Shown: piece after piece, positions 1 through 64,000 of the stretch | Layout: each line of letters starts with the position of its first letter | Numbering within the stretch: position 1 is the stretch's first letter | DNA from: an archaeon UBA543 | GTDB lineage: Archaea > Undinarchaeota > Undinarchaeia > Undinarchaeales > UBA543 | NCBI GenBank assembly: GCA_002502135.1 | Contig: DAPM01000011.1 | Location: forward strand, 7,736 to 71,735 | DNA length: 64,000 nt | Reading direction: 5' to 3' | Notes under the pieces: generated by a model | Database searches by the model: none | What the model was told of the DNA's origin: nothing | What the model saw: the letters and a program-made list of their open reading frames with translations, nothing else | Position numbers and translations under genes: made by a program

Positions 1-974
1 GCATTTTTCAAATCCATTGGATGCAGTTTCCCGCTAGAATACAGTTTCTCCAGCTCATCATAATCCTGAATCTCCAAATCTCCGCCGAACTTAGCCGGCC
101 TCTTAATAGTATAACCTTTAATCTTCCTGAAAATAATATATCTCCACATCTCTAAAATCGGATTCCCTTCCACAACTTTTGGCGGACAATGTGCTGTTTT
201 CAATTTATTTTGGACCTCTTCTGTGCTATCATGAATAAAAATACAGCTAGTTGGTTTTGACTTGCTCATCTTAGCATCGGCCCCAGACTCAGTGTCTTCC
301 TGCCCCATCCTTCCAACATCAACACCCTGCAAACCCGCAAGTAAATGGTGATGCAAAAGAACTGGTTTTGGCAGTTTCATCTTCTTTGCCATTTCTCTAC
401 TAAGTATTGTCACTTTTCTCTGATCCATCCCAAGCTGGAGTATGTCAATTTTCATATGGAATGGGTCGTAAGCCTGCATAAACGGATAAAGCACTTGAGA
501 TGTCAGAAGATCATCACTTTCTTCTCTTCCCATAATCGGAGCAGTTCTTATGGCACGTTTTAATGAAGTCTTCATTGCAAATCTCATCACTCCTTCCCAA
601 TATCCTTCTTCTTCAACTAAATCAGAAGCCCAAACCAATTTGACTTTTTTTGTATCCAAACCACATGCCTTCCACCCTTCTATCATATACTCTCCAGCAT
701 TTTTTATTAATTTTTCATCCCCGTTAAACTTATTATTCAATGCACCGTGCCAATCTGCTATAAAAAGAGTAAACCCAACACCTGCTTTTAGCAAGTCGTT
801 AATCTTCTCTACACGCATAATCCCAGATGCCAAGTGTAACAACCCACTCGGCTCAAACCCATCATAAGCTCTTGGCGTTGTCTTTGTCTCTAACAAACTC
901 TTCAAATCCTCATTAGTAATAACTTCTTCAATCGGTTCTCTTGTAATAAGCTCTATGCGCTTTTCCAAATCCAT
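1..974 (-). CDS. tyrS: tyrosyl-tRNA synthetase (archaeal type); C-terminus runs off the left edge of the window
   Basis: My own minus-strand translation from the ATG (complement of 972-974) reads MDLEKRIELITREPIEEV...YDGFEPSG...KMSKSK...LHPMDLKNA. It has the class I KMSKS motif and TyrRS-like strings. It is absent from the ORF track because there is no stop inside the window. Confidence 0.8.
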   Translation of the reverse strand, partial: MDLEKRIELITREPIEEVITNEDLKSLLETKTTPRAYDGFEPSGLLHLASGIMRVEKINDLLKAGVGFTLFIADWHGALNNKFNGDEKLIKNAGEYMIEGWKACGLDTKKVKLVWASDLVEEEGYWEGVMRFAMKTSLKRAIRTAPIMGREESDDLLTSQVLYPFMQAYDPFHMKIDILQLGMDQRKVTILSREMAKKMKLPKPVLLHHHLLAGLQGVDVGRMGQEDTESGADAKMSKSKPTSCIFIHDSTEEVQNKLKTAHCPPKVVEGNPILEMWRYIIFRKIKGYTIKRPAKFGGDLEIQDYDELEKLYSSGKLHPMDLKN

Positions 975-1099
975 AATAGAACAAAGAATTGTGGGTTAAT
1001 AATGTTTACTATCACGCACCTCTGCAAATAATTTACCATTAACTGCAATTTTTTCTTCTAGTTCGTAATCATTTAAAACTCACCAACCAAATTTCCCCC

Positions 1100-2149
1100 A
1101 TGGACGTTGGTATAGTCGGCTACGGCTCTTACATCCCAGTTTACAGAATCAAAGTAGAAGCAATAGCGAAAGTATGGGGGCAGGACGCTGAAACAATGAG
1201 AAAAGGCTTGAAAGTCGATGAAAAATCAGTTCCAGCACCAGATGAAGACACTGCAACAATTGCAGTTGAAGCAAGCAGAAACGCTATGCTGAGAGCCAGA
1301 ATCAATCCAAAAAGAATCGGCGCAGTTTATGTCGGCTCTGAATCCCACCCTTACGCAGTTAAACCAACTGCAACAATTCTCGCAGAAGCTTTAGAAGCAA
1401 CTCCAAACCTAACCGCAGCTGACTTCGAATTCGCCTGCAAGGCCGGCACAGCTTCAATGCAGGCAATTTTCGGATTAGTCAAAGCAGAAATGATCGAATA
1501 TGGAGTAGCAGTAGGCTCAGACACTTCGCAGGGAGCACCAGGAGGAGCATTAGAATACACTGCAGCAGCTGGTGGAGCATCATTCATAATCGGAAAGGCC
1601 AATTTAATTGCAAAACTCAACGGCACCCGCTCTTTCACCACAGACACTCCAGATTTCTGGCGCAGAGAACGGCAAGCATACCCTCGCCACGGCGGACGCT
1701 TCACAGGAGAGCCAGCATATTTCAAACACATTCTCACTGCATCAAAAAACATGATGAACGGACTCGGCTTAGAACCAAAAGACATCAACTATTTTGTCCC
1801 ACACCAGCCAAATGGCAAATTCCCTCGCCAAGCAGCCAAGAAACTCGGCTTCACAGAAGACCAACTTCTCCAAGGACTCTTATCACCACAAATCGGAAAC
1901 ACTTACTCAGGCGCTTCACCACTCGGACTCACTGCAGTTCTTGACATAGCCAAACCAGATGAGAAAATCCTCCTAACCTCTTACGGCTCAGGAGCAGGCT
2001 CAGATTCATTTGTCTTCACAGTCACTGATAAAATCCTAGAAGTGCAAGGCTTAGCACCTAAAACCAGCGACTACATTAACAAAAAAAAGTACGTGGATTA
2101 CGGCACTTACGCAAAATATCGGGGGAAAATTAATTTGGCTGATGAATAA
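1100..2149 (+). CDS. hydroxymethylglutaryl-CoA synthase (archaeal HMGS)
   Basis: 349-aa ORF with a condensing-enzyme fold and N-terminus [11 protein letters not shown]. It is the first gene of the HMGS/thiolase/DUF35 trio typical of archaeal mevalonate pathways. Confidence 0.88.
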
Positions 2150-2154
2150 AATAT

Positions 2155-2188
2155 CGGGGCGCCGTGGAACCGGGGCGCAGGGGCGCCG
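2155..2188. repeat. GC-rich GGGGCGCC-type cluster in the HMGS-thiolase spacer
   Basis: The sequence is cggggcgcc gtggaac cggggcgc a ggggcgcc, set in AT-rich flanks. The same 8-mer recurs at 4593-4624. Confidence 0.7.
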
Positions 2189-2190
2189 AA

Positions 2191-3351
2191 ATGAGTAAGA
2201 AAGTAGCAGTAATCGGAGTTGGAATAACTAAATTCGGCGAGCTCTGGAACGAATCATTCAGAACACTTTTTGTAAAATCAGGAACTCAGGCAATTCAGGA
2301 TGCAGGAATCAGCTCAAAAGACATTGATGCGCTTTTCGGCGGAAACATGAGTGGCGGACAATTCATCAAACAGGAACACCTCGCCTCCTTAGCAATGGAT
2401 CACACAGCTCTCCTTCCAAAACCTGCAATGAGAGTCGAAGCAGCATGCGCATCCGGCGGAATGGCAGTTTCAGCAGCTTACATGGGAATAAAATCTGGAA
2501 TGTATGATGTTGTAGCAGCTGGTGGTGTTGAAAAAATGACAGACGTGCTCACAAACCGCACAACCGGCGCACTTTCAACAGCTGCAGACCAGGAATGGGA
2601 ATCTTTCCAGGGCGCAACTTTCCCTGGACTTTATGCAATGATCGCCAGACGCCACATGCACGAATATGGAACAACAGAAGAGCAGATGGCTGAAGTTGCT
2701 GTAAAAAACCACTACAACGGTTCCAAAAACCCAAATGCCCAATACCAGCGTGAAATAACAGTAGATCAGGTCATGAATTCTGCAAAAATAGCAGACCCAA
2801 TCAAGCTCCTAGACTGCTCACCAATAAGCGACGGAGCAGCTGTAGTAATCCTGGCAGGTGAAGAAACAGCAAAACTGGTCTGCGACGACCCAATCTGGCT
2901 TGTCGGAACCGGCCAAGCAACTGGCTCAATCGCTCTACACAACCGAAAAGACATCTGCACACTCAATGCAACCGTAGAAGCTGCAAAACGGGCGTATGGA
3001 ATGGCAGAACTCAGGCCAAAAGACATATCCTGCGCAGAAGTGCACGACTGCTTCACAATTGCAGAACTCTGCGCAATTGAAGATCTTGGCTTCTGCGACA
3101 AAGGCAAATCCGGCCAATTTGTCCAGGACGGACACACTCGAGTCACTGGCTCAATTCCAATCAACACTTCAGGTGGCCTGAAAGCAAAAGGTCACCCAGT
3201 TGGAGCAACAGGCGTAGCTCAAGTAGTAGAAGCAGTTCTGCAACTCAGAGGAAAAGCAGGCGCTCGTCAAGTAACAGATCCTGAATATGTTCTCACTCAC
3301 AATGTCGGCGGTAGTGGAGGTACTGCGAGTGTTCACATTTTCGGAAGATGA
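2191..3351 (+). CDS. acetyl-CoA C-acetyltransferase (archaeal thiolase)
   Basis: Track ORF 2164-3351. I prefer the ATG at 2191 (MSKKVAVIGVG...). Thiolase strings are present: the active-site Cys context EAACASGG and C-terminal NVGGSGGT. Confidence 0.88.
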   Translation: MSKKVAVIGVGITKFGELWNESFRTLFVKSGTQAIQDAGISSKDIDALFGGNMSGGQFIKQEHLASLAMDHTALLPKPAMRVEAACASGGMAVSAAYMGIKSGMYDVVAAGGVEKMTDVLTNRTTGALSTAADQEWESFQGATFPGLYAMIARRHMHEYGTTEEQMAEVAVKNHYNGSKNPNAQYQREITVDQVMNSAKIADPIKLLDCSPISDGAAVVILAGEETAKLVCDDPIWLVGTGQATGSIALHNRKDICTLNATVEAAKRAYGMAELRPKDISCAEVHDCFTIAELCAIEDLGFCDKGKSGQFVQDGHTRVTGSIPINTSGGLKAKGHPVGATGVAQVVEAVLQLRGKAGARQVTDPEYVLTHNVGGSGGTASVHIFGR

Positions 3352-3740
3352 CAGAAGTTCCAAGATTCTGGAGGGAAATACCACAGCGTTACAATTTAAT
3401 CGGCAATAAATGCAGAAAGTGTGATTGGATTAACTTCCCGCCTAGAAGCATCTGCAAAAAGTGCAATGACCATGATTTCGAGCGCTTCGACCTGAAAGGA
3501 GAAGGCAAAATAATAACCTACACAATAATCAGAGCAGCTCCTCTTGGTTTCGAAGACTTAGTTCCTTATGCTATTGCAATTATCAGATTGGACGACGGCC
3601 CAAGAATCACAGCACAAATTGTTGACTGCGATTCCTCTGAAGTTGATATAGGAAAAAGAGTTAAAGTGTGCTTCCGCAAGATTGCAGAGGATGGGAAAGC
3701 TGGCGCAATCTCGTATGGTTACAAGTTTAAACTAGTATGA
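3348..3740 (+). CDS. DUF35 OB-fold/zinc-ribbon protein (thiolase-HMGS scaffold subunit)
   Basis: 130 aa with a CxxC...CxxC ribbon (CRKCDW...CKKCN). Its start overlaps the thiolase stop. The gene order is the conserved one. Confidence 0.82.
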   Translation: MTEVPRFWREIPQRYNLIGNKCRKCDWINFPPRSICKKCNDHDFERFDLKGEGKIITYTIIRAAPLGFEDLVPYAIAIIRLDDGPRITAQIVDCDSSEVDIGKRVKVCFRKIAEDGKAGAISYGYKFKLV

Positions 3741-4915
3741 AAACTTCCAGAGTTTCAGGATTTTACAAAAAAACACTTACAGAAAGACTCAATTTTGTAA
3801 AAGATTTTGCAGAATTAACAGAAGAAGAAACCAATCAACTAAATTCAAATCTAAACCAGGAAACAGCAGAAAAAATGCTCGAAAACGTAATCGGCACTTT
3901 CTCACTCCCAATCGGAGTTGCAGTAAATTTCCTAATCAACAATAAAGACTATATCATCCCAATGGTTCTGGAAGAGCCATCAGTTATTGCAGCAGCATCC
4001 AATGCCGCTAAAATCGCCAGAGAATCCGGTGGATTCACAACTTCTTCAGATGAGCCAGTAATGATTGGGCAAATTCATGTGATGGGGGCTAGGGAACTAG
4101 GGGGCGAGGGGGCTAGGAAAATAGTAGAAATGAAACAAGAACTCCTCAATTTAGCAAATTCTCAAGATCCAACCCTAGTAAATTTCGGAGGAGGCGCAAA
4201 AGACCTTGAAGTAAAAGAATTCTCCAACTTCCTCAGAATCCATCTTTATGTCAACTGCCAAGATGCAATGGGTGCAAATGCAGTTAACACAATGGTAGAA
4301 GCAATAGCTCCAAAAATCACAGAAGCAATAGGAGGAACAGCAGTTCTGAAAATCATCTCAAATCTTGCAGACCGCAGATTAGCCAGAGCAGAATGCACTT
4401 TCAAGAAAGAATTGCTCGGCGAAGACACAATCAACTTAATCCTGAAAGCCTACCAAATCGCTTCAGAAGACCCATACCGCGCAGTAACTCACAACAAAGG
4501 AATAATGAATGCAATTAGCGCAATCTGCTTAGCAACCGGAAACGACTGGAGGGCAGTTGAAGCAGGAGCGCATGCGTTTGCAAGTTGTGGAAGGGGCGCC
4601 GGGGCAGCGGGGCGCCGGGGCAGCGAACTACCAACTACCAACTACAAACCACTAACCACTTACGAACTAACACCAGAAGGCGACTTAAAAGCAAGCATCG
4701 AACTCCCATTAGCAGTAGCAACAGTCGGCGGCTCAACAAAACACCCACAAGCTCAAGTCAATTTAAAAATTTTAGGAGTAAAATCATCAAAAGAATTAGC
4801 GCAAGTAATTGCAGCAGCAGGATTAGCACAAAACTTCGCAGCTCTAAAAGCAATTACAACAGAAGGAATTCAGAAAGGACATATGAAACTGCACGAACGC
4901 AAATCAACCCAATAA
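3737..4915 (+). CDS. hmgA: hydroxymethylglutaryl-CoA reductase (class II-like)
   Basis: 392 aa with the strings ENVIGTFSLPIGVA, EEPSVIAAASNAAK, DAMGAN and GGSTKHP. It contains two GC-rich low-complexity inserts, listed as separate repeat features. Confidence 0.88.
   Translation: MKTSRVSGFYKKTLTERLNFVKDFAELTEEETNQLNSNLNQETAEKMLENVIGTFSLPIGVAVNFLINNKDYIIPMVLEEPSVIAAASNAAKIARESGGFTTSSDEPVMIGQIHVMGARELGGEGARKIVEMKQELLNLANSQDPTLVNFGGGAKDLEVKEFSNFLRIHLYVNCQDAMGANAVNTMVEAIAPKITEAIGGTAVLKIISNLADRRLARAECTFKKELLGEDTINLILKAYQIASEDPYRAVTHNKGIMNAISAICLATGNDWRAVEAGAHAFASCGRGAGAAGRRGSELPTTNYKPLTTYELTPEGDLKASIELPLAVATVGGSTKHPQAQVNLKILGVKSSKELAQVIAAAGLAQNFAALKAITTEGIQKGHMKLHERKSTQ
4084..4117. repeat. GC-rich direct repeat inside the HMGR coding sequence
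   Basis: gggggctagg (4084-4093) is repeated at 4108-4117, separated by gaactagggggcga. It encodes the GARELGGEGAR segment. Confidence 0.65.
4593..4660. repeat. tandem 16-mer (x2) followed by tandem 7-mers inside the HMGR coding sequence
   Basis: ggggcgccggggcagc occurs at 4593-4608 and again at 4609-4624. It is followed by aactacc, aactacc, aactaca, aaccact, aaccact (4626-4660). Together they encode GRGAGAAGRRGSELPTTNYKPLTT. Confidence 0.85.
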
Positions 4916-5763
4916 CAATATAACAACAACCCCGGCCAACATCAACCCAGCACCAACTAAATGCTCAGCAATATGATCTTCTTTATAAATCAAATAAGCC
5001 AGCACAGTTGAAATAATAATACTTGTTCTTTTAACAGAAATCATATACACAGCATCCACCATACTAATTGCAATAATGTGAAAAAACATCATCCCTGCTA
5101 ACAAAGCACCAAGAACAATCAGCAAGCCAGGCTTTTTGAAAATCTTCTTAATATTATTCGATTTCTTAATAGCAATCGGTATCAACAGCAATGCAATCAG
5201 GGGTGCATAAAACCCTGCAAAGAACATTGTGCTTGTCTCCAATATCACTTTCTTTCCAAGAACAGAAGTCACAGAATAAACAAGAGCCACAATAAGAAAC
5301 AAAACCGACCCCCGCTCCTCAAAAATCGCCTTAAACGGAGCAAACAACCCCCTTCTCCAGCTCTTAATATTCAAAACATAAGCTCCAGCAACAACAAGCA
5401 GAACTCCACCTGCCCCAAGAAGCGTTGGAACCTCTCCCAAAATCAAAAACCCAGTCAAAAGTATAAACACTGGACTAAATGAAAGGAACGGCATAGTCAA
5501 TGCAATTGGAGAATTCTGTATTCCTTTCAGAAACAACAGGATTGCAAGAATATCAAGCGGCGCCAGAATTATCAAAGTTTTCCAGAAAACTGGCCCAAGT
5601 GTTGGCATAGGGATAAAAAACAAAATCGGAACTAAGAAAGGCAGAGCAAACAAATTCTTCCCAAGAGCAACCATATACAAATCATCAGTCTTCAACAACT
5701 TCTTTGCAAGAACCGCAGATACACCACTAAATAATGCAGCTCCAAGCGCAAACAACAGCCAAA

Positions 5764-5767
<4 letters not shown>
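4904..5767 (-). CDS. EamA/DMT-family transporter
   Basis: Polytopic membrane protein with two EamA-like halves. I prefer the ATG at 5767 (MIWLLFALGAALF), which overlaps the pyrI stop as ATGA. The track start at 5818 would run into pyrI. Confidence 0.7.
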
Positions 5768-7447
<1,680 letters not shown>

Positions 7448-7528
7448 TTTCTTGATAATTAGTGTTTTTCAAGTGATTTAAGCCTTATCCTTCACATTTA
7501 AATATCACTTATTCTGTATAAATCAGCT

Positions 7529-8410
7529 GTGGGGATTAAATTTAAACTTACTAGGCAGAATATTCGCAAGTTAATTGTTATACCGCTTGCACTATTAGCA
7601 CTCGCAATTTTCTTTATCGGGCTAACATACGTTCAGGAAGGCACAATTCTAAAACGAGGAATCGACCTGGAAGGCGGAACCCAACTCACAATCCACTATT
7701 CTGAACCAGTAGATATGGCATCTCTGAAAAACACACTCGGCTCTGCTTTAGGAACTAGCGACATAGACCTTGTAACAACAACCAATCCAGCAACCAGAGT
7801 GCAAGAAACCCTCATTATCTCAGTGGGTGGCGACATTTCTGAAGAAACAATTTCAACTGCAATAGAATCAGCACTCGGAATAACACTCTCACCTCAATCT
7901 TATTCAATCAGAGTACTCGGCCCAGCACTAGCATCCTCATTCTGGCGCCAGGCAAAATGGGCATTCGCTTTCGCATTCCTTTTCATGGCAGGAGTAGTTG
8001 CATTCTACTTCAGAAAACCACTACCTTCACTTGCAATTATCATCTCAGCCGTCTACGATTTAATAATAATCCTCGGTTTTATGGCTTTAACCGGCATGCA
8101 CCTATCACTCGCCACAATCGCAGCAGTTCTCATGATTATTGGATACAGTGTTGACACTAACATCCTCCTAACTAATAAAATCATCAGAGAGCGAGACGGC
8201 GAACTATTTGAGCGAATAAACCGCGGAATGAAAACCGGATTAACAATGAGCGCATCCACAATTTCAGTGCTTCTAGCACTTCTTTTCGTGGGTGGTGCTT
8301 ACTCAATTGTTCTCAGACAAATCGCAACAATCCTCCTAGTCGGACTGCTTGCAGACATACCAAACACCTGGCTGCTCAACTCTAACCTACTCACATGGCA
8401 TCAAGAATGA
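7529..8410 (+). CDS. secF: protein-export membrane protein SecF
   Basis: 293 aa with a GTG start. It has one N-terminal TM, a periplasmic-type domain and a C-terminal 5-TM RND-like bundle. It lies adjacent to secD. Confidence 0.8.
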   Translation: MGIKFKLTRQNIRKLIVIPLALLALAIFFIGLTYVQEGTILKRGIDLEGGTQLTIHYSEPVDMASLKNTLGSALGTSDIDLVTTTNPATRVQETLIISVGGDISEETISTAIESALGITLSPQSYSIRVLGPALASSFWRQAKWAFAFAFLFMAGVVAFYFRKPLPSLAIIISAVYDLIIILGFMALTGMHLSLATIAAVLMIIGYSVDTNILLTNKIIRERDGELFERINRGMKTGLTMSASTISVLLALLFVGGAYSIVLRQIATILLVGLLADIPNTWLLNSNLLTWHQE

Positions 8411-9978
8411 AACGTATCATAAAGAATCCACGAGTATTGATTCTTCTAATCTTTCTTGTAATTGCGGTTCTAGCAATCCCAAGTTTCAAATCTGATGGTG
8501 TTGCTGTTGCTTATGTTGCTCCTAGCTCACCTTTCTATGAGCAGGTTGACCAGGGCTGGATGATAAATTCTGTAAATGCAGTTCCTGTTACAACTCTGGA
8601 TGAGTACGCAGTACAAATCTCCAAACTAGCACCTGGAGATAATGTGACTTTTGATATTGAAGGCACTATTTTCAAATCAGTACTTGACCCAGATCCAAAA
8701 AATCCTGAATTAGCTTACACTGGTTTGAATGTGATGAGCACAAAAGCTACAAATCTTGAAATGGGGCTTGACCTGCAGGGCGGTGCAAGAGTAGTTCTCC
8801 GACCAGTACCCTCTGAATCAACTACCCCAGTAACAGACGAGCTTATAGACACAACCACAAGCGTGCTAATGGCCAGAATGAATGCTTACGGCCTGAAAAA
8901 CGTGGTCATCCGCAAAATAACTGATGTAAACGGACTCACTTTCATAGAAGTTGAAATGGCAGGCGAAGGTTCTGAGCAAGTTGTTGACATTGTAAAGAGT
9001 GTTGGTCTTTTTGAATTAAAAGTTCTTAATCAAACCTTAATCACAGGAGAATATATTGTTCCTCCAATCGGAGAACCACAGAGAGACTCCAGAAGCGGTT
9101 TGTGGCAGGTTGCATTTGCAATAAACAATGAAGGTGCGCGCCTTCTACGTGAGGGATATGTTGATCTCACTCCATCTGTCCCAGATTCCTGTTCAACAGA
9201 TGAAGAGTGTGAGCCTGCTTATGCTTGTTCCAGAGGATTGGCAACTGGCCAGTGTCTGCCAAGAATCGAAATGTTCCTTGACGATGCTCTCCAGTACTCA
9301 GCTCCTCCTGCTCAAGCATTATTCCAGACCTGGCAATATGGTGAGGATTCAAAGAACCTGCTTGTGCAATCTGCAAAATCAGAGGATGCACAGAAAGTCA
9401 AGATCGTGCTTGAAGCTGGCCGACTTCCAAAAGATGTGAAAGAACTACATGTTTATTCTCAAGATTATGTTGATGCAAAACTCGGCAAAGGATTTGTGCG
9501 CGGTGCAATTTACGCAGGACTTGCAGCAATTCTCGCAGTATTCTTGGTAGTGCTTATTCGCTACAAGAAAATGAAAGTTGTTCTTCCAATTATTTTCGTG
9601 GATGTTGCAGAGCTTGTAATAATTATCGGATTCGCTGCAATGATTAAATGGTCACTTGACCTGCCTGCAATAGCAGGATTAATCGCAGTTCTTGGAACAG
9701 CTGTCGACCAGCAGATTGTTATCACTGACCAGATCCTATCGGGAGACTCAGGACAGAGCTACAACCTGAAAAAGAGTGTTAAGACAGCATTCAAGATTGT
9801 TGTCATAGCTGCTTCAACAACAATTGCAGCAATGCTGCCATTAGCCTACCCAGGCTTCACCGGCCTGTACGCACTCCGCGGTTTCGCAATAGTGACTATT
9901 CTCGGTGTTCTTGTCGGACTTCTAATCACCAGACCTGCTTTCGCAAGAATGGCGGAGATGTTGTTAGGGGAAGAATGA
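8395..9978 (+). CDS. secD: protein-export membrane protein SecD
   Basis: 527 aa with the string GLDLQGGARVVL, a large extracytoplasmic domain and a C-terminal TM bundle. It overlaps secF. Confidence 0.82.
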   Translation: MASRMKRIIKNPRVLILLIFLVIAVLAIPSFKSDGVAVAYVAPSSPFYEQVDQGWMINSVNAVPVTTLDEYAVQISKLAPGDNVTFDIEGTIFKSVLDPDPKNPELAYTGLNVMSTKATNLEMGLDLQGGARVVLRPVPSESTTPVTDELIDTTTSVLMARMNAYGLKNVVIRKITDVNGLTFIEVEMAGEGSEQVVDIVKSVGLFELKVLNQTLITGEYIVPPIGEPQRDSRSGLWQVAFAINNEGARLLREGYVDLTPSVPDSCSTDEECEPAYACSRGLATGQCLPRIEMFLDDALQYSAPPAQALFQTWQYGEDSKNLLVQSAKSEDAQKVKIVLEAGRLPKDVKELHVYSQDYVDAKLGKGFVRGAIYAGLAAILAVFLVVLIRYKKMKVVLPIIFVDVAELVIIIGFAAMIKWSLDLPAIAGLIAVLGTAVDQQIVITDQILSGDSGQSYNLKKSVKTAFKIVVIAASTTIAAMLPLAYPGFTGLYALRGFAIVTILGVLVGLLITRPAFARMAEMLLGEE

Positions 9979-10424
9979 AAAAAGTTTCAAAAAGTAAGAA
10001 TTTTTTTAGTTCTCAAGAGATTGAAGATCGTTTGGAGGAACATTTTACTACCAAGCCTTCCTCTGGCTCAAGAGAATACAAGGTCAAGTGGTTCAAGAAT
10101 CAAAAAATAATGAATTTTCTTTTCAAAGAAGCTGGGTTTATTGGTGAGAAAGCCACTAGCACAAGAAAAATCAGGAGAGTAATCTTCAGACATGATTTTT
10201 TTCTAAGTATTCTTTCTGCAATTTCTAGTAATCCTCAAAAGTTTTCTGATTTTAGAAGAGATTGGTGCTTATTGTTCTTGAACTTGGCAATTGAAAAATT
10301 GAATAGAGAAGGATTTAAGATAAAACCATTAGATTCATTCTGCGCGCATGGTGAGGAGGCGATAAAGAAAATAAAGAAAAGTGAACTTTTTACTGGCCCA
10401 CTCCACGCAGAGGTTCCAAAATGA
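9975..10424 (+). CDS. hypothetical protein
   Basis: 149-aa ORF coupled by overlap to secD upstream and AMMECR1 downstream. I recognise no motif. Confidence 0.4.
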   Translation: MKKVSKSKNFFSSQEIEDRLEEHFTTKPSSGSREYKVKWFKNQKIMNFLFKEAGFIGEKATSTRKIRRVIFRHDFFLSILSAISSNPQKFSDFRRDWCLLFLNLAIEKLNREGFKIKPLDSFCAHGEEAIKKIKKSELFTGPLHAEVPK

Positions 10425-10987
10425 AACTCACCAAAACCCAGGGAGATTTCCTCCTCAAACTTGCAAGAAACACCCTCACTGCACATCTTTCTGGAACAAC
10501 TCACAAAAAACCAGCAACTTATGACAAAATCTTAGACGAGGAACGTGGAGTTTTCGTAACACTCAATACTTTAACTGGCGACCTCCGCGGTTGCATTGGC
10601 TACCCAGAACCAACAAAACCACTAATAGACGCTGTAATGGACTGCGCAGTCCACTCTGCAACACAGGATCCGCGCTTCCCTAAAGTAACAAAACAAGAAC
10701 TCTCCAACCTAAAATTCGAAATAACAGTTCTAACACCTCCTGAATTAATGGAAGTAAAACATTCAGCTCAATACACCCACGAAATCACAATTGGGAAAGA
10801 CGGATTGATTGTTGAGCAGGGAACTAATAAAGGCCTCCTGCTTCCGCAAGTGGCTTGGGACTGGGAATGGAATGAAAAACAGTTCTTAGAACATACTTGC
10901 AAAAAAGCATGTCTCCCAAAAGACGCTTACCTTGACTTGAAAAAAACAAAAATCTACAAATTCCAAGGGCAGATTTTCAAGGAATAG
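10421..10987 (+). CDS. AMMECR1-domain protein
   Basis: 188 aa with the strings GVFVTL...LRGCIG and DPRFP. Confidence 0.85.
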   Translation: MKLTKTQGDFLLKLARNTLTAHLSGTTHKKPATYDKILDEERGVFVTLNTLTGDLRGCIGYPEPTKPLIDAVMDCAVHSATQDPRFPKVTKQELSNLKFEITVLTPPELMEVKHSAQYTHEITIGKDGLIVEQGTNKGLLLPQVAWDWEWNEKQFLEHTCKKACLPKDAYLDLKKTKIYKFQGQIFKE

Positions 10988-11023
10988 AAACATTAAAATC
11001 CTTTAAAGTCTACTATTTTCTTA

Positions 11024-11572
11024 ATGAGTAACTACAGCAAGCTGACTATCTCAGGTTTCATCAGCAGTGTGAGCGACGGCTTGTACATGCCATTCTTAAT
11101 TGTTTTTCTTCAACAGCTTGCAGGAGGGCGATTATTCGATGCAGCTATTCTTATGGCGTTGTACACTGCACTCCGATCTGTACTCCGCCCATTATTTGGC
11201 TGGATTTCAGACAAAACCGGAAGGCGTGGATGGTTGATAGTTGCTTCGTTTGCCAGTGTCTATCTTCTCTACAGAATATCTCTAATAACACACTTCAGTC
11301 AGTTTTATCCTATAATGGTGCTTTTCGGAATTGTGGATGCCATGGGAGTGTCTGGTGGGGCCATGGTGCAGGATGAATCTGAGGGAAAACACCAAGGCTC
11401 TAAAATAAATTTCTTCTCTATAATCTTCAGTATCGGAGCTACTATAGGTGTAGCTTTTGGCGGTCATCTCATAGAGCTTTACGGGTTCAATTTTGTTTTT
11501 TTGGTAGCTGCAGGAGTTGAAGCATTTTCAAGTATTCCATTATTTTTCTTTAAAAAGGGGGAAGCTAAATGA
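11024..11572 (+). CDS. MFS transporter, N-terminal 6-TM half encoded as a separate gene
   Basis: 182 aa with six hydrophobic segments. It has a perfect MFS motif A (GWISDKTGRR) between TM2 and TM3. Its stop overlaps the next ATG. Confidence 0.7.
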   Translation: MSNYSKLTISGFISSVSDGLYMPFLIVFLQQLAGGRLFDAAILMALYTALRSVLRPLFGWISDKTGRRGWLIVASFASVYLLYRISLITHFSQFYPIMVLFGIVDAMGVSGGAMVQDESEGKHQGSKINFFSIIFSIGATIGVAFGGHLIELYGFNFVFLVAAGVEAFSSIPLFFFKKGEAK

Positions 11573-12144
11573 AGGAACTCAGCAAATACACTTTCTTGGC
11601 TGCATCTTCCACATTCGTACTAAGCTTAGTATCCCCTTTCATTGTGATATACTTTATTGATAATCTCGGAATAAAGATTGGCGCTATTGGGCTCTTGTTT
11701 GCTGTTCAGACAGCAGCCCGCTTTGTGTCTAGTATTCCTTCAAACTGGCTCGGTGACAAGCTGATGCGCAAGCCGTTCATGATTCTTGGAAGTTTAGGTG
11801 GAGCTTTCACATTCTACATGCTGACAAGAGTAACCCAAGTTAATCAGATTGTCTTCATCCTGCTATTGTCTGGATTTTTCAGTGGCTTAAGCTCTGTTAG
11901 TAGCGGCTTCTTTGCAAATCTCACAAAAGGTGCTAAGCGTGGCAAGAAACTAGGAGTTTTCGGAATGATGACTGGTCTTGCAGGTGCTGCAGCTCTCCTT
12001 ATCGGTGCTCGAGCAATAGAGATGTTCGGTTTCACTTTCATGTTTTACATTGCAGCTGTTGTATGTATATTCGAAGCCATATTCCTTCTTTTCATCTCTC
12101 AAGAAGAAACAGAATCAGCTTCAGACACCACATCCAAAGAGTAA
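11569..12144 (+). CDS. MFS transporter, C-terminal 6-TM half encoded as a separate gene
   Basis: 191 aa with six hydrophobic segments and a motif A-like NWLGDKLMRK between its TM2 and TM3. Confidence 0.7.
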   Translation: MKELSKYTFLAASSTFVLSLVSPFIVIYFIDNLGIKIGAIGLLFAVQTAARFVSSIPSNWLGDKLMRKPFMILGSLGGAFTFYMLTRVTQVNQIVFILLLSGFFSGLSSVSSGFFANLTKGAKRGKKLGVFGMMTGLAGAAALLIGARAIEMFGFTFMFYIAAVVCIFEAIFLLFISQEETESASDTTSKE

Positions 12145-12196
12145 CAATAACTTATTTAACCTATGAGCAACATCCAACAACTGGTGGGGTTTACTA

Positions 12197-13123
12197 ATGG
12201 CTGATGCTTTAGATTTGGTTGCAGTGGGGAATGTTTCTATAGACACTATTAAAATTGAGGGCTATGGCCAGCGCACGGTTTCAGGCGGTTCAGCTGCCGG
12301 AGTTTTAACAGCAGCAGCTTCTTACGGAGCCAGCACAGGAGTTGTTTCAAGAATCGGCAAGGACTACAAACAGTCCTGGATCAAGGAACTGGACGAGCGC
12401 AATATAGACCTGACTGGTGTGTCAACCCAAAAAACCTCCTGTAGATTCGAATTAAGCTACGACAAAAAAGGCACACTCACAAAATTCCATGAAATTTTCA
12501 CAGTCGACGATGCTCTTGCCAAAAAACACTTCCCTCCTCAATACAAAACTGCAAGACACATCCACTTATCTGCATCCCATCCAAAACACCAGATCAAATT
12601 CTTACAATTTCCAAACCCAGGTTCAACAATTTCACTCACTCTCTGGCCAACTTACGAATCTGAATATGACCAAGAGTTCGCCAAACTTCTCAAAAACGTT
12701 CACATCTTATTCTGTAATAATCACGAAGTCAAACTACTCTCAAACAAGGAGAATGTTTACGACGGAGTAAAGGAAATCCACAAACTCGGCCCGAAAATCG
12801 TAGTCCTCACCAAAGGCTCAAAGGGCTCTGCAATGTACCACGACAACCACTTCCACCTGTATCCAAGCCTTAGGACCTCAAAAGTGGATGCAACAGGCTG
12901 TGGAGATGCATTTGCTGGTGGATTCCTTGCAGAATACCTCAAGTCAGGCGATGCTGAGAAGGCCGGATGGGCAGGAGCTGCAATGGCTTCATTCACGCTT
13001 GCTAAAATGGGCTCATGGTTCCCACGGGAAATCACTCAAAGGCAAATTGAAGAGAGAATAGAGAGCGCTAAGAAATATTCCACTAAAAACGTGAAGAAAG
13101 GCACATTACTGGACTTTTTCTAA
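12197..13123 (+). CDS. PfkB-family carbohydrate/nucleoside kinase
   Basis: 308 aa with GGSAAG near the N-terminus and a C-terminal DATGCGDAFAGGF motif. Confidence 0.75.
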   Translation: MADALDLVAVGNVSIDTIKIEGYGQRTVSGGSAAGVLTAAASYGASTGVVSRIGKDYKQSWIKELDERNIDLTGVSTQKTSCRFELSYDKKGTLTKFHEIFTVDDALAKKHFPPQYKTARHIHLSASHPKHQIKFLQFPNPGSTISLTLWPTYESEYDQEFAKLLKNVHILFCNNHEVKLLSNKENVYDGVKEIHKLGPKIVVLTKGSKGSAMYHDNHFHLYPSLRTSKVDATGCGDAFAGGFLAEYLKSGDAEKAGWAGAAMASFTLAKMGSWFPREITQRQIEERIESAKKYSTKNVKKGTLLDFF

Positions 13124-13830
13124 TGAAAACCGTAGCAGTTTTTGATATTGATGGAACGCTCCTAAAAGGCAACATCTATCTAACTATTGTAAAATATGTT
13201 TATCTTCACAAAATTGTCTCCAAATTCCTTCATCCCAAAACTAGTAATTATTCAACACACTTTTCTGACAAAATAAAACTCAAAACTGTTCTGAAAAGTT
13301 TCCAACTCATCCTCTTCCACAGACTTAATCTACCACTTAAATTCGAATATCTGAAAACTCACCTTCTTGGTTTTGTGCAAGGCTGGACAGTTGATAAATT
13401 CCAAAACGCCTTTCAACAGTTTTTCCAGAATCATTTAAAGTCTAGAGTATTTCCGCAGATGCGCGAGCAAGTTCGTAAACACAAAGCTGAAGGAAAAACT
13501 ATTGTATTCCTAACAACCCAACCAACTGAAATTGCTGAAGTTGTCAAAAACGATCTTGGAGCTGACTATTGCATTTCAACCACACTTGAAACAAACAACA
13601 ATCATTATACTGGAAATATAAAAGATATCTGTTTTGGCGCAGAAAAGCTTGTTCTCCTCAATAAATTCCTAAAACAGCACAGCATCGACTTGAAAAACAG
13701 TTTCTCATATGCTGACAGTTTTTCTGATATTGATGTTCTGAAAGCAGTTGGTAATCCAGTTGTTGTAAACCCAGACGGCAAATTAAAGAAATTCGCTCAA
13801 AAAAACAACTGGAAAATTCTTAATTACTGA
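13123..13830 (+). CDS. HAD-IB family hydrolase (SerB-like phosphatase)
   Basis: 235 aa with the FDIDGTL motif I, an inserted cap region and a C-terminal SDIDVL-type motif. Confidence 0.65.
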   Translation: MKTVAVFDIDGTLLKGNIYLTIVKYVYLHKIVSKFLHPKTSNYSTHFSDKIKLKTVLKSFQLILFHRLNLPLKFEYLKTHLLGFVQGWTVDKFQNAFQQFFQNHLKSRVFPQMREQVRKHKAEGKTIVFLTTQPTEIAEVVKNDLGADYCISTTLETNNNHYTGNIKDICFGAEKLVLLNKFLKQHSIDLKNSFSYADSFSDIDVLKAVGNPVVVNPDGKLKKFAQKNNWKILNY

Positions 13831-14455
13831 GTATTATCTCAATTCTCTCTTTCCCAGCTCCAATATTCTTTCTTTTTAATCGAATCTTCCCAATCTCACC
13901 AGTTTTCTTAACATGAGTTCCACCGCAAGGCATTTTCCATTCTCCAACCTCCCACCACCTCTTACCAGCCTCTGTTTCATCATCATAAATTTTCACTTCC
14001 AAATCCTGAGCAATAATATCATCAAGCTTTGCCTGAATCTTTTCAAAATATTCTGAAACCGGCGTATCCATTTCATAATCAATCCGTGACTTCTCAACAG
14101 TAATATTGGAACCAATCAACTTAGTCTGTCCGCTCATTTCCTTGAAAATATAATAAACAATATGCGCTGCAGTATGCAGTTTCATTAATTTGTATCGATT
14201 TTCCCAGTCAAGCACAACTTTAACACTATCTCCTTCTTTAAAATCAGGTTCATTTTCCAAACTATAAACAATGTCCTCGCCACTCACAAGAGCTTCTAAC
14301 ACCTGATTTCCATTAATAGTTCCCTTATCTGATGCCTGTCCACCTGAAAACGCAAACAAAACAGTCTTATCCAAAGTAATATCCTTAAAATTCAAACTCT
14401 TTACAACAGCTTCGCACTTTTTCAAATATGCATCCTGCCAAAATAATTTTTCCAT
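13820..14455 (-). CDS. alaX: alanyl-tRNA editing protein AlaX (AlaX-M type)
   Basis: 211 aa with HTAAHIV and CGGTHV zinc-binding editing-domain motifs. Confidence 0.82.
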   Translation of the reverse strand: MEKLFWQDAYLKKCEAVVKSLNFKDITLDKTVLFAFSGGQASDKGTINGNQVLEALVSGEDIVYSLENEPDFKEGDSVKVVLDWENRYKLMKLHTAAHIVYYIFKEMSGQTKLIGSNITVEKSRIDYEMDTPVSEYFEKIQAKLDDIIAQDLEVKIYDDETEAGKRWWEVGEWKMPCGGTHVKKTGEIGKIRLKRKNIGAGKERIEIILSN

Positions 14456-14486
14456 AACAACTCAAAGAAATTTGTCTTAATAAGTT

Positions 14487-15359
14487 TTAAGAAACTATTG
14501 CTAGATTCATCAGCAAGTAAAGCAAGTCCCCAACAAAAATACTAACCAAAATAGTAACAGGATAAACAGGAATCAGCGGAATTCCCCATTTTACAATAAT
14601 CTTCTTAGGCAGTTTCCCACTCTTTGCCAGCTTCCTACATTCTGCAAGTTTCTCCAAAGTAAATCCATTCGGATCTTTTGATTCCTGCAAAATCTTCCTA
14701 CCTATTTTCAAATTCTCCACAGGCACATCAAACTCAACAACATCTTTCCAGCTCCTTGTCCGAATCAAACAAATCTTCTCAACACTTTTCATATACCGCA
14801 TCAAGAGCCACAACGGAGCTAACAGAGCAACCATAAAGAAAATCCGGTCATACAAAATTAAAGAGCATCCGATAAAGAAAAGCGCAAGAACTATTGGCAT
14901 TTCAAACTTCTTCATAGACTTTCTGGTTTCTGAAAATACTTTTTTGTTATTGTAAGAAACTCCAAATCCGAAAAGAATAGAATAAACTGCAGCCACAACC
15001 AACATATTCATCAAAATTGTCATTCCAAATGGCCAAGGTGCAATATGCTTTGGAAAAATTGGACCTAATAAACTTCCAAACCCAATACCCAGCGCAGTAA
15101 GAATCTTCAAATCAGCTCCACCCCATTGTCCTGTATAAAACATCAACAAACCAAGCACAAGGAAAACCCCACCAGTTGCAAGAGAATATGTCAAATTAGT
15201 CAAATTCCGAGTAATTGCATAATCAGCAAGCCTTAGCGCAAGCATAACTCCTATCAGCGGATAACTAATCCAATTCGGAACTTCACGAATCTTCCAGTCA
15301 GTATAACTGCCGTAAATAGTTGCTCCGAGTGCGATTATTAAGATTAGTGTTGGGATCAT
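14487..15359 (-). CDS. A24-family prepilin/preflagellin peptidase
   Basis: 290-aa polytopic protein. The two Asp contexts are YTDWKIREVPN and GGADLKILTALG. Confidence 0.75.
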   Translation of the reverse strand: MIPTLILIIALGATIYGSYTDWKIREVPNWISYPLIGVMLALRLADYAITRNLTNLTYSLATGGVFLVLGLLMFYTGQWGGADLKILTALGIGFGSLLGPIFPKHIAPWPFGMTILMNMLVVAAVYSILFGFGVSYNNKKVFSETRKSMKKFEMPIVLALFFIGCSLILYDRIFFMVALLAPLWLLMRYMKSVEKICLIRTRSWKDVVEFDVPVENLKIGRKILQESKDPNGFTLEKLAECRKLAKSGKLPKKIIVKWGIPLIPVYPVTILVSIFVGDLLYLLMNLAIVS

Positions 15360-15412
15360 CAGTCAGCTTAGCATCTAATTCTTTTTATACTTAATCAACT
15401 AACTACTCTTTA

Positions 15413-16222
15413 ATGAAAGTTGAACTCTCCACAAACCACTGGATAAAACCAACATACCACTCAGCAGACGTGGCAGTAGAAAAAGCAGAAGCACTCGGCT
15501 TCAAACACATCCAAATCGGAACTCCTCACTTCACCGGCGACTTAGACAGAATTGTGGAACTTCGAAAACAACACAAATTAACTTACTCAGTTCACGCTCC
15601 ATTCTTTGCAGAAAAGAATTTCATAGCAACTGCATCCTTCAAATCACCAAAATTGCTTGAAAGAAGCAGAAAACTCCTCCTAAAATCAATTGAAAACGCA
15701 AACTATATTGGTGCAAAGAAGATTGTAATCCACTCTGCAGAACCGCACCACCATGTCGGTATTCCTCAACTTGTCGAATCAATGGACATTTTCGCAGAAA
15801 AAGCAGAGGAATTCGGAATCACAATCTGTATGGAGAACAAATTCCCGCCAGCAGAAATCGGAAACACAGAAGAGGAAATCTGGGGAGTGCTGAGGGAAGT
15901 TGATCTTCCGAATGTTAAAATGTGTTTTGACACTGCGCATGCAGCAGCAGCACTTGGCTCACTTACTGAAATGCTCCACTTCTTAAGAGACTTAGCACCA
16001 TTAGTCGGCGATGTCCACTTAGTCCCAGTTGACACTTTCAAAAGAATGGATGTTCATGAAGCTCCAAAACCAAATGAGTATTATTACAACAGTGTTATTA
16101 AAATCCTGAAAGATGCAAAATACAAGGGAGACATAACTTTCGAAGCAGTTTTTGATACTGACGAGAATATTTTGAAAGGAATGAAATATATTGAAGGATT
16201 AATCAAGAAATATAAAGCTTAA
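15413..16222 (+). CDS. xylose-isomerase-like TIM-barrel protein (sugar-phosphate isomerase/epimerase or AP endonuclease 2 family)
   Basis: 269 aa. A pattern of metal-ligand His/Glu/Asp (IHSAEP, CMEN, FDTAHA) is spaced as in this fold. Confidence 0.55.
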   Translation: MKVELSTNHWIKPTYHSADVAVEKAEALGFKHIQIGTPHFTGDLDRIVELRKQHKLTYSVHAPFFAEKNFIATASFKSPKLLERSRKLLLKSIENANYIGAKKIVIHSAEPHHHVGIPQLVESMDIFAEKAEEFGITICMENKFPPAEIGNTEEEIWGVLREVDLPNVKMCFDTAHAAAALGSLTEMLHFLRDLAPLVGDVHLVPVDTFKRMDVHEAPKPNEYYYNSVIKILKDAKYKGDITFEAVFDTDENILKGMKYIEGLIKKYKA

Positions 16223-16707
16223 ACAACTTTTCCGCCCTGGTACCGTCCATCATAATCCTTCCCTTCACCAGCTACTTTTGAAAAAATAATCTGCCCAACT
16301 CTTGCACCTCTCTGCAATTTAAATGAATGAGCTCCAAAATTCCGCAAACCAAAAGTCAAAGTGCCTTTAAAACCAGGATCAATCAACGCAGTTAGCAAAC
16401 CAACCCCACTCCTCTGGAGCGTACTCCTGTGTCGCATCCACGCTGCAATATCACTTGGCATATTCACTTTCTCCAAAGTTTCAATTAAAACATACTCAGA
16501 AGGCTGAACTTCAATCCAATCCTCAGAAATTTCTTCAATCTCAGGCAGTTCTCGCTCATCAACACCCAATTTCGCACCACTTTTAATCCTGTAAAACTTC
16601 CAAACTCTCAAATCAACTCCTGCCCCGCCAATATTTTTCTCCTCGTGATTCTCAAGCAGTGCTTTTTCTTCCACTAATTTTTTGATTTCTGAGTGTGCTA
16701 ATATCAT
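16219..16707 (-). CDS. dcd: dCTP deaminase/dUTPase-family protein
   Basis: 162 aa with the strings GAGVDLRV and IDPGFKGTLTFGL. Confidence 0.75.
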   Translation of the reverse strand: MILAHSEIKKLVEEKALLENHEEKNIGGAGVDLRVWKFYRIKSGAKLGVDERELPEIEEISEDWIEVQPSEYVLIETLEKVNMPSDIAAWMRHRSTLQRSGVGLLTALIDPGFKGTLTFGLRNFGAHSFKLQRGARVGQIIFSKVAGEGKDYDGRYQGGKVV

Positions 16708-18116
16708 TTTTTCTTCAATAACTCCTTCTCAAACTCAGCAATAAACTTTTCCTCTTGACCTGCAGGAATACTTCCACCACATGCAACCATGTGTCCGCCC
16801 CCAGTTCCTCCAACTTTCGCAGCAGCAACTCTAAGTGCGCTCGCCATATCAATTCCTTTCAAAACCAACAACCTGGAACACCTTGCAGAAACTTTAGTTC
16901 CAGTTTCAACACTTGCCATTCCAACCATAGGCCTGTATGGGTCAGTGCCCTCACTTCCTAAAGTCATCCCAGCAATAGTCCCGATAATCTTAGCGCTAAT
17001 ATCATCACCAGCATTAAACCATTGAATATGCTTCTTAGGTCCCAACACAGTTCCACGCTCCTCCATAATCCTTAAACTCTTTGCAATATTTCTCCTATGA
17101 GTTGCTAAAATCCGCATCAGCTCTGCCTTGTAGTCTTTTTTATTACCTTTAGCAATTTCCAGACCAATTTCAGGCCGATCATTCCTTCCAGTAGCATTCA
17201 AACAAGTTGAAAATTCAGAAGCACCCCTGAAATCACTTCTTGGCTCCTCTTTTTCCAGAGTATATTGCTCTCCAATAACAATCCCTGGAATATATGAAAG
17301 CAATTCCTTAGGAACATCCTGCATTGCCCTGTGAATCAACTCATCTGCAAGCGCCTGCTTCTCAGATTCCTTTAGCTCACTCGGCGTCCTCCAAGTCCCA
17401 TTCTCCTTAAATGGAATATTCAGCATATCAAGCAGAGCAATAGCGCCTGACTCACTATTAGAAACTCCAGGAACATACGGATCTGTAAAATATTGCAAAG
17501 TTTTGAAAATCGGTCTGGTGTGCCTGCCAAAGAACAGCAAATCCTTTTCCATAGAAACTACTCCAGCTTCCATTGCATCATCCAAAATTTCTGCATTCAT
17601 TCCCTCAAGCTTGCCCCAGAAATTCTGAATATCCCCAACAGCTCCAACAACAGCCAGCTGACTTAAATCAACATTCTCTGAGCACATTTCAACAGCAAGA
17701 TGATACGCCACCCCAGCACCCGAAATCTCTCTGGATCCGTCCTTTCCAATCAAATGCGGATTTACCTGAATCAATTTGCTCCACGTCTGTCCGTGAGGCT
17801 GATGGTGGTCAAGCACAATTACATCACTATTGCTGAAATTCTTGTGCAAAATATCTAATTGTCCAGATCCTAAATCTGTGAAAATCGTTAAATCAGCACT
17901 TGAAAGATTGTCAGCATTCTCTGGATAAATACCAGGAACTGCCTTAATTTCATACTCTTTTCCTGCTCTTTCAAGAACTTGAGAAATAATACCGCCTGCA
18001 GACAAACCGTCAGCATCTAAATGAGTTACAACCTGTATGCTCTTCGCCTTTTGAACAAGTTGTGTCGCTTCCCCAAGCTGTTTCTTCATAAACATTTCTC
18101 TAAACAGTTCTCGCAC
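16704..18116 (-). CDS. RecJ-like DHH/DHHA1 exonuclease (archaeal GAN/RecJ family)
   Basis: 470 aa with the motifs HLDADGLSAGG, VLDHHQP and GGGH near the C-terminus. Confidence 0.8.
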   Translation of the reverse strand: MRELFREMFMKKQLGEATQLVQKAKSIQVVTHLDADGLSAGGIISQVLERAGKEYEIKAVPGIYPENADNLSSADLTIFTDLGSGQLDILHKNFSNSDVIVLDHHQPHGQTWSKLIQVNPHLIGKDGSREISGAGVAYHLAVEMCSENVDLSQLAVVGAVGDIQNFWGKLEGMNAEILDDAMEAGVVSMEKDLLFFGRHTRPIFKTLQYFTDPYVPGVSNSESGAIALLDMLNIPFKENGTWRTPSELKESEKQALADELIHRAMQDVPKELLSYIPGIVIGEQYTLEKEEPRSDFRGASEFSTCLNATGRNDRPEIGLEIAKGNKKDYKAELMRILATHRRNIAKSLRIMEERGTVLGPKKHIQWFNAGDDISAKIIGTIAGMTLGSEGTDPYRPMVGMASVETGTKVSARCSRLLVLKGIDMASALRVAAAKVGGTGGGHMVACGGSIPAGQEEKFIAEFEKELLKKK

Positions 18117-18147
18117 TCCTTCTTATAATTTTCTTAACTCTCTAGAG

Positions 18148-18807
18148 TTACTTTCCTTTCTGATTAACAAAAGTATACACCCCAATCCCTAACAAAATTA
18201 TGAAGATTATCAGTTTCATGTACAATGGAAAACTCAATGTTGGTTTAAACATTTTCATTGCCCAGTTCTCAAGAATTCCAACATACATCAAGTTTGTCAA
18301 ATAAGCTAATGGAAGTGCAATCAGCATTATCCTAAATCCTTCAATCAACTTACCAGGGGCAACCAGAAGTGTAATGATAATCATTATAACATACATGCAC
18401 GCTGTATATGTGAATAAAGTCAGCAGAAGGTTTTGATTGTAAACATAAAAATAGAACACTGGAACGAGCGAGAAAGAGATAAATGTGGCAAAAGCAGCCA
18501 TAATACTTTCATCTGGTTTCCACATCCTACTCAGTAGTGGCAGTAATGCAACATAAATCGCACACACTAGTCCTATTTTTATTCCTCCAAAATGAATTGC
18601 TAACAACACTCCAAAGAACTCGCCCATATTGATCTCGTACAAGTAATGATTAACACACCCTGGAATCTCTGTCAGCAAAGAAATTAATAGAATCCAAAAA
18701 ATAAAAGAAATCGTCTTGTTAAAAAATCCTGTCAGAACAGCAAGAACAAGAAAACCAGTGCTAGCGTAATAAATCCTATCCCAGGACACGATTCCTCTTT
18801 CTTTCAT
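18148..18807 (-). CDS. polytopic membrane protein, family member 1 (tandem paralog)
   Basis: 219 aa. It aligns end to end with the adjacent 18804-19463 product (GIVSWDRI..., TEIPG..., LLAIHFGG, SRMWKP, YNQNLL, LPLAYLTNL). Confidence 0.6.
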   Translation of the reverse strand: MKERGIVSWDRIYYASTGFLVLAVLTGFFNKTISFIFWILLISLLTEIPGCVNHYLYEINMGEFFGVLLAIHFGGIKIGLVCAIYVALLPLLSRMWKPDESIMAAFATFISFSLVPVFYFYVYNQNLLLTLFTYTACMYVIMIIITLLVAPGKLIEGFRIMLIALPLAYLTNLMYVGILENWAMKMFKPTLSFPLYMKLIIFIILLGIGVYTFVNQKGK

Positions 18808-19463
18808 TTTTTCTTGTTAAAATAAATATACGCACCAATCCCAGCCATACACAGGATTATAATAATTTTATACAAACCCGGGAAGTGTGGAGTCGGCAGA
18901 AACATTCCTATTGCCCAGTTCTCCAGAGCAAAAACATAAATCAGGTTTGTCAAATAAGCAAGCGGAAGCGCAATTGCAAGAAGTTTTACTTCCTGGAAAA
19001 ACTGCCCAGTTGTCAGGAAAATTGAAAGAATTGCGATTATCCCAAAGAGTATTCCAGTATATGTGTAAAGAGTCCACAGCAGATTCTGATTATAAACATT
19101 ATAATAGAAGAACGGGGCTGTTCCAATTGCAATTGCAAAAGCCACTGACCCTTTTATTGCCAAGCTCGGCTTCCACATCCTGCTGAAAACAGGCAGCATT
19201 GCAGTGTACACTATTCCAAGAAGCCCTATCCAAAACCCTCCAAAATGAATAGCAAGCAGTACAAAAAAGAATTCTGACAAGTTTATTTCAATTAAATTTT
19301 CATTAATGAATCCTGGGATCTCTGTCCACAATGAAATCAGAATAATCCAGGTGATAAATGACAGAGTCTTGCTGAAAAAACTCAATAAAAGCCCTAAAAC
19401 AACCAATCCTGCGCTAATGTAAAATATCCGATCCCATGACACAATTCCTTTCTCTACCATCAA
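18804..19463 (-). CDS. polytopic membrane protein, family member 2 (tandem paralog)
   Basis: 219 aa, same length and motifs as 18148-18807. Its stop overlaps the start of the downstream paralog. Confidence 0.6.
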   Translation of the reverse strand: MMVEKGIVSWDRIFYISAGLVVLGLLLSFFSKTLSFITWIILISLWTEIPGFINENLIEINLSEFFFVLLAIHFGGFWIGLLGIVYTAMLPVFSRMWKPSLAIKGSVAFAIAIGTAPFFYYNVYNQNLLWTLYTYTGILFGIIAILSIFLTTGQFFQEVKLLAIALPLAYLTNLIYVFALENWAIGMFLPTPHFPGLYKIIIILCMAGIGAYIYFNKKK

Positions 19464-19513
19464 AAATCCTTAGTAGCAAAACTTTAAAAAATTACGCATT
19501 CATAGTTTTGGCA

Positions 19514-19972
19514 ATGAAAACTGGATTATTCATCGGCCGTTTCCAGCCGTTTCACAACGGGCATCTGCATGTGATTAAGCAGATGTTGAGCGAATGCACT
19601 AAAATCATAATCGGAATCGGCTCTGCAAACAGCGAAAAAACAGAAAAAGATCCGCTTACTGCAGTTCAGCGCAAGGAAATAATTGAAAAAGTGATGCTAG
19701 CTGAAAACATAACCAATTACAAAATAGCACTAATAAACGATCAAGAATCTCACAGATTATGGGCTGACGAAGTGCGCAAGAAAACCGGCAATTTCGACAC
19801 ACTCTACGTCTCAGGTGAGAATATCCGCCTTGACTTCATCAAAGCCTGTGGGTTCCAGGTCAAGGAAGTCGACTTCATTGACGGAATTTCTGCAACAAAA
19901 ATCAGAGAATTAATGAAAAACAACCAGGAATGGAAGCAGTTGGTGCCTGAAGCAGTAGCCACTACATTTTAA
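19514..19972 (+). CDS. nadM: nicotinamide-nucleotide adenylyltransferase (archaeal NadM type)
   Basis: I prefer the ATG at 19514 (MKTGLFIGRFQPFHNGH). The track start at 19436 overlaps the divergent membrane gene. Confidence 0.85.
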   Translation: MKTGLFIGRFQPFHNGHLHVIKQMLSECTKIIIGIGSANSEKTEKDPLTAVQRKEIIEKVMLAENITNYKIALINDQESHRLWADEVRKKTGNFDTLYVSGENIRLDFIKACGFQVKEVDFIDGISATKIRELMKNNQEWKQLVPEAVATTF

Positions 19973-20017
19973 CAAACTTTTTAAACCTCAACACACTACC
20001 ACGTTCTGTGGGACAAA

Positions 20018-20557
20018 ATGGTAAACTCTAAACTTCCAGTCAGAGATGTAATGGTTTCTCCAGTGATTACAATCACTCCAGAGGAAACTGTTAACAAGGC
20101 AGCGAAAACAATGCTGAAAAACGGTATTGGTGGCCTGATAGTTGTTGAAGACTTCAAACCAGTTGGAATCATCACAGAGCGTGATTTTGTAGGACTATTA
20201 GCAAAGAAAAAAGACCCAGGAGAAATCCTGGTCAAGAATGTAATGTCTAAGAAACTGATAACAGTCTCTCCAGAAGAAGGTTTAATGGATGTTGCAAAAC
20301 TCATTGTCAAAACCGGCAAGAGAAAACTTCCAGTAATGGACAAGAACAAATTAGTCGGGATCCTAACTGCTGACGACATTGTTAAAGCAGCGCCTGGCGA
20401 AGTTGAAACCCTCCGAGAGCTCACAAACATCAAGAGTGAGGATGTCACCTTCCACGAGTCTCCAACATCAGGAAACTGCGAAACTTGCGGAAACTACTCA
20501 GAAACATTAGCTGAAGTAAATGAAATTTTCGTATGTGAGGACTGCAAGGAAGCATGA
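20018..20557 (+). CDS. CBS-pair protein with C-terminal zinc ribbon
   Basis: 179 aa with two CBS repeats and then CETCGN...CEDC. Confidence 0.7.
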   Translation: MVNSKLPVRDVMVSPVITITPEETVNKAAKTMLKNGIGGLIVVEDFKPVGIITERDFVGLLAKKKDPGEILVKNVMSKKLITVSPEEGLMDVAKLIVKTGKRKLPVMDKNKLVGILTADDIVKAAPGEVETLRELTNIKSEDVTFHESPTSGNCETCGNYSETLAEVNEIFVCEDCKEA

Positions 20558-21432
20558 ACTCTTTCAAAAACCTGAAAAGCAAGATATTCTCTTTTGAATG
20601 GGGACCTAAACGCGAGAAGAAGCACAAACAGGCAAACCAAGACAGTTCAATTCTGGCAGCAGTTCGAAACACTGCTTCAATGCGAAAAGAGGATACAATA
20701 AAACACGCTACAGAGAAAATGCTCTCACTCCAAACAAGAAGAGTTTTCCTTACAGACTCCAAAGGCAGAATCGAAGGAGTCCTCACCTGCAAGGACTGTA
20801 TGGACTTCCTTGGTGGTGGAGAAAAATACAATTTAATCAAAGTTAAGCATCAGGGCAACTTAGTTGCTGCAATGAATGAACCTGTCAGAGAAATCATGAC
20901 TCAGAAAGTGGCTGCAATTAAAACTTCAAGCACTTTGAGAGATGCAATAACTCATATGAAAAAAACAGGAATGGGTGGGGTGCCCGTGGAACGGGACGGT
21001 GTCTTAATCGGCATGATCACAGAAAAGCGCATTGTAAACCTGATTTCCAAAACATTAACCAGCCAAATGGTCAAAGATCATATGAATCACGATGTTATTT
21101 TCGGAACTCCTGGAGAAACAGTTTTAGATATTTCCAAAACAATGGCTAGAAACAGCTTCAGAAGAATTCCAATCCTTCAAGAACGCAGATTAGTCGGAAT
21201 AGTCACATCAAAAGACCTGGTATTCGCATTTGCCAGAAAATTCTCAAGAGACTTCCTCCAACTCCAAATTTCAACTCTAATGAGTAAGCCAGTAACAGTT
21301 TCTTTAACTGCAACACTGCAAGATGCAGCCAAAATCATGTCTGATCACAATATCAGCGGTTTGCCAGTTGTTTCAGGTGAAAAGGTTGTTGGTATGATTA
21401 CTGCAAAAGACCTTCTGAAGGCAGTAAACTGA
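20554..21432 (+). CDS. CBS-domain protein (four CBS repeats)
   Basis: 292 aa with repeated GGVPV / GLPVV-type CBS strings. The true start may be internal. Confidence 0.65.
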   Translation: MNSFKNLKSKIFSFEWGPKREKKHKQANQDSSILAAVRNTASMRKEDTIKHATEKMLSLQTRRVFLTDSKGRIEGVLTCKDCMDFLGGGEKYNLIKVKHQGNLVAAMNEPVREIMTQKVAAIKTSSTLRDAITHMKKTGMGGVPVERDGVLIGMITEKRIVNLISKTLTSQMVKDHMNHDVIFGTPGETVLDISKTMARNSFRRIPILQERRLVGIVTSKDLVFAFARKFSRDFLQLQISTLMSKPVTVSLTATLQDAAKIMSDHNISGLPVVSGEKVVGMITAKDLLKAVN

Positions 21433-21561
21433 ACCATAATCCTTAAATACTCATTTTTAACCAGTATTGGTGCTATTAAGCCCGGTACGAGGGTTACCCA
21501 GCGGAGTTCGACCTTGTCATGCTGTGAACCTGGGAGTTTGTGCCGGTCTTGTGGCGATTCC

Positions 21562-21840
21562 ATGAGAATAACAGTCATTGCCAAGCCAAACTCAAAACAG
21601 CATAAAATCGAAGTGCTCGGCGATCACCAACTCAAGGTTTGGATAAAGTCCAAGCCAATTAATGGAAAAGCAAACACGGAAATCACACAGTTCCTGAAAA
21701 AAACAATAAAAAAACATTCAGGGGCGATTCCAAAAATCGACATCATAAGGGGTAAAACCTCAACAACAAAAGTTGTTGAAACTGAAACCCCGTGGTTACA
21801 GATCACAGCAGCTGTAAACGCTGCTAATAAATCTCAATAG
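21562..21840 (+). CDS. DUF167 (YggU-like) protein
   Basis: I prefer the ATG at 21562 (MRITVIAKPNSKQ...GKANTE). The track start at 21514 adds a GC-rich segment that I interpret as non-coding. Confidence 0.7.
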   Translation: MRITVIAKPNSKQHKIEVLGDHQLKVWIKSKPINGKANTEITQFLKKTIKKHSGAIPKIDIIRGKTSTTKVVETETPWLQITAAVNAANKSQ

Positions 21841-21920
21841 AGAAAAATCACAAGCATACACACACAGCTGAATAATGCTAGATGGATGTCGACTTTTGTA
21901 AAATTTCCCAGGAGGATACA

Positions 21921-23315
21921 ATGGGTAAAATAGGCGTTTCAGCCACTAAATATATCGTTAAAGCAAAAATTGAAACTACAGGAGTAGTAGAAAAACCGGA
22001 TGTTATCGGCGCTATTTTCGGCCAGACCGAAGGTCTTCTCGGACGTGAACTAGAACTCAGAGAACTTCAGAAAGGCGGAAGAATCGGAAGAATCGAGGTT
22101 AAAGTCTCTTCTTCAAATGGTAAAGGCTCCGGAACAATCGAAATTCCAACTTCTTTAAGCAAAGAGGATACTGCACTTATTGCAGCAGCACTGGAAACAA
22201 TTGAAAGAATTGGTCCATGCGACTCTAAAATAACAATTGAAGCAATCGAAGATGTGAGAACTGCAAAACGTGACTATGTTGTAGACCGCGCTAAAGCACT
22301 ACTCGCATCACTTGGACAAGACACACCAGGCTCCACAGAGCTCAGTGACAAAGTCAAAGTCCAGATCAGAACAGGTGAGCTAAAAGAATACGGCCCTGCA
22401 AAACTTGCTGGCGGTCCTGATCTTGAAAAAGTTAAAGACATAATTCTGGTTGAAGGCCGAGCTGATGTAATAAACCTTCTAAGATCCAACATCACAAACA
22501 CCCTAAGTGTAGGCGGAACTAATATCCACCCATCAATCAAGGACTTGTGTGCTGGAAAAGAGGTTACAGTATTCCTTGACGGAGATCGAGGAGGCGACTT
22601 AATTTTGAAGAGCCTTATGCAGTTTGTCAAAGTGGAATATGTTGCAAAAGCAGCTTCCGGAATGGAAGTTGAAGAGCTTTCACAAAAAGACATAATCAAG
22701 GCACTCAGAAGCAAGATCACAATCGAATCTGCAATGAGGCACCAGGGGACATCTTCAAGACCAACTCCTCGTTATGAACGCAAAACTTATGATCGAAGAC
22801 CTGCACCCCGCAGAACTTCAGACAGAGACAGGAGTTCCCGCGACAGGCCAATGGCTAGGGGTCCAATGACTCCTCGTGAACTACTTGATCCTAAAGTCGA
22901 GTTCAAGCCAAGCTACAAGAGTCTTGGAAAAATCGCAGTTGGAATGGCTGGCACTGGAAATGCTTGCTTGCTCAAACAATCTGGAGCAAATTACAGAGAA
23001 ATCGGCAAAGTTCCAAAGTCAGAGCTTTCAAGTGTGCTGAAGAACCTACAACAGGGTGCTGCACACGCTTTAATTCTGGACTCTTCTGTAGACCAAGCCA
23101 TTATAAATTTGGCAGGAACCAAAGGCATAAAGTGCATTTTGGGTCACTCAAAGCCGTTCAAAATCAAGAGAACACCAGGATTGACAGTTCTAAGCACCAG
23201 GGATATAGTCTCAAAAACTTCCTCTCCTGCTGCAGCAAGAACCACATCAGCAATCCCACCAGCACCGAAACCTATAATTAGGAAAGTGTCTGCAAAGAAG
23301 GCGGTGAAAAAATAA
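21921..23315 (+). CDS. dnaG: archaeal DnaG primase-like protein (TOPRIM)
   Basis: ATG at 21921 (MGKIGVSATKYIVKAKIE). The strings IFGQTEGLLG and the TOPRIM motif LVEGRADV...DGDRGGD are present. It has a basic, Pro-rich C-terminal extension. Confidence 0.85.
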   Translation: MGKIGVSATKYIVKAKIETTGVVEKPDVIGAIFGQTEGLLGRELELRELQKGGRIGRIEVKVSSSNGKGSGTIEIPTSLSKEDTALIAAALETIERIGPCDSKITIEAIEDVRTAKRDYVVDRAKALLASLGQDTPGSTELSDKVKVQIRTGELKEYGPAKLAGGPDLEKVKDIILVEGRADVINLLRSNITNTLSVGGTNIHPSIKDLCAGKEVTVFLDGDRGGDLILKSLMQFVKVEYVAKAASGMEVEELSQKDIIKALRSKITIESAMRHQGTSSRPTPRYERKTYDRRPAPRRTSDRDRSSRDRPMARGPMTPRELLDPKVEFKPSYKSLGKIAVGMAGTGNACLLKQSGANYREIGKVPKSELSSVLKNLQQGAAHALILDSSVDQAIINLAGTKGIKCILGHSKPFKIKRTPGLTVLSTRDIVSKTSSPAAARTTSAIPPAPKPIIRKVSAKKAVKK

Positions 23316-23665
23316 TGTTTCCAGGAATGAACCTAAACCCAAAGAAAATGCAGAAGATGATGCAGCAGCTCGGAATGAGCATGGACGAGATAGACGCCTC
23401 TGAAGTGATTATTAAGAAAACTGACGGAACTGAAATTCGAATTTCAAATCCTGAAGTTTCTAAAATGATTGTTCAGGGCAAGGAAATGTATCAGATTGCC
23501 GGCGGTTCTGAAGGATCTGCAGAATCTGAAAGTGTTGAAGTCAGTGAAGCAGATGTTGAAATGGTTACCACTCAAACTGGCGCCACTCCTGATGCTGCAA
23601 AAACTGCATTGGAATCCTCTGGCGGAGATCTTGCCAAGGCAATTCTAGACTTGCAGGAAGAGTAA
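23315..23665 (+). CDS. nac: nascent polypeptide-associated complex protein (NAC plus UBA)
   Basis: 116 aa with N-terminus NPKKMQKMMQQLGM, a NAC beta-barrel segment and a C-terminal UBA-like TALESSGGDLAKAI. Confidence 0.88.
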   Translation: MFPGMNLNPKKMQKMMQQLGMSMDEIDASEVIIKKTDGTEIRISNPEVSKMIVQGKEMYQIAGGSEGSAESESVEVSEADVEMVTTQTGATPDAAKTALESSGGDLAKAILDLQEE

Positions 23666-24058
23666 TCACAATTTGTACGACTCTGCATTCCACATTGGAT
23701 GCAGACTATTCTTTTCAATTGGTTCCAGCTCGAGCTTTTTCAAAAGATTAACACTCTCTTGTTTCTGATCTTTAAGCTGTTTCAGAGCTTTCTCTCTTTT
23801 CCCTATCAAACTATTCATTGCTTTTGTTGGAGTTACTCCACAGTACTCCCGCGGACTAGTGTATTTGTAAGATACCAGTCTTTTATCTTCCAAGCTCTTC
23901 ATAACCTGATAGATCTTTGTCTGTCGGATTCCTCCGTAAGTGCAGATGTCTTTTGCAGTTGCTTCTCCTTTACAGAAGAGCACAATCATGACCCGCGCTT
24001 GATATTCTGTTAATCCAAGTTGTTTGAGATATGTTGTCATTTGCTTCATTTGTTTCAC
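23666..24058 (-). CDS. TrmB-family winged-helix transcriptional regulator
   Basis: 130 aa with the strings LGLTEYQARVMIVL and KDIC...GIRQTKIYQVMKSLEDKRLV. Confidence 0.75.
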   Translation of the reverse strand: MKQMKQMTTYLKQLGLTEYQARVMIVLFCKGEATAKDICTYGGIRQTKIYQVMKSLEDKRLVSYKYTSPREYCGVTPTKAMNSLIGKREKALKQLKDQKQESVNLLKKLELEPIEKNSLHPMWNAESYKL

Positions 24059-24296
24059 CAGCTCCTAGTTCTTGCGGGAAATTACTTATTGCTTCAGCGG
24101 GAAAAAGATTTTCAAAAACAGTTCTCTTCTTACTGGTTTTAAGCGGGAAAATCATTTTTCAAATTCGCGAGTTATTTCTTATATATAAGCTTTACTAATC
24201 AAAACCAACAGCAAGCGTATAGATATGCTTATATACTGCCTACAGTCTACTGGTTTTTGTAATTATTTTAATATGTCCAATGGAGGTGGATGAAAA

Positions 24297-24605
24297 ATGG
24301 CAAAAAAGAAAAGATCACGCACAAAAAAGACCTATGTTTTGAGGAACAAGAGCAAGGATACTGAGAAAGTTTTCACAGGCTCAGCCCCAAGACAGGCAGC
24401 TCTAAAGGCAGCTACCCGAAACATTACAGACATCAGATTGAGGCAGCGAGGCCGAAGGAACGCAGACAAGACATACTCTGTCCATGTATTCAAGGGCTCC
24501 CGAAAGAAGGTCAAGTCTCCGGCCAACAGACCAAGCTGGCTTCCTGCAATGGTATGGAAACCTGTGGTCAAGAAGGTCAGAGTCGAGCGCCTTAACAAAT
24601 TGTAA
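24297..24605 (+). CDS. chromosomal protein MC1
   Basis: 102 aa. The strings VFTGSAPRQAALKAATR, IRLRQRG, VHVFKG, NRPSWLP and KPVVKK match the MC1 sequence as I remember it from Methanosarcina. Confidence 0.85.
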   Translation: MAKKKRSRTKKTYVLRNKSKDTEKVFTGSAPRQAALKAATRNITDIRLRQRGRRNADKTYSVHVFKGSRKKVKSPANRPSWLPAMVWKPVVKKVRVERLNKL

Positions 24606-24636
24606 AGCTCAATTTGAGCTAAACACAATCAAAAAC

Positions 24637-24676
24637 GGGTGTAACTTAAAACCTGCACCCGAATTTTATTTTTTTA
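24637..24676. terminator. hairpin plus oligo-T tract between convergent genes
   Basis: The sequence is gggtg-(14 nt)-caccc followed by gaattttattttttt. A second perfect hairpin, agctca-att-tgagct, lies at 24606-24620 immediately after the MC1 stop. Confidence 0.4.
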
Positions 24677-25237
24677 CAAAATTAACAGCTTAGGGCCTAG
24701 CCACATTATTATAAAGTAATTAACAGGAATATGCACAACTGCAAACCTAATAGATCCAATCCAACTATGTCCTGTCAACGCATAGAAAACTCCAGTAAAA
24801 ATATCATAAAGAACAGTTAACACAAGCACACAAATCCCCAAGCCAAATGAATTATACAAAACAGGAGTCAGGACACCCATTCCAACAAATCCCAAACCCA
24901 TCACAATAACATCCTGTGGCCTTTCAATTGTGTAAAATCCTGATAACGCCGATGCAGAAACGCCAACTAAAGCTCCAACAACTGGTCCATGCAGAACTGC
25001 AGAAACAATAGTAACTAGTGAAACCAGCTCAACACCAATTGAAACAGGCGCCATTCTCTGCGGAAGTCTGGAAATTGCGCCTATCAATATAAACCCGAAC
25101 AAAATCAGCACAGTTTTCAAGCTAATTTTCAAAAACAATATCCCATACAGCAAAATCAACAAAACTCCAGCAGAAACTGCAATATACTTGAATAAGTCTT
25201 TCGGAATCTGTGCTTTAATCAAGTTGGATTTAGTCAT
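24674..25237 (-). CDS. polytopic membrane protein, family member 3
   Basis: I prefer the ATG at 25237 (MTKSNLIK...) because the track N-terminus (to 25297) reads through the tRNA-Met gene. Shared family motifs are SRLPQ...IGVELVS and TIERPQD. Confidence 0.55.
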   Translation of the reverse strand: MTKSNLIKAQIPKDLFKYIAVSAGVLLILLYGILFLKISLKTVLILFGFILIGAISRLPQRMAPVSIGVELVSLVTIVSAVLHGPVVGALVGVSASALSGFYTIERPQDVIVMGLGFVGMGVLTPVLYNSFGLGICVLVLTVLYDIFTGVFYALTGHSWIGSIRFAVVHIPVNYFIIMWLGPKLLIL

Positions 25238-25240
25238 AAA

Positions 25241-25318
25241 TGGTAGCGGGGGGTGGACTTGAACCACCGACCTCCGGGTTATGAGCCCGACGGGCACTCC
25301 AGGCTGCCCTACCCCGCT
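25241..25318 (-). tRNA. tRNA-Met, initiator type (anticodon CAT), CCA encoded
   Basis: Minus strand reads AGCGGGG TA GGGC..GCCC GTCGGGCTCATAACCCGGAGGTC GGTGG TTCAAGT CCACC CCCCGCT A CCA. It has an A1:U72 pair and three G:C pairs closing the anticodon stem, as in archaeal initiator tRNAs. Confidence 0.85.
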
Positions 25319-25361
25319 ATAACGATTTTCTGAAGCCGTGGCTATTTAAGCTTTATTGCGC

Positions 25362-26984
25362 TTACTCTATCTCCAATTTCTCCATAATCTTGTCAAGCTT
25401 ATCATCCATCTCATCCAACCTGTCGTCAATATCACTTTCGACTACTGGCTGTTTGCTGGCGTCTCCTGGCTCCTCTAAAGGAGGACTACTGACTGACGGA
25501 ATTTCTTCCACTCCATCAAACATCCTTGCAACAAGAGCAGAATGAGCTGAATTCAAGTTCTCATAATCAGAAGTCTTCACAACATAAGCTCTTTCCTCTT
25601 CTCCTAGTAGATTAACTCCAGCAAGCGCCATTATCCTCTGGCCGCTTCCTGAACCACTCACAATAGATGAAAGTGCGTATAAATTGCCATTATCTTGATA
25701 AATCTGAACCTGTTGCGGTATCCAACCTTCAAAATTCTGTACTTCAGCTCGTGCAAACCGTAAAATCTTATTAACACCAGGCAGATTCTTCTCCAACTTG
25801 TCAAATTTCAGCATTGTAATCTCGCCTGCATTACTGTGCTCAGCACCAATCAGAAGAATTGCTGCAACTCTGGCTCCTGAAATTTCTCCGCCAATTGGCT
25901 CGTAAACAGTAACCCAGTAAAGTTTGTCAGAATAAACAGTGAGGAATGGGTATTTCTGCCACCATCCAGCTCCTGCTTGCAGTTGTCCACCTGGAATCTC
26001 ATACAAGGACTCACCATCTCCAGATCGTCCAGTAACCTGCTTTGCCCACCAGCCGAACCTATTAGAACCGTAAATACTGGCCTGCAGTAGAGCCAAACTC
26101 TCTGGATAAACTCTCATATTGCTCTTTCCCAAAAATCCTGCAAGTTCGCCCATCTCATCTTCTCCATAATGCTTTATCTCATCACTCTCAGCACTCACCA
26201 ACGTAACACCTCTAAATTCTTTCTTGTAAGTAAATAGGAACCACTTGATAGCGACTCTTGGATATGCCCACCAATACTTTCCATCAGCATCAGTAGTAAT
26301 ATAACCGTCATCTACAAGCAACATTCTGTTCGCATACCAAGCCCGTCTCATTGAAAATTGTGTTAATAATTTAGCTTCAGAATATTTCAAGTCCTTTTCC
26401 ATAACAGTCGGACTACTCTCAATTTCTGCAGAAGTCTCAGCAATAGCTGGAGCACTCTTTGTAAGCTGATTTATCAGCCCGTGAGGCTCAATAACTGCCC
26501 GCCAAACCAGTTTTCCATCTTCATACAAAGGATCAGTATCCATCACATCAGCCCAGCCAAAACGGTTAGCCCTCAGTCGAATTTCCCCTGTATTGTGCGG
26601 AACTTTCCTGATAACGTCAGTCTGGAAAAGGTCAACTTCTCCAATATTCGCAAGAGTCACATCCTGGGCCGTGAAATCCTCACCATCTTCAATTCCATAT
26701 AGTCCATCAGACATTCCAACCCAAGCAAAATTCCATAGAACTCCACCCAGAATTATAAGTACAAAATAAATTCCTACTTTTTTAGAAAAACTAGTAAGCT
26801 GTAGAGGGATTTTCCCCTTGCCTTGCCACTGAAATGCATTAAAAAATAATAGTGCAATCGGAAGCACAAAAAAAACGTTCGTGTAAAGAACTTGAACATT
26901 TAGGCTCTTCCACCATGAAAAATAGGTGAAGAGTGCTATAACAATTATAATCTGCACATTTCGTACAATGGTTTTGCTTTCCAT
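25362..26984 (-). CDS. membrane-anchored extracytoplasmic protein, function unknown (possibly distant UPF0182/COG1615-like)
   Basis: 540 aa with 3 N-terminal TM helices, a large Trp/Tyr-rich domain and an acidic coiled C-terminus. The family assignment is only a guess. Confidence 0.45.
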   Translation of the reverse strand: MESKTIVRNVQIIIVIALFTYFSWWKSLNVQVLYTNVFFVLPIALLFFNAFQWQGKGKIPLQLTSFSKKVGIYFVLIILGGVLWNFAWVGMSDGLYGIEDGEDFTAQDVTLANIGEVDLFQTDVIRKVPHNTGEIRLRANRFGWADVMDTDPLYEDGKLVWRAVIEPHGLINQLTKSAPAIAETSAEIESSPTVMEKDLKYSEAKLLTQFSMRRAWYANRMLLVDDGYITTDADGKYWWAYPRVAIKWFLFTYKKEFRGVTLVSAESDEIKHYGEDEMGELAGFLGKSNMRVYPESLALLQASIYGSNRFGWWAKQVTGRSGDGESLYEIPGGQLQAGAGWWQKYPFLTVYSDKLYWVTVYEPIGGEISGARVAAILLIGAEHSNAGEITMLKFDKLEKNLPGVNKILRFARAEVQNFEGWIPQQVQIYQDNGNLYALSSIVSGSGSGQRIMALAGVNLLGEEERAYVVKTSDYENLNSAHSALVARMFDGVEEIPSVSSPPLEEPGDASKQPVVESDIDDRLDEMDDKLDKIMEKLEIE

Positions 26985-27058
26985 GCAGTTGGCTAATTAT
27001 TGAGGTGTTAAATAGTTTGTGGGATTGTTTTATAAGCCAAAAAATCCAATACTCCTCA

Positions 27059-27652
27059 ATGAACAATCAGCTCACCAAATGGGTCCAAATAATCCTACTC
27101 TTCCTGCTTCCAATCTTTTTAATCTATTTCAAAATACTCTCTTTTTCAATTCGACTTCTTGTAATGGCAATCGTTATCATAGTAATTATTACAATTCTAG
27201 TTCGCGAGAAAACCACATCCAAACAAATCGGATTCCGTACTGACAACATTCTAAAGGCTCTTCCTTTCTACAGCGCAGTGACAATCCTCAGCATTTTATC
27301 TATAACCATTCTGGCCAAACTCTTTGGAATGCAATTCATCACAAACTGGCGCGGTTACTACCACTTTTATGGAGTGTTCCTGCTTCTTGCCTTTGCAGAA
27401 GTGTTCCTTTATCTCGGTTTCCTGCTCCCACGCCTCAAAACCCTGCTGAAAAATCCCTGGACTGCAATTCTATTAACTTCTGCCATTTTCTCAATAATGC
27501 ACATAGTTTATCCAAACAACTTTTTCCTAATTCCAGCATTCTTATTTGGAATTATAATTTCCACAACCTACCACTTCAGGCCGAATCTTGTACTGGCAAC
27601 CCTAACACTCACAATAGCAAATTTCGCAGCAGTTCTATATGGATTTGTATAA
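27059..27652 (+). CDS. CPBP-family intramembrane metalloprotease (CAAX protease-like)
   Basis: ATG at 27059. It has a degenerate EExxxR-type motif (AEVFLYLGFLLPR) and the FxxxH motif FSIMHIV. Confidence 0.6.
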   Translation: MNNQLTKWVQIILLFLLPIFLIYFKILSFSIRLLVMAIVIIVIITILVREKTTSKQIGFRTDNILKALPFYSAVTILSILSITILAKLFGMQFITNWRGYYHFYGVFLLLAFAEVFLYLGFLLPRLKTLLKNPWTAILLTSAIFSIMHIVYPNNFFLIPAFLFGIIISTTYHFRPNLVLATLTLTIANFAAVLYGFV

Positions 27653-27653
27653 A

Positions 27654-27998
27654 TTAAGTTACTTCAGCCCCATTCTCAATATCTTTTTCAGGAGCTAACA
27701 GGATAACTTTACTCTCATCTCCAGTTTCAGCGCATAAAAGCATTCCTTCAGAAGTTTCTCCTCGTAATTTTGCAGGTTCTAAATTCACAAGTACAACTAT
27801 TTTCTTGTCCTTCAGCTCTTCCAAGCTGTAAAAATCAACAAGACTTGTAACTATCTGTATTGGTTTTTCCTTTCCAACATCTACTTGCATCTTGTAAAGC
27901 TTGTCTGAATCTGGAACACGCTCGACTTCTTTAATCTGGCCGACTCGCATTTCAAGTTTTTTGAAATCATTGTAAGTTATTTGTGTCATTTGTATCAC
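27654..27998 (-). CDS. tRNA-binding domain protein (Trbp111/CsaA/EMAP-like OB fold)
   Basis: 114 aa with the strings LEMRVGQIKEVERVPDSDKLYKMQVDVG and NLEPAKLRGETSEGMLL. Confidence 0.82.
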   Translation of the reverse strand: MIQMTQITYNDFKKLEMRVGQIKEVERVPDSDKLYKMQVDVGKEKPIQIVTSLVDFYSLEELKDKKIVVLVNLEPAKLRGETSEGMLLCAETGDESKVILLAPEKDIENGAEVT

Positions 27999-28083
27999 TT
28001 ATTTTTCATAAATACGCCTTACTATAAACTTTCCCCCTCTTTCCAAAAACTAAATAAACACCAATCCCCCACTTTTTAGTGGG

Positions 28084-28755
28084 ATGGCAAAACTTATTCT
28101 CGGTATTGACGAGGCTGGACGGGGTGCAGTAATAGGTCCGTTAGTGATCGCTGGAGCATTAATTGAAGATTCCAAAGCACTTGAACTTGTAAAACTAGGA
28201 GTAAAAGACTCAAAAAAACTCACTCCAAAACAGCGTGCCGACCTTTATCACAGAATCCGTTCAAAAATAAAATCTCACCGCATTGTCAAAATCTCACCAG
28301 AAGAAATCGACACCAACAAGCGTGCTGACGGCAACCTAAATGCACTGGAGCTTTCTCATATGGCTAAAATAATCAACGAACTTAAACCTGATGTTGTTTA
28401 TCTTGATTCAATTGAAGCAAACACCCTGAGTGTTGTTGCAAAACTTACCCCACAACTCAAAGTGGACTGCAAAATCATTGCAGAATGCGGTGCTGACGAC
28501 ACTTACCCAATAGTTTCAGCAGCTTCAATACTCGCTAAAGTAGACAGGGACGACGATGTAGCCTCGCTAAAGCACCTTTACGGTGACATTGGCTCAGGAT
28601 ATCCTTCAGATCCACGCACACAAACCTTTTTAAGCAACTGGCTTAATGACCATAATAGCTTTCCTAAGATAGTTAGGACAACGTGGGAAACTGCATCGAA
28701 TCTGGTCGGGAAAGCCAAACAAAAACAACTTGGAGATTATGTAAATGAAATTTAA
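28084..28755 (+). CDS. rnhB: ribonuclease HII
   Basis: 223 aa with the strings GIDEAGRGAVIGPLV, DSKKLT, ADD.YP and SAASILAKV. Confidence 0.9.
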   Translation: MAKLILGIDEAGRGAVIGPLVIAGALIEDSKALELVKLGVKDSKKLTPKQRADLYHRIRSKIKSHRIVKISPEEIDTNKRADGNLNALELSHMAKIINELKPDVVYLDSIEANTLSVVAKLTPQLKVDCKIIAECGADDTYPIVSAASILAKVDRDDDVASLKHLYGDIGSGYPSDPRTQTFLSNWLNDHNSFPKIVRTTWETASNLVGKAKQKQLGDYVNEI

Positions 28756-29068
28756 CTGGGACTTTGACTTGAAATGGACACCTGAGTTGAAATCAACTCT
28801 GGTGCACGCAGCAGTCGGCGCAATGGCCGGTATAGCTTCTTCTATGGTAACAAGCGGCAAATTAGCTTTAGCCATGTTACTCGTATTCTCATGGGCTACA
28901 GGCCAAGCAATCCAAAAATTCACAAAATGGCAGCCAAAAGTCAAACAAGCAGATGGTACTGAAAAACACCAGACCAAGTGGTGGCTCGGAAACGGCTTCT
29001 ACCCATTCCTGATATTCTGGCTGTTCTGCTGGGTTTTATTTTACGCACTCCAGCATCCTGTATTATAA
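28745..29068 (+). CDS. small membrane protein (about 3 TM helices), function unknown
   Basis: 107 aa. It overlaps the rnhB stop, and its own stop overlaps the aspS ATG. Confidence 0.45.
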   Translation: MKFNWDFDLKWTPELKSTLVHAAVGAMAGIASSMVTSGKLALAMLLVFSWATGQAIQKFTKWQPKVKQADGTEKHQTKWWLGNGFYPFLIFWLFCWVLFYALQHPVL

Positions 29069-30378
29069 TGACAGATTCCATTGCAAACTGGACTAAATCG
29101 CACTTCACTAATGAAATAGTCCCAACTCTAAATGGAAAAAAAGTAACACTAATGGGCTGGCTTAGAGATGTCAGACTGCACGGAAACCTTGCATTTTTAG
29201 TATTAGCAGACCGCGAAGGCGATGCACAAGTCACTGTTCTCAAGAAAAACTCTCCAAAAGCCTTCTCAAAACTAGCAGAAATCACTCGCGAGTCCGCAAT
29301 TGCAGTAAAAGGAACAGTAAAAAAGACAGACAAGACGCAGAGAGGCGTTGAAGTGATTCTGGATGACATTCTTCTGCTCAACAAGTCCAAAACACCACTA
29401 CCACTTGAGGTTAATGAGAAAGTTCCAGCAGAACTCGACACAAGATTAGACGCCAGAGTACTCGACCTCAGAAAACCACGAATCTCTGCAATTTTCAAAA
29501 TCCGAGCCCAAGTCCTGCAATCAGCAAGAGAATACTTAACAGAAAATAGCTTCAGAGAAATCGAAACCCCAAAAATGATTGCAAGCGCAACAGAAGGCGG
29601 CGCAGAACTTTTCCCAATTAACTATTTCAAAAAAGAAGCATTCCTAAGGCAAAGCCCGCAAATCTACAAGGAACTAATGACTTCTTGCTTTGAAAAAGTA
29701 TTTGAAATCGGCCAGGTTTTCCGCGCAGAACCATCTGACACAACCCAGCACTTAGCAGAAGTCACACAACTCGACATTGAAATGGGTTTTGCAGATGAAA
29801 CAGCAACCTGGACAGTTGCAGAAGGAATTCTAAAGCGAATTTACTCTGATGTTGCAAAGAACTGCGCAAAAGAATTGAAAGTTCTGGGAGTTACACTCAA
29901 ACAACCTAAGAAAATGGTTGTAAAAACCTACACAGAACTTCTGAAACAAATAGCAAGCAAAGGATTAAAACTAAAATGGGGAGAAGATATTCCTCCAGAA
30001 GGCGAAAGAATAATCAAAGAACTATATGACGCTCCTGTAATAATTTCTGAAATGCCAATGGAGCAGAAGCCATATTATATCCATCCACATGAAAAAGACA
30101 AGAAATTATCCTATGGATTTGACTTAATATTCGAAGGAATGGAATTAGCATCAGGAGGACGCAGAATCCACGATCCTGACATGTACATTGCTGGATTAAA
30201 ATCAAAAGGAATGAATCCTAAGGGCTTTGAATCAACAATTGAGTTTTACAAATACGGAATGCCGCCACACGCTGGCTGGGCTATTGGTGTTGACCGCCTT
30301 GTTATGGTCATGCTTGGCTTGAATAATGTGCGGGAAGCAGTTTTGTTCCCAAGAGATGCAAAGAGATTGACGCCTTAG
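29068..30378 (+). CDS. aspS: aspartyl-tRNA synthetase (archaeal type)
   Basis: ATG at 29068 (MTDSIANWTKSHF). It has an OB anticodon-binding domain and class II motifs FRAEPS, GGRRIH and GVDRL. Confidence 0.9.
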   Translation: MTDSIANWTKSHFTNEIVPTLNGKKVTLMGWLRDVRLHGNLAFLVLADREGDAQVTVLKKNSPKAFSKLAEITRESAIAVKGTVKKTDKTQRGVEVILDDILLLNKSKTPLPLEVNEKVPAELDTRLDARVLDLRKPRISAIFKIRAQVLQSAREYLTENSFREIETPKMIASATEGGAELFPINYFKKEAFLRQSPQIYKELMTSCFEKVFEIGQVFRAEPSDTTQHLAEVTQLDIEMGFADETATWTVAEGILKRIYSDVAKNCAKELKVLGVTLKQPKKMVVKTYTELLKQIASKGLKLKWGEDIPPEGERIIKELYDAPVIISEMPMEQKPYYIHPHEKDKKLSYGFDLIFEGMELASGGRRIHDPDMYIAGLKSKGMNPKGFESTIEFYKYGMPPHAGWAIGVDRLVMVMLGLNNVREAVLFPRDAKRLTP

Positions 30379-30388
30379 AGGTTTTCTA

Positions 30389-30901
30389 ATGCAATGCACT
30401 AAATACAATAAGAGTGAGAAATGGTCAGATCCTAATAGTAACTGTGTTATTGTTTTTGGTTTTAAGGATTTTGAATATAAAGGAGAGAAAAGAGATCGTG
30501 TTGAAGGAATAGTTACGTGTAATAAACAAGATATTGATAAGAAAAAAGGATTTATGGATCTTATTGATATTTTTGAAAGTGAAAATAAAGCTGAACTTCA
30601 TGAAGCTTTTGCCAGGTTTTCTAAAAAATACTGGGGGTGGATCCGACCAACACACACTGTGGACGAGCTCGAAGAGAAAGGTTTGTCTTTTCTTGAAGAA
30701 GTTTTAAAACTCCCAAACATTGCTTCTGCAAAAATTGTTGGTTCTCTAAAAAGCAAAAACACACACCCTTACAGTGATGTTGATATAAAACTTAGGCGTA
30801 TTTCCTGTCCTGGCAAAAGAAACTGTCTTGTCAATAAACTTCTAGCTGCTGGTAATTTCAATTTTGTTGACATCTACTGCTATCCTGAAAAGAAAAAGTA
30901 A
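30389..30901 (+). CDS. hypothetical protein with C-terminal minimal nucleotidyltransferase (Pol-beta-like) motif
   Basis: 170 aa and AT-rich. The pattern VGSLKSKNTHPYSDVDIKL fits hG[GS]-x(9-13)-DhD, with a later FVDIY. Confidence 0.45.
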   Translation: MQCTKYNKSEKWSDPNSNCVIVFGFKDFEYKGEKRDRVEGIVTCNKQDIDKKKGFMDLIDIFESENKAELHEAFARFSKKYWGWIRPTHTVDELEEKGLSFLEEVLKLPNIASAKIVGSLKSKNTHPYSDVDIKLRRISCPGKRNCLVNKLLAAGNFNFVDIYCYPEKKK

Positions 30902-30956
30902 TTCCTAATTTTTGACACAACTCTTAAATACACAAGCCCCCATAATATTTCTCGCA

Positions 30957-33698
30957 GTGATTAAAAGTCTAGAGATGCAGGGCTTCAAATCCTTCAACAA
31001 GAAGGTTGTTATCCCGCTTTCCAAGGGCATAACTGCGTTCGTCGGCCCGAACGGCTCTGGAAAGTCGAACATTTGCGATGCTATCTGCTTTGTGCTAGGG
31101 CGCTCGTCAGCGCGCACAATGAGGGCAGAGCGGCTCGCGCATCTCATTTATAACGGGGGAAAGGGCAATGCCCCAGCAACTGCCATGGAGGTAACTCTGG
31201 TTCTCGAGAACAAAGACCGCGAACTCCCATTCGAAACTGATGATGTCCGAATCACCAGACGCCTCACTAGAAATGGAACAATGTCATACAAAGTCAATGG
31301 CCAGAAATGCACAAAACAGCAAATGGTCGACCTACTATCTTCTCACATGTTCAAAGCCTCAGGACACAATATTGTTCTGCAAGGAGATGTCACTAACTTC
31401 ATAGAAATGGATCCAGTTGGCAGAAGACAGATCCTTGACGAAATCTGCGGAATAGCAGAATACGATGAAAAGCGTGACAAAGCTCAGAAAGATTTGGATG
31501 TTGTTGAAACCAGAGTCAAGGAAATCGTTATTGTTATGTCTGAGCGCAAAAAGCAGTTAGATTCACTTAAGAAAGAAAAAGACGATGCTGAAAAATACAA
31601 AGCACTCAAGGACGAAGCTTCAGGTCTGGAAGGGCAATTAGCATTCACTCGATTCAAAAACGCAGAATCTGAAGAAAACAAAATCCTTGATCGCATTTCC
31701 GCAGTAGAAGTGGAAGAAACAAAATTCTCTGCAGAACTCACTGAAGCCAACACTAAATTGAATGAGTCACAAAACAGAAAGAACACAATCGACAACAAGC
31801 TCATTAAAGAGGGAATAACTGCAGAAACTGGAGTCAAATTTGAAGCAGAACGAATCAAAGGCCGAATCTCAATCAATGAGAGCAAAGTCGAAAGCAAACA
31901 ATCTGAAATATCCAGAATCGACTCAATGGTCTCAAATTTACAGGCCAGAACCTCAACTCCAGCCCGTTTCATTTCAAGCTTGAAGTCAGAAGTTGAGGGA
32001 ATTCAGGGAACAATTGCAGAATTGATGACTCACGATGCAAAATATGCAAGTGCAATTGAAAACTCACTTGGCCGAAGAATGCATTTCGTAATAGTGGACG
32101 ACGACGAAACTGCAATAAAATGTGTCAAATACCTTCGAGAAAACCACATGGGTCGAGCAACTTTCCTTCCACTTAATAAAATCAAACCACCAAAAGAAAT
32201 CAGGGAAACAAATGGAAAAGGAATTATCGGACTCGCCCTCAACCTTGTGAAATACGACAACAAATTCGACAAGGCATTTTCATACGCTTTTGGGAACACT
32301 CACATTGTAGAAGATCTTGAGCAGGTCAAACCACACATTGGAAAGCTCAGGATGGTCTCACTTATCGGCGATATTGCTGAGCGAGCAGGAGCAATAACTG
32401 GTGGAGCTTCCAAAAAGAAGGGAAAAGGCTCTGCTGGCTCTGAAATTGATGAATATATCAAAACTCGCGACAAACTCCTTGATGAAATTGAAGATTTATC
32501 ACTTGGCAACGATGCACTCAAGAAAGAACTTGAAGATTATTTAGTAAAAGACAAGGAAGTTGGAAACAGCCGAGAATCAATGGAACGAGAGCGCGAAGTT
32601 CTTGAAATAGAAATTGAAAAGTACAGAAACACCAGCGACAAAGTGCGCCTTCAAAAAGAATCTGCAACCAGGAGAATTTCCGATATCAGAATTGAAAAAG
32701 CGCAAATAGACGCCAAACTCACAGATATCAAACTCAATATGGAGAAGTTCAAAGACATGGAGTTTGAAGAAGGAGATATTGAAAAAATGGATGAACGCCT
32801 TCTCAAAGTCAATCAGAATGTTCTGAAACTCGAGCCAGTGAACATGAAAGCAATAGAACTTTACGGAGAGCAAGAGCAGGCTTACCAGGTGTTTAATGGC
32901 AAATTCAACACACTCCGGGATGAGCGCAATTCAATCATAGACTTTATTGAAAAAATTGAAACCAAGAAAAAGGACGTGTTTTTCGAGGTTTTCAACAAAG
33001 TTTCTGATGAATTTGGAGCTGTATTCCCAAAACTATCACCAGAAGGGGAAGCCAGATTAATAATTGAAGATGCTGAAGATCCACTTGTAAGTGGCTTATT
33101 TGTGGAAGCAAAACCAGCTGGCAAGAAAATCCTGAGTATTGATTCACTTTCAGGCGGAGAAAAGACAATAACTGCGCTTGCATTCCTTGTAGCTCTCCAG
33201 AGTTACAAACCATCACCCTTTTATGTTCTTGATGAAGTTGACGCAGCACTTGACCAGGCCAACTCCATGCGATTTGTCACTTTAATGCAGTCACGAGCTC
33301 AGAAATCCCAGCTTCTAATTATCAGTCATAACAATTCTGTTGTTAAAAAATCCGAGAGATTGTTTGGAGTTTCAATGATGGCGGATGGAACTTCAAAACT
33401 AGTTGGCATTGAGATTGGCAAAGCTGATTCCGACGAAGAAAAAGAAGTGGAAGAACCTGTGATGGAAGAAATTGAAGAGGAAGTACAGGAAGAAACCTTG
33501 AAAGAAGAGACAATTCTTGAGGACATTCCTCTTGAGCTCCCTAATTTACAACCAGATACACCAACCGAAACTCCTCTAGAGAATCTCGATATTCCGAATA
33601 TTGAAAATCCTGAACAACCAGCTGAGGGTTCAGAACCGCCAGCTGAAAACCCGGAACTTCCAGCAGAGAATCCTGAAAAAGTTCCGCAGGGGGAATAA
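30957..33698 (+). CDS. smc: SMC chromosome segregation ATPase (short coiled-coil arms, acidic C-terminal tail)
   Basis: Motifs present: Walker A GPNGSGKSN, hinge GRATFLPLNKIKP, signature LSGGEKT and Walker B FYVLDEVDAALD. I prefer the in-frame GTG at 30957 (giving MIKSLEMQGFKSF) over the track's TTG at 30912. Confidence 0.85.
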   Translation: MIKSLEMQGFKSFNKKVVIPLSKGITAFVGPNGSGKSNICDAICFVLGRSSARTMRAERLAHLIYNGGKGNAPATAMEVTLVLENKDRELPFETDDVRITRRLTRNGTMSYKVNGQKCTKQQMVDLLSSHMFKASGHNIVLQGDVTNFIEMDPVGRRQILDEICGIAEYDEKRDKAQKDLDVVETRVKEIVIVMSERKKQLDSLKKEKDDAEKYKALKDEASGLEGQLAFTRFKNAESEENKILDRISAVEVEETKFSAELTEANTKLNESQNRKNTIDNKLIKEGITAETGVKFEAERIKGRISINESKVESKQSEISRIDSMVSNLQARTSTPARFISSLKSEVEGIQGTIAELMTHDAKYASAIENSLGRRMHFVIVDDDETAIKCVKYLRENHMGRATFLPLNKIKPPKEIRETNGKGIIGLALNLVKYDNKFDKAFSYAFGNTHIVEDLEQVKPHIGKLRMVSLIGDIAERAGAITGGASKKKGKGSAGSEIDEYIKTRDKLLDEIEDLSLGNDALKKELEDYLVKDKEVGNSRESMEREREVLEIEIEKYRNTSDKVRLQKESATRRISDIRIEKAQIDAKLTDIKLNMEKFKDMEFEEGDIEKMDERLLKVNQNVLKLEPVNMKAIELYGEQEQAYQVFNGKFNTLRDERNSIIDFIEKIETKKKDVFFEVFNKVSDEFGAVFPKLSPEGEARLIIEDAEDPLVSGLFVEAKPAGKKILSIDSLSGGEKTITALAFLVALQSYKPSPFYVLDEVDAALDQANSMRFVTLMQSRAQKSQLLIISHNNSVVKKSERLFGVSMMADGTSKLVGIEIGKADSDEEKEVEEPVMEEIEEEVQEETLKEETILEDIPLELPNLQPDTPTETPLENLDIPNIENPEQPAEGSEPPAENPELPAENPEKVPQGE

Positions 33699-34391
33699 AT
33701 GAAAAACATTGAGGACAATATTGAGCAGATGCTACAGAGCGAGAATGCGTGGGAGTTTGTTCTACTTGATATTGTAAAATCCGAAGATTTGGATCCTTGG
33801 GATATTGATATTTCTAAACTTACTACAAAGTACACTGATCGGGTTAACAAAATGAAACAACTGGACTTGAGTGTTCCAGCCCGGTTAATTCTTGCTGTTT
33901 CAATCCTCTTGAAGATGAAATCAGATCTTTTGCTTTCAATTGACGAGCCTGAAGAAGGTTTTGCAGACTTTACAGATGATGATTTGTTTGGTCCGGAAGG
34001 CCCAGAGCGGGAATTAATGGATGATGTGCCTGACTTGAACATCCATGTCAGGAGAAAACATATTCGAAAAATCACACTCGGTGACTTAGTTGACAAATTA
34101 AAAAAGTCAATGGAACCAACAAAACCAAGAGGCAGAAACACATTATTCCGATTAGATTTGCCAGAAGAAGACATTTCAGAGAAAATCGAGAAACTCTACA
34201 CTCAAATAATCACTCACAGCATGAAAAAGATTCCATTTTCCAAATTAACTGAGAAAAAGAATCGAAGGGGAGTTATTGAAACCTTCCTGCCTCTGCTCCA
34301 CCTAGCAAACGAGCACAAAGTAAATCTGCATCAGGAAGAATTCTTTAAAGAATTGTACGTTGAGAATATTGAGGAAGTTAAAACTAATTAG
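33699..34391 (+). CDS. scpA: segregation and condensation protein A (kleisin)
   Basis: 230 aa with the strings DPWDIDISKLTTKY and C-terminal ETFLPLLHL. It lies immediately after smc. Confidence 0.82.
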   Translation: MKNIEDNIEQMLQSENAWEFVLLDIVKSEDLDPWDIDISKLTTKYTDRVNKMKQLDLSVPARLILAVSILLKMKSDLLLSIDEPEEGFADFTDDDLFGPEGPERELMDDVPDLNIHVRRKHIRKITLGDLVDKLKKSMEPTKPRGRNTLFRLDLPEEDISEKIEKLYTQIITHSMKKIPFSKLTEKKNRRGVIETFLPLLHLANEHKVNLHQEEFFKELYVENIEEVKTN

Positions 34392-35587
34392 GCTTTTTTC
34401 TTTTTAGGAGAATAATTTCTTATTCGTTTGTAAATTCCTTCTTCAGTTTTGTAAGCTATGCACATACTTCTTGCTATAACACTATTCCTATCGAGGCAAA
34501 CAAGTATTGGCAAGTCTTTTCTTCCTTCATCTTCAAAAAACGGCAGGCAACCATTCATTATACTGTCTATTTTTTCAAAGTTCTCTTTTGTGAAAAACAA
34601 CAATTGTGGAAGGTTCTTTATATTACAAGATTTTTTGATTTTCTTAACATCAAGTTTTTCCAATACTTTTTCAGGCATAATTGCCTGTTTTAGAAGACCA
34701 TTTTCATAATAATATGCTCCAAGGAATTTACCCCTCAAATAAGTTGTTCTTCCAATCAATGGTTTGGCTTTCAGTTTTTCCCATACCCCTGTTTTACAGA
34801 TTTCTGCAGCATAATTTGTCTTATCTTCTGGTCTCAGTTTTTTTTCTAACAAATTCAGCTTTTGGCGTGTTAAAATAATGTGTTTTCTTTTTGCCAGAAG
34901 CAGATCAATCACTTCTTTGATGATATTTGCTTTTCCTGCAACATTTCCAGTTCTTACATTTCCTATTAGGTTATGCAGAGCTGTTACTGCTTTTTTATCC
35001 CTTTCGTTATAGTTTTCATTAGTGACTTTTAGAATTTCATCCCTTCTGTTTTTAATTTCTAATGTTTCAATGACCTCTGCAAGCTCTTCCGCAGGTATTA
35101 TTGCTTCAACTGTAATCTTGTTTTTTTTCTTGTCAACATCTCCAAACATAAATCCAAATTCTCTTTCTTTTTTGTAAACTCTTTTGAAAAAATTCATGAA
35201 AACATCTATTTTAGGGTCTTCACTGCTCTGTTTTGTCTGGAATTTATAAGAATATGGTTTATCGTCACTGCCCCTTCTCCAAAATGGGATATAGCTATAA
35301 TCTTCAAGATTTTTTCTAATAACTTGGGCAACTGTAATAATGAATCCAATAACCCCTAACCAAGAAACAACTCCACCTATTGCATCTGTATCATCTCTAA
35401 AACTAAGAGCAGTTGGTTTAGTGCATACGCTAATCCCCATCTGATTTTCCAAATAAACATCCAAACTATTATTTGAAATTGCCTGTATTATCTTTTCCTC
35501 GCTCGCACCGTCTTGTATTTTCTTTAAATTCTCGATATAATCATCAATTCGTTTCTCTACAGTTCCATGATGATTTATGTCAGCCAT
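34388..35587 (-). CDS. orphan protein, one predicted TM helix, function unknown
   Basis: 399 aa, Lys-rich, and very AT-rich compared with its neighbours. I recognise no motif. Confidence 0.5.
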   Translation of the reverse strand: MADINHHGTVEKRIDDYIENLKKIQDGASEEKIIQAISNNSLDVYLENQMGISVCTKPTALSFRDDTDAIGGVVSWLGVIGFIITVAQVIRKNLEDYSYIPFWRRGSDDKPYSYKFQTKQSSEDPKIDVFMNFFKRVYKKEREFGFMFGDVDKKKNKITVEAIIPAEELAEVIETLEIKNRRDEILKVTNENYNERDKKAVTALHNLIGNVRTGNVAGKANIIKEVIDLLLAKRKHIILTRQKLNLLEKKLRPEDKTNYAAEICKTGVWEKLKAKPLIGRTTYLRGKFLGAYYYENGLLKQAIMPEKVLEKLDVKKIKKSCNIKNLPQLLFFTKENFEKIDSIMNGCLPFFEDEGRKDLPILVCLDRNSVIARSMCIAYKTEEGIYKRIRNYSPKKKKA

Positions 35588-35627
35588 ACTATAATCTTAC
35601 ATTAATTTCTTAAAATATCTACCGCTT

Positions 35628-36719
35628 TTAAAATATCCTAACAATCCGCAATTCCCCTGCATTCTCATTCCCAATCAAGCCTTTCTTCACTCTGTGCAGA
35701 CACAAAGTATAATCAGCTTTAACTGCAGCGCCAGTAAAATCACCATTATCTGGATTCACACCAGAAGGCACATCCACTGAAACCACAGGAACATCCTTTC
35801 CATTTATCCACTTAATTGCAGAAGCAAGCGGTTCTCTGGCATCTCCTCGAAGTCCTGTTCCACAAATAGCATCAATAATAATATCAGCTCCAAATCCGCC
35901 AATACTCTCAGGAGCAAGAATTGTGTAAAATTGTATTCCAAGCTCTTCAGCTCTTTTGAAATTCTCTTTAGATAATTCAGTTTTCTGCTCTTCAAAAACA
36001 GTCATTTCAACTTCAACACCAGCTTCTTTCAAGTATCTTGCAGCAACAAACCCATCTCCGCCATTGTTCCCGGATCCACAGAACACAACCACTTTCTTTC
36101 CATTAAGCTCGAAATTATTCTGAACAAAATGAGCAATTCCTTTTCCAGCTTTTTCCATTAAATCCTTTTTCGGAATTCCTCCGCCTTCTTCCAGTGCAAT
36201 CATGCCAGCAGTATCAATATAATGCTCCAGTTCTTCGTGCTGCATTCTGAATCGCTGAACTTGAATTGCATCATTTCCCCATCGCTTTTTCCAGCCAATT
36301 AATTCTTTCTTGAATTCAATTTCCTTGTTATTATCAATCAGGTTGTCAGCATAAGAAACAATCTTCTGCTCAACAGTAATTGGTAAAAAGTCCTCTTCTG
36401 GAAGTCCAAGCTTTGTTGTTTCGCTTTTTTTGATTCCAGCACCAACATGCCGTTTTGCAATCTGTGCAACTTCTTCAGGTGCTCCAAGCTCTACCAACTT
36501 CTCGTAACCCAATAGTCCGTGTTTTATCGTATGCTCGTCAGCGCGTCCAATATCGTGAAGCATTGAACCAGTATCAACAAGACCTCTGTTAACTTTAATC
36601 CCGTCAGCAATCAGCGCATCTGCCAGCTCAAGAGCCTTATTATTAACTACTTTGCAGTGATTCTGAAGCTTTTCAGGATAGTTTATGTCTTTCCAAATCT
36701 TGCTAATATTTAGTTTCAT
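35628..36719 (-). CDS. HD-domain phosphohydrolase fused to NAD(P)H-hydrate epimerase (YjeF_N/NnrE) domain
   Basis: I prefer the ATG at 36719 (MKLNISKIW). HD signature strings are LHDIGR and HVGAG. The C-terminal half has CGSGNNGGDGF and DAICGTGL. The track N-terminus (to 36890) is read-through of the repeat element. Confidence 0.72.
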   Translation of the reverse strand: MKLNISKIWKDINYPEKLQNHCKVVNNKALELADALIADGIKVNRGLVDTGSMLHDIGRADEHTIKHGLLGYEKLVELGAPEEVAQIAKRHVGAGIKKSETTKLGLPEEDFLPITVEQKIVSYADNLIDNNKEIEFKKELIGWKKRWGNDAIQVQRFRMQHEELEHYIDTAGMIALEEGGGIPKKDLMEKAGKGIAHFVQNNFELNGKKVVVFCGSGNNGGDGFVAARYLKEAGVEVEMTVFEEQKTELSKENFKRAEELGIQFYTILAPESIGGFGADIIIDAICGTGLRGDAREPLASAIKWINGKDVPVVSVDVPSGVNPDNGDFTGAAVKADYTLCLHRVKKGLIGNENAGELRIVRIF

Positions 36720-36760
36720 TTTAGTAATTGTAAATGAGTAGCCACGAGCAGCTCCAAACC

Positions 36761-36914
36761 TCTGCTGATATTTGAATTGTTGAAATTGGTTAATTGGTTC
36801 TTGACTGGCGCTCCAGAGTGCAGCGCGTACTGCATGAAGCTCCATTCGCTTCGCGAAGGGGCTTAAACAATTCAACTGAAGTTGGTTCAAGCTGTCTGAG
36901 TTAGTTACCTATGA
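36761..36914 (+). mobile_element. ~154-bp repeated structured element, copy A
   Basis: The 88-nt core 36801-36888 is identical at 81/88 positions, without gaps, to 61608-61695. The left arm ctgctgatatttgaattg and right arm tgagtta are shared. It is bracketed by a 26-nt direct repeat (36735-36760 and 36915-40). The strand is inferred from G:U pairs. Confidence 0.7.
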
Positions 36915-36915
36915 T

Positions 36916-36991
36916 TGGTAGCCCCGAGCAGATTCGAACTGCTGTCCCAAGCTCCAGGGGCTCGGATGATTGACCACTACACCACGGGGCT
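36916..36991 (-). tRNA. tRNA-Gln (anticodon CTG), CCA encoded
   Basis: Minus strand reads AGCCCCG TG GTGTAGTGGTCAATCAT C CGAGC CCCTGGA GCTTG GGAC AGCAG TTCGAAT CTGCT CGGGGCT A CCA. It has an A1:U72 pair as in archaeal tRNA-Gln. Position 33 is C rather than U. Confidence 0.8.
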
Positions 36992-37030
36992 AATGGTTTT
37001 TTGATAAAAGTATGCCTTTATAATTCTTTC

Positions 37031-37783
37031 TTAGTGAAGTTCCCCAGTCTTACGCCAGTTAATTCCTAATTCTTCTATAATCTCAACTGCCTTATTCCGA
37101 TACTCTCCTTTCATCCCATCCCAATCAAAAACAGCTTTAGTTGCATTACTTCCCTCAATCATCTGCTGAATAATCTCCTTAGACACATTCTCTTGCTGAT
37201 ACTTTGGCAAAATATGCCCGAAAGCAATATTTGGATTCTCTAAAATCAGTGTTGAAAACCCTGGAGCATAATGTGGACCACCGAATCCAATACAATTTGT
37301 GAAAGTCTTAGTATTTTCTAAAATATCCTTAACAGCATTAGCAACAATTTTACCAGCTTCCTCATCCTTCCACTCCTTCTCAGTTGATCCAATTTCAATA
37401 AAAACAAGCGGAGTTTTCAAAGTCGGACCGTGATGTGTCACTTCCAAACAAACTTCAAAACCAGGAAGCTGAGCCTTGGCCATACTTCTCAAACCAACAG
37501 CAATAGCAGAAGGATCAGTTGGATTCAGCTTCTTCGGCTCCCCACCATAATCAGCATTTCCAAAATTCCCAGTAGCGTGAATAGTCAATGATTTTTTATT
37601 AGCAACACTCTTGTGCGTGCTCGGAATTATCAGCAAATCAGCTTCTGGAACGTCCTCTTTCTCCAAATAAAGAAAATCTTTCTCTGTTTCAAAAATCGGA
37701 ACATCTACTCCAAGCTCATTGAACTGTTTCATAATATTCTGTGCAGCTGGATTTTCTGTCCAATACAGGATTTTCGTATTCAT
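37031..37783 (-). CDS. dtdA: D-aminoacyl-tRNA deacylase, archaeal DtdA (DTD2) type
   Basis: I prefer the ATG at 37783 (MNTKILYWTENP). The strings SLTIHATGNF, EVTHHGP and GFGGPHYAP are present. Confidence 0.8.
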   Translation of the reverse strand: MNTKILYWTENPAAQNIMKQFNELGVDVPIFETEKDFLYLEKEDVPEADLLIIPSTHKSVANKKSLTIHATGNFGNADYGGEPKKLNPTDPSAIAVGLRSMAKAQLPGFEVCLEVTHHGPTLKTPLVFIEIGSTEKEWKDEEAGKIVANAVKDILENTKTFTNCIGFGGPHYAPGFSTLILENPNIAFGHILPKYQQENVSKEIIQQMIEGSNATKAVFDWDGMKGEYRNKAVEIIEELGINWRKTGELH

Positions 37784-37852
37784 GTTAACTGTTATATACA
37801 ATAACAACCACATAAAAATGTTATGACTCTGGCTCAGGACGCCTGAAGCTTC

Positions 37853-39049
37853 TTGAAAAAACTTGAAGAAGCAAAAGAAAGATACCAACGGCACAGCATA
37901 GTCTGCCATAACGACGCTGACGGTATTTGTTCTGCTCTTTTAGCTTCTGAGTTCTTTAAACCCAATAAATTTATCATAATCCGAGAGAATTACGAACTTG
38001 GTACCAAACTCGGACAAATAACACACCAGGAAAATGTTCTTTATCTCTATGTCGATATGCAACCTCCTGAAAATGGAAAAAATATTTTCTGCATTGATCA
38101 TCATAAAATAAAAGATAGTGAAACTCTTACTAAAGGGCAGTTCTTTATAAAATCAATACCAGAAAATCTCCCTGATGCCAATGTAGTCCTATCTTCTTTC
38201 CTCAAAGCAGTTCAGCTTGATAATTACAATAATTCTCTTGAGGATTTCTTGATATCTTTCCGAACAGACAAAACCTTGCGGATGAAGCTCGCAGGATGTG
38301 GAGCAATTGGTGACAATGCAAATCAGTTATATGAACCAAACTCTGCCCTACTCAAATTTTTAGAACATTTTAGTGACAATGAAATTGAAAATCTTCGTTC
38401 CGCTTCTCTTGCTTTCACTTTTGAAATGTCTGAGTCGTATGGTTTTCGTGGTGAATCATCTTCTCATCTTATGTCAAAACTTCCCATCTCTTTTAATGAG
38501 GATTTTTCTGAGTTTTTTACTCGGGATTATCTCAAGATGGGAGAAACTATGGATGCGTTTAATCAAAAATTAAGAAAAGAAACAGAGGGATTTCTGCCCA
38601 GAAATGTTTTAATCATTTTTTCAGAGTATCAAAAAGATCAGAATGATCTTATGATGACCCATGTTAAGGGGATTGTTGCAAATTATTTTCTAGGAGCAAA
38701 AAAATTATTGATTCTTGAGAAGCTTAGTAATGGAGTGAACTTCAGCGCTCGCAACTTATCTGAAAAAGGATTCCTCAAGATTCTTCAAAAACTCTTTGAT
38801 TCTTTTTCAGTTGAGATTGATGTTTCTGGGAAGGGCAAGCCTAAGAAAATGAGAAAACAATATGGGTGGAAGCCTAAGAAAAAGGAAGGCGGCGGGTATA
38901 TTTTTGATCCGCAACCGTACATAGAAAAAGATTATTTTACTGAAAAAGCTCCAGCATACCTTTCCAAAAATAATTGGATGATTGTAACTGTGTCTGGACA
39001 GGTTCTTCTTGGTGAAGCAGAAATTTCTGTTCAGCCATTTATGGAATAA
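37853..39049 (+). CDS. DHH-family phosphoesterase-like protein (divergent)
   Basis: 398 aa with CHNDADGICSA, a later CIDHH and GAIGDN. The C-terminal half matches nothing I recognise. Confidence 0.45.
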   Translation: MKKLEEAKERYQRHSIVCHNDADGICSALLASEFFKPNKFIIIRENYELGTKLGQITHQENVLYLYVDMQPPENGKNIFCIDHHKIKDSETLTKGQFFIKSIPENLPDANVVLSSFLKAVQLDNYNNSLEDFLISFRTDKTLRMKLAGCGAIGDNANQLYEPNSALLKFLEHFSDNEIENLRSASLAFTFEMSESYGFRGESSSHLMSKLPISFNEDFSEFFTRDYLKMGETMDAFNQKLRKETEGFLPRNVLIIFSEYQKDQNDLMMTHVKGIVANYFLGAKKLLILEKLSNGVNFSARNLSEKGFLKILQKLFDSFSVEIDVSGKGKPKKMRKQYGWKPKKKEGGGYIFDPQPYIEKDYFTEKAPAYLSKNNWMIVTVSGQVLLGEAEISVQPFME

Positions 39050-39079
39050 CTTTTAAATCAAAGCAACCTACTCATTTTT

Positions 39080-39424
39080 ATGCCAATAAAATATCACCAC
39101 GCTCCTGACATAAAGCGCAGAATTATCGAACTAGCTAAAGATTTCAATAATGTGAATACTGACCGCGTTTATTGCTTTCGCAGCTCAGGCTCTGCAGCAG
39201 AGCGAGTGCTTGCCCGCATCTGGAGCTTCCCAAAAATCTGGCAATTAGCACTTTACATGGAACCACGATATGTAATTGAAATTATTGGAGAGCGGTTTGA
39301 TCCTCTTCCAAAAGAAAAGCAGGACGAAATCCTGATTCACGAATTAATGCACATTCCAAAACGATTCACAGGCGGTTTGCGAAGGCACGACGGGAAAAAA
39401 CTTCCGAAACATATTCAAATCTAA
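39080..39424 (+). CDS. putative zinc metallopeptidase (HExxH, COG4900/SprT-like)
   Basis: 114 aa with the HELMHIP motif. Confidence 0.5.
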   Translation: MPIKYHHAPDIKRRIIELAKDFNNVNTDRVYCFRSSGSAAERVLARIWSFPKIWQLALYMEPRYVIEIIGERFDPLPKEKQDEILIHELMHIPKRFTGGLRRHDGKKLPKHIQI

Positions 39425-39457
39425 ACCTATAAAAACAACCTCTACCACTATATTCTT

Positions 39458-41512
39458 ATGCGGGGGAGAATTGTAATCATTGCACTATTATTTCTAATAA
39501 TCTTATCCAGCCCAGTCTTTGCAGCTTCAGAAGTCAAGACATACCGCGATTCTGAATACACTTACCAATCTGAATACTTCACAGATGGCGGAACAATTTA
39601 CATTCTGGCCTCAAATTCTGTCACCTGTTGTGATGACATTACTGCAACAATTTCAGTAAACAATGTTGATAAGAGCACAATCACCCTGAAAGACGAAGGC
39701 AATGGCTTTTACAAAGGAAACTTCAAAATAAATTCTGAAATCACAGCTGGTTTTGTTCAAATGGCAAACAGCGAACAAGCCACAATCCAGGTCGAGTTCA
39801 CTCCAATCTACAAGCGCAGTTCAAGCACAACAGCCTACTACATCAAACCAAAATCAACAGAACTAACTGCAGAATTGAAAGACTATGCAACTCTTTCTTG
39901 GGATGAAATCTCCCCAGACATAGCACTTTCACACTACAACATTTACAGAAGCACTGAAGAGCTCACAGACGCCAACAAAAAGCTTGCAGACACTTTCACA
40001 ACAGCAGTTGATGAATACGAAGACTCCACAACAAGAGATGGAAAAACCTACTGCTACGGTGTTTCTGCAGTTGATATTGCAGGCAACATTGCAGAATTGT
40101 CAAATGTGGAATGCCTTGACCTTGAAGATGAAACAGCACCAAGCTCAGTAACTGGTTTGACAGCAACTCCAATTCAAGGTGGCAGAATCAAAATCTCCTG
40201 GAAGGAATCTGAAGACAATGTAGCTGTAAATGAATACAATATTTACAAATTAAAAGAAGAGGATGATGAAATTGATCTTGACGATCCTGATGAAGCAGTT
40301 TTGGAAACCGAATACATTGACGAGAAACTGAAAGACGGCAAAACCTATTATTATACAGTCTCTGCTGTTGACACTTCTGAAAACATCGGCCCTGCGTCTC
40401 CAGTAGTCAGCGCAGTTTCTGACAAAAATCCTCCAACCGAATCTGCTTTAACTGCAGAAAGACAGAGGGGCGGAAAAGTTGTTCTTTCCTGGACAGAAAT
40501 CTATGGCGCAGAGTATTATTATTTGTATGCAGGAACTTCAAAAGCACTAGAAGTCGAGCCTGTAGTTCTTTCAGGAGACACACTAACTCACACCCATTTC
40601 CCGCAAGCTGAAACTTTCTATGCTGTTTCTGCTGTGGATTCTGCAGGAAACGAAGCAGAATTATCAAACATATTAAGCATTACCCCAGATTCAGAGCCTC
40701 CAAAATCAGTAACTGGCTTGTCAGCAGTTGCAAATCCTGATAACAGCATCACACTCACTTGGACAGAATCAACTGACAAAGACTTCAAGCAATACAACAT
40801 TTACCGCTCAGCTGTTTCCAGCATCTCATTCTCAGTTCCAATTAAAATCACAACCCTCAACTCTTTCACAGACAGGGAACTAAACCACAATCAACAGTAT
40901 TTCTATGTTGTCCGCGCAGAAGACGAAGCAGGAAATGAAGATAATAATCAAAGATCTGTTAGTGAAACAGCAAGAGACCTCAACTTAAAATTGGAAGTAG
41001 TTCAGCCATCTGCAGAAATTCGAGTTTCACAAGATATGCTGGTGGTTGCTGGAATCACAGACCCAGATGCAATTATGAGCATTTCAGGAATCACAGAAGA
41101 CATTTTAATTGACGACAATGGCGGTTTCCTTACAATCATTCCACTTATCTCAGGTGAGCAGGAAATTATTGTCAGAGCTACTGATCCAAATGACAATGTG
41201 AAAACAGAAATCCTGAAAGTGAATAACAGAAAAGATGAAATCAGCGCAGATGCTGAAACAATCAGAAAAGAACACCTGAACAAGCTCAAACTCCTAAGTG
41301 AAACAGCACCTGGCCAAATTCAGCAGTTGAATATTGAAGCATCTGAAGATATTCTAAAACAAGCAGATCCTGAAGTGAATATTGGTGAAGTGTCCCAGAT
41401 TACAGGATTAGTAACTGGAAGCAGAGGTGGAATCTGGTCTTCTATAATCGGTTTTATTTTCGTAGGTGGAATAATTGCAGTGTTGTATGGTAAAAAGAAG
41501 GGATTGTTTTAG
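39458..41512 (+). CDS. secreted surface protein with repeated fibronectin type III-like domains and C-terminal TM anchor
   Basis: 684 aa with a signal peptide. At least four repeats have the pattern W..S......YNIYRS...Y.Y.VSAVD..GN. It ends with a hydrophobic C-terminus plus KKKG. Confidence 0.7.
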   Translation: MRGRIVIIALLFLIILSSPVFAASEVKTYRDSEYTYQSEYFTDGGTIYILASNSVTCCDDITATISVNNVDKSTITLKDEGNGFYKGNFKINSEITAGFVQMANSEQATIQVEFTPIYKRSSSTTAYYIKPKSTELTAELKDYATLSWDEISPDIALSHYNIYRSTEELTDANKKLADTFTTAVDEYEDSTTRDGKTYCYGVSAVDIAGNIAELSNVECLDLEDETAPSSVTGLTATPIQGGRIKISWKESEDNVAVNEYNIYKLKEEDDEIDLDDPDEAVLETEYIDEKLKDGKTYYYTVSAVDTSENIGPASPVVSAVSDKNPPTESALTAERQRGGKVVLSWTEIYGAEYYYLYAGTSKALEVEPVVLSGDTLTHTHFPQAETFYAVSAVDSAGNEAELSNILSITPDSEPPKSVTGLSAVANPDNSITLTWTESTDKDFKQYNIYRSAVSSISFSVPIKITTLNSFTDRELNHNQQYFYVVRAEDEAGNEDNNQRSVSETARDLNLKLEVVQPSAEIRVSQDMLVVAGITDPDAIMSISGITEDILIDDNGGFLTIIPLISGEQEIIVRATDPNDNVKTEILKVNNRKDEISADAETIRKEHLNKLKLLSETAPGQIQQLNIEASEDILKQADPEVNIGEVSQITGLVTGSRGGIWSSIIGFIFVGGIIAVLYGKKKGLF

Positions 41513-41514
41513 TT

Positions 41515-41543
41515 CTCCGCGGATATTTGAATTGGTTAAATTT
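41515..41543 (+). repeat. solo left end of the 154-bp element (copy C, truncated)
   Basis: ctccgcGgatatttgaattggttaaattt matches 61567-61595 at 28/29 positions. It lies in the 41-nt gap between two convergent genes. Confidence 0.7.
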
Positions 41544-41553
41544 TTAGAATAGC

Positions 41554-43482
41554 TCAATTTCCTGTAAATTTCGGCCTTCGTGACAATTCTCTTGGCAAAC
41601 TCAATTTCTTGAAAACCATTCCCTCACACTTTTTCTGAATTTCTGCAACTAAATCAGCCAAACTCATATCAACAACTTTTCCAGAACTCCTAACTCTCAC
41701 AGGAATCTTCTTTGCTTTCAATTCCTTATCCCCAATCACAAGAGTATAAGGCACCCACTCTTTCTCACTTCCAGAAATTTTCTTCCCAACACTCTCGCCC
41801 CTGTCATCAATATCAACACGAATATTGGCTTTCTCTAGTTCCTCAGCAATTTTCAAGCAAGCTTTATTATGCGAATCTGAAACAGCGCAAACCCTAACCT
41901 GAGTTGGCGACAGCCACAACGGTAGAATTCCTTTCTTACCCTTCTGCTGATCCATATACGCTTTCTCAAGCAGAGCGTAAATTGCTCGTTCAATAGCTCC
42001 GCCTGGTGACATGTGCAAAATTACTGGCCTGTGCTCCTTACCATCCTCACCAATATAATTCAAATCATAAGTATCTCCATTTTCAACATCAATCTGATCA
42101 GTAGTCAATGTCGCTGCCTTATCCAAAGCATCAACAAAATTAATTTCATACTTCATAACAAAATAAAAGAATCTCTTATCCCAAACTTCAACCAGCATTG
42201 GCCTGCCCCATTTCTTTGCAAGATCTTTAATTACTTCAGGATGCTCATCTTCAAATTCCTTAACCCATCGCATTGCAAATTCCAAATCATCCTTCTTGTC
42301 AAAGCCATATCCTTTCAGAACTTTCTCAGCAAGATTAAACCTAACTAAAAGTTCTTCACTTGCCTGCTTCACATCAGTACATAGTGCATGCACATCAGGC
42401 ATTGTAAATGCTCTCAATCGCCTCAAACCAGCTAATTCTCCTCTTTTCTCAGTCCTGAAGCTGTATCTGGTCATCTCATAAATCTTCAAAGGCATATTCT
42501 TGTACGAAATCGTAGCATCGTGCGCCATCAGGAACTGCCCAAAACACGCTGAAAACCGCAGGAAACACTCCTTATTTGGGGTTTTTACAATATATTGTCG
42601 CGCTGGGAAGCGGTTAAGGTACTTTTTCAGCACAGGGTGCTCGTAATCATACATTATCGGTGCTTCCACTTCCATCCCACCATAATCTACAACTTCTCTA
42701 GTGGTATAATCCTCAAGCAAACCTTTAATCAGTCTGCCATTCGGGTAAAACCTTAAATTCCCAGGATCACTTCCAGGCTCGTAATCAGCAATTTCCAGTT
42801 TCTTCATCAATTCAATATGTGGAGGCTGTTTGTCAACAGTGCGATTCTTTGCTAATTCGTACAAGCACATCTTCTCCAGCTTTGGATATTTTTCAAAATT
42901 ATAACCCTTAATTTTTCCGTTCTCAATTTTGATTTCATGCCTCTTTCCTGTTGGCTCTAAAATATAGAATTTGGACTTCAGCAATTCCTCTTTCTTCACA
43001 GCTTCAGAAACTGCCTGTTCCTCAGCTCCCTCTTTCTCAAGTCCAGGCTCACCACCAGCGCGAATAATTCTGGACCACTCACTAAGCGGATGACCCTTGC
43101 ACTTCATTTCAAATTCCTTATACCAGCCAAATGGACTTAGCTTGACTTTCAATCCTTTCTTCTCAAGTCCATCTTTTACTAAATTCTGAATTTCAAGAGC
43201 AGTTCTCGGCTTTGACGGCTTTGCGCCATAAAGCAAGTGAACATACGGATAGAAAACAACATTCTTGGTCTTGAGCTGGTCGGAAATCTTAATCAAATCA
43301 GCAACAGCTTTCTTTGCAACTTCCTTTTCATGACCTTCATCCTCAACTTCAGTTGCAAATCTGGCAAACAAACACTCTTCCATCCTGCCTTTCTTCTGGT
43401 CGTCTTTCAGCTCCCCGGCTAGTTTTGTCTTCTTCTTCGCCTGCCATTGCACGTAGTCAACATGCTGAATGAGCTCCTTCAT
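41554..43482 (-). CDS. thrS: threonyl-tRNA synthetase (archaeal type with N-terminal DTD-like editing domain)
   Basis: 642 aa with an archaeal-type N-terminal editing region, a class II core and a C-terminal anticodon-binding domain. Confidence 0.88.
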   Translation of the reverse strand: MKELIQHVDYVQWQAKKKTKLAGELKDDQKKGRMEECLFARFATEVEDEGHEKEVAKKAVADLIKISDQLKTKNVVFYPYVHLLYGAKPSKPRTALEIQNLVKDGLEKKGLKVKLSPFGWYKEFEMKCKGHPLSEWSRIIRAGGEPGLEKEGAEEQAVSEAVKKEELLKSKFYILEPTGKRHEIKIENGKIKGYNFEKYPKLEKMCLYELAKNRTVDKQPPHIELMKKLEIADYEPGSDPGNLRFYPNGRLIKGLLEDYTTREVVDYGGMEVEAPIMYDYEHPVLKKYLNRFPARQYIVKTPNKECFLRFSACFGQFLMAHDATISYKNMPLKIYEMTRYSFRTEKRGELAGLRRLRAFTMPDVHALCTDVKQASEELLVRFNLAEKVLKGYGFDKKDDLEFAMRWVKEFEDEHPEVIKDLAKKWGRPMLVEVWDKRFFYFVMKYEINFVDALDKAATLTTDQIDVENGDTYDLNYIGEDGKEHRPVILHMSPGGAIERAIYALLEKAYMDQQKGKKGILPLWLSPTQVRVCAVSDSHNKACLKIAEELEKANIRVDIDDRGESVGKKISGSEKEWVPYTLVIGDKELKAKKIPVRVRSSGKVVDMSLADLVAEIQKKCEGMVFKKLSLPRELSRRPKFTGN

Positions 43483-43503
43483 TTTTTGTTTGTCCTATTT
43501 GTT

Positions 43504-43590
43504 CGCGTGTAGGCGTGAAAGAGTAAAGGGGTGTAGGCGAAACGCCTTTACGCCCCCGCGCTTATACGCCTTTACGCATAAACGCCTTTC
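43504..43590. repeat. GC-rich repeat/hairpin block immediately upstream of thrS
   Basis: acgcctttacgc occurs at 43542 and 43566, with acgcctttc at 43582. gtgtaggcg occurs at 43507 and 43531. There is a hairpin aggcg-aaa-cgcct. The flanks are AT-rich. Confidence 0.7.
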
Positions 43591-43604
43591 TGTTTTTGTA
43601 TTAT

Positions 43605-43733
43605 TTAAATTATGGCATTCACTAATGTGAACATTACTTTCCCTATTACGTAAATTCCGAATACAATTACTAGCGAGGTGATGACTCCGAGCCGCAGAGC
43701 TGTGGAGTTCCCATCAATATGGTTCAGGCTCAT
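43605..43733 (-). CDS. small hydrophobic protein (42 aa), hypothetical
   Basis: My own translation reads MSLNHIDGNSTALRLGVITSLVIVFGIYVIGKVMFTLVNAII. Its ATG overlaps the stop of the upstream HTH reading frame (ATGA). Confidence 0.3.
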   Translation of the reverse strand: MSLNHIDGNSTALRLGVITSLVIVFGIYVIGKVMFTLVNAII

Positions 43734-44014
43734 TTCAAGCACCTCATAATACAGCTTCTCGACACATTGAAAATCTTTGCAAGCTGTCGAATTGAGTAGA
43801 ACTCTCGAATTTTGAAAATCTCCTGTTTATCTTGCAGAGTTAATTTTGAAGGTCTTCCAACTTTGTTAGAACTAAATTCCTCTCTACAACTGAAGCTTCC
43901 GGACTGTTTCGCACTCCCTTCTGTTGATTTGACAATCCCTTCTATCTCGATGAACAGGCCATTGGCTCTCCCCTCTTTCTTGTGAGTAAAGCTGCCTCCA
44001 TGTAGAGTTGTTAT
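43730..44014 (-). pseudogene. resolvase-type helix-turn-helix reading frame lacking a canonical start (remnant or frameshifted gene)
   Basis: A stop-to-stop frame of 94 codons ends ...NKVGRPSKLTLQDKQEIFKIREFYSIRQLAKIFNVSRSCIMRCLK. There is no ATG/GTG/TTG before the HTH. A 40-codon ATG ORF (from 44018) lies in another frame upstream. Confidence 0.35.
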
Positions 44015-44078
44015 TCATCGTGCAATCTAGTAGTACTAAATCATATATAAATCTGGTGTCTCGAAACTAACAAAACCA

Positions 44079-44870
44079 TCAATACTCATCTATTTTCTGC
44101 TGTCCCTTTTTCTGTCTTTTTCCTCTCTTCTTCACTTCTTTTTTCTGTCGTCTTTGTTTCTTCTCTATTATCTTCTTCAATTTTTGTGTATTGTCTCCGA
44201 TATCTCTAAATACAAATTCATAATAAGTCCAGCCATCTTTTTTTTGTTTTTTAAGATCAAATCTTTTCTCACAAAGGTTTTTCAAGTAGACGGCGCGCCA
44301 CTTATTATATCTCTTATCTTTTTTTGTTAAAACACTTTCATCCATCTCCAATTTTTCCACTAAAATCTGAGCTTTTTTAAATCCCTCTTCTTCTGCAACT
44401 TTTATCAAACTTAATATAAGATAAATTGAAAGATCTTTTCCCCCTTCTGATTCTATTATACACGGCCACATCATATTGATGGTGTCATCTTCTTTTTGTC
44501 CAACAATATAACCAATCACATCCGCCTCTTTCCTAGCTTCAATTATCATGTCTGCACTAGCTTTAAGCCTGGAAACAACACCAGGTTTTCCATAGTCCAA
44601 TAAGTTTCTTGATCCCCATTCGCGCATCAAACTCATTTCACTCCCATATTTTATGTAAAACTCTACTATCTCCTCTAATTCCATCATACTATCCATATCT
44701 ATCCCAAACATACTTCCAATTAGTGATGGTGGTCCAAGAGATAGGGGCAATTTTTCAAAAGAATACTCTTCCACATCTTCAAGTTTTTTTAACTCTAGCT
44801 CATAATATCCTTGGAAAGTGTTAAAAATTTCTCTAGCATATATTATACCTCTATCCTTGCCCATTCCCAA
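44079..44870 (-). CDS. GNAT-like protein with Lys/Arg-rich C-terminal tail, function unknown
   Basis: 263 aa with a TTG start. The segment VIGYIVGQKEDD...IIESEGGKDLSIYLILSLIKVAEEEGFKKAQILVE resembles the GNAT core. The tail reads KKQRRQKKEVKKRGKRQKKGQQK. Confidence 0.4.
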   Translation of the reverse strand: MGMGKDRGIIYAREIFNTFQGYYELELKKLEDVEEYSFEKLPLSLGPPSLIGSMFGIDMDSMMELEEIVEFYIKYGSEMSLMREWGSRNLLDYGKPGVVSRLKASADMIIEARKEADVIGYIVGQKEDDTINMMWPCIIESEGGKDLSIYLILSLIKVAEEEGFKKAQILVEKLEMDESVLTKKDKRYNKWRAVYLKNLCEKRFDLKKQKKDGWTYYEFVFRDIGDNTQKLKKIIEKKQRRQKKEVKKRGKRQKKGQQKIDEY

Positions 44871-45288
44871 CCCCCTGTATATCCATCATAATAATCTTGT
44901 AATCCTCAATAATAATTGCATGGTCAAATGCCAACTGCAATTTATCAACTTTCGCAATCAAACCTTCCATAACATCTGAAGCATCCGAGCCAGCTTTCAG
45001 TTTCCCTTTTTTCTTTTTTGCAAAAAACACAACAGAAACTGTATGTCCTCTTGGATCCCGATCAGGACCTGAATAAACACCAAGAAGCCCTTCTAGCTCA
45101 ACATCCAAACCAGTTTCTTCCTTAACTTCTCTCAAAGCAGCCTGCTCCACAGTCTCACCATAATCTACAAAACCACCAGGCAGAGCCCAAGCACCCTGGA
45201 ACGGCTCATTCTTCCTCTGAATCAAAACAACTTTCGTTCCATCAGAAACCACAACATCAACTGTAAGTCTTGTAACTTTGTCTGCCAT
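44851..45288 (-). CDS. Nudix hydrolase
   Basis: I prefer the ATG at 45288 (MADKVTRLTVDV). The Nudix box is GGFVDYGETVEQAALREVKEETGL. Its 3' end overlaps the GNAT-like gene. Confidence 0.82.
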   Translation of the reverse strand: MADKVTRLTVDVVVSDGTKVVLIQRKNEPFQGAWALPGGFVDYGETVEQAALREVKEETGLDVELEGLLGVYSGPDRDPRGHTVSVVFFAKKKKGKLKAGSDASDVMEGLIAKVDKLQLAFDHAIIIEDYKIIMMDIQGVGNGQG

Positions 45289-45363
45289 AACAGAAAATTG
45301 TACTTTTCTGTTAATATACTTTGCCTCAAAAGGTATTTTAATAAAGGAAAACAACACTTGAGT

Positions 45364-46068
45364 ATGGCTAAGGTAGAATTTAAAACGCCAGCCGAAAGGA
45401 GAATTGGAGAAAGTATAGACATTCCTGCTCTTTTGAAAAAAAGCTCGCAAATCTATCACATCACAAGACCACTTCTATTCCCTATCCGTATTAAAATTTT
45501 TGAAATAATTAATGAGATCAACAAGACAAAAGAACGAGGGGCTTATTTGGGTGAAATCTGTACTTATACTGAGCGCAAGCACGGGACTATTCAAAGACAC
45601 CTGCCTCGTCTTGAAGCATTTGGCTACATTGAATCTGTCGGCTTTCGGCGTAGTGTTAAGTTAACTGAACATGGAGAGATTGTATTTAACCATTACATTC
45701 GAACAATTAACAAATGGAATCTTGATATTCTTACTGAAGCAAATCTTCTTTCAACAAATTCTCCAAACATTTATACTGTTCTTAAACTTGTAAGCCTTGG
45801 AATCCGCGCAGGCAAACCCATGAACTTGTCAGAAATTTTTGGAAGTATATTTGGTATGGAAAATGTAAAAAATGGACGCGTTGTACGAGATAGTTTACTG
45901 GAATCTGAAATCATAAAGCTGAAACCTGGTGATAAGCGTACCATTCACGATTCCAAAAGCATGAATTTCTTCTTAACTAAAAAAGGTCGCAAAACACTAT
46001 ATTGTTTGGAGCAATTACATCAACAATGGACCCGCAAGGGAATCGACTTTCCTACTTCAATTCGATAA
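45364..46068 (+). CDS. winged-helix (ArsR/MarR-like) DNA-binding protein, two wHTH-like halves
   Basis: ATG at 45364 (MAKVEFK). The strings IRIKIFEIINE...LGEICTYTERKHGTIQRHLPRLEAFGYIE are present. Confidence 0.5.
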   Translation: MAKVEFKTPAERRIGESIDIPALLKKSSQIYHITRPLLFPIRIKIFEIINEINKTKERGAYLGEICTYTERKHGTIQRHLPRLEAFGYIESVGFRRSVKLTEHGEIVFNHYIRTINKWNLDILTEANLLSTNSPNIYTVLKLVSLGIRAGKPMNLSEIFGSIFGMENVKNGRVVRDSLLESEIIKLKPGDKRTIHDSKSMNFFLTKKGRKTLYCLEQLHQQWTRKGIDFPTSIR

Positions 46069-46417
46069 TATCCTTAACAACTTCATAACTCAATTTAAAT
46101 TCCCTAGCCAACTGCTCCAAACTCTTATGCCCCAAATCATACTGCTTCCGAATCTCCTTCTCAGTTTCAACTGAAACACCATTTCCTTCAACATCACCCA
46201 TAATTGCAACATGCACATTCTCATTCAAATAATCCTTAACCTCCTGCGCCATTCCTGCCCAAACATGCCCATCAACAACTAATTGGTGTAGTTCCCTGCA
46301 TTTCATAACAATTTCAGTGGCTCCATTCATTGAAAGCGCAAACTTCACTACCAAAACACCACTATCCTGCGGTATCCGCCACAGATCCTCCTTGTTCTCA
46401 GCAACAATTCTTTTCAC
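46052..46417 (-). CDS. hypothetical protein with C-terminal HTH
   Basis: 121 aa with a GTG start. The C-terminus KSLEQLAREFKLSYEVVKDII is HTH-like. Confidence 0.4.
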   Translation of the reverse strand: MKRIVAENKEDLWRIPQDSGVLVVKFALSMNGATEIVMKCRELHQLVVDGHVWAGMAQEVKDYLNENVHVAIMGDVEGNGVSVETEKEIRKQYDLGHKSLEQLAREFKLSYEVVKDIIELK

Positions 46418-46459
46418 AAAATACTGTTTTGCTGGTTTGTTATTAAAACTATTGTTTTA

Positions 46460-46638
46460 CTGGGTTAACTGGGTGGGCATTAGGCTTTAGGCGTTGGGCT
46501 TTAGGTATTGAGCTAACGTCTCGAAGCTTGGAAAATGTGTCTGGCTTCGAGGCTTGTCCAGTAACCAAGTGGGAGGCCTGGACATTGCCTAACGCCAGCT
46601 CAAACAAAACAATTACTCAAAACGCCTAACGCCTGAAC
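46460..46638. repeat. GC-rich multi-hairpin inverted-repeat block (candidate ncRNA, operator array or inserted element)
   Basis: Three copies of ggcWttaggY lie at 46476, 46483 and 46497, facing two copies of gcctaacgcc at 46587 and 46624. Nested pairings: tgagct/agctca (46509/46597), ctcgaagc/gcttcgag (46520/46544), gtccag/ctggac (46556/46578). Confidence 0.6.
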
Positions 46639-47481
46639 CTATTTAATCTTCTCCAACAGCTTCTCTGCAGCGCTTGCAAGGTCTTGTTTGTTTCCGCCAA
46701 TTCCGCCTGCTAGTTTCTCTACAGCTTTTGTAAGCTCCATTGGGAACACAATCTTTGTGCTTCTGCCGTCTGCAACATCCTTCAAAGCTTTAATGTAAAG
46801 ATAATTCAAAGTAGGAGTTGTTAGTTGTCCAGCCGCAGCTTCAATTGCGCCAATTCGAATCTTTGTGGTTTCTGCTTCCTGAAGTTCTGCTCTCTTGTAC
46901 CTTTCTGCAATTTCTTCAGCCTGCATTGCATCAACCATTTTCTGTGGTGGTGTAACAGAAATCAGCTCGACATTCACAATCATAACGCCCCACTCAATAG
47001 CGAGCTTCTGAACATCCTCTCTAAGCTGGTTGTTAACATGATCAATTTTTCCGTAAAGCTCGTCAATTTCCATGCTTCCGACAAGGTTTCTGATTCGGCC
47101 TTTAACGTGCTCTTCAATAGCTTTCCTGTAATCCTCTTCAACATAAAGTTCTGCTTTCACAGGATCGTCAACTCTAAGATAAATAATAGCATCAATATTC
47201 AATTTAACAGCATCTTTTGTGATGACTGTTTGTGGTGGGATGTCAATAGTTTCAGTACGGAGGTCGTATTTTACAAAAGTTTCAATCATCGGTATAACAA
47301 ATCTCCATCCTGGCTCTGCAACCCTGTGGTATTTTCCAAACCGGTAGACTACGCCACGTTCATATTCTTTGAACTCAAACATAATCTTGCCTAGAATCAG
47401 GTTCTTCGGTGACTTGACAATTAGGCCTAGTCCTCCGAATACGAGAATTACCGGTATTGCAATGAGCATCCACATAACCAT
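46639..47481 (-). CDS. SPFH/band-7 (stomatin/prohibitin-like) protein
   Basis: 280 aa with an N-terminal TM, an SPFH core (TKDAVKLNIDAIIYLRV) and a coiled C-terminus. Confidence 0.85.
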   Translation of the reverse strand: MVMWMLIAIPVILVFGGLGLIVKSPKNLILGKIMFEFKEYERGVVYRFGKYHRVAEPGWRFVIPMIETFVKYDLRTETIDIPPQTVITKDAVKLNIDAIIYLRVDDPVKAELYVEEDYRKAIEEHVKGRIRNLVGSMEIDELYGKIDHVNNQLREDVQKLAIEWGVMIVNVELISVTPPQKMVDAMQAEEIAERYKRAELQEAETTKIRIGAIEAAAGQLTTPTLNYLYIKALKDVADGRSTKIVFPMELTKAVEKLAGGIGGNKQDLASAAEKLLEKIK

Positions 47482-47552
47482 TTTTTAACCACCAGTGACC
47501 TTTGTCACTACTATCGAGTGGTATATTTGGTATATAAGTGTTTTGGATTTAC

Positions 47553-47837
47553 TTAAACCCCGTCACACTTGTGATCCTCTGGCATCCTGTGTTTAGAGCA
47601 ATAAAGCCCTTTACAGAACTTGCACTTGAACGGCATAGTAACCTGATCTCCACACATTCCGCAGATCCCAGTAACTGGAGCTGTCTCTTTCCCGCTCGGT
47701 TTTATTGGCTCAACAATCCCTGACAAACTCGGATGTCTTGTAACAACTTTAGAACTTTCTCCCATAAAATAAATACGATAAGCTAGAACAGCAACTACAA
47801 TCGCCACTCCTATGAAAAAGTACAATCCAATTCCCAA
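47553..47837 (-). CDS. membrane-anchored AN1-type zinc-finger protein
   Basis: 94 aa with an N-terminal TM followed by CGMCGD...FKCKFCKGLYCSKHRMPEDHKC. Confidence 0.7.
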   Translation of the reverse strand: MGIGLYFFIGVAIVVAVLAYRIYFMGESSKVVTRHPSLSGIVEPIKPSGKETAPVTGICGMCGDQVTMPFKCKFCKGLYCSKHRMPEDHKCDGV

Positions 47838-47843
47838 TGTGGT

Positions 47844-48626
47844 TTACTCCTCGCTCTTCCCTAACAGATCTAATATAGTATCTTTAAACCCTTTAAAAAA
47901 GCTTGTGAATAAGTCTGGAAGGTCAAATGCAATGTCTCGAACCTTTGTGAACACAACTCCTGGGCCAGTTCCTGTCCATTTCACTTCAAGCTCGTCCAAC
48001 TGTGCAGCTGACAAACCTGTGCAGGTTACTGTTCCTTCTGCAAGCGCACACCCACTTGGAGAAGATGTTACTGCACTTCCTTCTGGCATTGTCAATTTGT
48101 AATCAATAGTATCAATCGGAATAATTGTCTCTGTCACACCAGTTGAAACTGCTGTGATTTTTGGCTTAACGCCAAGACCTTTTGGAACTATTGTGAAAAT
48201 TTTTTCAGATTCCTTAACAATCACGTCGCTCTGGAAATTCAGAGTAAGCATATATCCTACTGTTCCATTAGGATCCAGCACAATTGCTTTCCTGAAAAAA
48301 CTACCTACAGTTGATTCTGTATCACTATTTATTGCAGAAGCGTATTCTGGTCCTTCAAAAACTTTCATGGATCCAATACCATCCTCTGCTTCTACATTGT
48401 AAACATCATCATAAGGAACTGTAATCAGCATCTTGTTAATCTGACCAGCTTCTGCTGTTGGCTGGCACTCGAAATAATAAGTCATTTCAACTTTTGTAGT
48501 GATTTCAGTTGCAATTGTTTCTATATCGAGCTTGTCAACTGAACAAGTATCTGCAACACCAGCACTTACAGCGCTTGCAGTAGCTATAAAGAATATCGCG
48601 AATGCGATGATAACTGCGCTTTTCAT
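47844..48626 (-). CDS. secreted protein, function unknown
   Basis: 260 aa with a signal-peptide-like N-terminus MKSAVIIAFAIFFIATASA. Confidence 0.5.
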   Translation of the reverse strand: MKSAVIIAFAIFFIATASAVSAGVADTCSVDKLDIETIATEITTKVEMTYYFECQPTAEAGQINKMLITVPYDDVYNVEAEDGIGSMKVFEGPEYASAINSDTESTVGSFFRKAIVLDPNGTVGYMLTLNFQSDVIVKESEKIFTIVPKGLGVKPKITAVSTGVTETIIPIDTIDYKLTMPEGSAVTSSPSGCALAEGTVTCTGLSAAQLDELEVKWTGTGPGVVFTKVRDIAFDLPDLFTSFFKGFKDTILDLLGKSEE

Positions 48627-48778
48627 GATAAAATAAGTGTATACTCGAGTATTTATATTTAATCAGCACTCAGTAGTCAGCACCCTGGGTCTCGGTACAC
48701 AGGATCCCGACCACCGAATACTGACAACCGACCACTGAATCAGTAACCTTTATAAAACAACTTCCCATACCCCAACTC

Positions 48779-48997
48779 ATGGCTAAAAAGAAAGTCTCAA
48801 AAGCGGAGAGGAAGATAATGTTCGCAGTTGAGGAGATAGTCCTCAGCTTTGTCGGAGCACTTGTTATCGCATTCGGCGTTCTGGTTATCGGAACCCAGTT
48901 TGCTCTGTCAACATTCGTCCTCGGCGTTTTTATCATGTGGCTCGGTCTTCTGTTATTCACAGTGCCGATAATCCGCAAGATTGAAGAGCTTATGTGA
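48779..48997 (+). CDS. small membrane protein (2 TM helices)
   Basis: 72 aa with a basic N-terminus and two hydrophobic helices. The antisense ORF 48670-48978 looks spurious. Confidence 0.45.
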   Translation: MAKKKVSKAERKIMFAVEEIVLSFVGALVIAFGVLVIGTQFALSTFVLGVFIMWLGLLLFTVPIIRKIEELM

Positions 48998-49053
48998 AAT
49001 TAGCAAGCATCCACTCTAGTATTTGAGTATGTTTCAGCTTAGAATTACTTACT

Positions 49054-50397
49054 CTACTTCTTCACGTATTTCTCTTCGAACTCTGTTATGATTGTTTCCA
49101 GGTTAGGTTCTCCTTTCTCTTCTAATTCATAACCGACACGAACAACTGGTTTGTTCACATTCAAGAGTTTTCCAAGATCAATTGGAGTTCCGCTCACAAC
49201 AACATCAGCTTCAGTATTGTTTATTGCATCTTCCAGTTCTTTCAACTGCTCATCACTGTAGCCCATTGCAGGTATCATTTCTCCAAGATGTGGGAATTCC
49301 TCATAAACTTTCTTCAGGCTTGGTCCGCAATTCGGTCTTGGATCAACAATAGTAACATCCATATCCTTCACAGAAACTTTGCCAGCTCCAAATGCCATAC
49401 CACCATGTGTCAATGTCGGACCATCCTCAACAATTATCACTCGTTTTCCGCGTACTGCCTCTGGGTCTACTAGCGCTACTTTTGAGTTCGCATGAACAAT
49501 CTTTGCAGTTGGATTAATCTCCTTAATATTCTTCTCAACTTCAGCAATTCCTTCAGGGGTTGCAGAATCCTCTTTATTTATTATAATATAGTCTGCAAGT
49601 TTTGCATTTGTTTCTCCAGGATAATAAGAAATCTCGTGTCCTGGTCTTAGGGGATCAGCAATAACAAGGTGCATATCTGTCTGGTAAAACGCAACTTCAT
49701 TATTTCCACCATCCCAAACAATAACATCTGCTTCTTCCTCTGCTTTTTTGATAATAGTTCCGTAATCAACACCAGAATAAATCACAAGGCCACGTTCAAT
49801 ATACGGTTCATACTCTTCTCGTTCCTCAACAGTAGCTTTGTATTTCACTAAATCGTCATATTCTGCAAACCGCATACACTCTTGCTGTACAAGGTCGGCA
49901 TAAGGCATTGGCTCCCTAATTGCAACAACTTTGTAACCGCGTTTCTTTAGAATTTCAACAACTTTCCTGGATGTCTGGCTTTTTCCGCATCCAGTTCTAA
50001 CTGCATCAATTCCAATAACTGGTTTGTTAGATTTTATCTGAGTCTGTCTAGGACTTAATAGTTTGAATTCTGCTCCTGCAGCTTGCGCTCTTGCGCATTT
50101 TCGCATAACAGTATTGTAAGAAGCATCAGAATAAGCCATTACAACTTGGTCCACTTGGTTTTCTTTAACAAAAGTTTCCAAGTCTGCTTCAGGTATTGTC
50201 TGAATTCCATTTGGATACAAACTTCCTGAAAGCTCTGAAGGATATTTCCGCAGTTCCCCTTCTACAGTTCCCAAATTCTGCTCTCCAGCCATTGTGAAGG
50301 CAAGAACATCGTAATTCTCATTGTCTCGGAAGTACGTGTTGAATGCATGGTAATCAAAACCAGCTGCGCCTATAATTACAACTTTCTTTTTAGCCAT
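49054..50397 (-). CDS. COG2403-type P-loop protein (cyclic 2,3-diphosphoglycerate synthetase-like / predicted GTPase)
   Basis: 447 aa with N-terminus KKVVIIGAAGFDYHAFN and a P-loop-like RTGCGKSQTS. The family is recalled from memory. Confidence 0.6.
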   Translation of the reverse strand: MAKKKVVIIGAAGFDYHAFNTYFRDNENYDVLAFTMAGEQNLGTVEGELRKYPSELSGSLYPNGIQTIPEADLETFVKENQVDQVVMAYSDASYNTVMRKCARAQAAGAEFKLLSPRQTQIKSNKPVIGIDAVRTGCGKSQTSRKVVEILKKRGYKVVAIREPMPYADLVQQECMRFAEYDDLVKYKATVEEREEYEPYIERGLVIYSGVDYGTIIKKAEEEADVIVWDGGNNEVAFYQTDMHLVIADPLRPGHEISYYPGETNAKLADYIIINKEDSATPEGIAEVEKNIKEINPTAKIVHANSKVALVDPEAVRGKRVIIVEDGPTLTHGGMAFGAGKVSVKDMDVTIVDPRPNCGPSLKKVYEEFPHLGEMIPAMGYSDEQLKELEDAINNTEADVVVSGTPIDLGKLLNVNKPVVRVGYELEEKGEPNLETIITEFEEKYVKK

Positions 50398-50414
50398 TTT
50401 TTCTCCACTACTAC

Positions 50415-50861
50415 CTAAAACACGAACTCTTTCTTAAGTTTTTCGCTACCGTGCACTGCAAATTTCCTAACTTCTATTTCCCCCTTTCTAATATCAATTT
50501 CAACTTCAATTAATATTCCATTTCCACCTACACTTCTTCCAATAATTTCAACATCTTTTAATCTTTCTTCTATTTGTTTTAGTTTCTTTTTGTAATTATC
50601 ATCATCCGCGCAACCAATTATAACTGCTTTTTTCTGGCCAGGTATCTCTTTTTTCATCATCTCTACTTTGTGTAATACATTTTCTCTTAGTTCTTTGTCC
50701 CAAGAAATATTATACATATGGTAAATTCCAGTATACCCTTCCTCATTTCTAATAATTATTGCAAAACAATTTCCAAGTTGTCCGGTGTAAGCATTACCTT
50801 TTTTAAAATATCTCACTTTTTCTTCTGAAACTCTATGTGAAAACAATCTTGTCATACCCAT
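50415..50861 (-). CDS. hypothetical protein
   Basis: 148 aa, AT-rich, with no motif I recognise. Confidence 0.4.
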   Translation of the reverse strand: MGMTRLFSHRVSEEKVRYFKKGNAYTGQLGNCFAIIIRNEEGYTGIYHMYNISWDKELRENVLHKVEMMKKEIPGQKKAVIIGCADDDNYKKKLKQIEERLKDVEIIGRSVGGNGILIEVEIDIRKGEIEVRKFAVHGSEKLKKEFVF

Positions 50862-50906
50862 ATTCTTATAAACAATAGCTTATATTGTTTTTCAAGGGTG
50901 GAATGA

Positions 50907-51839
50907 ATGGTAAGACACTTGCTAAAGGTTACTGATTTTACTAAAGAAGAGTGCTTGAAAATCATAGACAAGTCTATTGATATCAAAGCAAACATTGATG
51001 CACATACTAGTGATTTGAAGGACAAAACCCTTCTGATGCTTTTCGAAAAACCGTCACTCCGCACCAGAGTTTCTTTTGAAGTTGGAATGACTCAGTTGGG
51101 TGGACATGCAATTTTTTATTCAATAAAAGACTCACCACTTGGTAAAAAGGAAAATATTGAAGACACAGCAGGATGTTTATCACGATACTGCGACATTATA
51201 ATGGCTCGAGTTTTCAAAAAAGAGGATTTGCAGAATCTTTCAACACATTCCACAATCCCAGTAATCAATGCACTTGACGATTTCGCGCATCCGTGCCAGA
51301 TTCTTGGCGATTTCCAGACAATTAAAGAGAAAAAAGGTGATTTGAACCCACGCAAAATGTCCTATTTCGGCGACTGCCACAACAATGTGACTTACGATCT
51401 AATGCGAATGTGCGCAATGCTCGGTTGGGAAATGTCTGTTGCTTGTCCTGAAGGCGCAGAATACGAGCCAGAACAGACAATCTTAGACGAAGTTGCAAAA
51501 CTTTCAGAAGGAACTGGTGCAAAAATTTCAGTAACTCACGACGCACAGGAAGCTGCAAAAGATTCTGATGTCATCTATACTGACTCTTGGATGAGCTACG
51601 GAATTCCTGAAGACGAGGAAAAGAAACGCGTGGAAATTTTCAATCCATATCAAGTCACAACCGAGTTACTAAACCTTGCAAAACCAGATGTCATCTTTAT
51701 GAACTGTCTGCCTGCAAAGCGCGGGTATGAGCAGACAGCAGAAGTAATTGATGGAGACAAAAGTATTGTTTTTGATGAAGCAGAAAATCGTCTGCACATT
51801 CAGAAAGCAATAATGCTATTCCTTTTGGATAAATTATGA
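50907..51839 (+). CDS. ornithine carbamoyltransferase-like transcarbamylase (variant substrate motifs)
   Basis: 310 aa with SLRTR and HPCQ carbamoyl-phosphate motifs. The ornithine-site motifs read DSWMSYG and NCLP instead of DxxxSMG and HCLP. Confidence 0.75.
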   Translation: MVRHLLKVTDFTKEECLKIIDKSIDIKANIDAHTSDLKDKTLLMLFEKPSLRTRVSFEVGMTQLGGHAIFYSIKDSPLGKKENIEDTAGCLSRYCDIIMARVFKKEDLQNLSTHSTIPVINALDDFAHPCQILGDFQTIKEKKGDLNPRKMSYFGDCHNNVTYDLMRMCAMLGWEMSVACPEGAEYEPEQTILDEVAKLSEGTGAKISVTHDAQEAAKDSDVIYTDSWMSYGIPEDEEKKRVEIFNPYQVTTELLNLAKPDVIFMNCLPAKRGYEQTAEVIDGDKSIVFDEAENRLHIQKAIMLFLLDKL

Positions 51840-52756
51840 AAACACTAATTGTTGCATTTGGTGGAAACGCTCTTATTAAAAAAGGGCAAAAGGGGACTGC
51901 TGAAGAGCAATTAGAAAACTTGAAGAAACCACTAGGCTCAATAGCTGACCTTCTGAAAAACCACAAACTCATCATCACCCACGGTAATGGTCCTCAAGTT
52001 GGGAACATTCTTCTTCAGCAAACTTCTAACACTGAAGTTCCTCAAATGCCTCTTGATATTTGCGTAGCTCAAAGTCAAGGTCAGATCGGCTACATGATTG
52101 AGCACGCTCTTGACCAGGTTCTGACAGACCGCGGAATAGGTGATGACCACTTATTTCTAACTGTTCTTTCCTACGTGCATGTCAGTTCCACTGATCCTGC
52201 TTTTCAAAACCCTTCAAAACCAATTGGTCCTGCTTATCCAGAAAACAAGTCAAAAGAGTTCGGTTATCCTATGAAAAAGACTGCAAAGGGATGGCGGCGT
52301 GTGGTTCCTTCACCACTTCCTGAAAAAATCTATCAGCGCAGAGAGATTAAAAAACTTCTTGAGGACAATTTTATAATCATAACCTGTGGTGGCGGAGGAA
52401 TTCCAGTTACAAAAGAGAATGGAAAAATAAAAGGTATTGAAGCAGTGATTGACAAGGATTTGGCTTCTGCAAAACTCGGCGAGCACGTGAAAGCAAACAT
52501 CCTGCTAATGGTTACTGATGTTGAAGGGGCAGCTATTAATTTCGGAAAAGATAATCAGAAATTCTTGAAAGAAATCAAGCTCGTTGATTTGAAAAAATAT
52601 CAATCTGAAGGACAGTTTGCAGATGGTTCAATGGGTCCGAAAGTGCAAGCAGCAATCAACTTTTTGGAATCCGGTGGGGAAAAGGCAATAATCTGCAATA
52701 TTAACAAGATTGGGGAAGCAACTTTAGGAACTTCTGGGACTCAAATAACAAAATAA
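51836..52756 (+). CDS. arcC: carbamate kinase
   Basis: 306 aa with the strings VAFGGNAL, THGNGPQVG and GGGGIPV. Confidence 0.88.
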   Translation: MKTLIVAFGGNALIKKGQKGTAEEQLENLKKPLGSIADLLKNHKLIITHGNGPQVGNILLQQTSNTEVPQMPLDICVAQSQGQIGYMIEHALDQVLTDRGIGDDHLFLTVLSYVHVSSTDPAFQNPSKPIGPAYPENKSKEFGYPMKKTAKGWRRVVPSPLPEKIYQRREIKKLLEDNFIIITCGGGGIPVTKENGKIKGIEAVIDKDLASAKLGEHVKANILLMVTDVEGAAINFGKDNQKFLKEIKLVDLKKYQSEGQFADGSMGPKVQAAINFLESGGEKAIICNINKIGEATLGTSGTQITK

Positions 52757-52830
52757 CACCCTTCCCTAAATAACCAAAACATTTTAAAAGGACAACCGTT
52801 AAACATTATACCTAGTTATGGGAGAAATTA

Positions 52831-53934
52831 ATGGGAGATAAGATACGATTAGTGCTAGAAGACGGAACCGTTTATGAGGGATACCCATTTGGTGCGCGCA
52901 AGGACATTGTTGCAGAAGTTGTTTTTAACACAGCAATGACTGGTTATCAAGAATCCATAACTGATCCATCCTATCACAGACAAATTCTCACACAAACCTA
53001 CCCAATTATCGGCAACTATGGAATCAACAAAGAAAGTTTTGAAGGAAGCAAAATATGGGCCAGCGGTATGATCGTTCACAGTCTATGCAATGTCCCCTCT
53101 CACTATAGATCAACCAAAACACTTGACGAGTTCCTCAAAGAGCACAATGTTCCTGGAATTCACGGAATCGACACCCGTGCCCTGGCAATCAAGATTCGAA
53201 ACAAAGGCACAATGATTGGAAAAATAGTGCAGGATTCAAAAGCAGATATCAAAAAAATCATTGAAGAACTAAAATCATTCGATTATGCAAACACAGACCT
53301 TGTAAAGGATTACGCTGAAATCGAGTACAAAAACAAAAAAGAAATAATCCATGGAAAAGGCAACAAACTCAAACTCGTTATGATTGACTGCGGTGTAAAA
53401 CTCAGCATTGTCCGAGAAATGGTCAAGCGGAATATTGAAGTTACGCGAGTTCATCCTGCAACAAGCGCAGAGAAAATTCTTGCCATGAAACCTGACGGTG
53501 TTCACATTTCTAATGGTCCTGGAAACCCTGAAATGATATCTTATGCACTCAAAACCGCCAAGGAGCTTATTGGAAAAGTTCCAATGCACGCAATCTGTCT
53601 CGGCCACGGAATAATTGCATCTGCATGCGGTGGAAAGAATTTCAAACTCAAATTCGGTCACAGGGGTGGAAATCACGCTGTAAAGAATCTCAAAACCGGA
53701 AAAGTTTTTGTAACTTCACAGAACCACAGTTTCTGTGTTGATGCAGACTCTCTAAAAGGGACTGGTCTCAAAGTAACTGAAATCGACTGCAATGACCAAA
53801 CAGTAGAAGCAATTGAGTACGAATCACTTCCGATTTTTTCAACACAATACCATCCAGAAGCAAGACCTGGGCCATATGACAAACTTGACAAATTTGACAG
53901 GCTTGTGAAGATGATGGAGGAGGGGAATAAATGA
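52831..53934 (+). CDS. carA: carbamoyl-phosphate synthase small (glutaminase) subunit
   Basis: 367 aa with a GATase triad context (ICLGHG, HPE). Confidence 0.9.
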   Translation: MGDKIRLVLEDGTVYEGYPFGARKDIVAEVVFNTAMTGYQESITDPSYHRQILTQTYPIIGNYGINKESFEGSKIWASGMIVHSLCNVPSHYRSTKTLDEFLKEHNVPGIHGIDTRALAIKIRNKGTMIGKIVQDSKADIKKIIEELKSFDYANTDLVKDYAEIEYKNKKEIIHGKGNKLKLVMIDCGVKLSIVREMVKRNIEVTRVHPATSAEKILAMKPDGVHISNGPGNPEMISYALKTAKELIGKVPMHAICLGHGIIASACGGKNFKLKFGHRGGNHAVKNLKTGKVFVTSQNHSFCVDADSLKGTGLKVTEIDCNDQTVEAIEYESLPIFSTQYHPEARPGPYDKLDKFDRLVKMMEEGNK

Positions 53935-56900
53935 AAGACATTAAAAAAGTCCTCCTTATCGGCTCCGGCCCAATCATTATTGGACAAGCTGCAGAATTTG
54001 ATTACTCTGGATCACAAGCACTCAAAGCTCTAAAAGAGGAAGGAGTCAAGACAGTTCTGATCAACTCAAATCCTGCAACCATCCAGACTGACTCAGATAT
54101 GGCAGACTCTGTATATATTGAACCACTCACTCTTGATTTTGTTGAAAAAGTTATAGAAAAGGAAAAACCAGATGGAATCCTGTCCAGTCTTGGGGGACAA
54201 ACCGCCCTGAATATAGTTTCCGAACTTGGTGAAAAAGGAATTCTGGAAAAGCACAATGTAACAGTTCTCGGAACTCCTGTATCAGCAATACACGCCTGCG
54301 AGGACAGGGATGCTTTCAAACAGCTTCTTATTAAAATTGGAGAGCCGGTTCTGGACTCAAAAGCAGTTAATACTGTTGAGGATGCAAAAGCGTATGCAAG
54401 CGAAATAGGTTATCCTGTTGTTGTACGCCCTGCCTACACACTCGGCGGATCCGGCGGCGGAATAGCACACACCACTTCTGAACTTGGAAAAATAGCAAAA
54501 AAAGGAATTACCTTAAGCAGAATCAGCCAGGTTCTAATTGAAAAATGCGTTTCTGGCTGGAAAGAAGTCGAATACGAGGTTATGCGCGACTCTGAAGATA
54601 ACTGCATTACAATCTGCAACATGGAAAACTTTGATCCAATGGGAATTCACACTGGGGAGAGTATTGTTGTAGCTCCTTCCCAAACCTTGAGTGATGATGA
54701 TTATCAGATGCTCAGAACAGCGTCCATCAAAATTATCCGCGCTCTTGGTGTTGAGGGTGGATGCAATATTCAATATGGTCTTGATCCAAAAAGCAAGAAA
54801 TATACCATAATCGAAGTCAATCCACGTGTTTCAAGATCTTCAGCTCTTGCAAGCAAGGCAACTGGCTACCCAATAGCGCTTATCACAACAAAAATAGCCA
54901 TCGGCAAAACTCTTGCAGAAATTCCAAATCCAATAACACAAGACACTTCTGCAAGTTTTGAACCAGCACTTGATTATATTGTTGTGAAAATTCCTCGCTG
55001 GCCTTTTGAAAAGTTCAGGTTTGCATCCTGCGAGCTCGGAACTGAAATGCGCTCTACTGGCGAGGTCATGTCAATTGGACGAACATTTGAAGAAGCTCTC
55101 ATAAAAGCAATCTGCAGTCTTGATGTAAAAAGAAAAGGTTTTGAAACAACTGGCGAGAAAAACCCAAAGCGTCTCAAAAGGCTGTTAAGAACACCAACCC
55201 ACAAACGCTTATTCTATATTGCAGATGCATTCAGAAACGGCTTCACTCTTGAAGAAATCCATGAAATAACTCAAATTGACCGATGGTTCCTTGAAAAAAT
55301 ACAGAATATTCTCAATTCAAAACAGGAGAAACAGAATGTCTGCTTCAAAATGGTTGACACCTGCGCAGCAGAGTTTGAGGCAAAAACACCATATTACTAC
55401 AGCACAGAAGGAACTGAAACTGAGACCACGCCAACCGACAAAAAGAAAGTTTTAATTCTCGGCGCTGGCCCTATCAGAATCGGCCAGGGAATTGAATTTG
55501 ACTACTGCACAGTTCATGCAGTTTGGGCTCTGAGAGAAGAAGGTGTTGAAACAATAATTCTTAACAATAATCCTGAAACTGTAAGCACTGATTACGATAC
55601 TGCAGATAAACTCTATTTCGAGCCAGTTGATTTTGAGCACGTTATGAATGTGATTCGCGAGGAAAAACCGACCGGAGTAATAACCCAATTCGGTGGGCAA
55701 ACTGCAGTTAATCTTTCCCTTCCTTTGAAAAAAGCAGGAGTCAACATTATCGGAACCTCTCCTGAAAACATGGATCTTTCTGAAGATCGAGACAAATTTA
55801 CAAAAATTCTCAATAAACTGAAAATACCACAGGCAGAAAATGGGATTGCGCACAATCTGGAAGATGCAAAGAAAATAACTGAGAAACTCGGCTATCCTGT
55901 TCTTGTGCGCCCAAGTTATGTTCTTGGCGGAAGAGCCATGGAAATCATACACGAGGAAGGCCAGCTGGAATCGTATATCCGCGAAGCAGTTAGTGTTTCA
56001 GAAAACCAGCCAATCTTGATTGACAAATTCCTTCAAAATGCAATTGAAGTTGATGTGGATTGCGTGTGCGATGGCAAGGAAGTTTTAATTGGCGGGATAA
56101 TGGAGCACATTGAAGAAGCTGGAATCCACTCAGGAGACTCATCCTGCGTTGTTCCTCCGCAAACTCTCAGCAGCCAAGTTATCGAGAAAATAAAAGAATA
56201 CACAAGAAAACTGGCCATTGAAATGGGTGTAATCGGTCTGATGAATATGCAATACGCAGTAAAAGATGATGTTGTTTACGTGCTTGAATCAAATCCAAGA
56301 AGCAGTCGAACTGTTCCATTCATCAGCAAAGCCACAAACATTCCAATTGCAAAACTGACAGCCAAAACACTTATTGGAAAAACCCTGAAAGAGCTTGGCT
56401 ATACTGAAGAAATGCCAAAACACGTTTCTGTAAAATCTGTTGTTTTCCCTTTCAACAAAATTCCTGGTTCTGATTCCCGTCTTGGGCCTGAAATGAAGAG
56501 TACAGGAGAGAGTATGGGTATTGCAGATAATTTTGCAGAAGCATTCTACAAAGCCCAGCTTGGCGCAGGCATCCAGCTTCCGGATTCTGGGAGAGTGTTC
56601 TTTGCAGTTCGGGATCAGGATAAAGATCAGATTTCTGATATTGCAAGAAGTTTCAAAGAACTTGGTTTTGCAATTGCAGCAGTTGGTCGGACATCAAAAA
56701 TACTCCGCGTTGATGGTGTTAAGAATCGAAAAATCCTGAAATGCAGTCAAGGCTATCCAAATATTGTTGATATGATAAATAATGAAGGCATCCAGCTTGT
56801 AATAAACACTCCAACTCGTGGTGAAGTTGCTAGCAAGGACGGGTACAAGATACGGCGAGCATGCATTTCTAAAAAAGTTCCCTGTATTACAACTTTAGCT

Positions 56901-56987
56901 GGTGCGAAAGTTGCACTTGAAGCAATTAAAAGAAATCGAGAAAATACTTTTGGGATAAAGTCATTAAAAGAATATTATGCTGAGTGA
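53931..56987 (+). CDS. carB: carbamoyl-phosphate synthase large subunit
   Basis: 1018 aa with two ATP-grasp halves (GSGPIIIGQAAEFDYSG and GAGPIRIGQGIEFDYC) and a C-terminal MGS-like domain. Confidence 0.92.
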   Translation: MKDIKKVLLIGSGPIIIGQAAEFDYSGSQALKALKEEGVKTVLINSNPATIQTDSDMADSVYIEPLTLDFVEKVIEKEKPDGILSSLGGQTALNIVSELGEKGILEKHNVTVLGTPVSAIHACEDRDAFKQLLIKIGEPVLDSKAVNTVEDAKAYASEIGYPVVVRPAYTLGGSGGGIAHTTSELGKIAKKGITLSRISQVLIEKCVSGWKEVEYEVMRDSEDNCITICNMENFDPMGIHTGESIVVAPSQTLSDDDYQMLRTASIKIIRALGVEGGCNIQYGLDPKSKKYTIIEVNPRVSRSSALASKATGYPIALITTKIAIGKTLAEIPNPITQDTSASFEPALDYIVVKIPRWPFEKFRFASCELGTEMRSTGEVMSIGRTFEEALIKAICSLDVKRKGFETTGEKNPKRLKRLLRTPTHKRLFYIADAFRNGFTLEEIHEITQIDRWFLEKIQNILNSKQEKQNVCFKMVDTCAAEFEAKTPYYYSTEGTETETTPTDKKKVLILGAGPIRIGQGIEFDYCTVHAVWALREEGVETIILNNNPETVSTDYDTADKLYFEPVDFEHVMNVIREEKPTGVITQFGGQTAVNLSLPLKKAGVNIIGTSPENMDLSEDRDKFTKILNKLKIPQAENGIAHNLEDAKKITEKLGYPVLVRPSYVLGGRAMEIIHEEGQLESYIREAVSVSENQPILIDKFLQNAIEVDVDCVCDGKEVLIGGIMEHIEEAGIHSGDSSCVVPPQTLSSQVIEKIKEYTRKLAIEMGVIGLMNMQYAVKDDVVYVLESNPRSSRTVPFISKATNIPIAKLTAKTLIGKTLKELGYTEEMPKHVSVKSVVFPFNKIPGSDSRLGPEMKSTGESMGIADNFAEAFYKAQLGAGIQLPDSGRVFFAVRDQDKDQISDIARSFKELGFAIAAVGRTSKILRVDGVKNRKILKCSQGYPNIVDMINNEGIQLVINTPTRGEVASKDGYKIRRACISKKVPCITTLAGAKVALEAIKRNRENTFGIKSLKEYYAE

Positions 56988-56998
56988 GTTGAAAAAGC

Positions 56999-57169
56999 TT
57001 ATCTCGAAACCAGCTTAACAACACCAACAATCACAAGGTAAATTGCTATCAAATATTCTACTAAATCAACTCCAAGATTGATTGCTATAAGAATTGTTAC
57101 ACCAACACCTATCATCAATATTGCAGCGAATGTATCACTTATTCCGACTTTTTTAAAGAACTTGTTCAT
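56999..57169 (-). CDS. small membrane protein (56 aa), hypothetical
   Basis: My own translation reads MNKFFKKVGISDTFAAILMIGVGVTILIAINLGVDLVEYLIAIYLVIVGVVKLVSR. It is below the ORF-track length cutoff. Confidence 0.35.
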   Translation of the reverse strand: MNKFFKKVGISDTFAAILMIGVGVTILIAINLGVDLVEYLIAIYLVIVGVVKLVSR

Positions 57170-57217
57170 GTTTATCGCATTTCGGTAGTAATAGTGGTGT
57201 TAAAAGTTTTTCGGAAG

Positions 57218-57292
57218 TGGCAGGCCCGCCGAGAGTTGAACTCGGGTCTGTAGCTCCGCAAGCTACCATGATATCCACTACACTACGGGCCC
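57218..57292 (-). tRNA. tRNA-Arg (anticodon GCG), CCA encoded
   Basis: Minus strand reads GGGCCCG TA GTGTAGTGGATATCAT G GTAGC TTGCGGA GCTAC AGAC CCGAG TTCAACT CTCGG CGGGCCT G CCA. Confidence 0.85.
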
Positions 57293-57404
57293 ATTTTCCA
57301 ATGACGCTTGGCATACGAGTTTTTCACACTTAACCAAGCGGATACGAGCCGCGCAGCGGCCTCTCGCCCTCCGTGAGAAGACGGAGCTACTACTACGGGC
57401 CCAT
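57293..57404 (-). other. duplicate of the tRNA-Arg(GCG) 5' end followed by a ~95-nt GC-rich three-hairpin block
   Basis: ATGGGCCCGTAGT occurs at 57404-57392 and again at 57294-57282. Hairpins lie at 57369-57386, 57348-57360 and 57305-57340. There is no D-loop GG, T-arm or 3' acceptor, so it is not a tRNA. Confidence 0.6.
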
Positions 57405-57441
57405 CAATGCTTTAAAACCCTATAACTCTAGCTTTATATTC

Positions 57442-57969
57442 TTAACCCCCTACAAAATTAATAAACAATCCAGGCCAGTTGTGCAGAACAAAGTAGAACA
57501 TCATCATAAAGAACGTACCCATTATCAAGTACTTAATGAAATTCTCATGGTATGTGAAGAATCGGAAACCTTCTCGTATAAGTTCTGCAAACAATAGGAT
57601 TATGATAACTGGTATGAAATAATTCTGCAAAGTCAGCAAACTTGCGAAAATCGCAACAAATAGCATATGCAGTGTGTCCATTAGTGTCAGTATTGGATTG
57701 TAAATTCCAATCCACCCACTCACTGTATTTGTTATGCTTGTGCTCAGAATCGCTATGTACGCACACACCCAGAACCCGTAAGTTATTGCAACAAACACCA
57801 TCAGTATGCTGTGCACTTCCAAATTCATTGAGTGATAAATCAAATTCGACCTACTCAGAACACATATCAATATCAGCCAGAGAAGAAGTGTTGTTTTTCC
57901 AGGAAGAACAAAGCGCGAGAGGCCGAGAATTAGCACTATGGATAGTATGTCCAATGCATGTCCTTTCAT
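57442..57969 (-). CDS. polytopic membrane protein, family member 4
   Basis: I prefer the ATG at 57969 (MKGHALDIL). The track start at 58053 overlaps tRNA-Arg(CCT). Family motifs are SRSNLIYHSMNLEVHS and GIYNPI. Confidence 0.5.
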   Translation of the reverse strand: MKGHALDILSIVLILGLSRFVLPGKTTLLLWLILICVLSRSNLIYHSMNLEVHSILMVFVAITYGFWVCAYIAILSTSITNTVSGWIGIYNPILTLMDTLHMLFVAIFASLLTLQNYFIPVIIILLFAELIREGFRFFTYHENFIKYLIMGTFFMMMFYFVLHNWPGLFINFVGG

Positions 57970-58047
57970 TACCACAGTTACCCTCTCCTTATCCCAATAT
58001 TTTAGTAACCAAACTTTATTAAGTTTTGTATAGTGGAAAATAAAAAG

Positions 58048-58122
58048 CACCACCGGAGAGATTTGAACTCTCGACCTTTTCCTTAGGAGGGAAACGCCTT
58101 ATCCAAACTAGGCTACGGTGGT
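58048..58122 (-). tRNA. tRNA-Arg (anticodon CCT), CCA not encoded
   Basis: Minus strand reads ACCACCG TA GCCT AGTTTGGATA AGGC G TTTCC CTCCTAA GGAAA AGGTC GAGAG TTCAAAT CTCTC CGGTGGT G. Confidence 0.8.
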
Positions 58123-58134
58123 AATTTTTGAAAT

Positions 58135-59874
58135 CTACATCCTGTTCGGTTCTTCAATTCCAAGAAGATACAAGCATTTTTGTAGGGTTTTATATGTTGC
58201 GATTACCAGTGCCAGGCGGGCATTTCTCAATTCCGGTGTTTCAGCTTCAATAACTGGATTAGTTGTATAGAAAGCGCTGAATTTATCAGCCAAAGCATAA
58301 GTGTAATTTGCAACTATGTGAGGTTGGTATGTTTCTGCAGATTCTCGAATCACCATTGGAAGTTTGCTAATCTGCTTTATCAATCTCTGTGAATCTTTGT
58401 TATTCAATAGTTTGAAATCAACATTAGCAGAAGATTTCTTTCCAGCTTTCTCAATAATTCTCTTTGCTCTTACAGTTGCATATTGGATATACGGTCCAGT
58501 GTCTCCTTCAAATTCAAGAGCAGTATCCCAGTCAAAGAAAATTGTCTTGTTGTTCCCAACATTCAGCATACTATATTTCATTGCAGCAATTGTGATTTTC
58601 ATTGCCAATTCTTTTTGCACCTTTGGTACAATTTCTGGATTTCTGTCATGAACTTCACTCATAGCTTTCTTCATCATCTCATCTCTTAAATCTGCATACA
58701 GAATTGCAGTTCCTTCTCTGGAACTCATCTTTCCTTCCTTCAAAGTAACTAATGAATACGCTAGGTGGTGACACTTTTTCGCTTTCTTGAATCCCATTAG
58801 TTCAAGTGTCTTGAATAATTGTTGGAAGTGGAGCCGCTGTTCTGAACCAACAACATAAACTGATTTATCAATCTTGAATTTCTTGAACTTCTCTTCAGCA
58901 AGTGCCAAATCTTGTGTTGAGTAAAGTGCTGTTCCATCGCTTTTCAATAAAAGCCACACTGGCAATCCCTCTTTTTTCAAATCAATAATTGTAGCGCCTT
59001 TGCTTCTTTTTGCAAGTTTCTTCTTTCTTAATTCTTCAATAATTTCCTTGCCTCTTGGTTTCAAATCGCTCTCATAAAAGTCCTCATCAAAATGAGCATC
59101 AAGCTCCTTGTAAATTTCCTTAAATTCATCCACACTCCAGGTTCTAAACTGTTTCCACAACTTAGTTATTTCTTCTTCATCCTGTGCTTCCAAATGCTTG
59201 AGGATCTCACTTACTTCTTCTTTTTTATCTGGGTCCTCTTCTAGTCTTCGACATGCATCAACGTAAATCTTGTTAATCCATTTTGAAACATTTGTATGGG
59301 CTTTCTCACCCTCGTGGAAGTTCTTGTAGCACCACAATGTTTTAGCAACATGCATCCCAATATCATTGAAAAGATTTGCCTGAATCACATCATGTCCTGC
59401 CTCTTTCATTATTCTTGACAGACTTTCTCCAAGAGTTGTGTTTCTAACATGTCCAATATGGAAAGCTTTCAGCGGGTTAGGCTGGCTGTACTCAATCATT
59501 ACTTTGTCCTTCTGTTTCTCGCCTTTTCCAAAAGAGTCTTTCTGAGCTTCAGTAACAACTGCTTTAGCAAATTCTCCGAATTTTAGGAAAAAATTAACAT
59601 ATGCGCCTGCTAGTTTTATCAAATAAACACTGCGCGGTCTTCTGACTTTGTCAATAATATCTTCAGCAATTTTTCTTGGGCTGACTTTCTTTATTTTCCC
59701 AATTGGGAATGAAATACTACAGGCCAAGTCGCCCATTTTGTAGCTTGGTGGCTCTTCAATATGATTTGCAAGTTTCAGTTTTTTCAAATGAGTTTTCGGA
59801 ATTGCTAGTCTAGGCATTACTTCTGCTACTGCTTTTGTAACATCTTCTCTTGCTTTTTGCCAAGGATCTTTCAT
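58135..59874 (-). CDS. argS: arginyl-tRNA synthetase
   Basis: 579 aa with an N-terminal Arg-tRNA-binding domain, HIGH-type HIGHVRN, an MSSR-type (KMSKS-like) motif and a C-terminal DALR-like domain. Confidence 0.9.
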   Translation of the reverse strand: MKDPWQKAREDVTKAVAEVMPRLAIPKTHLKKLKLANHIEEPPSYKMGDLACSISFPIGKIKKVSPRKIAEDIIDKVRRPRSVYLIKLAGAYVNFFLKFGEFAKAVVTEAQKDSFGKGEKQKDKVMIEYSQPNPLKAFHIGHVRNTTLGESLSRIMKEAGHDVIQANLFNDIGMHVAKTLWCYKNFHEGEKAHTNVSKWINKIYVDACRRLEEDPDKKEEVSEILKHLEAQDEEEITKLWKQFRTWSVDEFKEIYKELDAHFDEDFYESDLKPRGKEIIEELRKKKLAKRSKGATIIDLKKEGLPVWLLLKSDGTALYSTQDLALAEEKFKKFKIDKSVYVVGSEQRLHFQQLFKTLELMGFKKAKKCHHLAYSLVTLKEGKMSSREGTAILYADLRDEMMKKAMSEVHDRNPEIVPKVQKELAMKITIAAMKYSMLNVGNNKTIFFDWDTALEFEGDTGPYIQYATVRAKRIIEKAGKKSSANVDFKLLNNKDSQRLIKQISKLPMVIRESAETYQPHIVANYTYALADKFSAFYTTNPVIEAETPELRNARLALVIATYKTLQKCLYLLGIEEPNRM

Positions 59875-59925
59875 GATATTTATCTATTATGTTGAGTTGT
59901 TTATATATTAAGGGATTGTGGAATG

Positions 59926-59950
59926 GTTTTCAAGTTTTCAGGTTTTCAAG
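59926..59950. promoter_or_regulatory. three tandem 8-nt repeats upstream of the argS TATA-like box
   Basis: Plus strand reads gttttcaa gttttcag gttttcaag, which is TTGAAAAC CTGAAAAC TTGAAAAC on the argS strand. A TATA-like tttatatatta lies at 59900-59910, about 30 nt before the ATG. Confidence 0.35.
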
Positions 59951-59997
59951 AAGACTCGATAACTCGAAAACCCGAGAACTTCACTAGTTTGGTTGAG

Positions 59998-60074
59998 TGG
60001 TGGGCTCACAGGGATTCGAACCCTGGTTCGGAGGTCCGAAGCCTCCAGTGATATCCAAGCTACACTATGAGCCC
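59998..60074 (-). tRNA. tRNA-Arg (anticodon TCG), CCA encoded
   Basis: Minus strand reads GGGCTCA TA GTGTAGCTTGGATATCAC T GGAGG CTTCGGA CCTCC GAACC AGGG TTCGAAT CCCT GTGAGCCC A CCA. Confidence 0.85.
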
Positions 60075-60080
60075 ATGCTA

Positions 60081-60190
60081 TGGTGGGCCCAAGGGGATTT
60101 GAACCCCCGATTTGCAGCTTAGAAGGCTTGCGGAAGGCGAAGAAAAAACTCGCGCCCCTTGCCGCCTTATCCAGACTAGGCTATAGGCCC
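60081..60190 (-). tRNA. tRNA-Arg (anticodon TCT) with 32-nt intron in the anticodon stem (non-canonical position), CCA encoded
   Basis: Exon 1 (60190-60160) reads GGGCCTA TA GCCT AGTCTGGATA AGGC G GCA. The intron (60159-60128) reads AGGGGCGCGAGTTTTTTCTTCGCCTTCCGCAA. Exon 2 (60127-60081) reads GC CTTCTAA GCTGC AAATC GGGGG TTCAAAT CCCCT TGGGCCC A CCA. Splicing restores the stem GCAGC/GCTGC. Confidence 0.75.
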
Positions 60191-60930
60191 ATTTTTGTAA
60201 TAACAAAAGGGCTTAACTCCCTTTTTAATATTTTGTATCGCTGTTTTATTGAAGTATTTGGGGGTACAAAGCCATATCTCTTCCATATTTTATACTTTGT
60301 TAAATATACTGGATTCTTAAAACCAATTAAGTCTATCCATTTTTCTACGCGTGCACATCCTTCAACGCAAATAGAATATGCCACAGTGTTATTTCCCCCA
60401 ACTCTTTTATGTAATCTTGTAAAATATTTTATTCCTAATTTGTCTAACATTTTGCACATATCTTCAACCAAAATTTTAGCAACACATTTAATCTGAATTC
60501 TTGGGTAGTTATGATATTTTCTTTTAAATTCAATATATTTCCCATATCTCTTATCAAAATTTAAACAACCATCACCATCAGCAAAACCTCGCAAAAACGA
60601 AGCTAAAACTTCAGTATCCTCACTTTCTCTTATCTGTTTTGGAACTCGCATAGTGTATGTTTTATTACCTGGTTTAAAACCAAGATTATTAAAAAAATCC
60701 CCTATCTTTCTATCACAAGTATAAAATCCATAGACACTATTGCTCGTTTTTTCATGAACTCTCAAGATTATTCCAAAGTTATTTAAAAATATTTTTGTTA
60801 AATGATTATCATAGTACTCTCTATCTTCTGTAATATTTCCCCAGATGCAGACATATGCTTTTTGAAGGCAACCATCTGCGCAAAAGATTCCACAGATTTC
60901 TGCTAATTCTGGAGATATTTCAGTTTTCAT
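60181..60930 (-). CDS. free-standing LAGLIDADG homing endonuclease (double-motif)
   Basis: 249 aa and very AT-rich. The two LAGLIDADG-type motifs are GIFCADGCL and LRGFADGDGCL. The last four codons (ATG GGC CTA TAG) are supplied by the first 10 nt of the tRNA-Arg(TCT) gene. Confidence 0.8.
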   Translation of the reverse strand: MKTEISPELAEICGIFCADGCLQKAYVCIWGNITEDREYYDNHLTKIFLNNFGIILRVHEKTSNSVYGFYTCDRKIGDFFNNLGFKPGNKTYTMRVPKQIRESEDTEVLASFLRGFADGDGCLNFDKRYGKYIEFKRKYHNYPRIQIKCVAKILVEDMCKMLDKLGIKYFTRLHKRVGGNNTVAYSICVEGCARVEKWIDLIGFKNPVYLTKYKIWKRYGFVPPNTSIKQRYKILKRELSPFVITKMGL

Positions 60931-60984
60931 AGGTTATCACTTCTATTCTATTGTTATAAATTTTTGTTAACTCACACAAGTTAA

Positions 60985-61488
60985 TCACTTGTATGCTTCC
61001 GGAGCTTTCTCATAATCCATGCTGAATCGTTTTCTAAATTCCTTGTTAATCCAAAACTGCACTACTGTAAGACCTAAGAATAACACCATCACATTCAGAA
61101 GCGATCTTGAGAATGGATGATAATAAAGCAGAAAACCCATAACTGCTATCGGTATTGCAGTAACCACAGTAATTGTCAGTTGCGCAAGCATTCTTGCTCT
61201 TGGATTTTTGCAGTTCCCTTTCTTGTAAATCTCTGCAGCTACAATTCCCCAAGCACTTGCATATCTCTTTCCAAAACACATCCCTTTCGAAGTCTTATGA
61301 AGCATTGTCAGAGACAAAACAAGCACAATTGCACATGAAATATAGAATATTGAAGCAACTGGAGCGCTATTATACCTTAACCCAAGCATTCCATAAGCTC
61401 CAACACCAAGGTAAATCAGAATGAAAATATTCTCTATATCAACCCATAAATCTGCAACATCCTTGTACCTTTCTGTAATCTTTTTCAT
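60985..61488 (-). CDS. membrane protein (about 4 TM helices), function unknown
   Basis: 167-aa hydrophobic ORF. Confidence 0.45.
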   Translation of the reverse strand: MKKITERYKDVADLWVDIENIFILIYLGVGAYGMLGLRYNSAPVASIFYISCAIVLVLSLTMLHKTSKGMCFGKRYASAWGIVAAEIYKKGNCKNPRARMLAQLTITVVTAIPIAVMGFLLYYHPFSRSLLNVMVLFLGLTVVQFWINKEFRKRFSMDYEKAPEAYK

Positions 61489-61566
61489 CCTTTCAGAACT
61501 AGTTGAGGGTTGTTTATAAAGACTATCCTAAACCACTTTAGAACTTTTTTTAGCAATCCTTCATAA

Positions 61567-61719
61567 CTCCGCTGATATTTGAATTGGTTAAATTTGTGAA
61601 TTTATCATTGACTGGCGCTCCGGAGTGTGGCGCGTACTGCATGAAGCCCTATTCGCTTCGCGAAAGGGCTTAAACAATTCAACTGAAATTGGTTCGATTT
61701 GTTGAGTTAACTGTTTTAA
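61567..61719 (+). mobile_element. ~154-bp repeated structured element, copy B
   Basis: The core 61608-61695 is 81/88 identical to 36801-36888. It is bracketed by a 25-nt direct repeat (61542-61566 and 61720-61744, 23/25 identical). Confidence 0.7.
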
Positions 61720-61730
61720 AACTTTTTTTA

Positions 61731-61744
61731 ACAATCCTTTATAA
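61731..61744 (+). promoter_or_regulatory. BRE/TATA-like promoter of the nucleotidyltransferase gene (leaderless spacing)
   Basis: acaatcc tttataa ends 24 nt before the ATG at 61769. It lies inside the right-hand direct repeat of element copy B. Confidence 0.4.
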
Positions 61745-61768
61745 GGCCAAACCCGAGTTTTCTTTACA

Positions 61769-63007
61769 ATGATTTCAAAAGCATTGATACTAGCAGCTGG
61801 CGACAACAAGAGAATGAAACCGCTCTCAGATTTGAGAAATAAGTCGCTCCTGCCAGTAGCTAACAAGGCCATAATTTCACGCAGTCTGGCTTCTCTAAAG
61901 CAGGCTGGAATAACTGAAGCAATCCTAATAGTCAATCCTAAAAATGAAGTTGAAAAACAGCTTGGAGCAGAGCACGAGGGAATTAAATTATCTTATACAG
62001 TTCAGCCAGAACCGCTAGGCACCGCACATGCAATCAGCATGGCAAAGGATCAGATTTCTGAAGATTTCTTAGTCCTAAACGGTGATGATTTCTGCAATTC
62101 TGAGCATCTGAAAAATCTATTATCTTCTCACAAAACCAAAGCAACTGTTTCTGTAATTAAAAAAACAGATCCTAAAGGTCTTGGAGTTGTTGAAGTTGAA
62201 AACAATCTTGTTAAAAGTCTGGTGGAAAAACCAGAATCAGCAGAAGGCGAGCATTTTGTCAATATTGGAATTTACGCATTCTCTCCTGAAATATTCGCAA
62301 CAATTGAAACCCTTGAAAAATCTGAGCGTGGTGAATATGAAATCACTGATGCAATAACAAAACTCATTCCTGACGGAGTTTCTGCAATCACAGCAGACTC
62401 TTGGCTTCCAATAAATTATCCTTGGGATCTTCTAATCGCTAACAAACAATTCATTGACGAAATTCCTGAAGATATCAAAACAGAATTTGATCATGGTGTT
62501 ACTGTAAAAGGAAAACTAGTAGCAGGAGCGGGTACTTTTATCAAAGCAGGAGTCTATATTGAAGGCCCTGTACTGATTGGCAAGAACTGTACAATCGGAC
62601 CAAATGCGTTCCTACGAGCTTACACCTGCATTGGCGACAACTGTAAAATCGGTCAGGGAGTTGAAGTCAAGAATTCGATAATCATGGATGGAACTTGCGT
62701 TCCTCATCTTTCTTATATTGGCGATTCTGTAATTGGTAGAAATGTTAACTTCGGAGCAGGGGCCATAATGACTAACCTGCGCCACGACGATCAGAATGTT
62801 CTTGTTTATGTTAAAGGCGTGCAAACTGATTCAGGCCTCAGAAAACTTGGAGCAATAGTTGGCGACACTGTCAAATTCGGTTCAAATGTTGTTGTAACTC
62901 CTGGAAAAAAGATCGGTTCTGGTTCAAGAATCTGGCCAGGCCTTGTGGTTTACAAGGATGTTGAAGAGAATTCTGAATATAAAGGTCAGGCCAGTGAAAT
63001 AAAGTAG
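61769..63007 (+). CDS. bifunctional sugar-1-phosphate nucleotidylyltransferase / left-handed beta-helix acetyltransferase (GlmU-like)
   Basis: 412 aa with N-terminus LILAAGDNKRMKP and GTAHA. The C-terminus has hexapeptide repeats (IG.N..IG.G..V). Confidence 0.82.
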   Translation: MISKALILAAGDNKRMKPLSDLRNKSLLPVANKAIISRSLASLKQAGITEAILIVNPKNEVEKQLGAEHEGIKLSYTVQPEPLGTAHAISMAKDQISEDFLVLNGDDFCNSEHLKNLLSSHKTKATVSVIKKTDPKGLGVVEVENNLVKSLVEKPESAEGEHFVNIGIYAFSPEIFATIETLEKSERGEYEITDAITKLIPDGVSAITADSWLPINYPWDLLIANKQFIDEIPEDIKTEFDHGVTVKGKLVAGAGTFIKAGVYIEGPVLIGKNCTIGPNAFLRAYTCIGDNCKIGQGVEVKNSIIMDGTCVPHLSYIGDSVIGRNVNFGAGAIMTNLRHDDQNVLVYVKGVQTDSGLRKLGAIVGDTVKFGSNVVVTPGKKIGSGSRIWPGLVVYKDVEENSEYKGQASEIK

Positions 63008-63651
63008 GTAATTGCTTTATACCCAATCAAAGTTGCTGCATAACTATTTAGCAGTATGTCAAGAGTGTGAATAACAAGTATTTTCACTATGTGGGAAGGG
63101 CAGAACATTTTTGAAAGCACACCATCAGTTAATTGCACAATAACAATGGACACGATAAATGCAATCATGAATTCCGATCCTGTGATTCCTGCACCGTAAA
63201 TAAAGTGGAACAATCTAGCAAGTCCTATCATTAAACTAAGGGTCACCATTTGTATCATCACTCCATTTCCTTCATCAGGTCTGACTTTCCAAACCAGAGC
63301 ATATGGAATAAGCACCATTGTAATTGCAAACAGCGGACCAAAAGCAAAAGCACTGTAGAATGTGAGTGCAAAATGCACTTCAATTCCCATTTTCCACGCA
63401 TCAGTTCTTCTTGTAAAGAAAATCACGCAAATAAACAAAACCCAGTAAAACCAGACTGTGAATTTTCCCCAAAGGAATGAGAATACAAAAGTCAGAACCA
63501 ACAGGGCAATTATAATTCCTGCAACAAATATCATTGTTTCACGCTGGAGCAGTATGTTCTTTCTGCCAGTTTTTGCCCGAGCTGGTTTGAATGTTGACGG
63601 GGGTTTCTCTTGCTGGTGATTCTCCTTTTTTTTGTTAGGCGCAGTTTCCAC
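62986..63651 (-). CDS. polytopic membrane protein, family member 5
   Basis: 221 aa with a basic N-terminus. Family motifs are TRRTDAWKMGIEVHF and WKVRPDE. The true start may be internal. Confidence 0.5.
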   Translation of the reverse strand: METAPNKKKENHQQEKPPSTFKPARAKTGRKNILLQRETMIFVAGIIIALLVLTFVFSFLWGKFTVWFYWVLFICVIFFTRRTDAWKMGIEVHFALTFYSAFAFGPLFAITMVLIPYALVWKVRPDEGNGVMIQMVTLSLMIGLARLFHFIYGAGITGSEFMIAFIVSIVIVQLTDGVLSKMFCPSHIVKILVIHTLDILLNSYAATLIGYKAITYFISLA

Positions 63652-63778
63652 TATTCTCTCCTAGTAAACCGGCTGTATAAATAGCCTTTTTTTATAATTC
63701 TTTTCAAGTTAAATACTTTTCTCAAACTTTCAGTCAATCCCCAAAGCTTATATTGGAGTTATCTCTACTTTGCTTAAG

Positions 63779-64000
63779 ATGGGGGAGAAAGGAAAATTTA
63801 TTGCACTTGAAGGTATAGATGGTTCTGGCAAGTCAGCGCATGCTGGCTTCATAACCGACTACCTGAGGAGACGCGGCTACACTGTATTCTATACTGAAGA
63901 GCCGTCAAGAGGCAGAATCGGAAGACTTCTTCGGGAATATCTAAAAGACGAGTCAACACTCTCTCTTGCAGATGCTTTCCTTTTTGCAGCTGACCGCGCA
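63779..64000 (+). CDS. tmk: thymidylate kinase (N-terminal part; continues past the right edge)
   Basis: My own translation reads MGEKGKFIALEGIDGSGKSAHAGF...EEPSRGRIGRLLREYL...AADRA, with a P-loop and DR motif. Confidence 0.85.
   Translation, partial: MGEKGKFIALEGIDGSGKSAHAGFITDYLRRRGYTVFYTEEPSRGRIGRLLREYLKDESTLSLADAFLFAADRA

Follow-up and report, generated by a model that had tools for sequence, protein, structure and literature searches.

The stretch of DNA analysed here, hereafter the window, comprises 64,000 nucleotides (64 kb) with a G+C content of 40%, and the flanking proteins place its host as a marine member of Candidatus Undinarchaeales, in the DPANN lineage. Immediately upstream of a gene for an NTP-transferase (ATG at 61769), the intergenic region holds one copy of a non-coding element of ~145 nt, copy B, which is bracketed by a pair of direct repeats. 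Another copy of the same element, copy A, adjoins a tRNA-Gln gene elsewhere in the window. The features at locus B are the following:

61537-61566, plus strand: left target repeat, with its core at 61542-61566 and a possible extension at 61537-61541
61567-61711, plus strand: element copy B (CM R1, 169.5 bits; six-copy alignments; pair counts), consisting of a left end CTCCGCTGAT, an AT-rich arm, three GC-rich hairpins (H1 61612-61624; H2 61626-61643; H3 61645-61672) and a right arm with GAAATTGGTTC
61712-61719, plus strand: junction filler tgttttaa, between the conserved right end and the right repeat
61715-61744, plus strand: right target repeat, with its 25-nt core at 61720-61744

Target repeats bracketing copy B

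The two cores are 25-mers (61542-61566 and 61720-61744) that differ at 2 positions (23/25 identical), and their start-to-start distance is 178 nt, against 180 nt at copy A. These coordinates and values, already given in an earlier note on this DNA, were confirmed by a sequence check and by shuffles. Local alignment of the left and right flanks of B (80 nt on each side) gave a score of 45, which 0 of 500 shuffles reached, and lengthened the repeat to 61537-61566 / 61715-61744, with 27/30 identical positions. A degenerate search of the 64 kb allowing up to 3 mismatches returned no site besides these two, and 100 shuffles gave an expectation of 0, so the 25-mer pair is unique in the window. The tgttttaa filler at the right junction may be either a ragged tail of the element or a more diverged part of the duplication.

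Judged by its sequence, the right repeat is the predicted functional BRE/TATA promoter of the NTP-transferase gene. It carries a TATA-like tttataa at 61738-61744, 24 nt ahead of the ATG at 61769, and the 25-mer is kept upstream of the orthologous gene in L088, L079, L083 and L082, with the TATA box at the same 24 nt from the ATG. This conservation argues that the TATA box pointed out in the earlier note belongs to a real promoter. In the closest relative, L088 (NTP-transferase 95% identical in amino acids), and also in L079 (76% identical), the 25-mer is single and the element is absent. The bases to the left of the L079 25-mer (ccactttag) are those found left of the left repeat in the window, and the bases to its right (agccaaatc) are those found right of the right repeat. 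The right copy in the window has the state of the orthologs, and the left copy holds both differences, which are transitions (A->G and, within the TATA box, T->C) and are derived when compared with all or most orthologs. It had also been suggested that the left repeat places a promoter reading into the element, which we find doubtful, since its TATA box is mutated (ttcataa) and abuts the first base of the element. In this sense, a transcript starting ~25 nt past the left TATA would skip the 5' strand of the closing helix described below.

Copy B is identical across seven assemblies, each from a different sample. The more distant genomes L083 and L082 also have the element in the same intergenic region (copies L083e and L082e), with no left repeat, so the history of locus B involves more than one event. 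Copy B is nearer to its paralogs A and C (86-88% identity) than to these positional counterparts (at most 78%).

Copy A in the 3' end of a tRNA-Gln gene

Copy A is 85-86% identical to copy B. The features at this locus are the following:

36738-36759, minus strand: left repeat, displaced original 3' end of tRNA-Gln (from the T-loop to discriminator +1)
36760-36904, plus strand: element copy A (CM R1, 171.6 bits)
36905-36917, plus strand: junction filler (the gttacctatgatt gg region), between the right end of A and the right repeat
36916-36991, minus strand: intact tRNA-Gln(CUG), whose last 22 nt (36918-36939) are the right repeat; compared with L087, L084 and L085

The repeats gtagccacgagcagctccaaac (36738-36759) and gtagccccgagcagattcgaac (36918-36939) share 18/22 positions at a spacing of 180 nt, and the alignment score of the flanks (25) was reached by 0 of 500 shuffles. 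That the repeat at A is the 3' end of tRNA-Gln was a point absent from the earlier note. The left repeat, decayed to 18/22, adjoins the native trailer of the tRNA and the start codon (36719) of a gene encoding an HD/YjeF_N protein. In L087, where this protein is 86% identical in amino acids, an uninterrupted tRNA-Gln gene ends in ...GTTCGAATCTGCTCGGGGCTA and the HD start codon follows 13 nt on. Read on the minus strand, the window shows instead a complete tRNA, CA plus 12 nt of filler, the element, GTTTGGAGCTGCTCGTGGCTAC, the native trailer and the same start codon. All four differences lie in the displaced copy, and the trailer is as in L084 and L085. The last filler bases give the tRNA-Gln gene an encoded CCA end, which the relatives do not encode. 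The orientation of tRNA-Gln relative to the HD gene is opposite in L084/L085 to that in the window and L087, so this region has been rearranged among lineages.

Empty sites and length of the duplication

Since relatives carry one copy of the target and no element at the orthologous sites (L088 and L079 for B, L087 for A), A and B arose by insertion, with 22 nt and 25-30 nt of the target duplicated, respectively. The bracketing repeats are therefore derived from the target and not part of the element, as the earlier note had reasoned from their different sequences. The decay has a polarity at both loci: the promoter-side and tRNA-side copies keep the state of the orthologs, and the displaced copies hold all the changes.

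A third comparison is provided by copy D, which is present in L079 and absent from the window, where the empty site is:

58030-58046, no strand assigned: empty site of copy D, 3' of tRNA-Arg(CCU), from the filled/empty comparison with L079

At this locus the left flank ccaaactttattaa (the promoter of the neighbour) and the right flank (aaaataaa/tRNA-Arg) are kept on both sides of the comparison, and the inserted block runs from CTCTGCTG to GTTTAATTTT, which are the limits of similarity among all copies. Only 10 bases are left unaligned, so the duplication there is at most ~10 nt. Presence of the element is thus polymorphic at three loci (A, B and D), each documented by filled/empty comparison. 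For copies C, D, L083e and L082e the similarity between flanks does not exceed chance, as 299-479 of 500 shuffles do as well, and for copy C no empty site was located, given that gene order differs in the relatives.

The element has a sharp left end (CTCYGCTGA) in every copy and in a solo fragment. Its right end is ragged: unrelated filler of 8-15 nt occurs at A and B, where it is confined to the right junction. The lengths of the duplication, 22 nt at A, 25-30 nt at B, at most 10 nt at D and none detectable at C, L083e and L082e, do not correspond to the short fixed duplication (2-10 bp) of DDE-type MITEs; the earlier statement that the duplications at A and B far exceed those of such elements stands. 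They also differ from the 14-15 bp of casposons. An insertion that duplicates about 25 bp, as proposed earlier, is supported at A and B and does not serve as a constant hallmark of the family: copies without a significant flanking repeat, which the earlier note had named as evidence against its reading, do occur (C, D, L083e and L082e). A long duplication in 2 of 6 copies, together with at most ~10 bp at D, rules out a fixed molecular ruler.

Census of the element family

The family comprises six full copies (A, B, C, D, L083e and L082e) and one fragment, at no fewer than four distinct loci in at least four genomes. A metagenome collection was scanned with a pattern in which loop bases were fixed and transitions (R/Y) were allowed in the stems; it recovered only locus B again (L077) and one new copy, C (L078:5837-5981). 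Copy A is absent from this collection, which indicates that the census is limited by coverage. Copies D, L083e and L082e were found in the neighbourhoods of orthologous proteins. Copy D (L079:6294-6489; shared by L079/L080/L081) adjoins tRNA-Arg(CCU), 12 nt beyond it. A covariance model built on the six copies and run over ~290 kb of related sequence gave no further copies except the 29-nt fragment and a short variant in L091. The 18-mer GCGCGTACTGCATGAAGC, searched over the genome collection, returned 67 chance matches in high-GC bacteria and none that was real. The fragment is located as follows:

41515-41543, plus strand: solo left-end fragment of 29 nt, 28/29 identical to B (CM 28 bits, E 0.006)

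It fills the 41-nt spacer between two convergent genes that overlap each other in the relatives.

The copies share a common setting. On the left, a gene pointing away from the element has its start codon 39-79 nt from the left end, and in C, D, L083e and L082e the TATA box of this neighbour is 16-33 nt from that end. The right end of B, C, L083e and L082e faces the promoter of a gene read away from the element, and that of A and D faces the 3' end of a tRNA gene. The 5' flanks of the six copies and the fragment (AAAC, ATAA, CACC, GGTA, CCCT, AAAT, AGTT) have no motif in common. Copies A and D are 93% identical over 84 nt in hosts whose proteins are only ~75% identical, so the sequence is constrained as well as the structure. 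We also found a second small family, E2. It is flanked on both sides by 12-13 nt that come from the 5' ends of two different tRNA genes, and it has the TTGGTTAARTKTGTGAA module in common with the element.

Structure and coding content

The element has no terminal inverted repeats (TIRs): its ends, CTCYGCTGA... and ...GAGTTA, have CTC/GAG in common at most. RNAalifold, run on the six copies with no prior input, recovered H1-H3 and a closing helix in which GCUGAK near the left end pairs with MUUGGU in the right arm, with six pairs that show compensatory changes. In a hand-made structure, pairing reaches 92-96% in the three core hairpins; sliding the partners leaves 33-47% pairing over the whole tested structure. 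Five pairs carry double changes, a count matched by 1 of 500 shuffles. The closing helix and the hairpins are shared by copies from different genera. The pairing is specific to one strand, another point that the earlier note did not contain: pairing is found in 125/132 cells on the plus strand but in only 110/132 on the minus strand. The plus-strand pairs comprise 17 G.U cells, and the G.U that closes H2 is invariant. Between A and B all seven differences in the 88-nt core are transitions, and those in the arms are mostly transversions. Additional hairpins fall exactly at helix tips in two copies, namely a 53-54-nt insertion in H3 of copy D and a 17-bp hairpin in place of H1 in L082e. Folding of single sequences gave uninformative z-scores of -0.4 to -2.5.

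Other structural assignments were tried and set aside. A TIR or long closing stem of TTGAATTGGTTAA with TTAAACAATTCAA (columns 13-23/114-124) is only 71% paired and has uncompensated breaks in L082e and L083e; with no TIRs and this stem broken, a classical DDE or casposase substrate is not evident. A hammerhead-like CUGAUGA at the left end does not correspond to the actual sequence (CUGAUAU or CUGAGYU), the boxes of a C/D-box reading are not conserved, and a tRNA-like left end was rejected. H3 contains a mini-ORF, MKPHSLREGA. All six copies retain its start, stop and frame, even the one with the 54-nt insertion. Every substitution in it is non-synonymous and preserves pairing, and we treat it as a by-product of the hairpin.

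Among Rfam families only tRNAs reach the gathering score in the window, and nothing credible appeared around B (E<=10) or in L083, L087 and L088 (E<=0.1). Three patterns gave no real match in a viral collection, and phage and plasmid collections gave no match. Pfam scans of the 66 ORFs in the 64-kb window detected no transposase, integrase, reverse transcriptase (RT) or Cas1, and no Y1 gene was seen. All that the 66 ORFs offered in this respect was a LAGLIDADG-like ORF.

Discussion

Our results indicate that the pair of 25-mers upstream of the NTP-transferase gene is probably the scar of a recent insertion of a ~145-nt non-coding, non-autonomous mobile element of Candidatus Undinarchaeales. 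The element is present at some orthologous sites and absent from others, its bracketing repeats come from the target, and its fold is specific to one strand. We are less confident about the chemistry of the insertion, and the mechanism of the duplication and an enzyme acting in trans are what these observations lead us to propose. The element would land in the few non-coding places that compact genomes offer, either beside promoters or where tRNA genes end. An enzyme acting in trans, encoded outside the window, may open the two target strands 2-3 helical turns apart with a loose ruler, and gap filling by repair would then leave 22-30 bp of target on both sides, as at A and B. The promoter or tRNA gene would be rebuilt by the duplication and the displaced copy would subsequently decay. 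The stagger would have to be variable, because the duplication at copy D is at most ~10 bp. Variable duplications are described in other systems: IS1549 and IS1634 generate long direct repeats of 8-514 bp upon insertion (PMC2266710), and the casposase, whose preferred site is the 3' end of a tRNA gene, yields duplications of 15 bp on target and of 3-1802 bp in off-target events (PMC5137440).

Some observations sit uneasily with insertion of DNA by such an enzyme. A structure specific to the plus strand is expected from an RNA or a single-stranded intermediate and not from double-strand cut-and-paste, a long duplication is seen in two of six copies, there are no TIRs, and filler occurs on the right junction only. 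Additionally, the ORFs of the window offer no candidate enzyme and the census is tiny (the ~290 kb covered by the covariance model). One rival explanation is an RNA-mediated, SINE-like route, in which a structured plus-strand RNA is copied by an RT at a nicked target or joined to tRNA ends, with variable cleavage of the second strand. The conserved structure on the plus strand only, with its 17 G.U cells, the sharp 5' end and the ragged 3' end with 8-15 nt of filler, and the varying length of the duplication (<=10, 22 and 25-30 nt) all agree with it. The duplications of tRNA genes (A and two E2 copies) have one boundary 0-2 nt from the mature tRNA end, the rebuilt tRNA-Gln gene ends in a CCA that relatives do not encode, and four copies begin 16-33 nt from the TATA box of a divergent neighbour, where a transcript could begin. 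The CCA is weakened as proof of an RNA origin because 3 of 5 other tRNA genes here encode it, and since the native trailer starts with C only the CA needs explaining. Against this route, no RT was found among the 66 ORFs in the window, an A- or U-rich tail is lacking, the sole truncated copy retains the 5' end and not the 3' end, with no 5'-truncated copies, and the promoter duplicated at B would not be expected to be transcribed. We know of no SINE-like element in archaea. Overall we regard the RNA route as unlikely, if worth keeping in view; its more specific form, in which a structured plus-strand RNA of ~135 nt is copied to DNA and joined at processed tRNA ends and promoter complexes, with the outer edge of the duplication at the mature tRNA end, appears somewhat less probable still. 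If true, it would be the first SINE-like or tRNA-end-targeted retroelement to be described in Archaea, and its host would be a DPANN lineage whose genome is smaller than 1 Mb.

An accident of replication or repair would dispense with a dedicated enzyme. Fork stalling with template switching, or homology-facilitated illegitimate recombination at a tRNA gene or promoter, could paste a hairpin-rich copy and, upon return upstream of the departure point, leave duplications of arbitrary length. Their variable length and the filler at one junction fit such an event, and so do the targets, which are sites of stable protein-DNA complexes, the strong hairpins, the low copy number and the rearrangement of the tRNA-Gln/HD region among lineages. 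The left end is nevertheless the same to the base (CTCYGCTGA) in the 29-nt fragment and in four or more independent events, and arm sequences that are conserved across genera (A and D share 93%) point to a dedicated factor that recognises them, so we consider an accident quite improbable. A 6-nt microhomology, CTGCTG, at the left junction of A is not the actual join, as CTC lies in between. The earlier note had also mentioned integrase att cores. On such a reading, a ~180-nt circle (the element plus a short target copy) would enter by a tyrosine or serine integrase or in the manner of Campbell, with the repeats as attL and attR. The repeat at A, a tRNA 3' end from the T-loop on, is a classical archaeal att location, the spacings of 178 and 180 nt are nearly equal, and the left repeat abuts the element with filler only on the right, as if filler and repeat had arrived with the element. 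Against this, the repeats at A and B are unrelated, with no common core, in elements that are 86% identical. Copies C, D, L083e and L082e also have no repeats, no integrase was seen in the window and no related phage, virus or plasmid sequence was found, and a circle formed by recombination between the repeats could return only to the same site; we therefore give this reading very little credence. On a last reading the element would be immobile, a resident gene for a small RNA or a regulatory module passed on vertically, with local duplications beside it that are unrelated to its arrival. This could explain why the window, L083 and L082 all have the element in the intergenic region that precedes the NTP-transferase gene, why structure and sequence are strongly conserved, and why B is identical in seven assemblies. 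The reading is contradicted by the three filled/empty comparisons: the closest relative has no element at either A or B, and D is in L079 and not in the window. Moreover, B is closer to A and C than to L083e and L082e, and the repeats begin exactly at the left end of the element at both loci, so an immobile origin is hardly tenable.

Insertion of a mobile element by an enzyme acting in trans is therefore the explanation that we prefer, and comparison with known systems suggests, as the best reading, a small non-autonomous mobile element that belongs to no known family and matches no described archaeal mobile element. In our literature search we found no description of a published interspersed repeat family in Undinarchaeota. 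MITEs derived from DDE insertion sequences (e.g. SM1-4 of Sulfolobus and those of halobacteria) are also ~150 nt long, non-coding, intergenic, present in several copies per genome and polymorphic in their presence. They differ in their fixed duplication of 2-10 bp, against 22-30 bp or none, and our element lacks TIRs, has a strand-specific core of three hairpins and has no parent insertion sequence that we could find. The IS1634 family is diverse in archaea too. IS1549 and IS1634 share with our element the long direct repeats of variable length, but they are autonomous insertion sequences of 1.5-2 kb with a DDE transposase and inverted ends, whereas our element has neither transposase nor inverted repeats. 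Casposons and mini-casposons are similar in that they target tRNA genes at the 3' end, T-loop region included, and in that staggered nicks produce duplications longer than those of DDE enzymes. Insertion at a tRNA 3' end is seen at A and D, and B, C, L083e and L082e lie at promoters. In contrast to our element, casposons have TIRs and duplicate 14-15 bp. A casposase-like enzyme, as raised in the earlier note, is still conceivable, yet the absence of TIRs, duplications of 22 and 25-30 bp, the use of promoters as targets and the lack of Cas1 in the window do not favor it.

Resemblances also extend beyond archaea. The bacterial REP/BIME/REPIN sequences, moved by RAYT transposases (Y1 enzymes, IS200/IS605-like), are short intergenic mosaic hairpins with strand specificity, tolerated G.T pairs and common modules. 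Unlike our element, which has no 5' motif and two long duplications, they insert beside a fixed tetranucleotide and produce no target duplication. The eukaryotic SINEs and the tRNA-primed retroelements, such as the hybrids of the Mauriceville retroplasmid of Neurospora, share a structured RNA-like unit, a sharp 5' and a ragged 3' end, variable duplications, tRNA ends and a CCA junction; our element differs in lacking both a 3' tail and 5'-truncated copies, and no RT was found in the window.

The genomes of DPANN archaea such as Undinarchaeota are very small. An active small element is now documented in one of these lineages by filled/empty comparisons at base level. Both insertions bear on gene expression in such compact genomes: insertion A split the HD/YjeF_N gene from the tRNA that it directly follows in a relative, and insertion B duplicated a promoter. 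In both cases the promoter or tRNA gene that was struck is rebuilt through the duplication of 22-30 bp. The conserved strand-specific fold matches no known RNA family, and, through the module shared with E2, the element forms part of a mosaic of small hairpin elements. Even for IS1549 and IS1634, no mechanism has been accepted for duplications that are long and variable. In this sense, a substrate of 145 nt with precise junctions, and with tRNA ends and promoters as targets, provides a tractable handle on how they arise.

A second family of small elements

Besides the main element, the ~145-nt non-coding mobile element with hairpins H1-H3 and left and right arms, we observed a second family of small elements, E2, with a unit length of ~92-97 nt, found in the window and in the related contig L079:

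57282-57404: window copy of E2 with its repeats (57282-57294 and 57392-57404), immediately upstream of tRNA-Arg(GCG)
L079:13705-13820: E2 copy, immediately upstream of tRNA-Pro

In E2, GCTTGGTTAAGTGTGAAA comes after a GC-rich hairpin (CTCCGY..RCGGAG), and its module TTGGTTAARTKTGTGAA also occurs in the main element's left arm. The direct repeat around each copy corresponds to the first 11-12 nt of the adjoining tRNA, the bracketing repeats matching at 13/13 positions in the window and at 11/12 in L079. The counterpart site at tRNA-Arg(GCG) is empty in L079, and that at tRNA-Pro is empty in L001.

Partial and short forms of the main element, and a mini-ORF in H3

The covariance model built from the six full copies of the main element found a shorter form in another related contig:

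L091:5885-5975, minus strand: short variant of the main element (18.6 bits)

This variant directly follows the HerA stop codon and presents, in order, a hairpin GTCCGC..GCGGAC, the sequence GGGC-A-TTCGC-TTC-GCGAA-GCCC and TTATTTGAAATTGGTTC; it combines a hairpin resembling H3 with the right-arm motif, and the remainder of the main element is absent. A solo left-end fragment of 29 nt, flanked by TTTTAG and TTTTTAG, lies in the window (region 41510-41556) in the spacer between the convergent genes for a fn3-domain protein and ThrRS; these genes are 41 nt apart there and overlap in the relatives, at L084:4183-4186 and L085:866-882.

H3 also contains a mini-ORF (MKPHSLREGA and variants; 61641-61673 in the window and the equivalent place in every copy). 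Its start (ATG, or GTG in the L082 copy), TAA stop and frame are kept in 6/6 copies, the frame surviving a 54-nt insertion in copy D, from L079, and a 6-nt insertion in the L082 copy. The substitutions are 100% non-synonymous and pair-preserving.

Other hairpins and palindromes

At locus B, the promoter of the NTP-transferase gene, relatives without the element carry unrelated GC-rich imperfect hairpins of 62-64 nt, and L079 holds a third family of small GC-rich palindromic repeats, with three copies in 21 kb:

L088:14-83: locus-B hairpin
L079:9878-9941: locus-B hairpin
L079:5632-5700, 15588-15656 and 18352-18407: third palindromic family

Neither of the two locus-B hairpins matches Rfam, and both sit between the divergent promoters, the position of the element in L083 and L082; the apex of the L088 hairpin (GTTCGCTTC) is similar to that of H3. 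In the third family, GAAATTGGTT or GTTGGTTAAATTTGTGAA precedes two of the three copies; one copy is directly 3' of tRNA-Arg(GCG) and one upstream of tRNA-His.

Near 60 kb, a 249-aa ORF carrying a LAGLIDADG_3 domain (60181-60930) is overlapped at its end by a 107-nt tRNA match (60084-60190) that presumably contains an intron; in relatives, a different ORF occupies this position.

Gene arrangement at locus A

The tRNA-Gln at locus A (36916-36991) was called by ARAGORN and was not listed by the Rfam tRNA model at gathering score. The 3' end of the window gene is an encoded CCA, which the orthologs in L087, L084 and L085 do not have. Upstream of the neighboring HD/YjeF_N gene, L085:9885-9950 and L086:790-870 carry a GC-rich hairpin of ggtgga/ccttcc-type repeats, in the place of element A in the window. 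In L087:120-208, compared with window 36719-36991, HD/YjeF_N starts 13 nt past tRNA-Gln, and the two are probably co-transcribed there because no room is left for a promoter of its own. In the window, insertion A moved both genes 180 nt apart, and the left arm of the element (TTCAAATATC, minus strand, ~50 nt before the HD/YjeF_N ATG) might now serve as an outward promoter.
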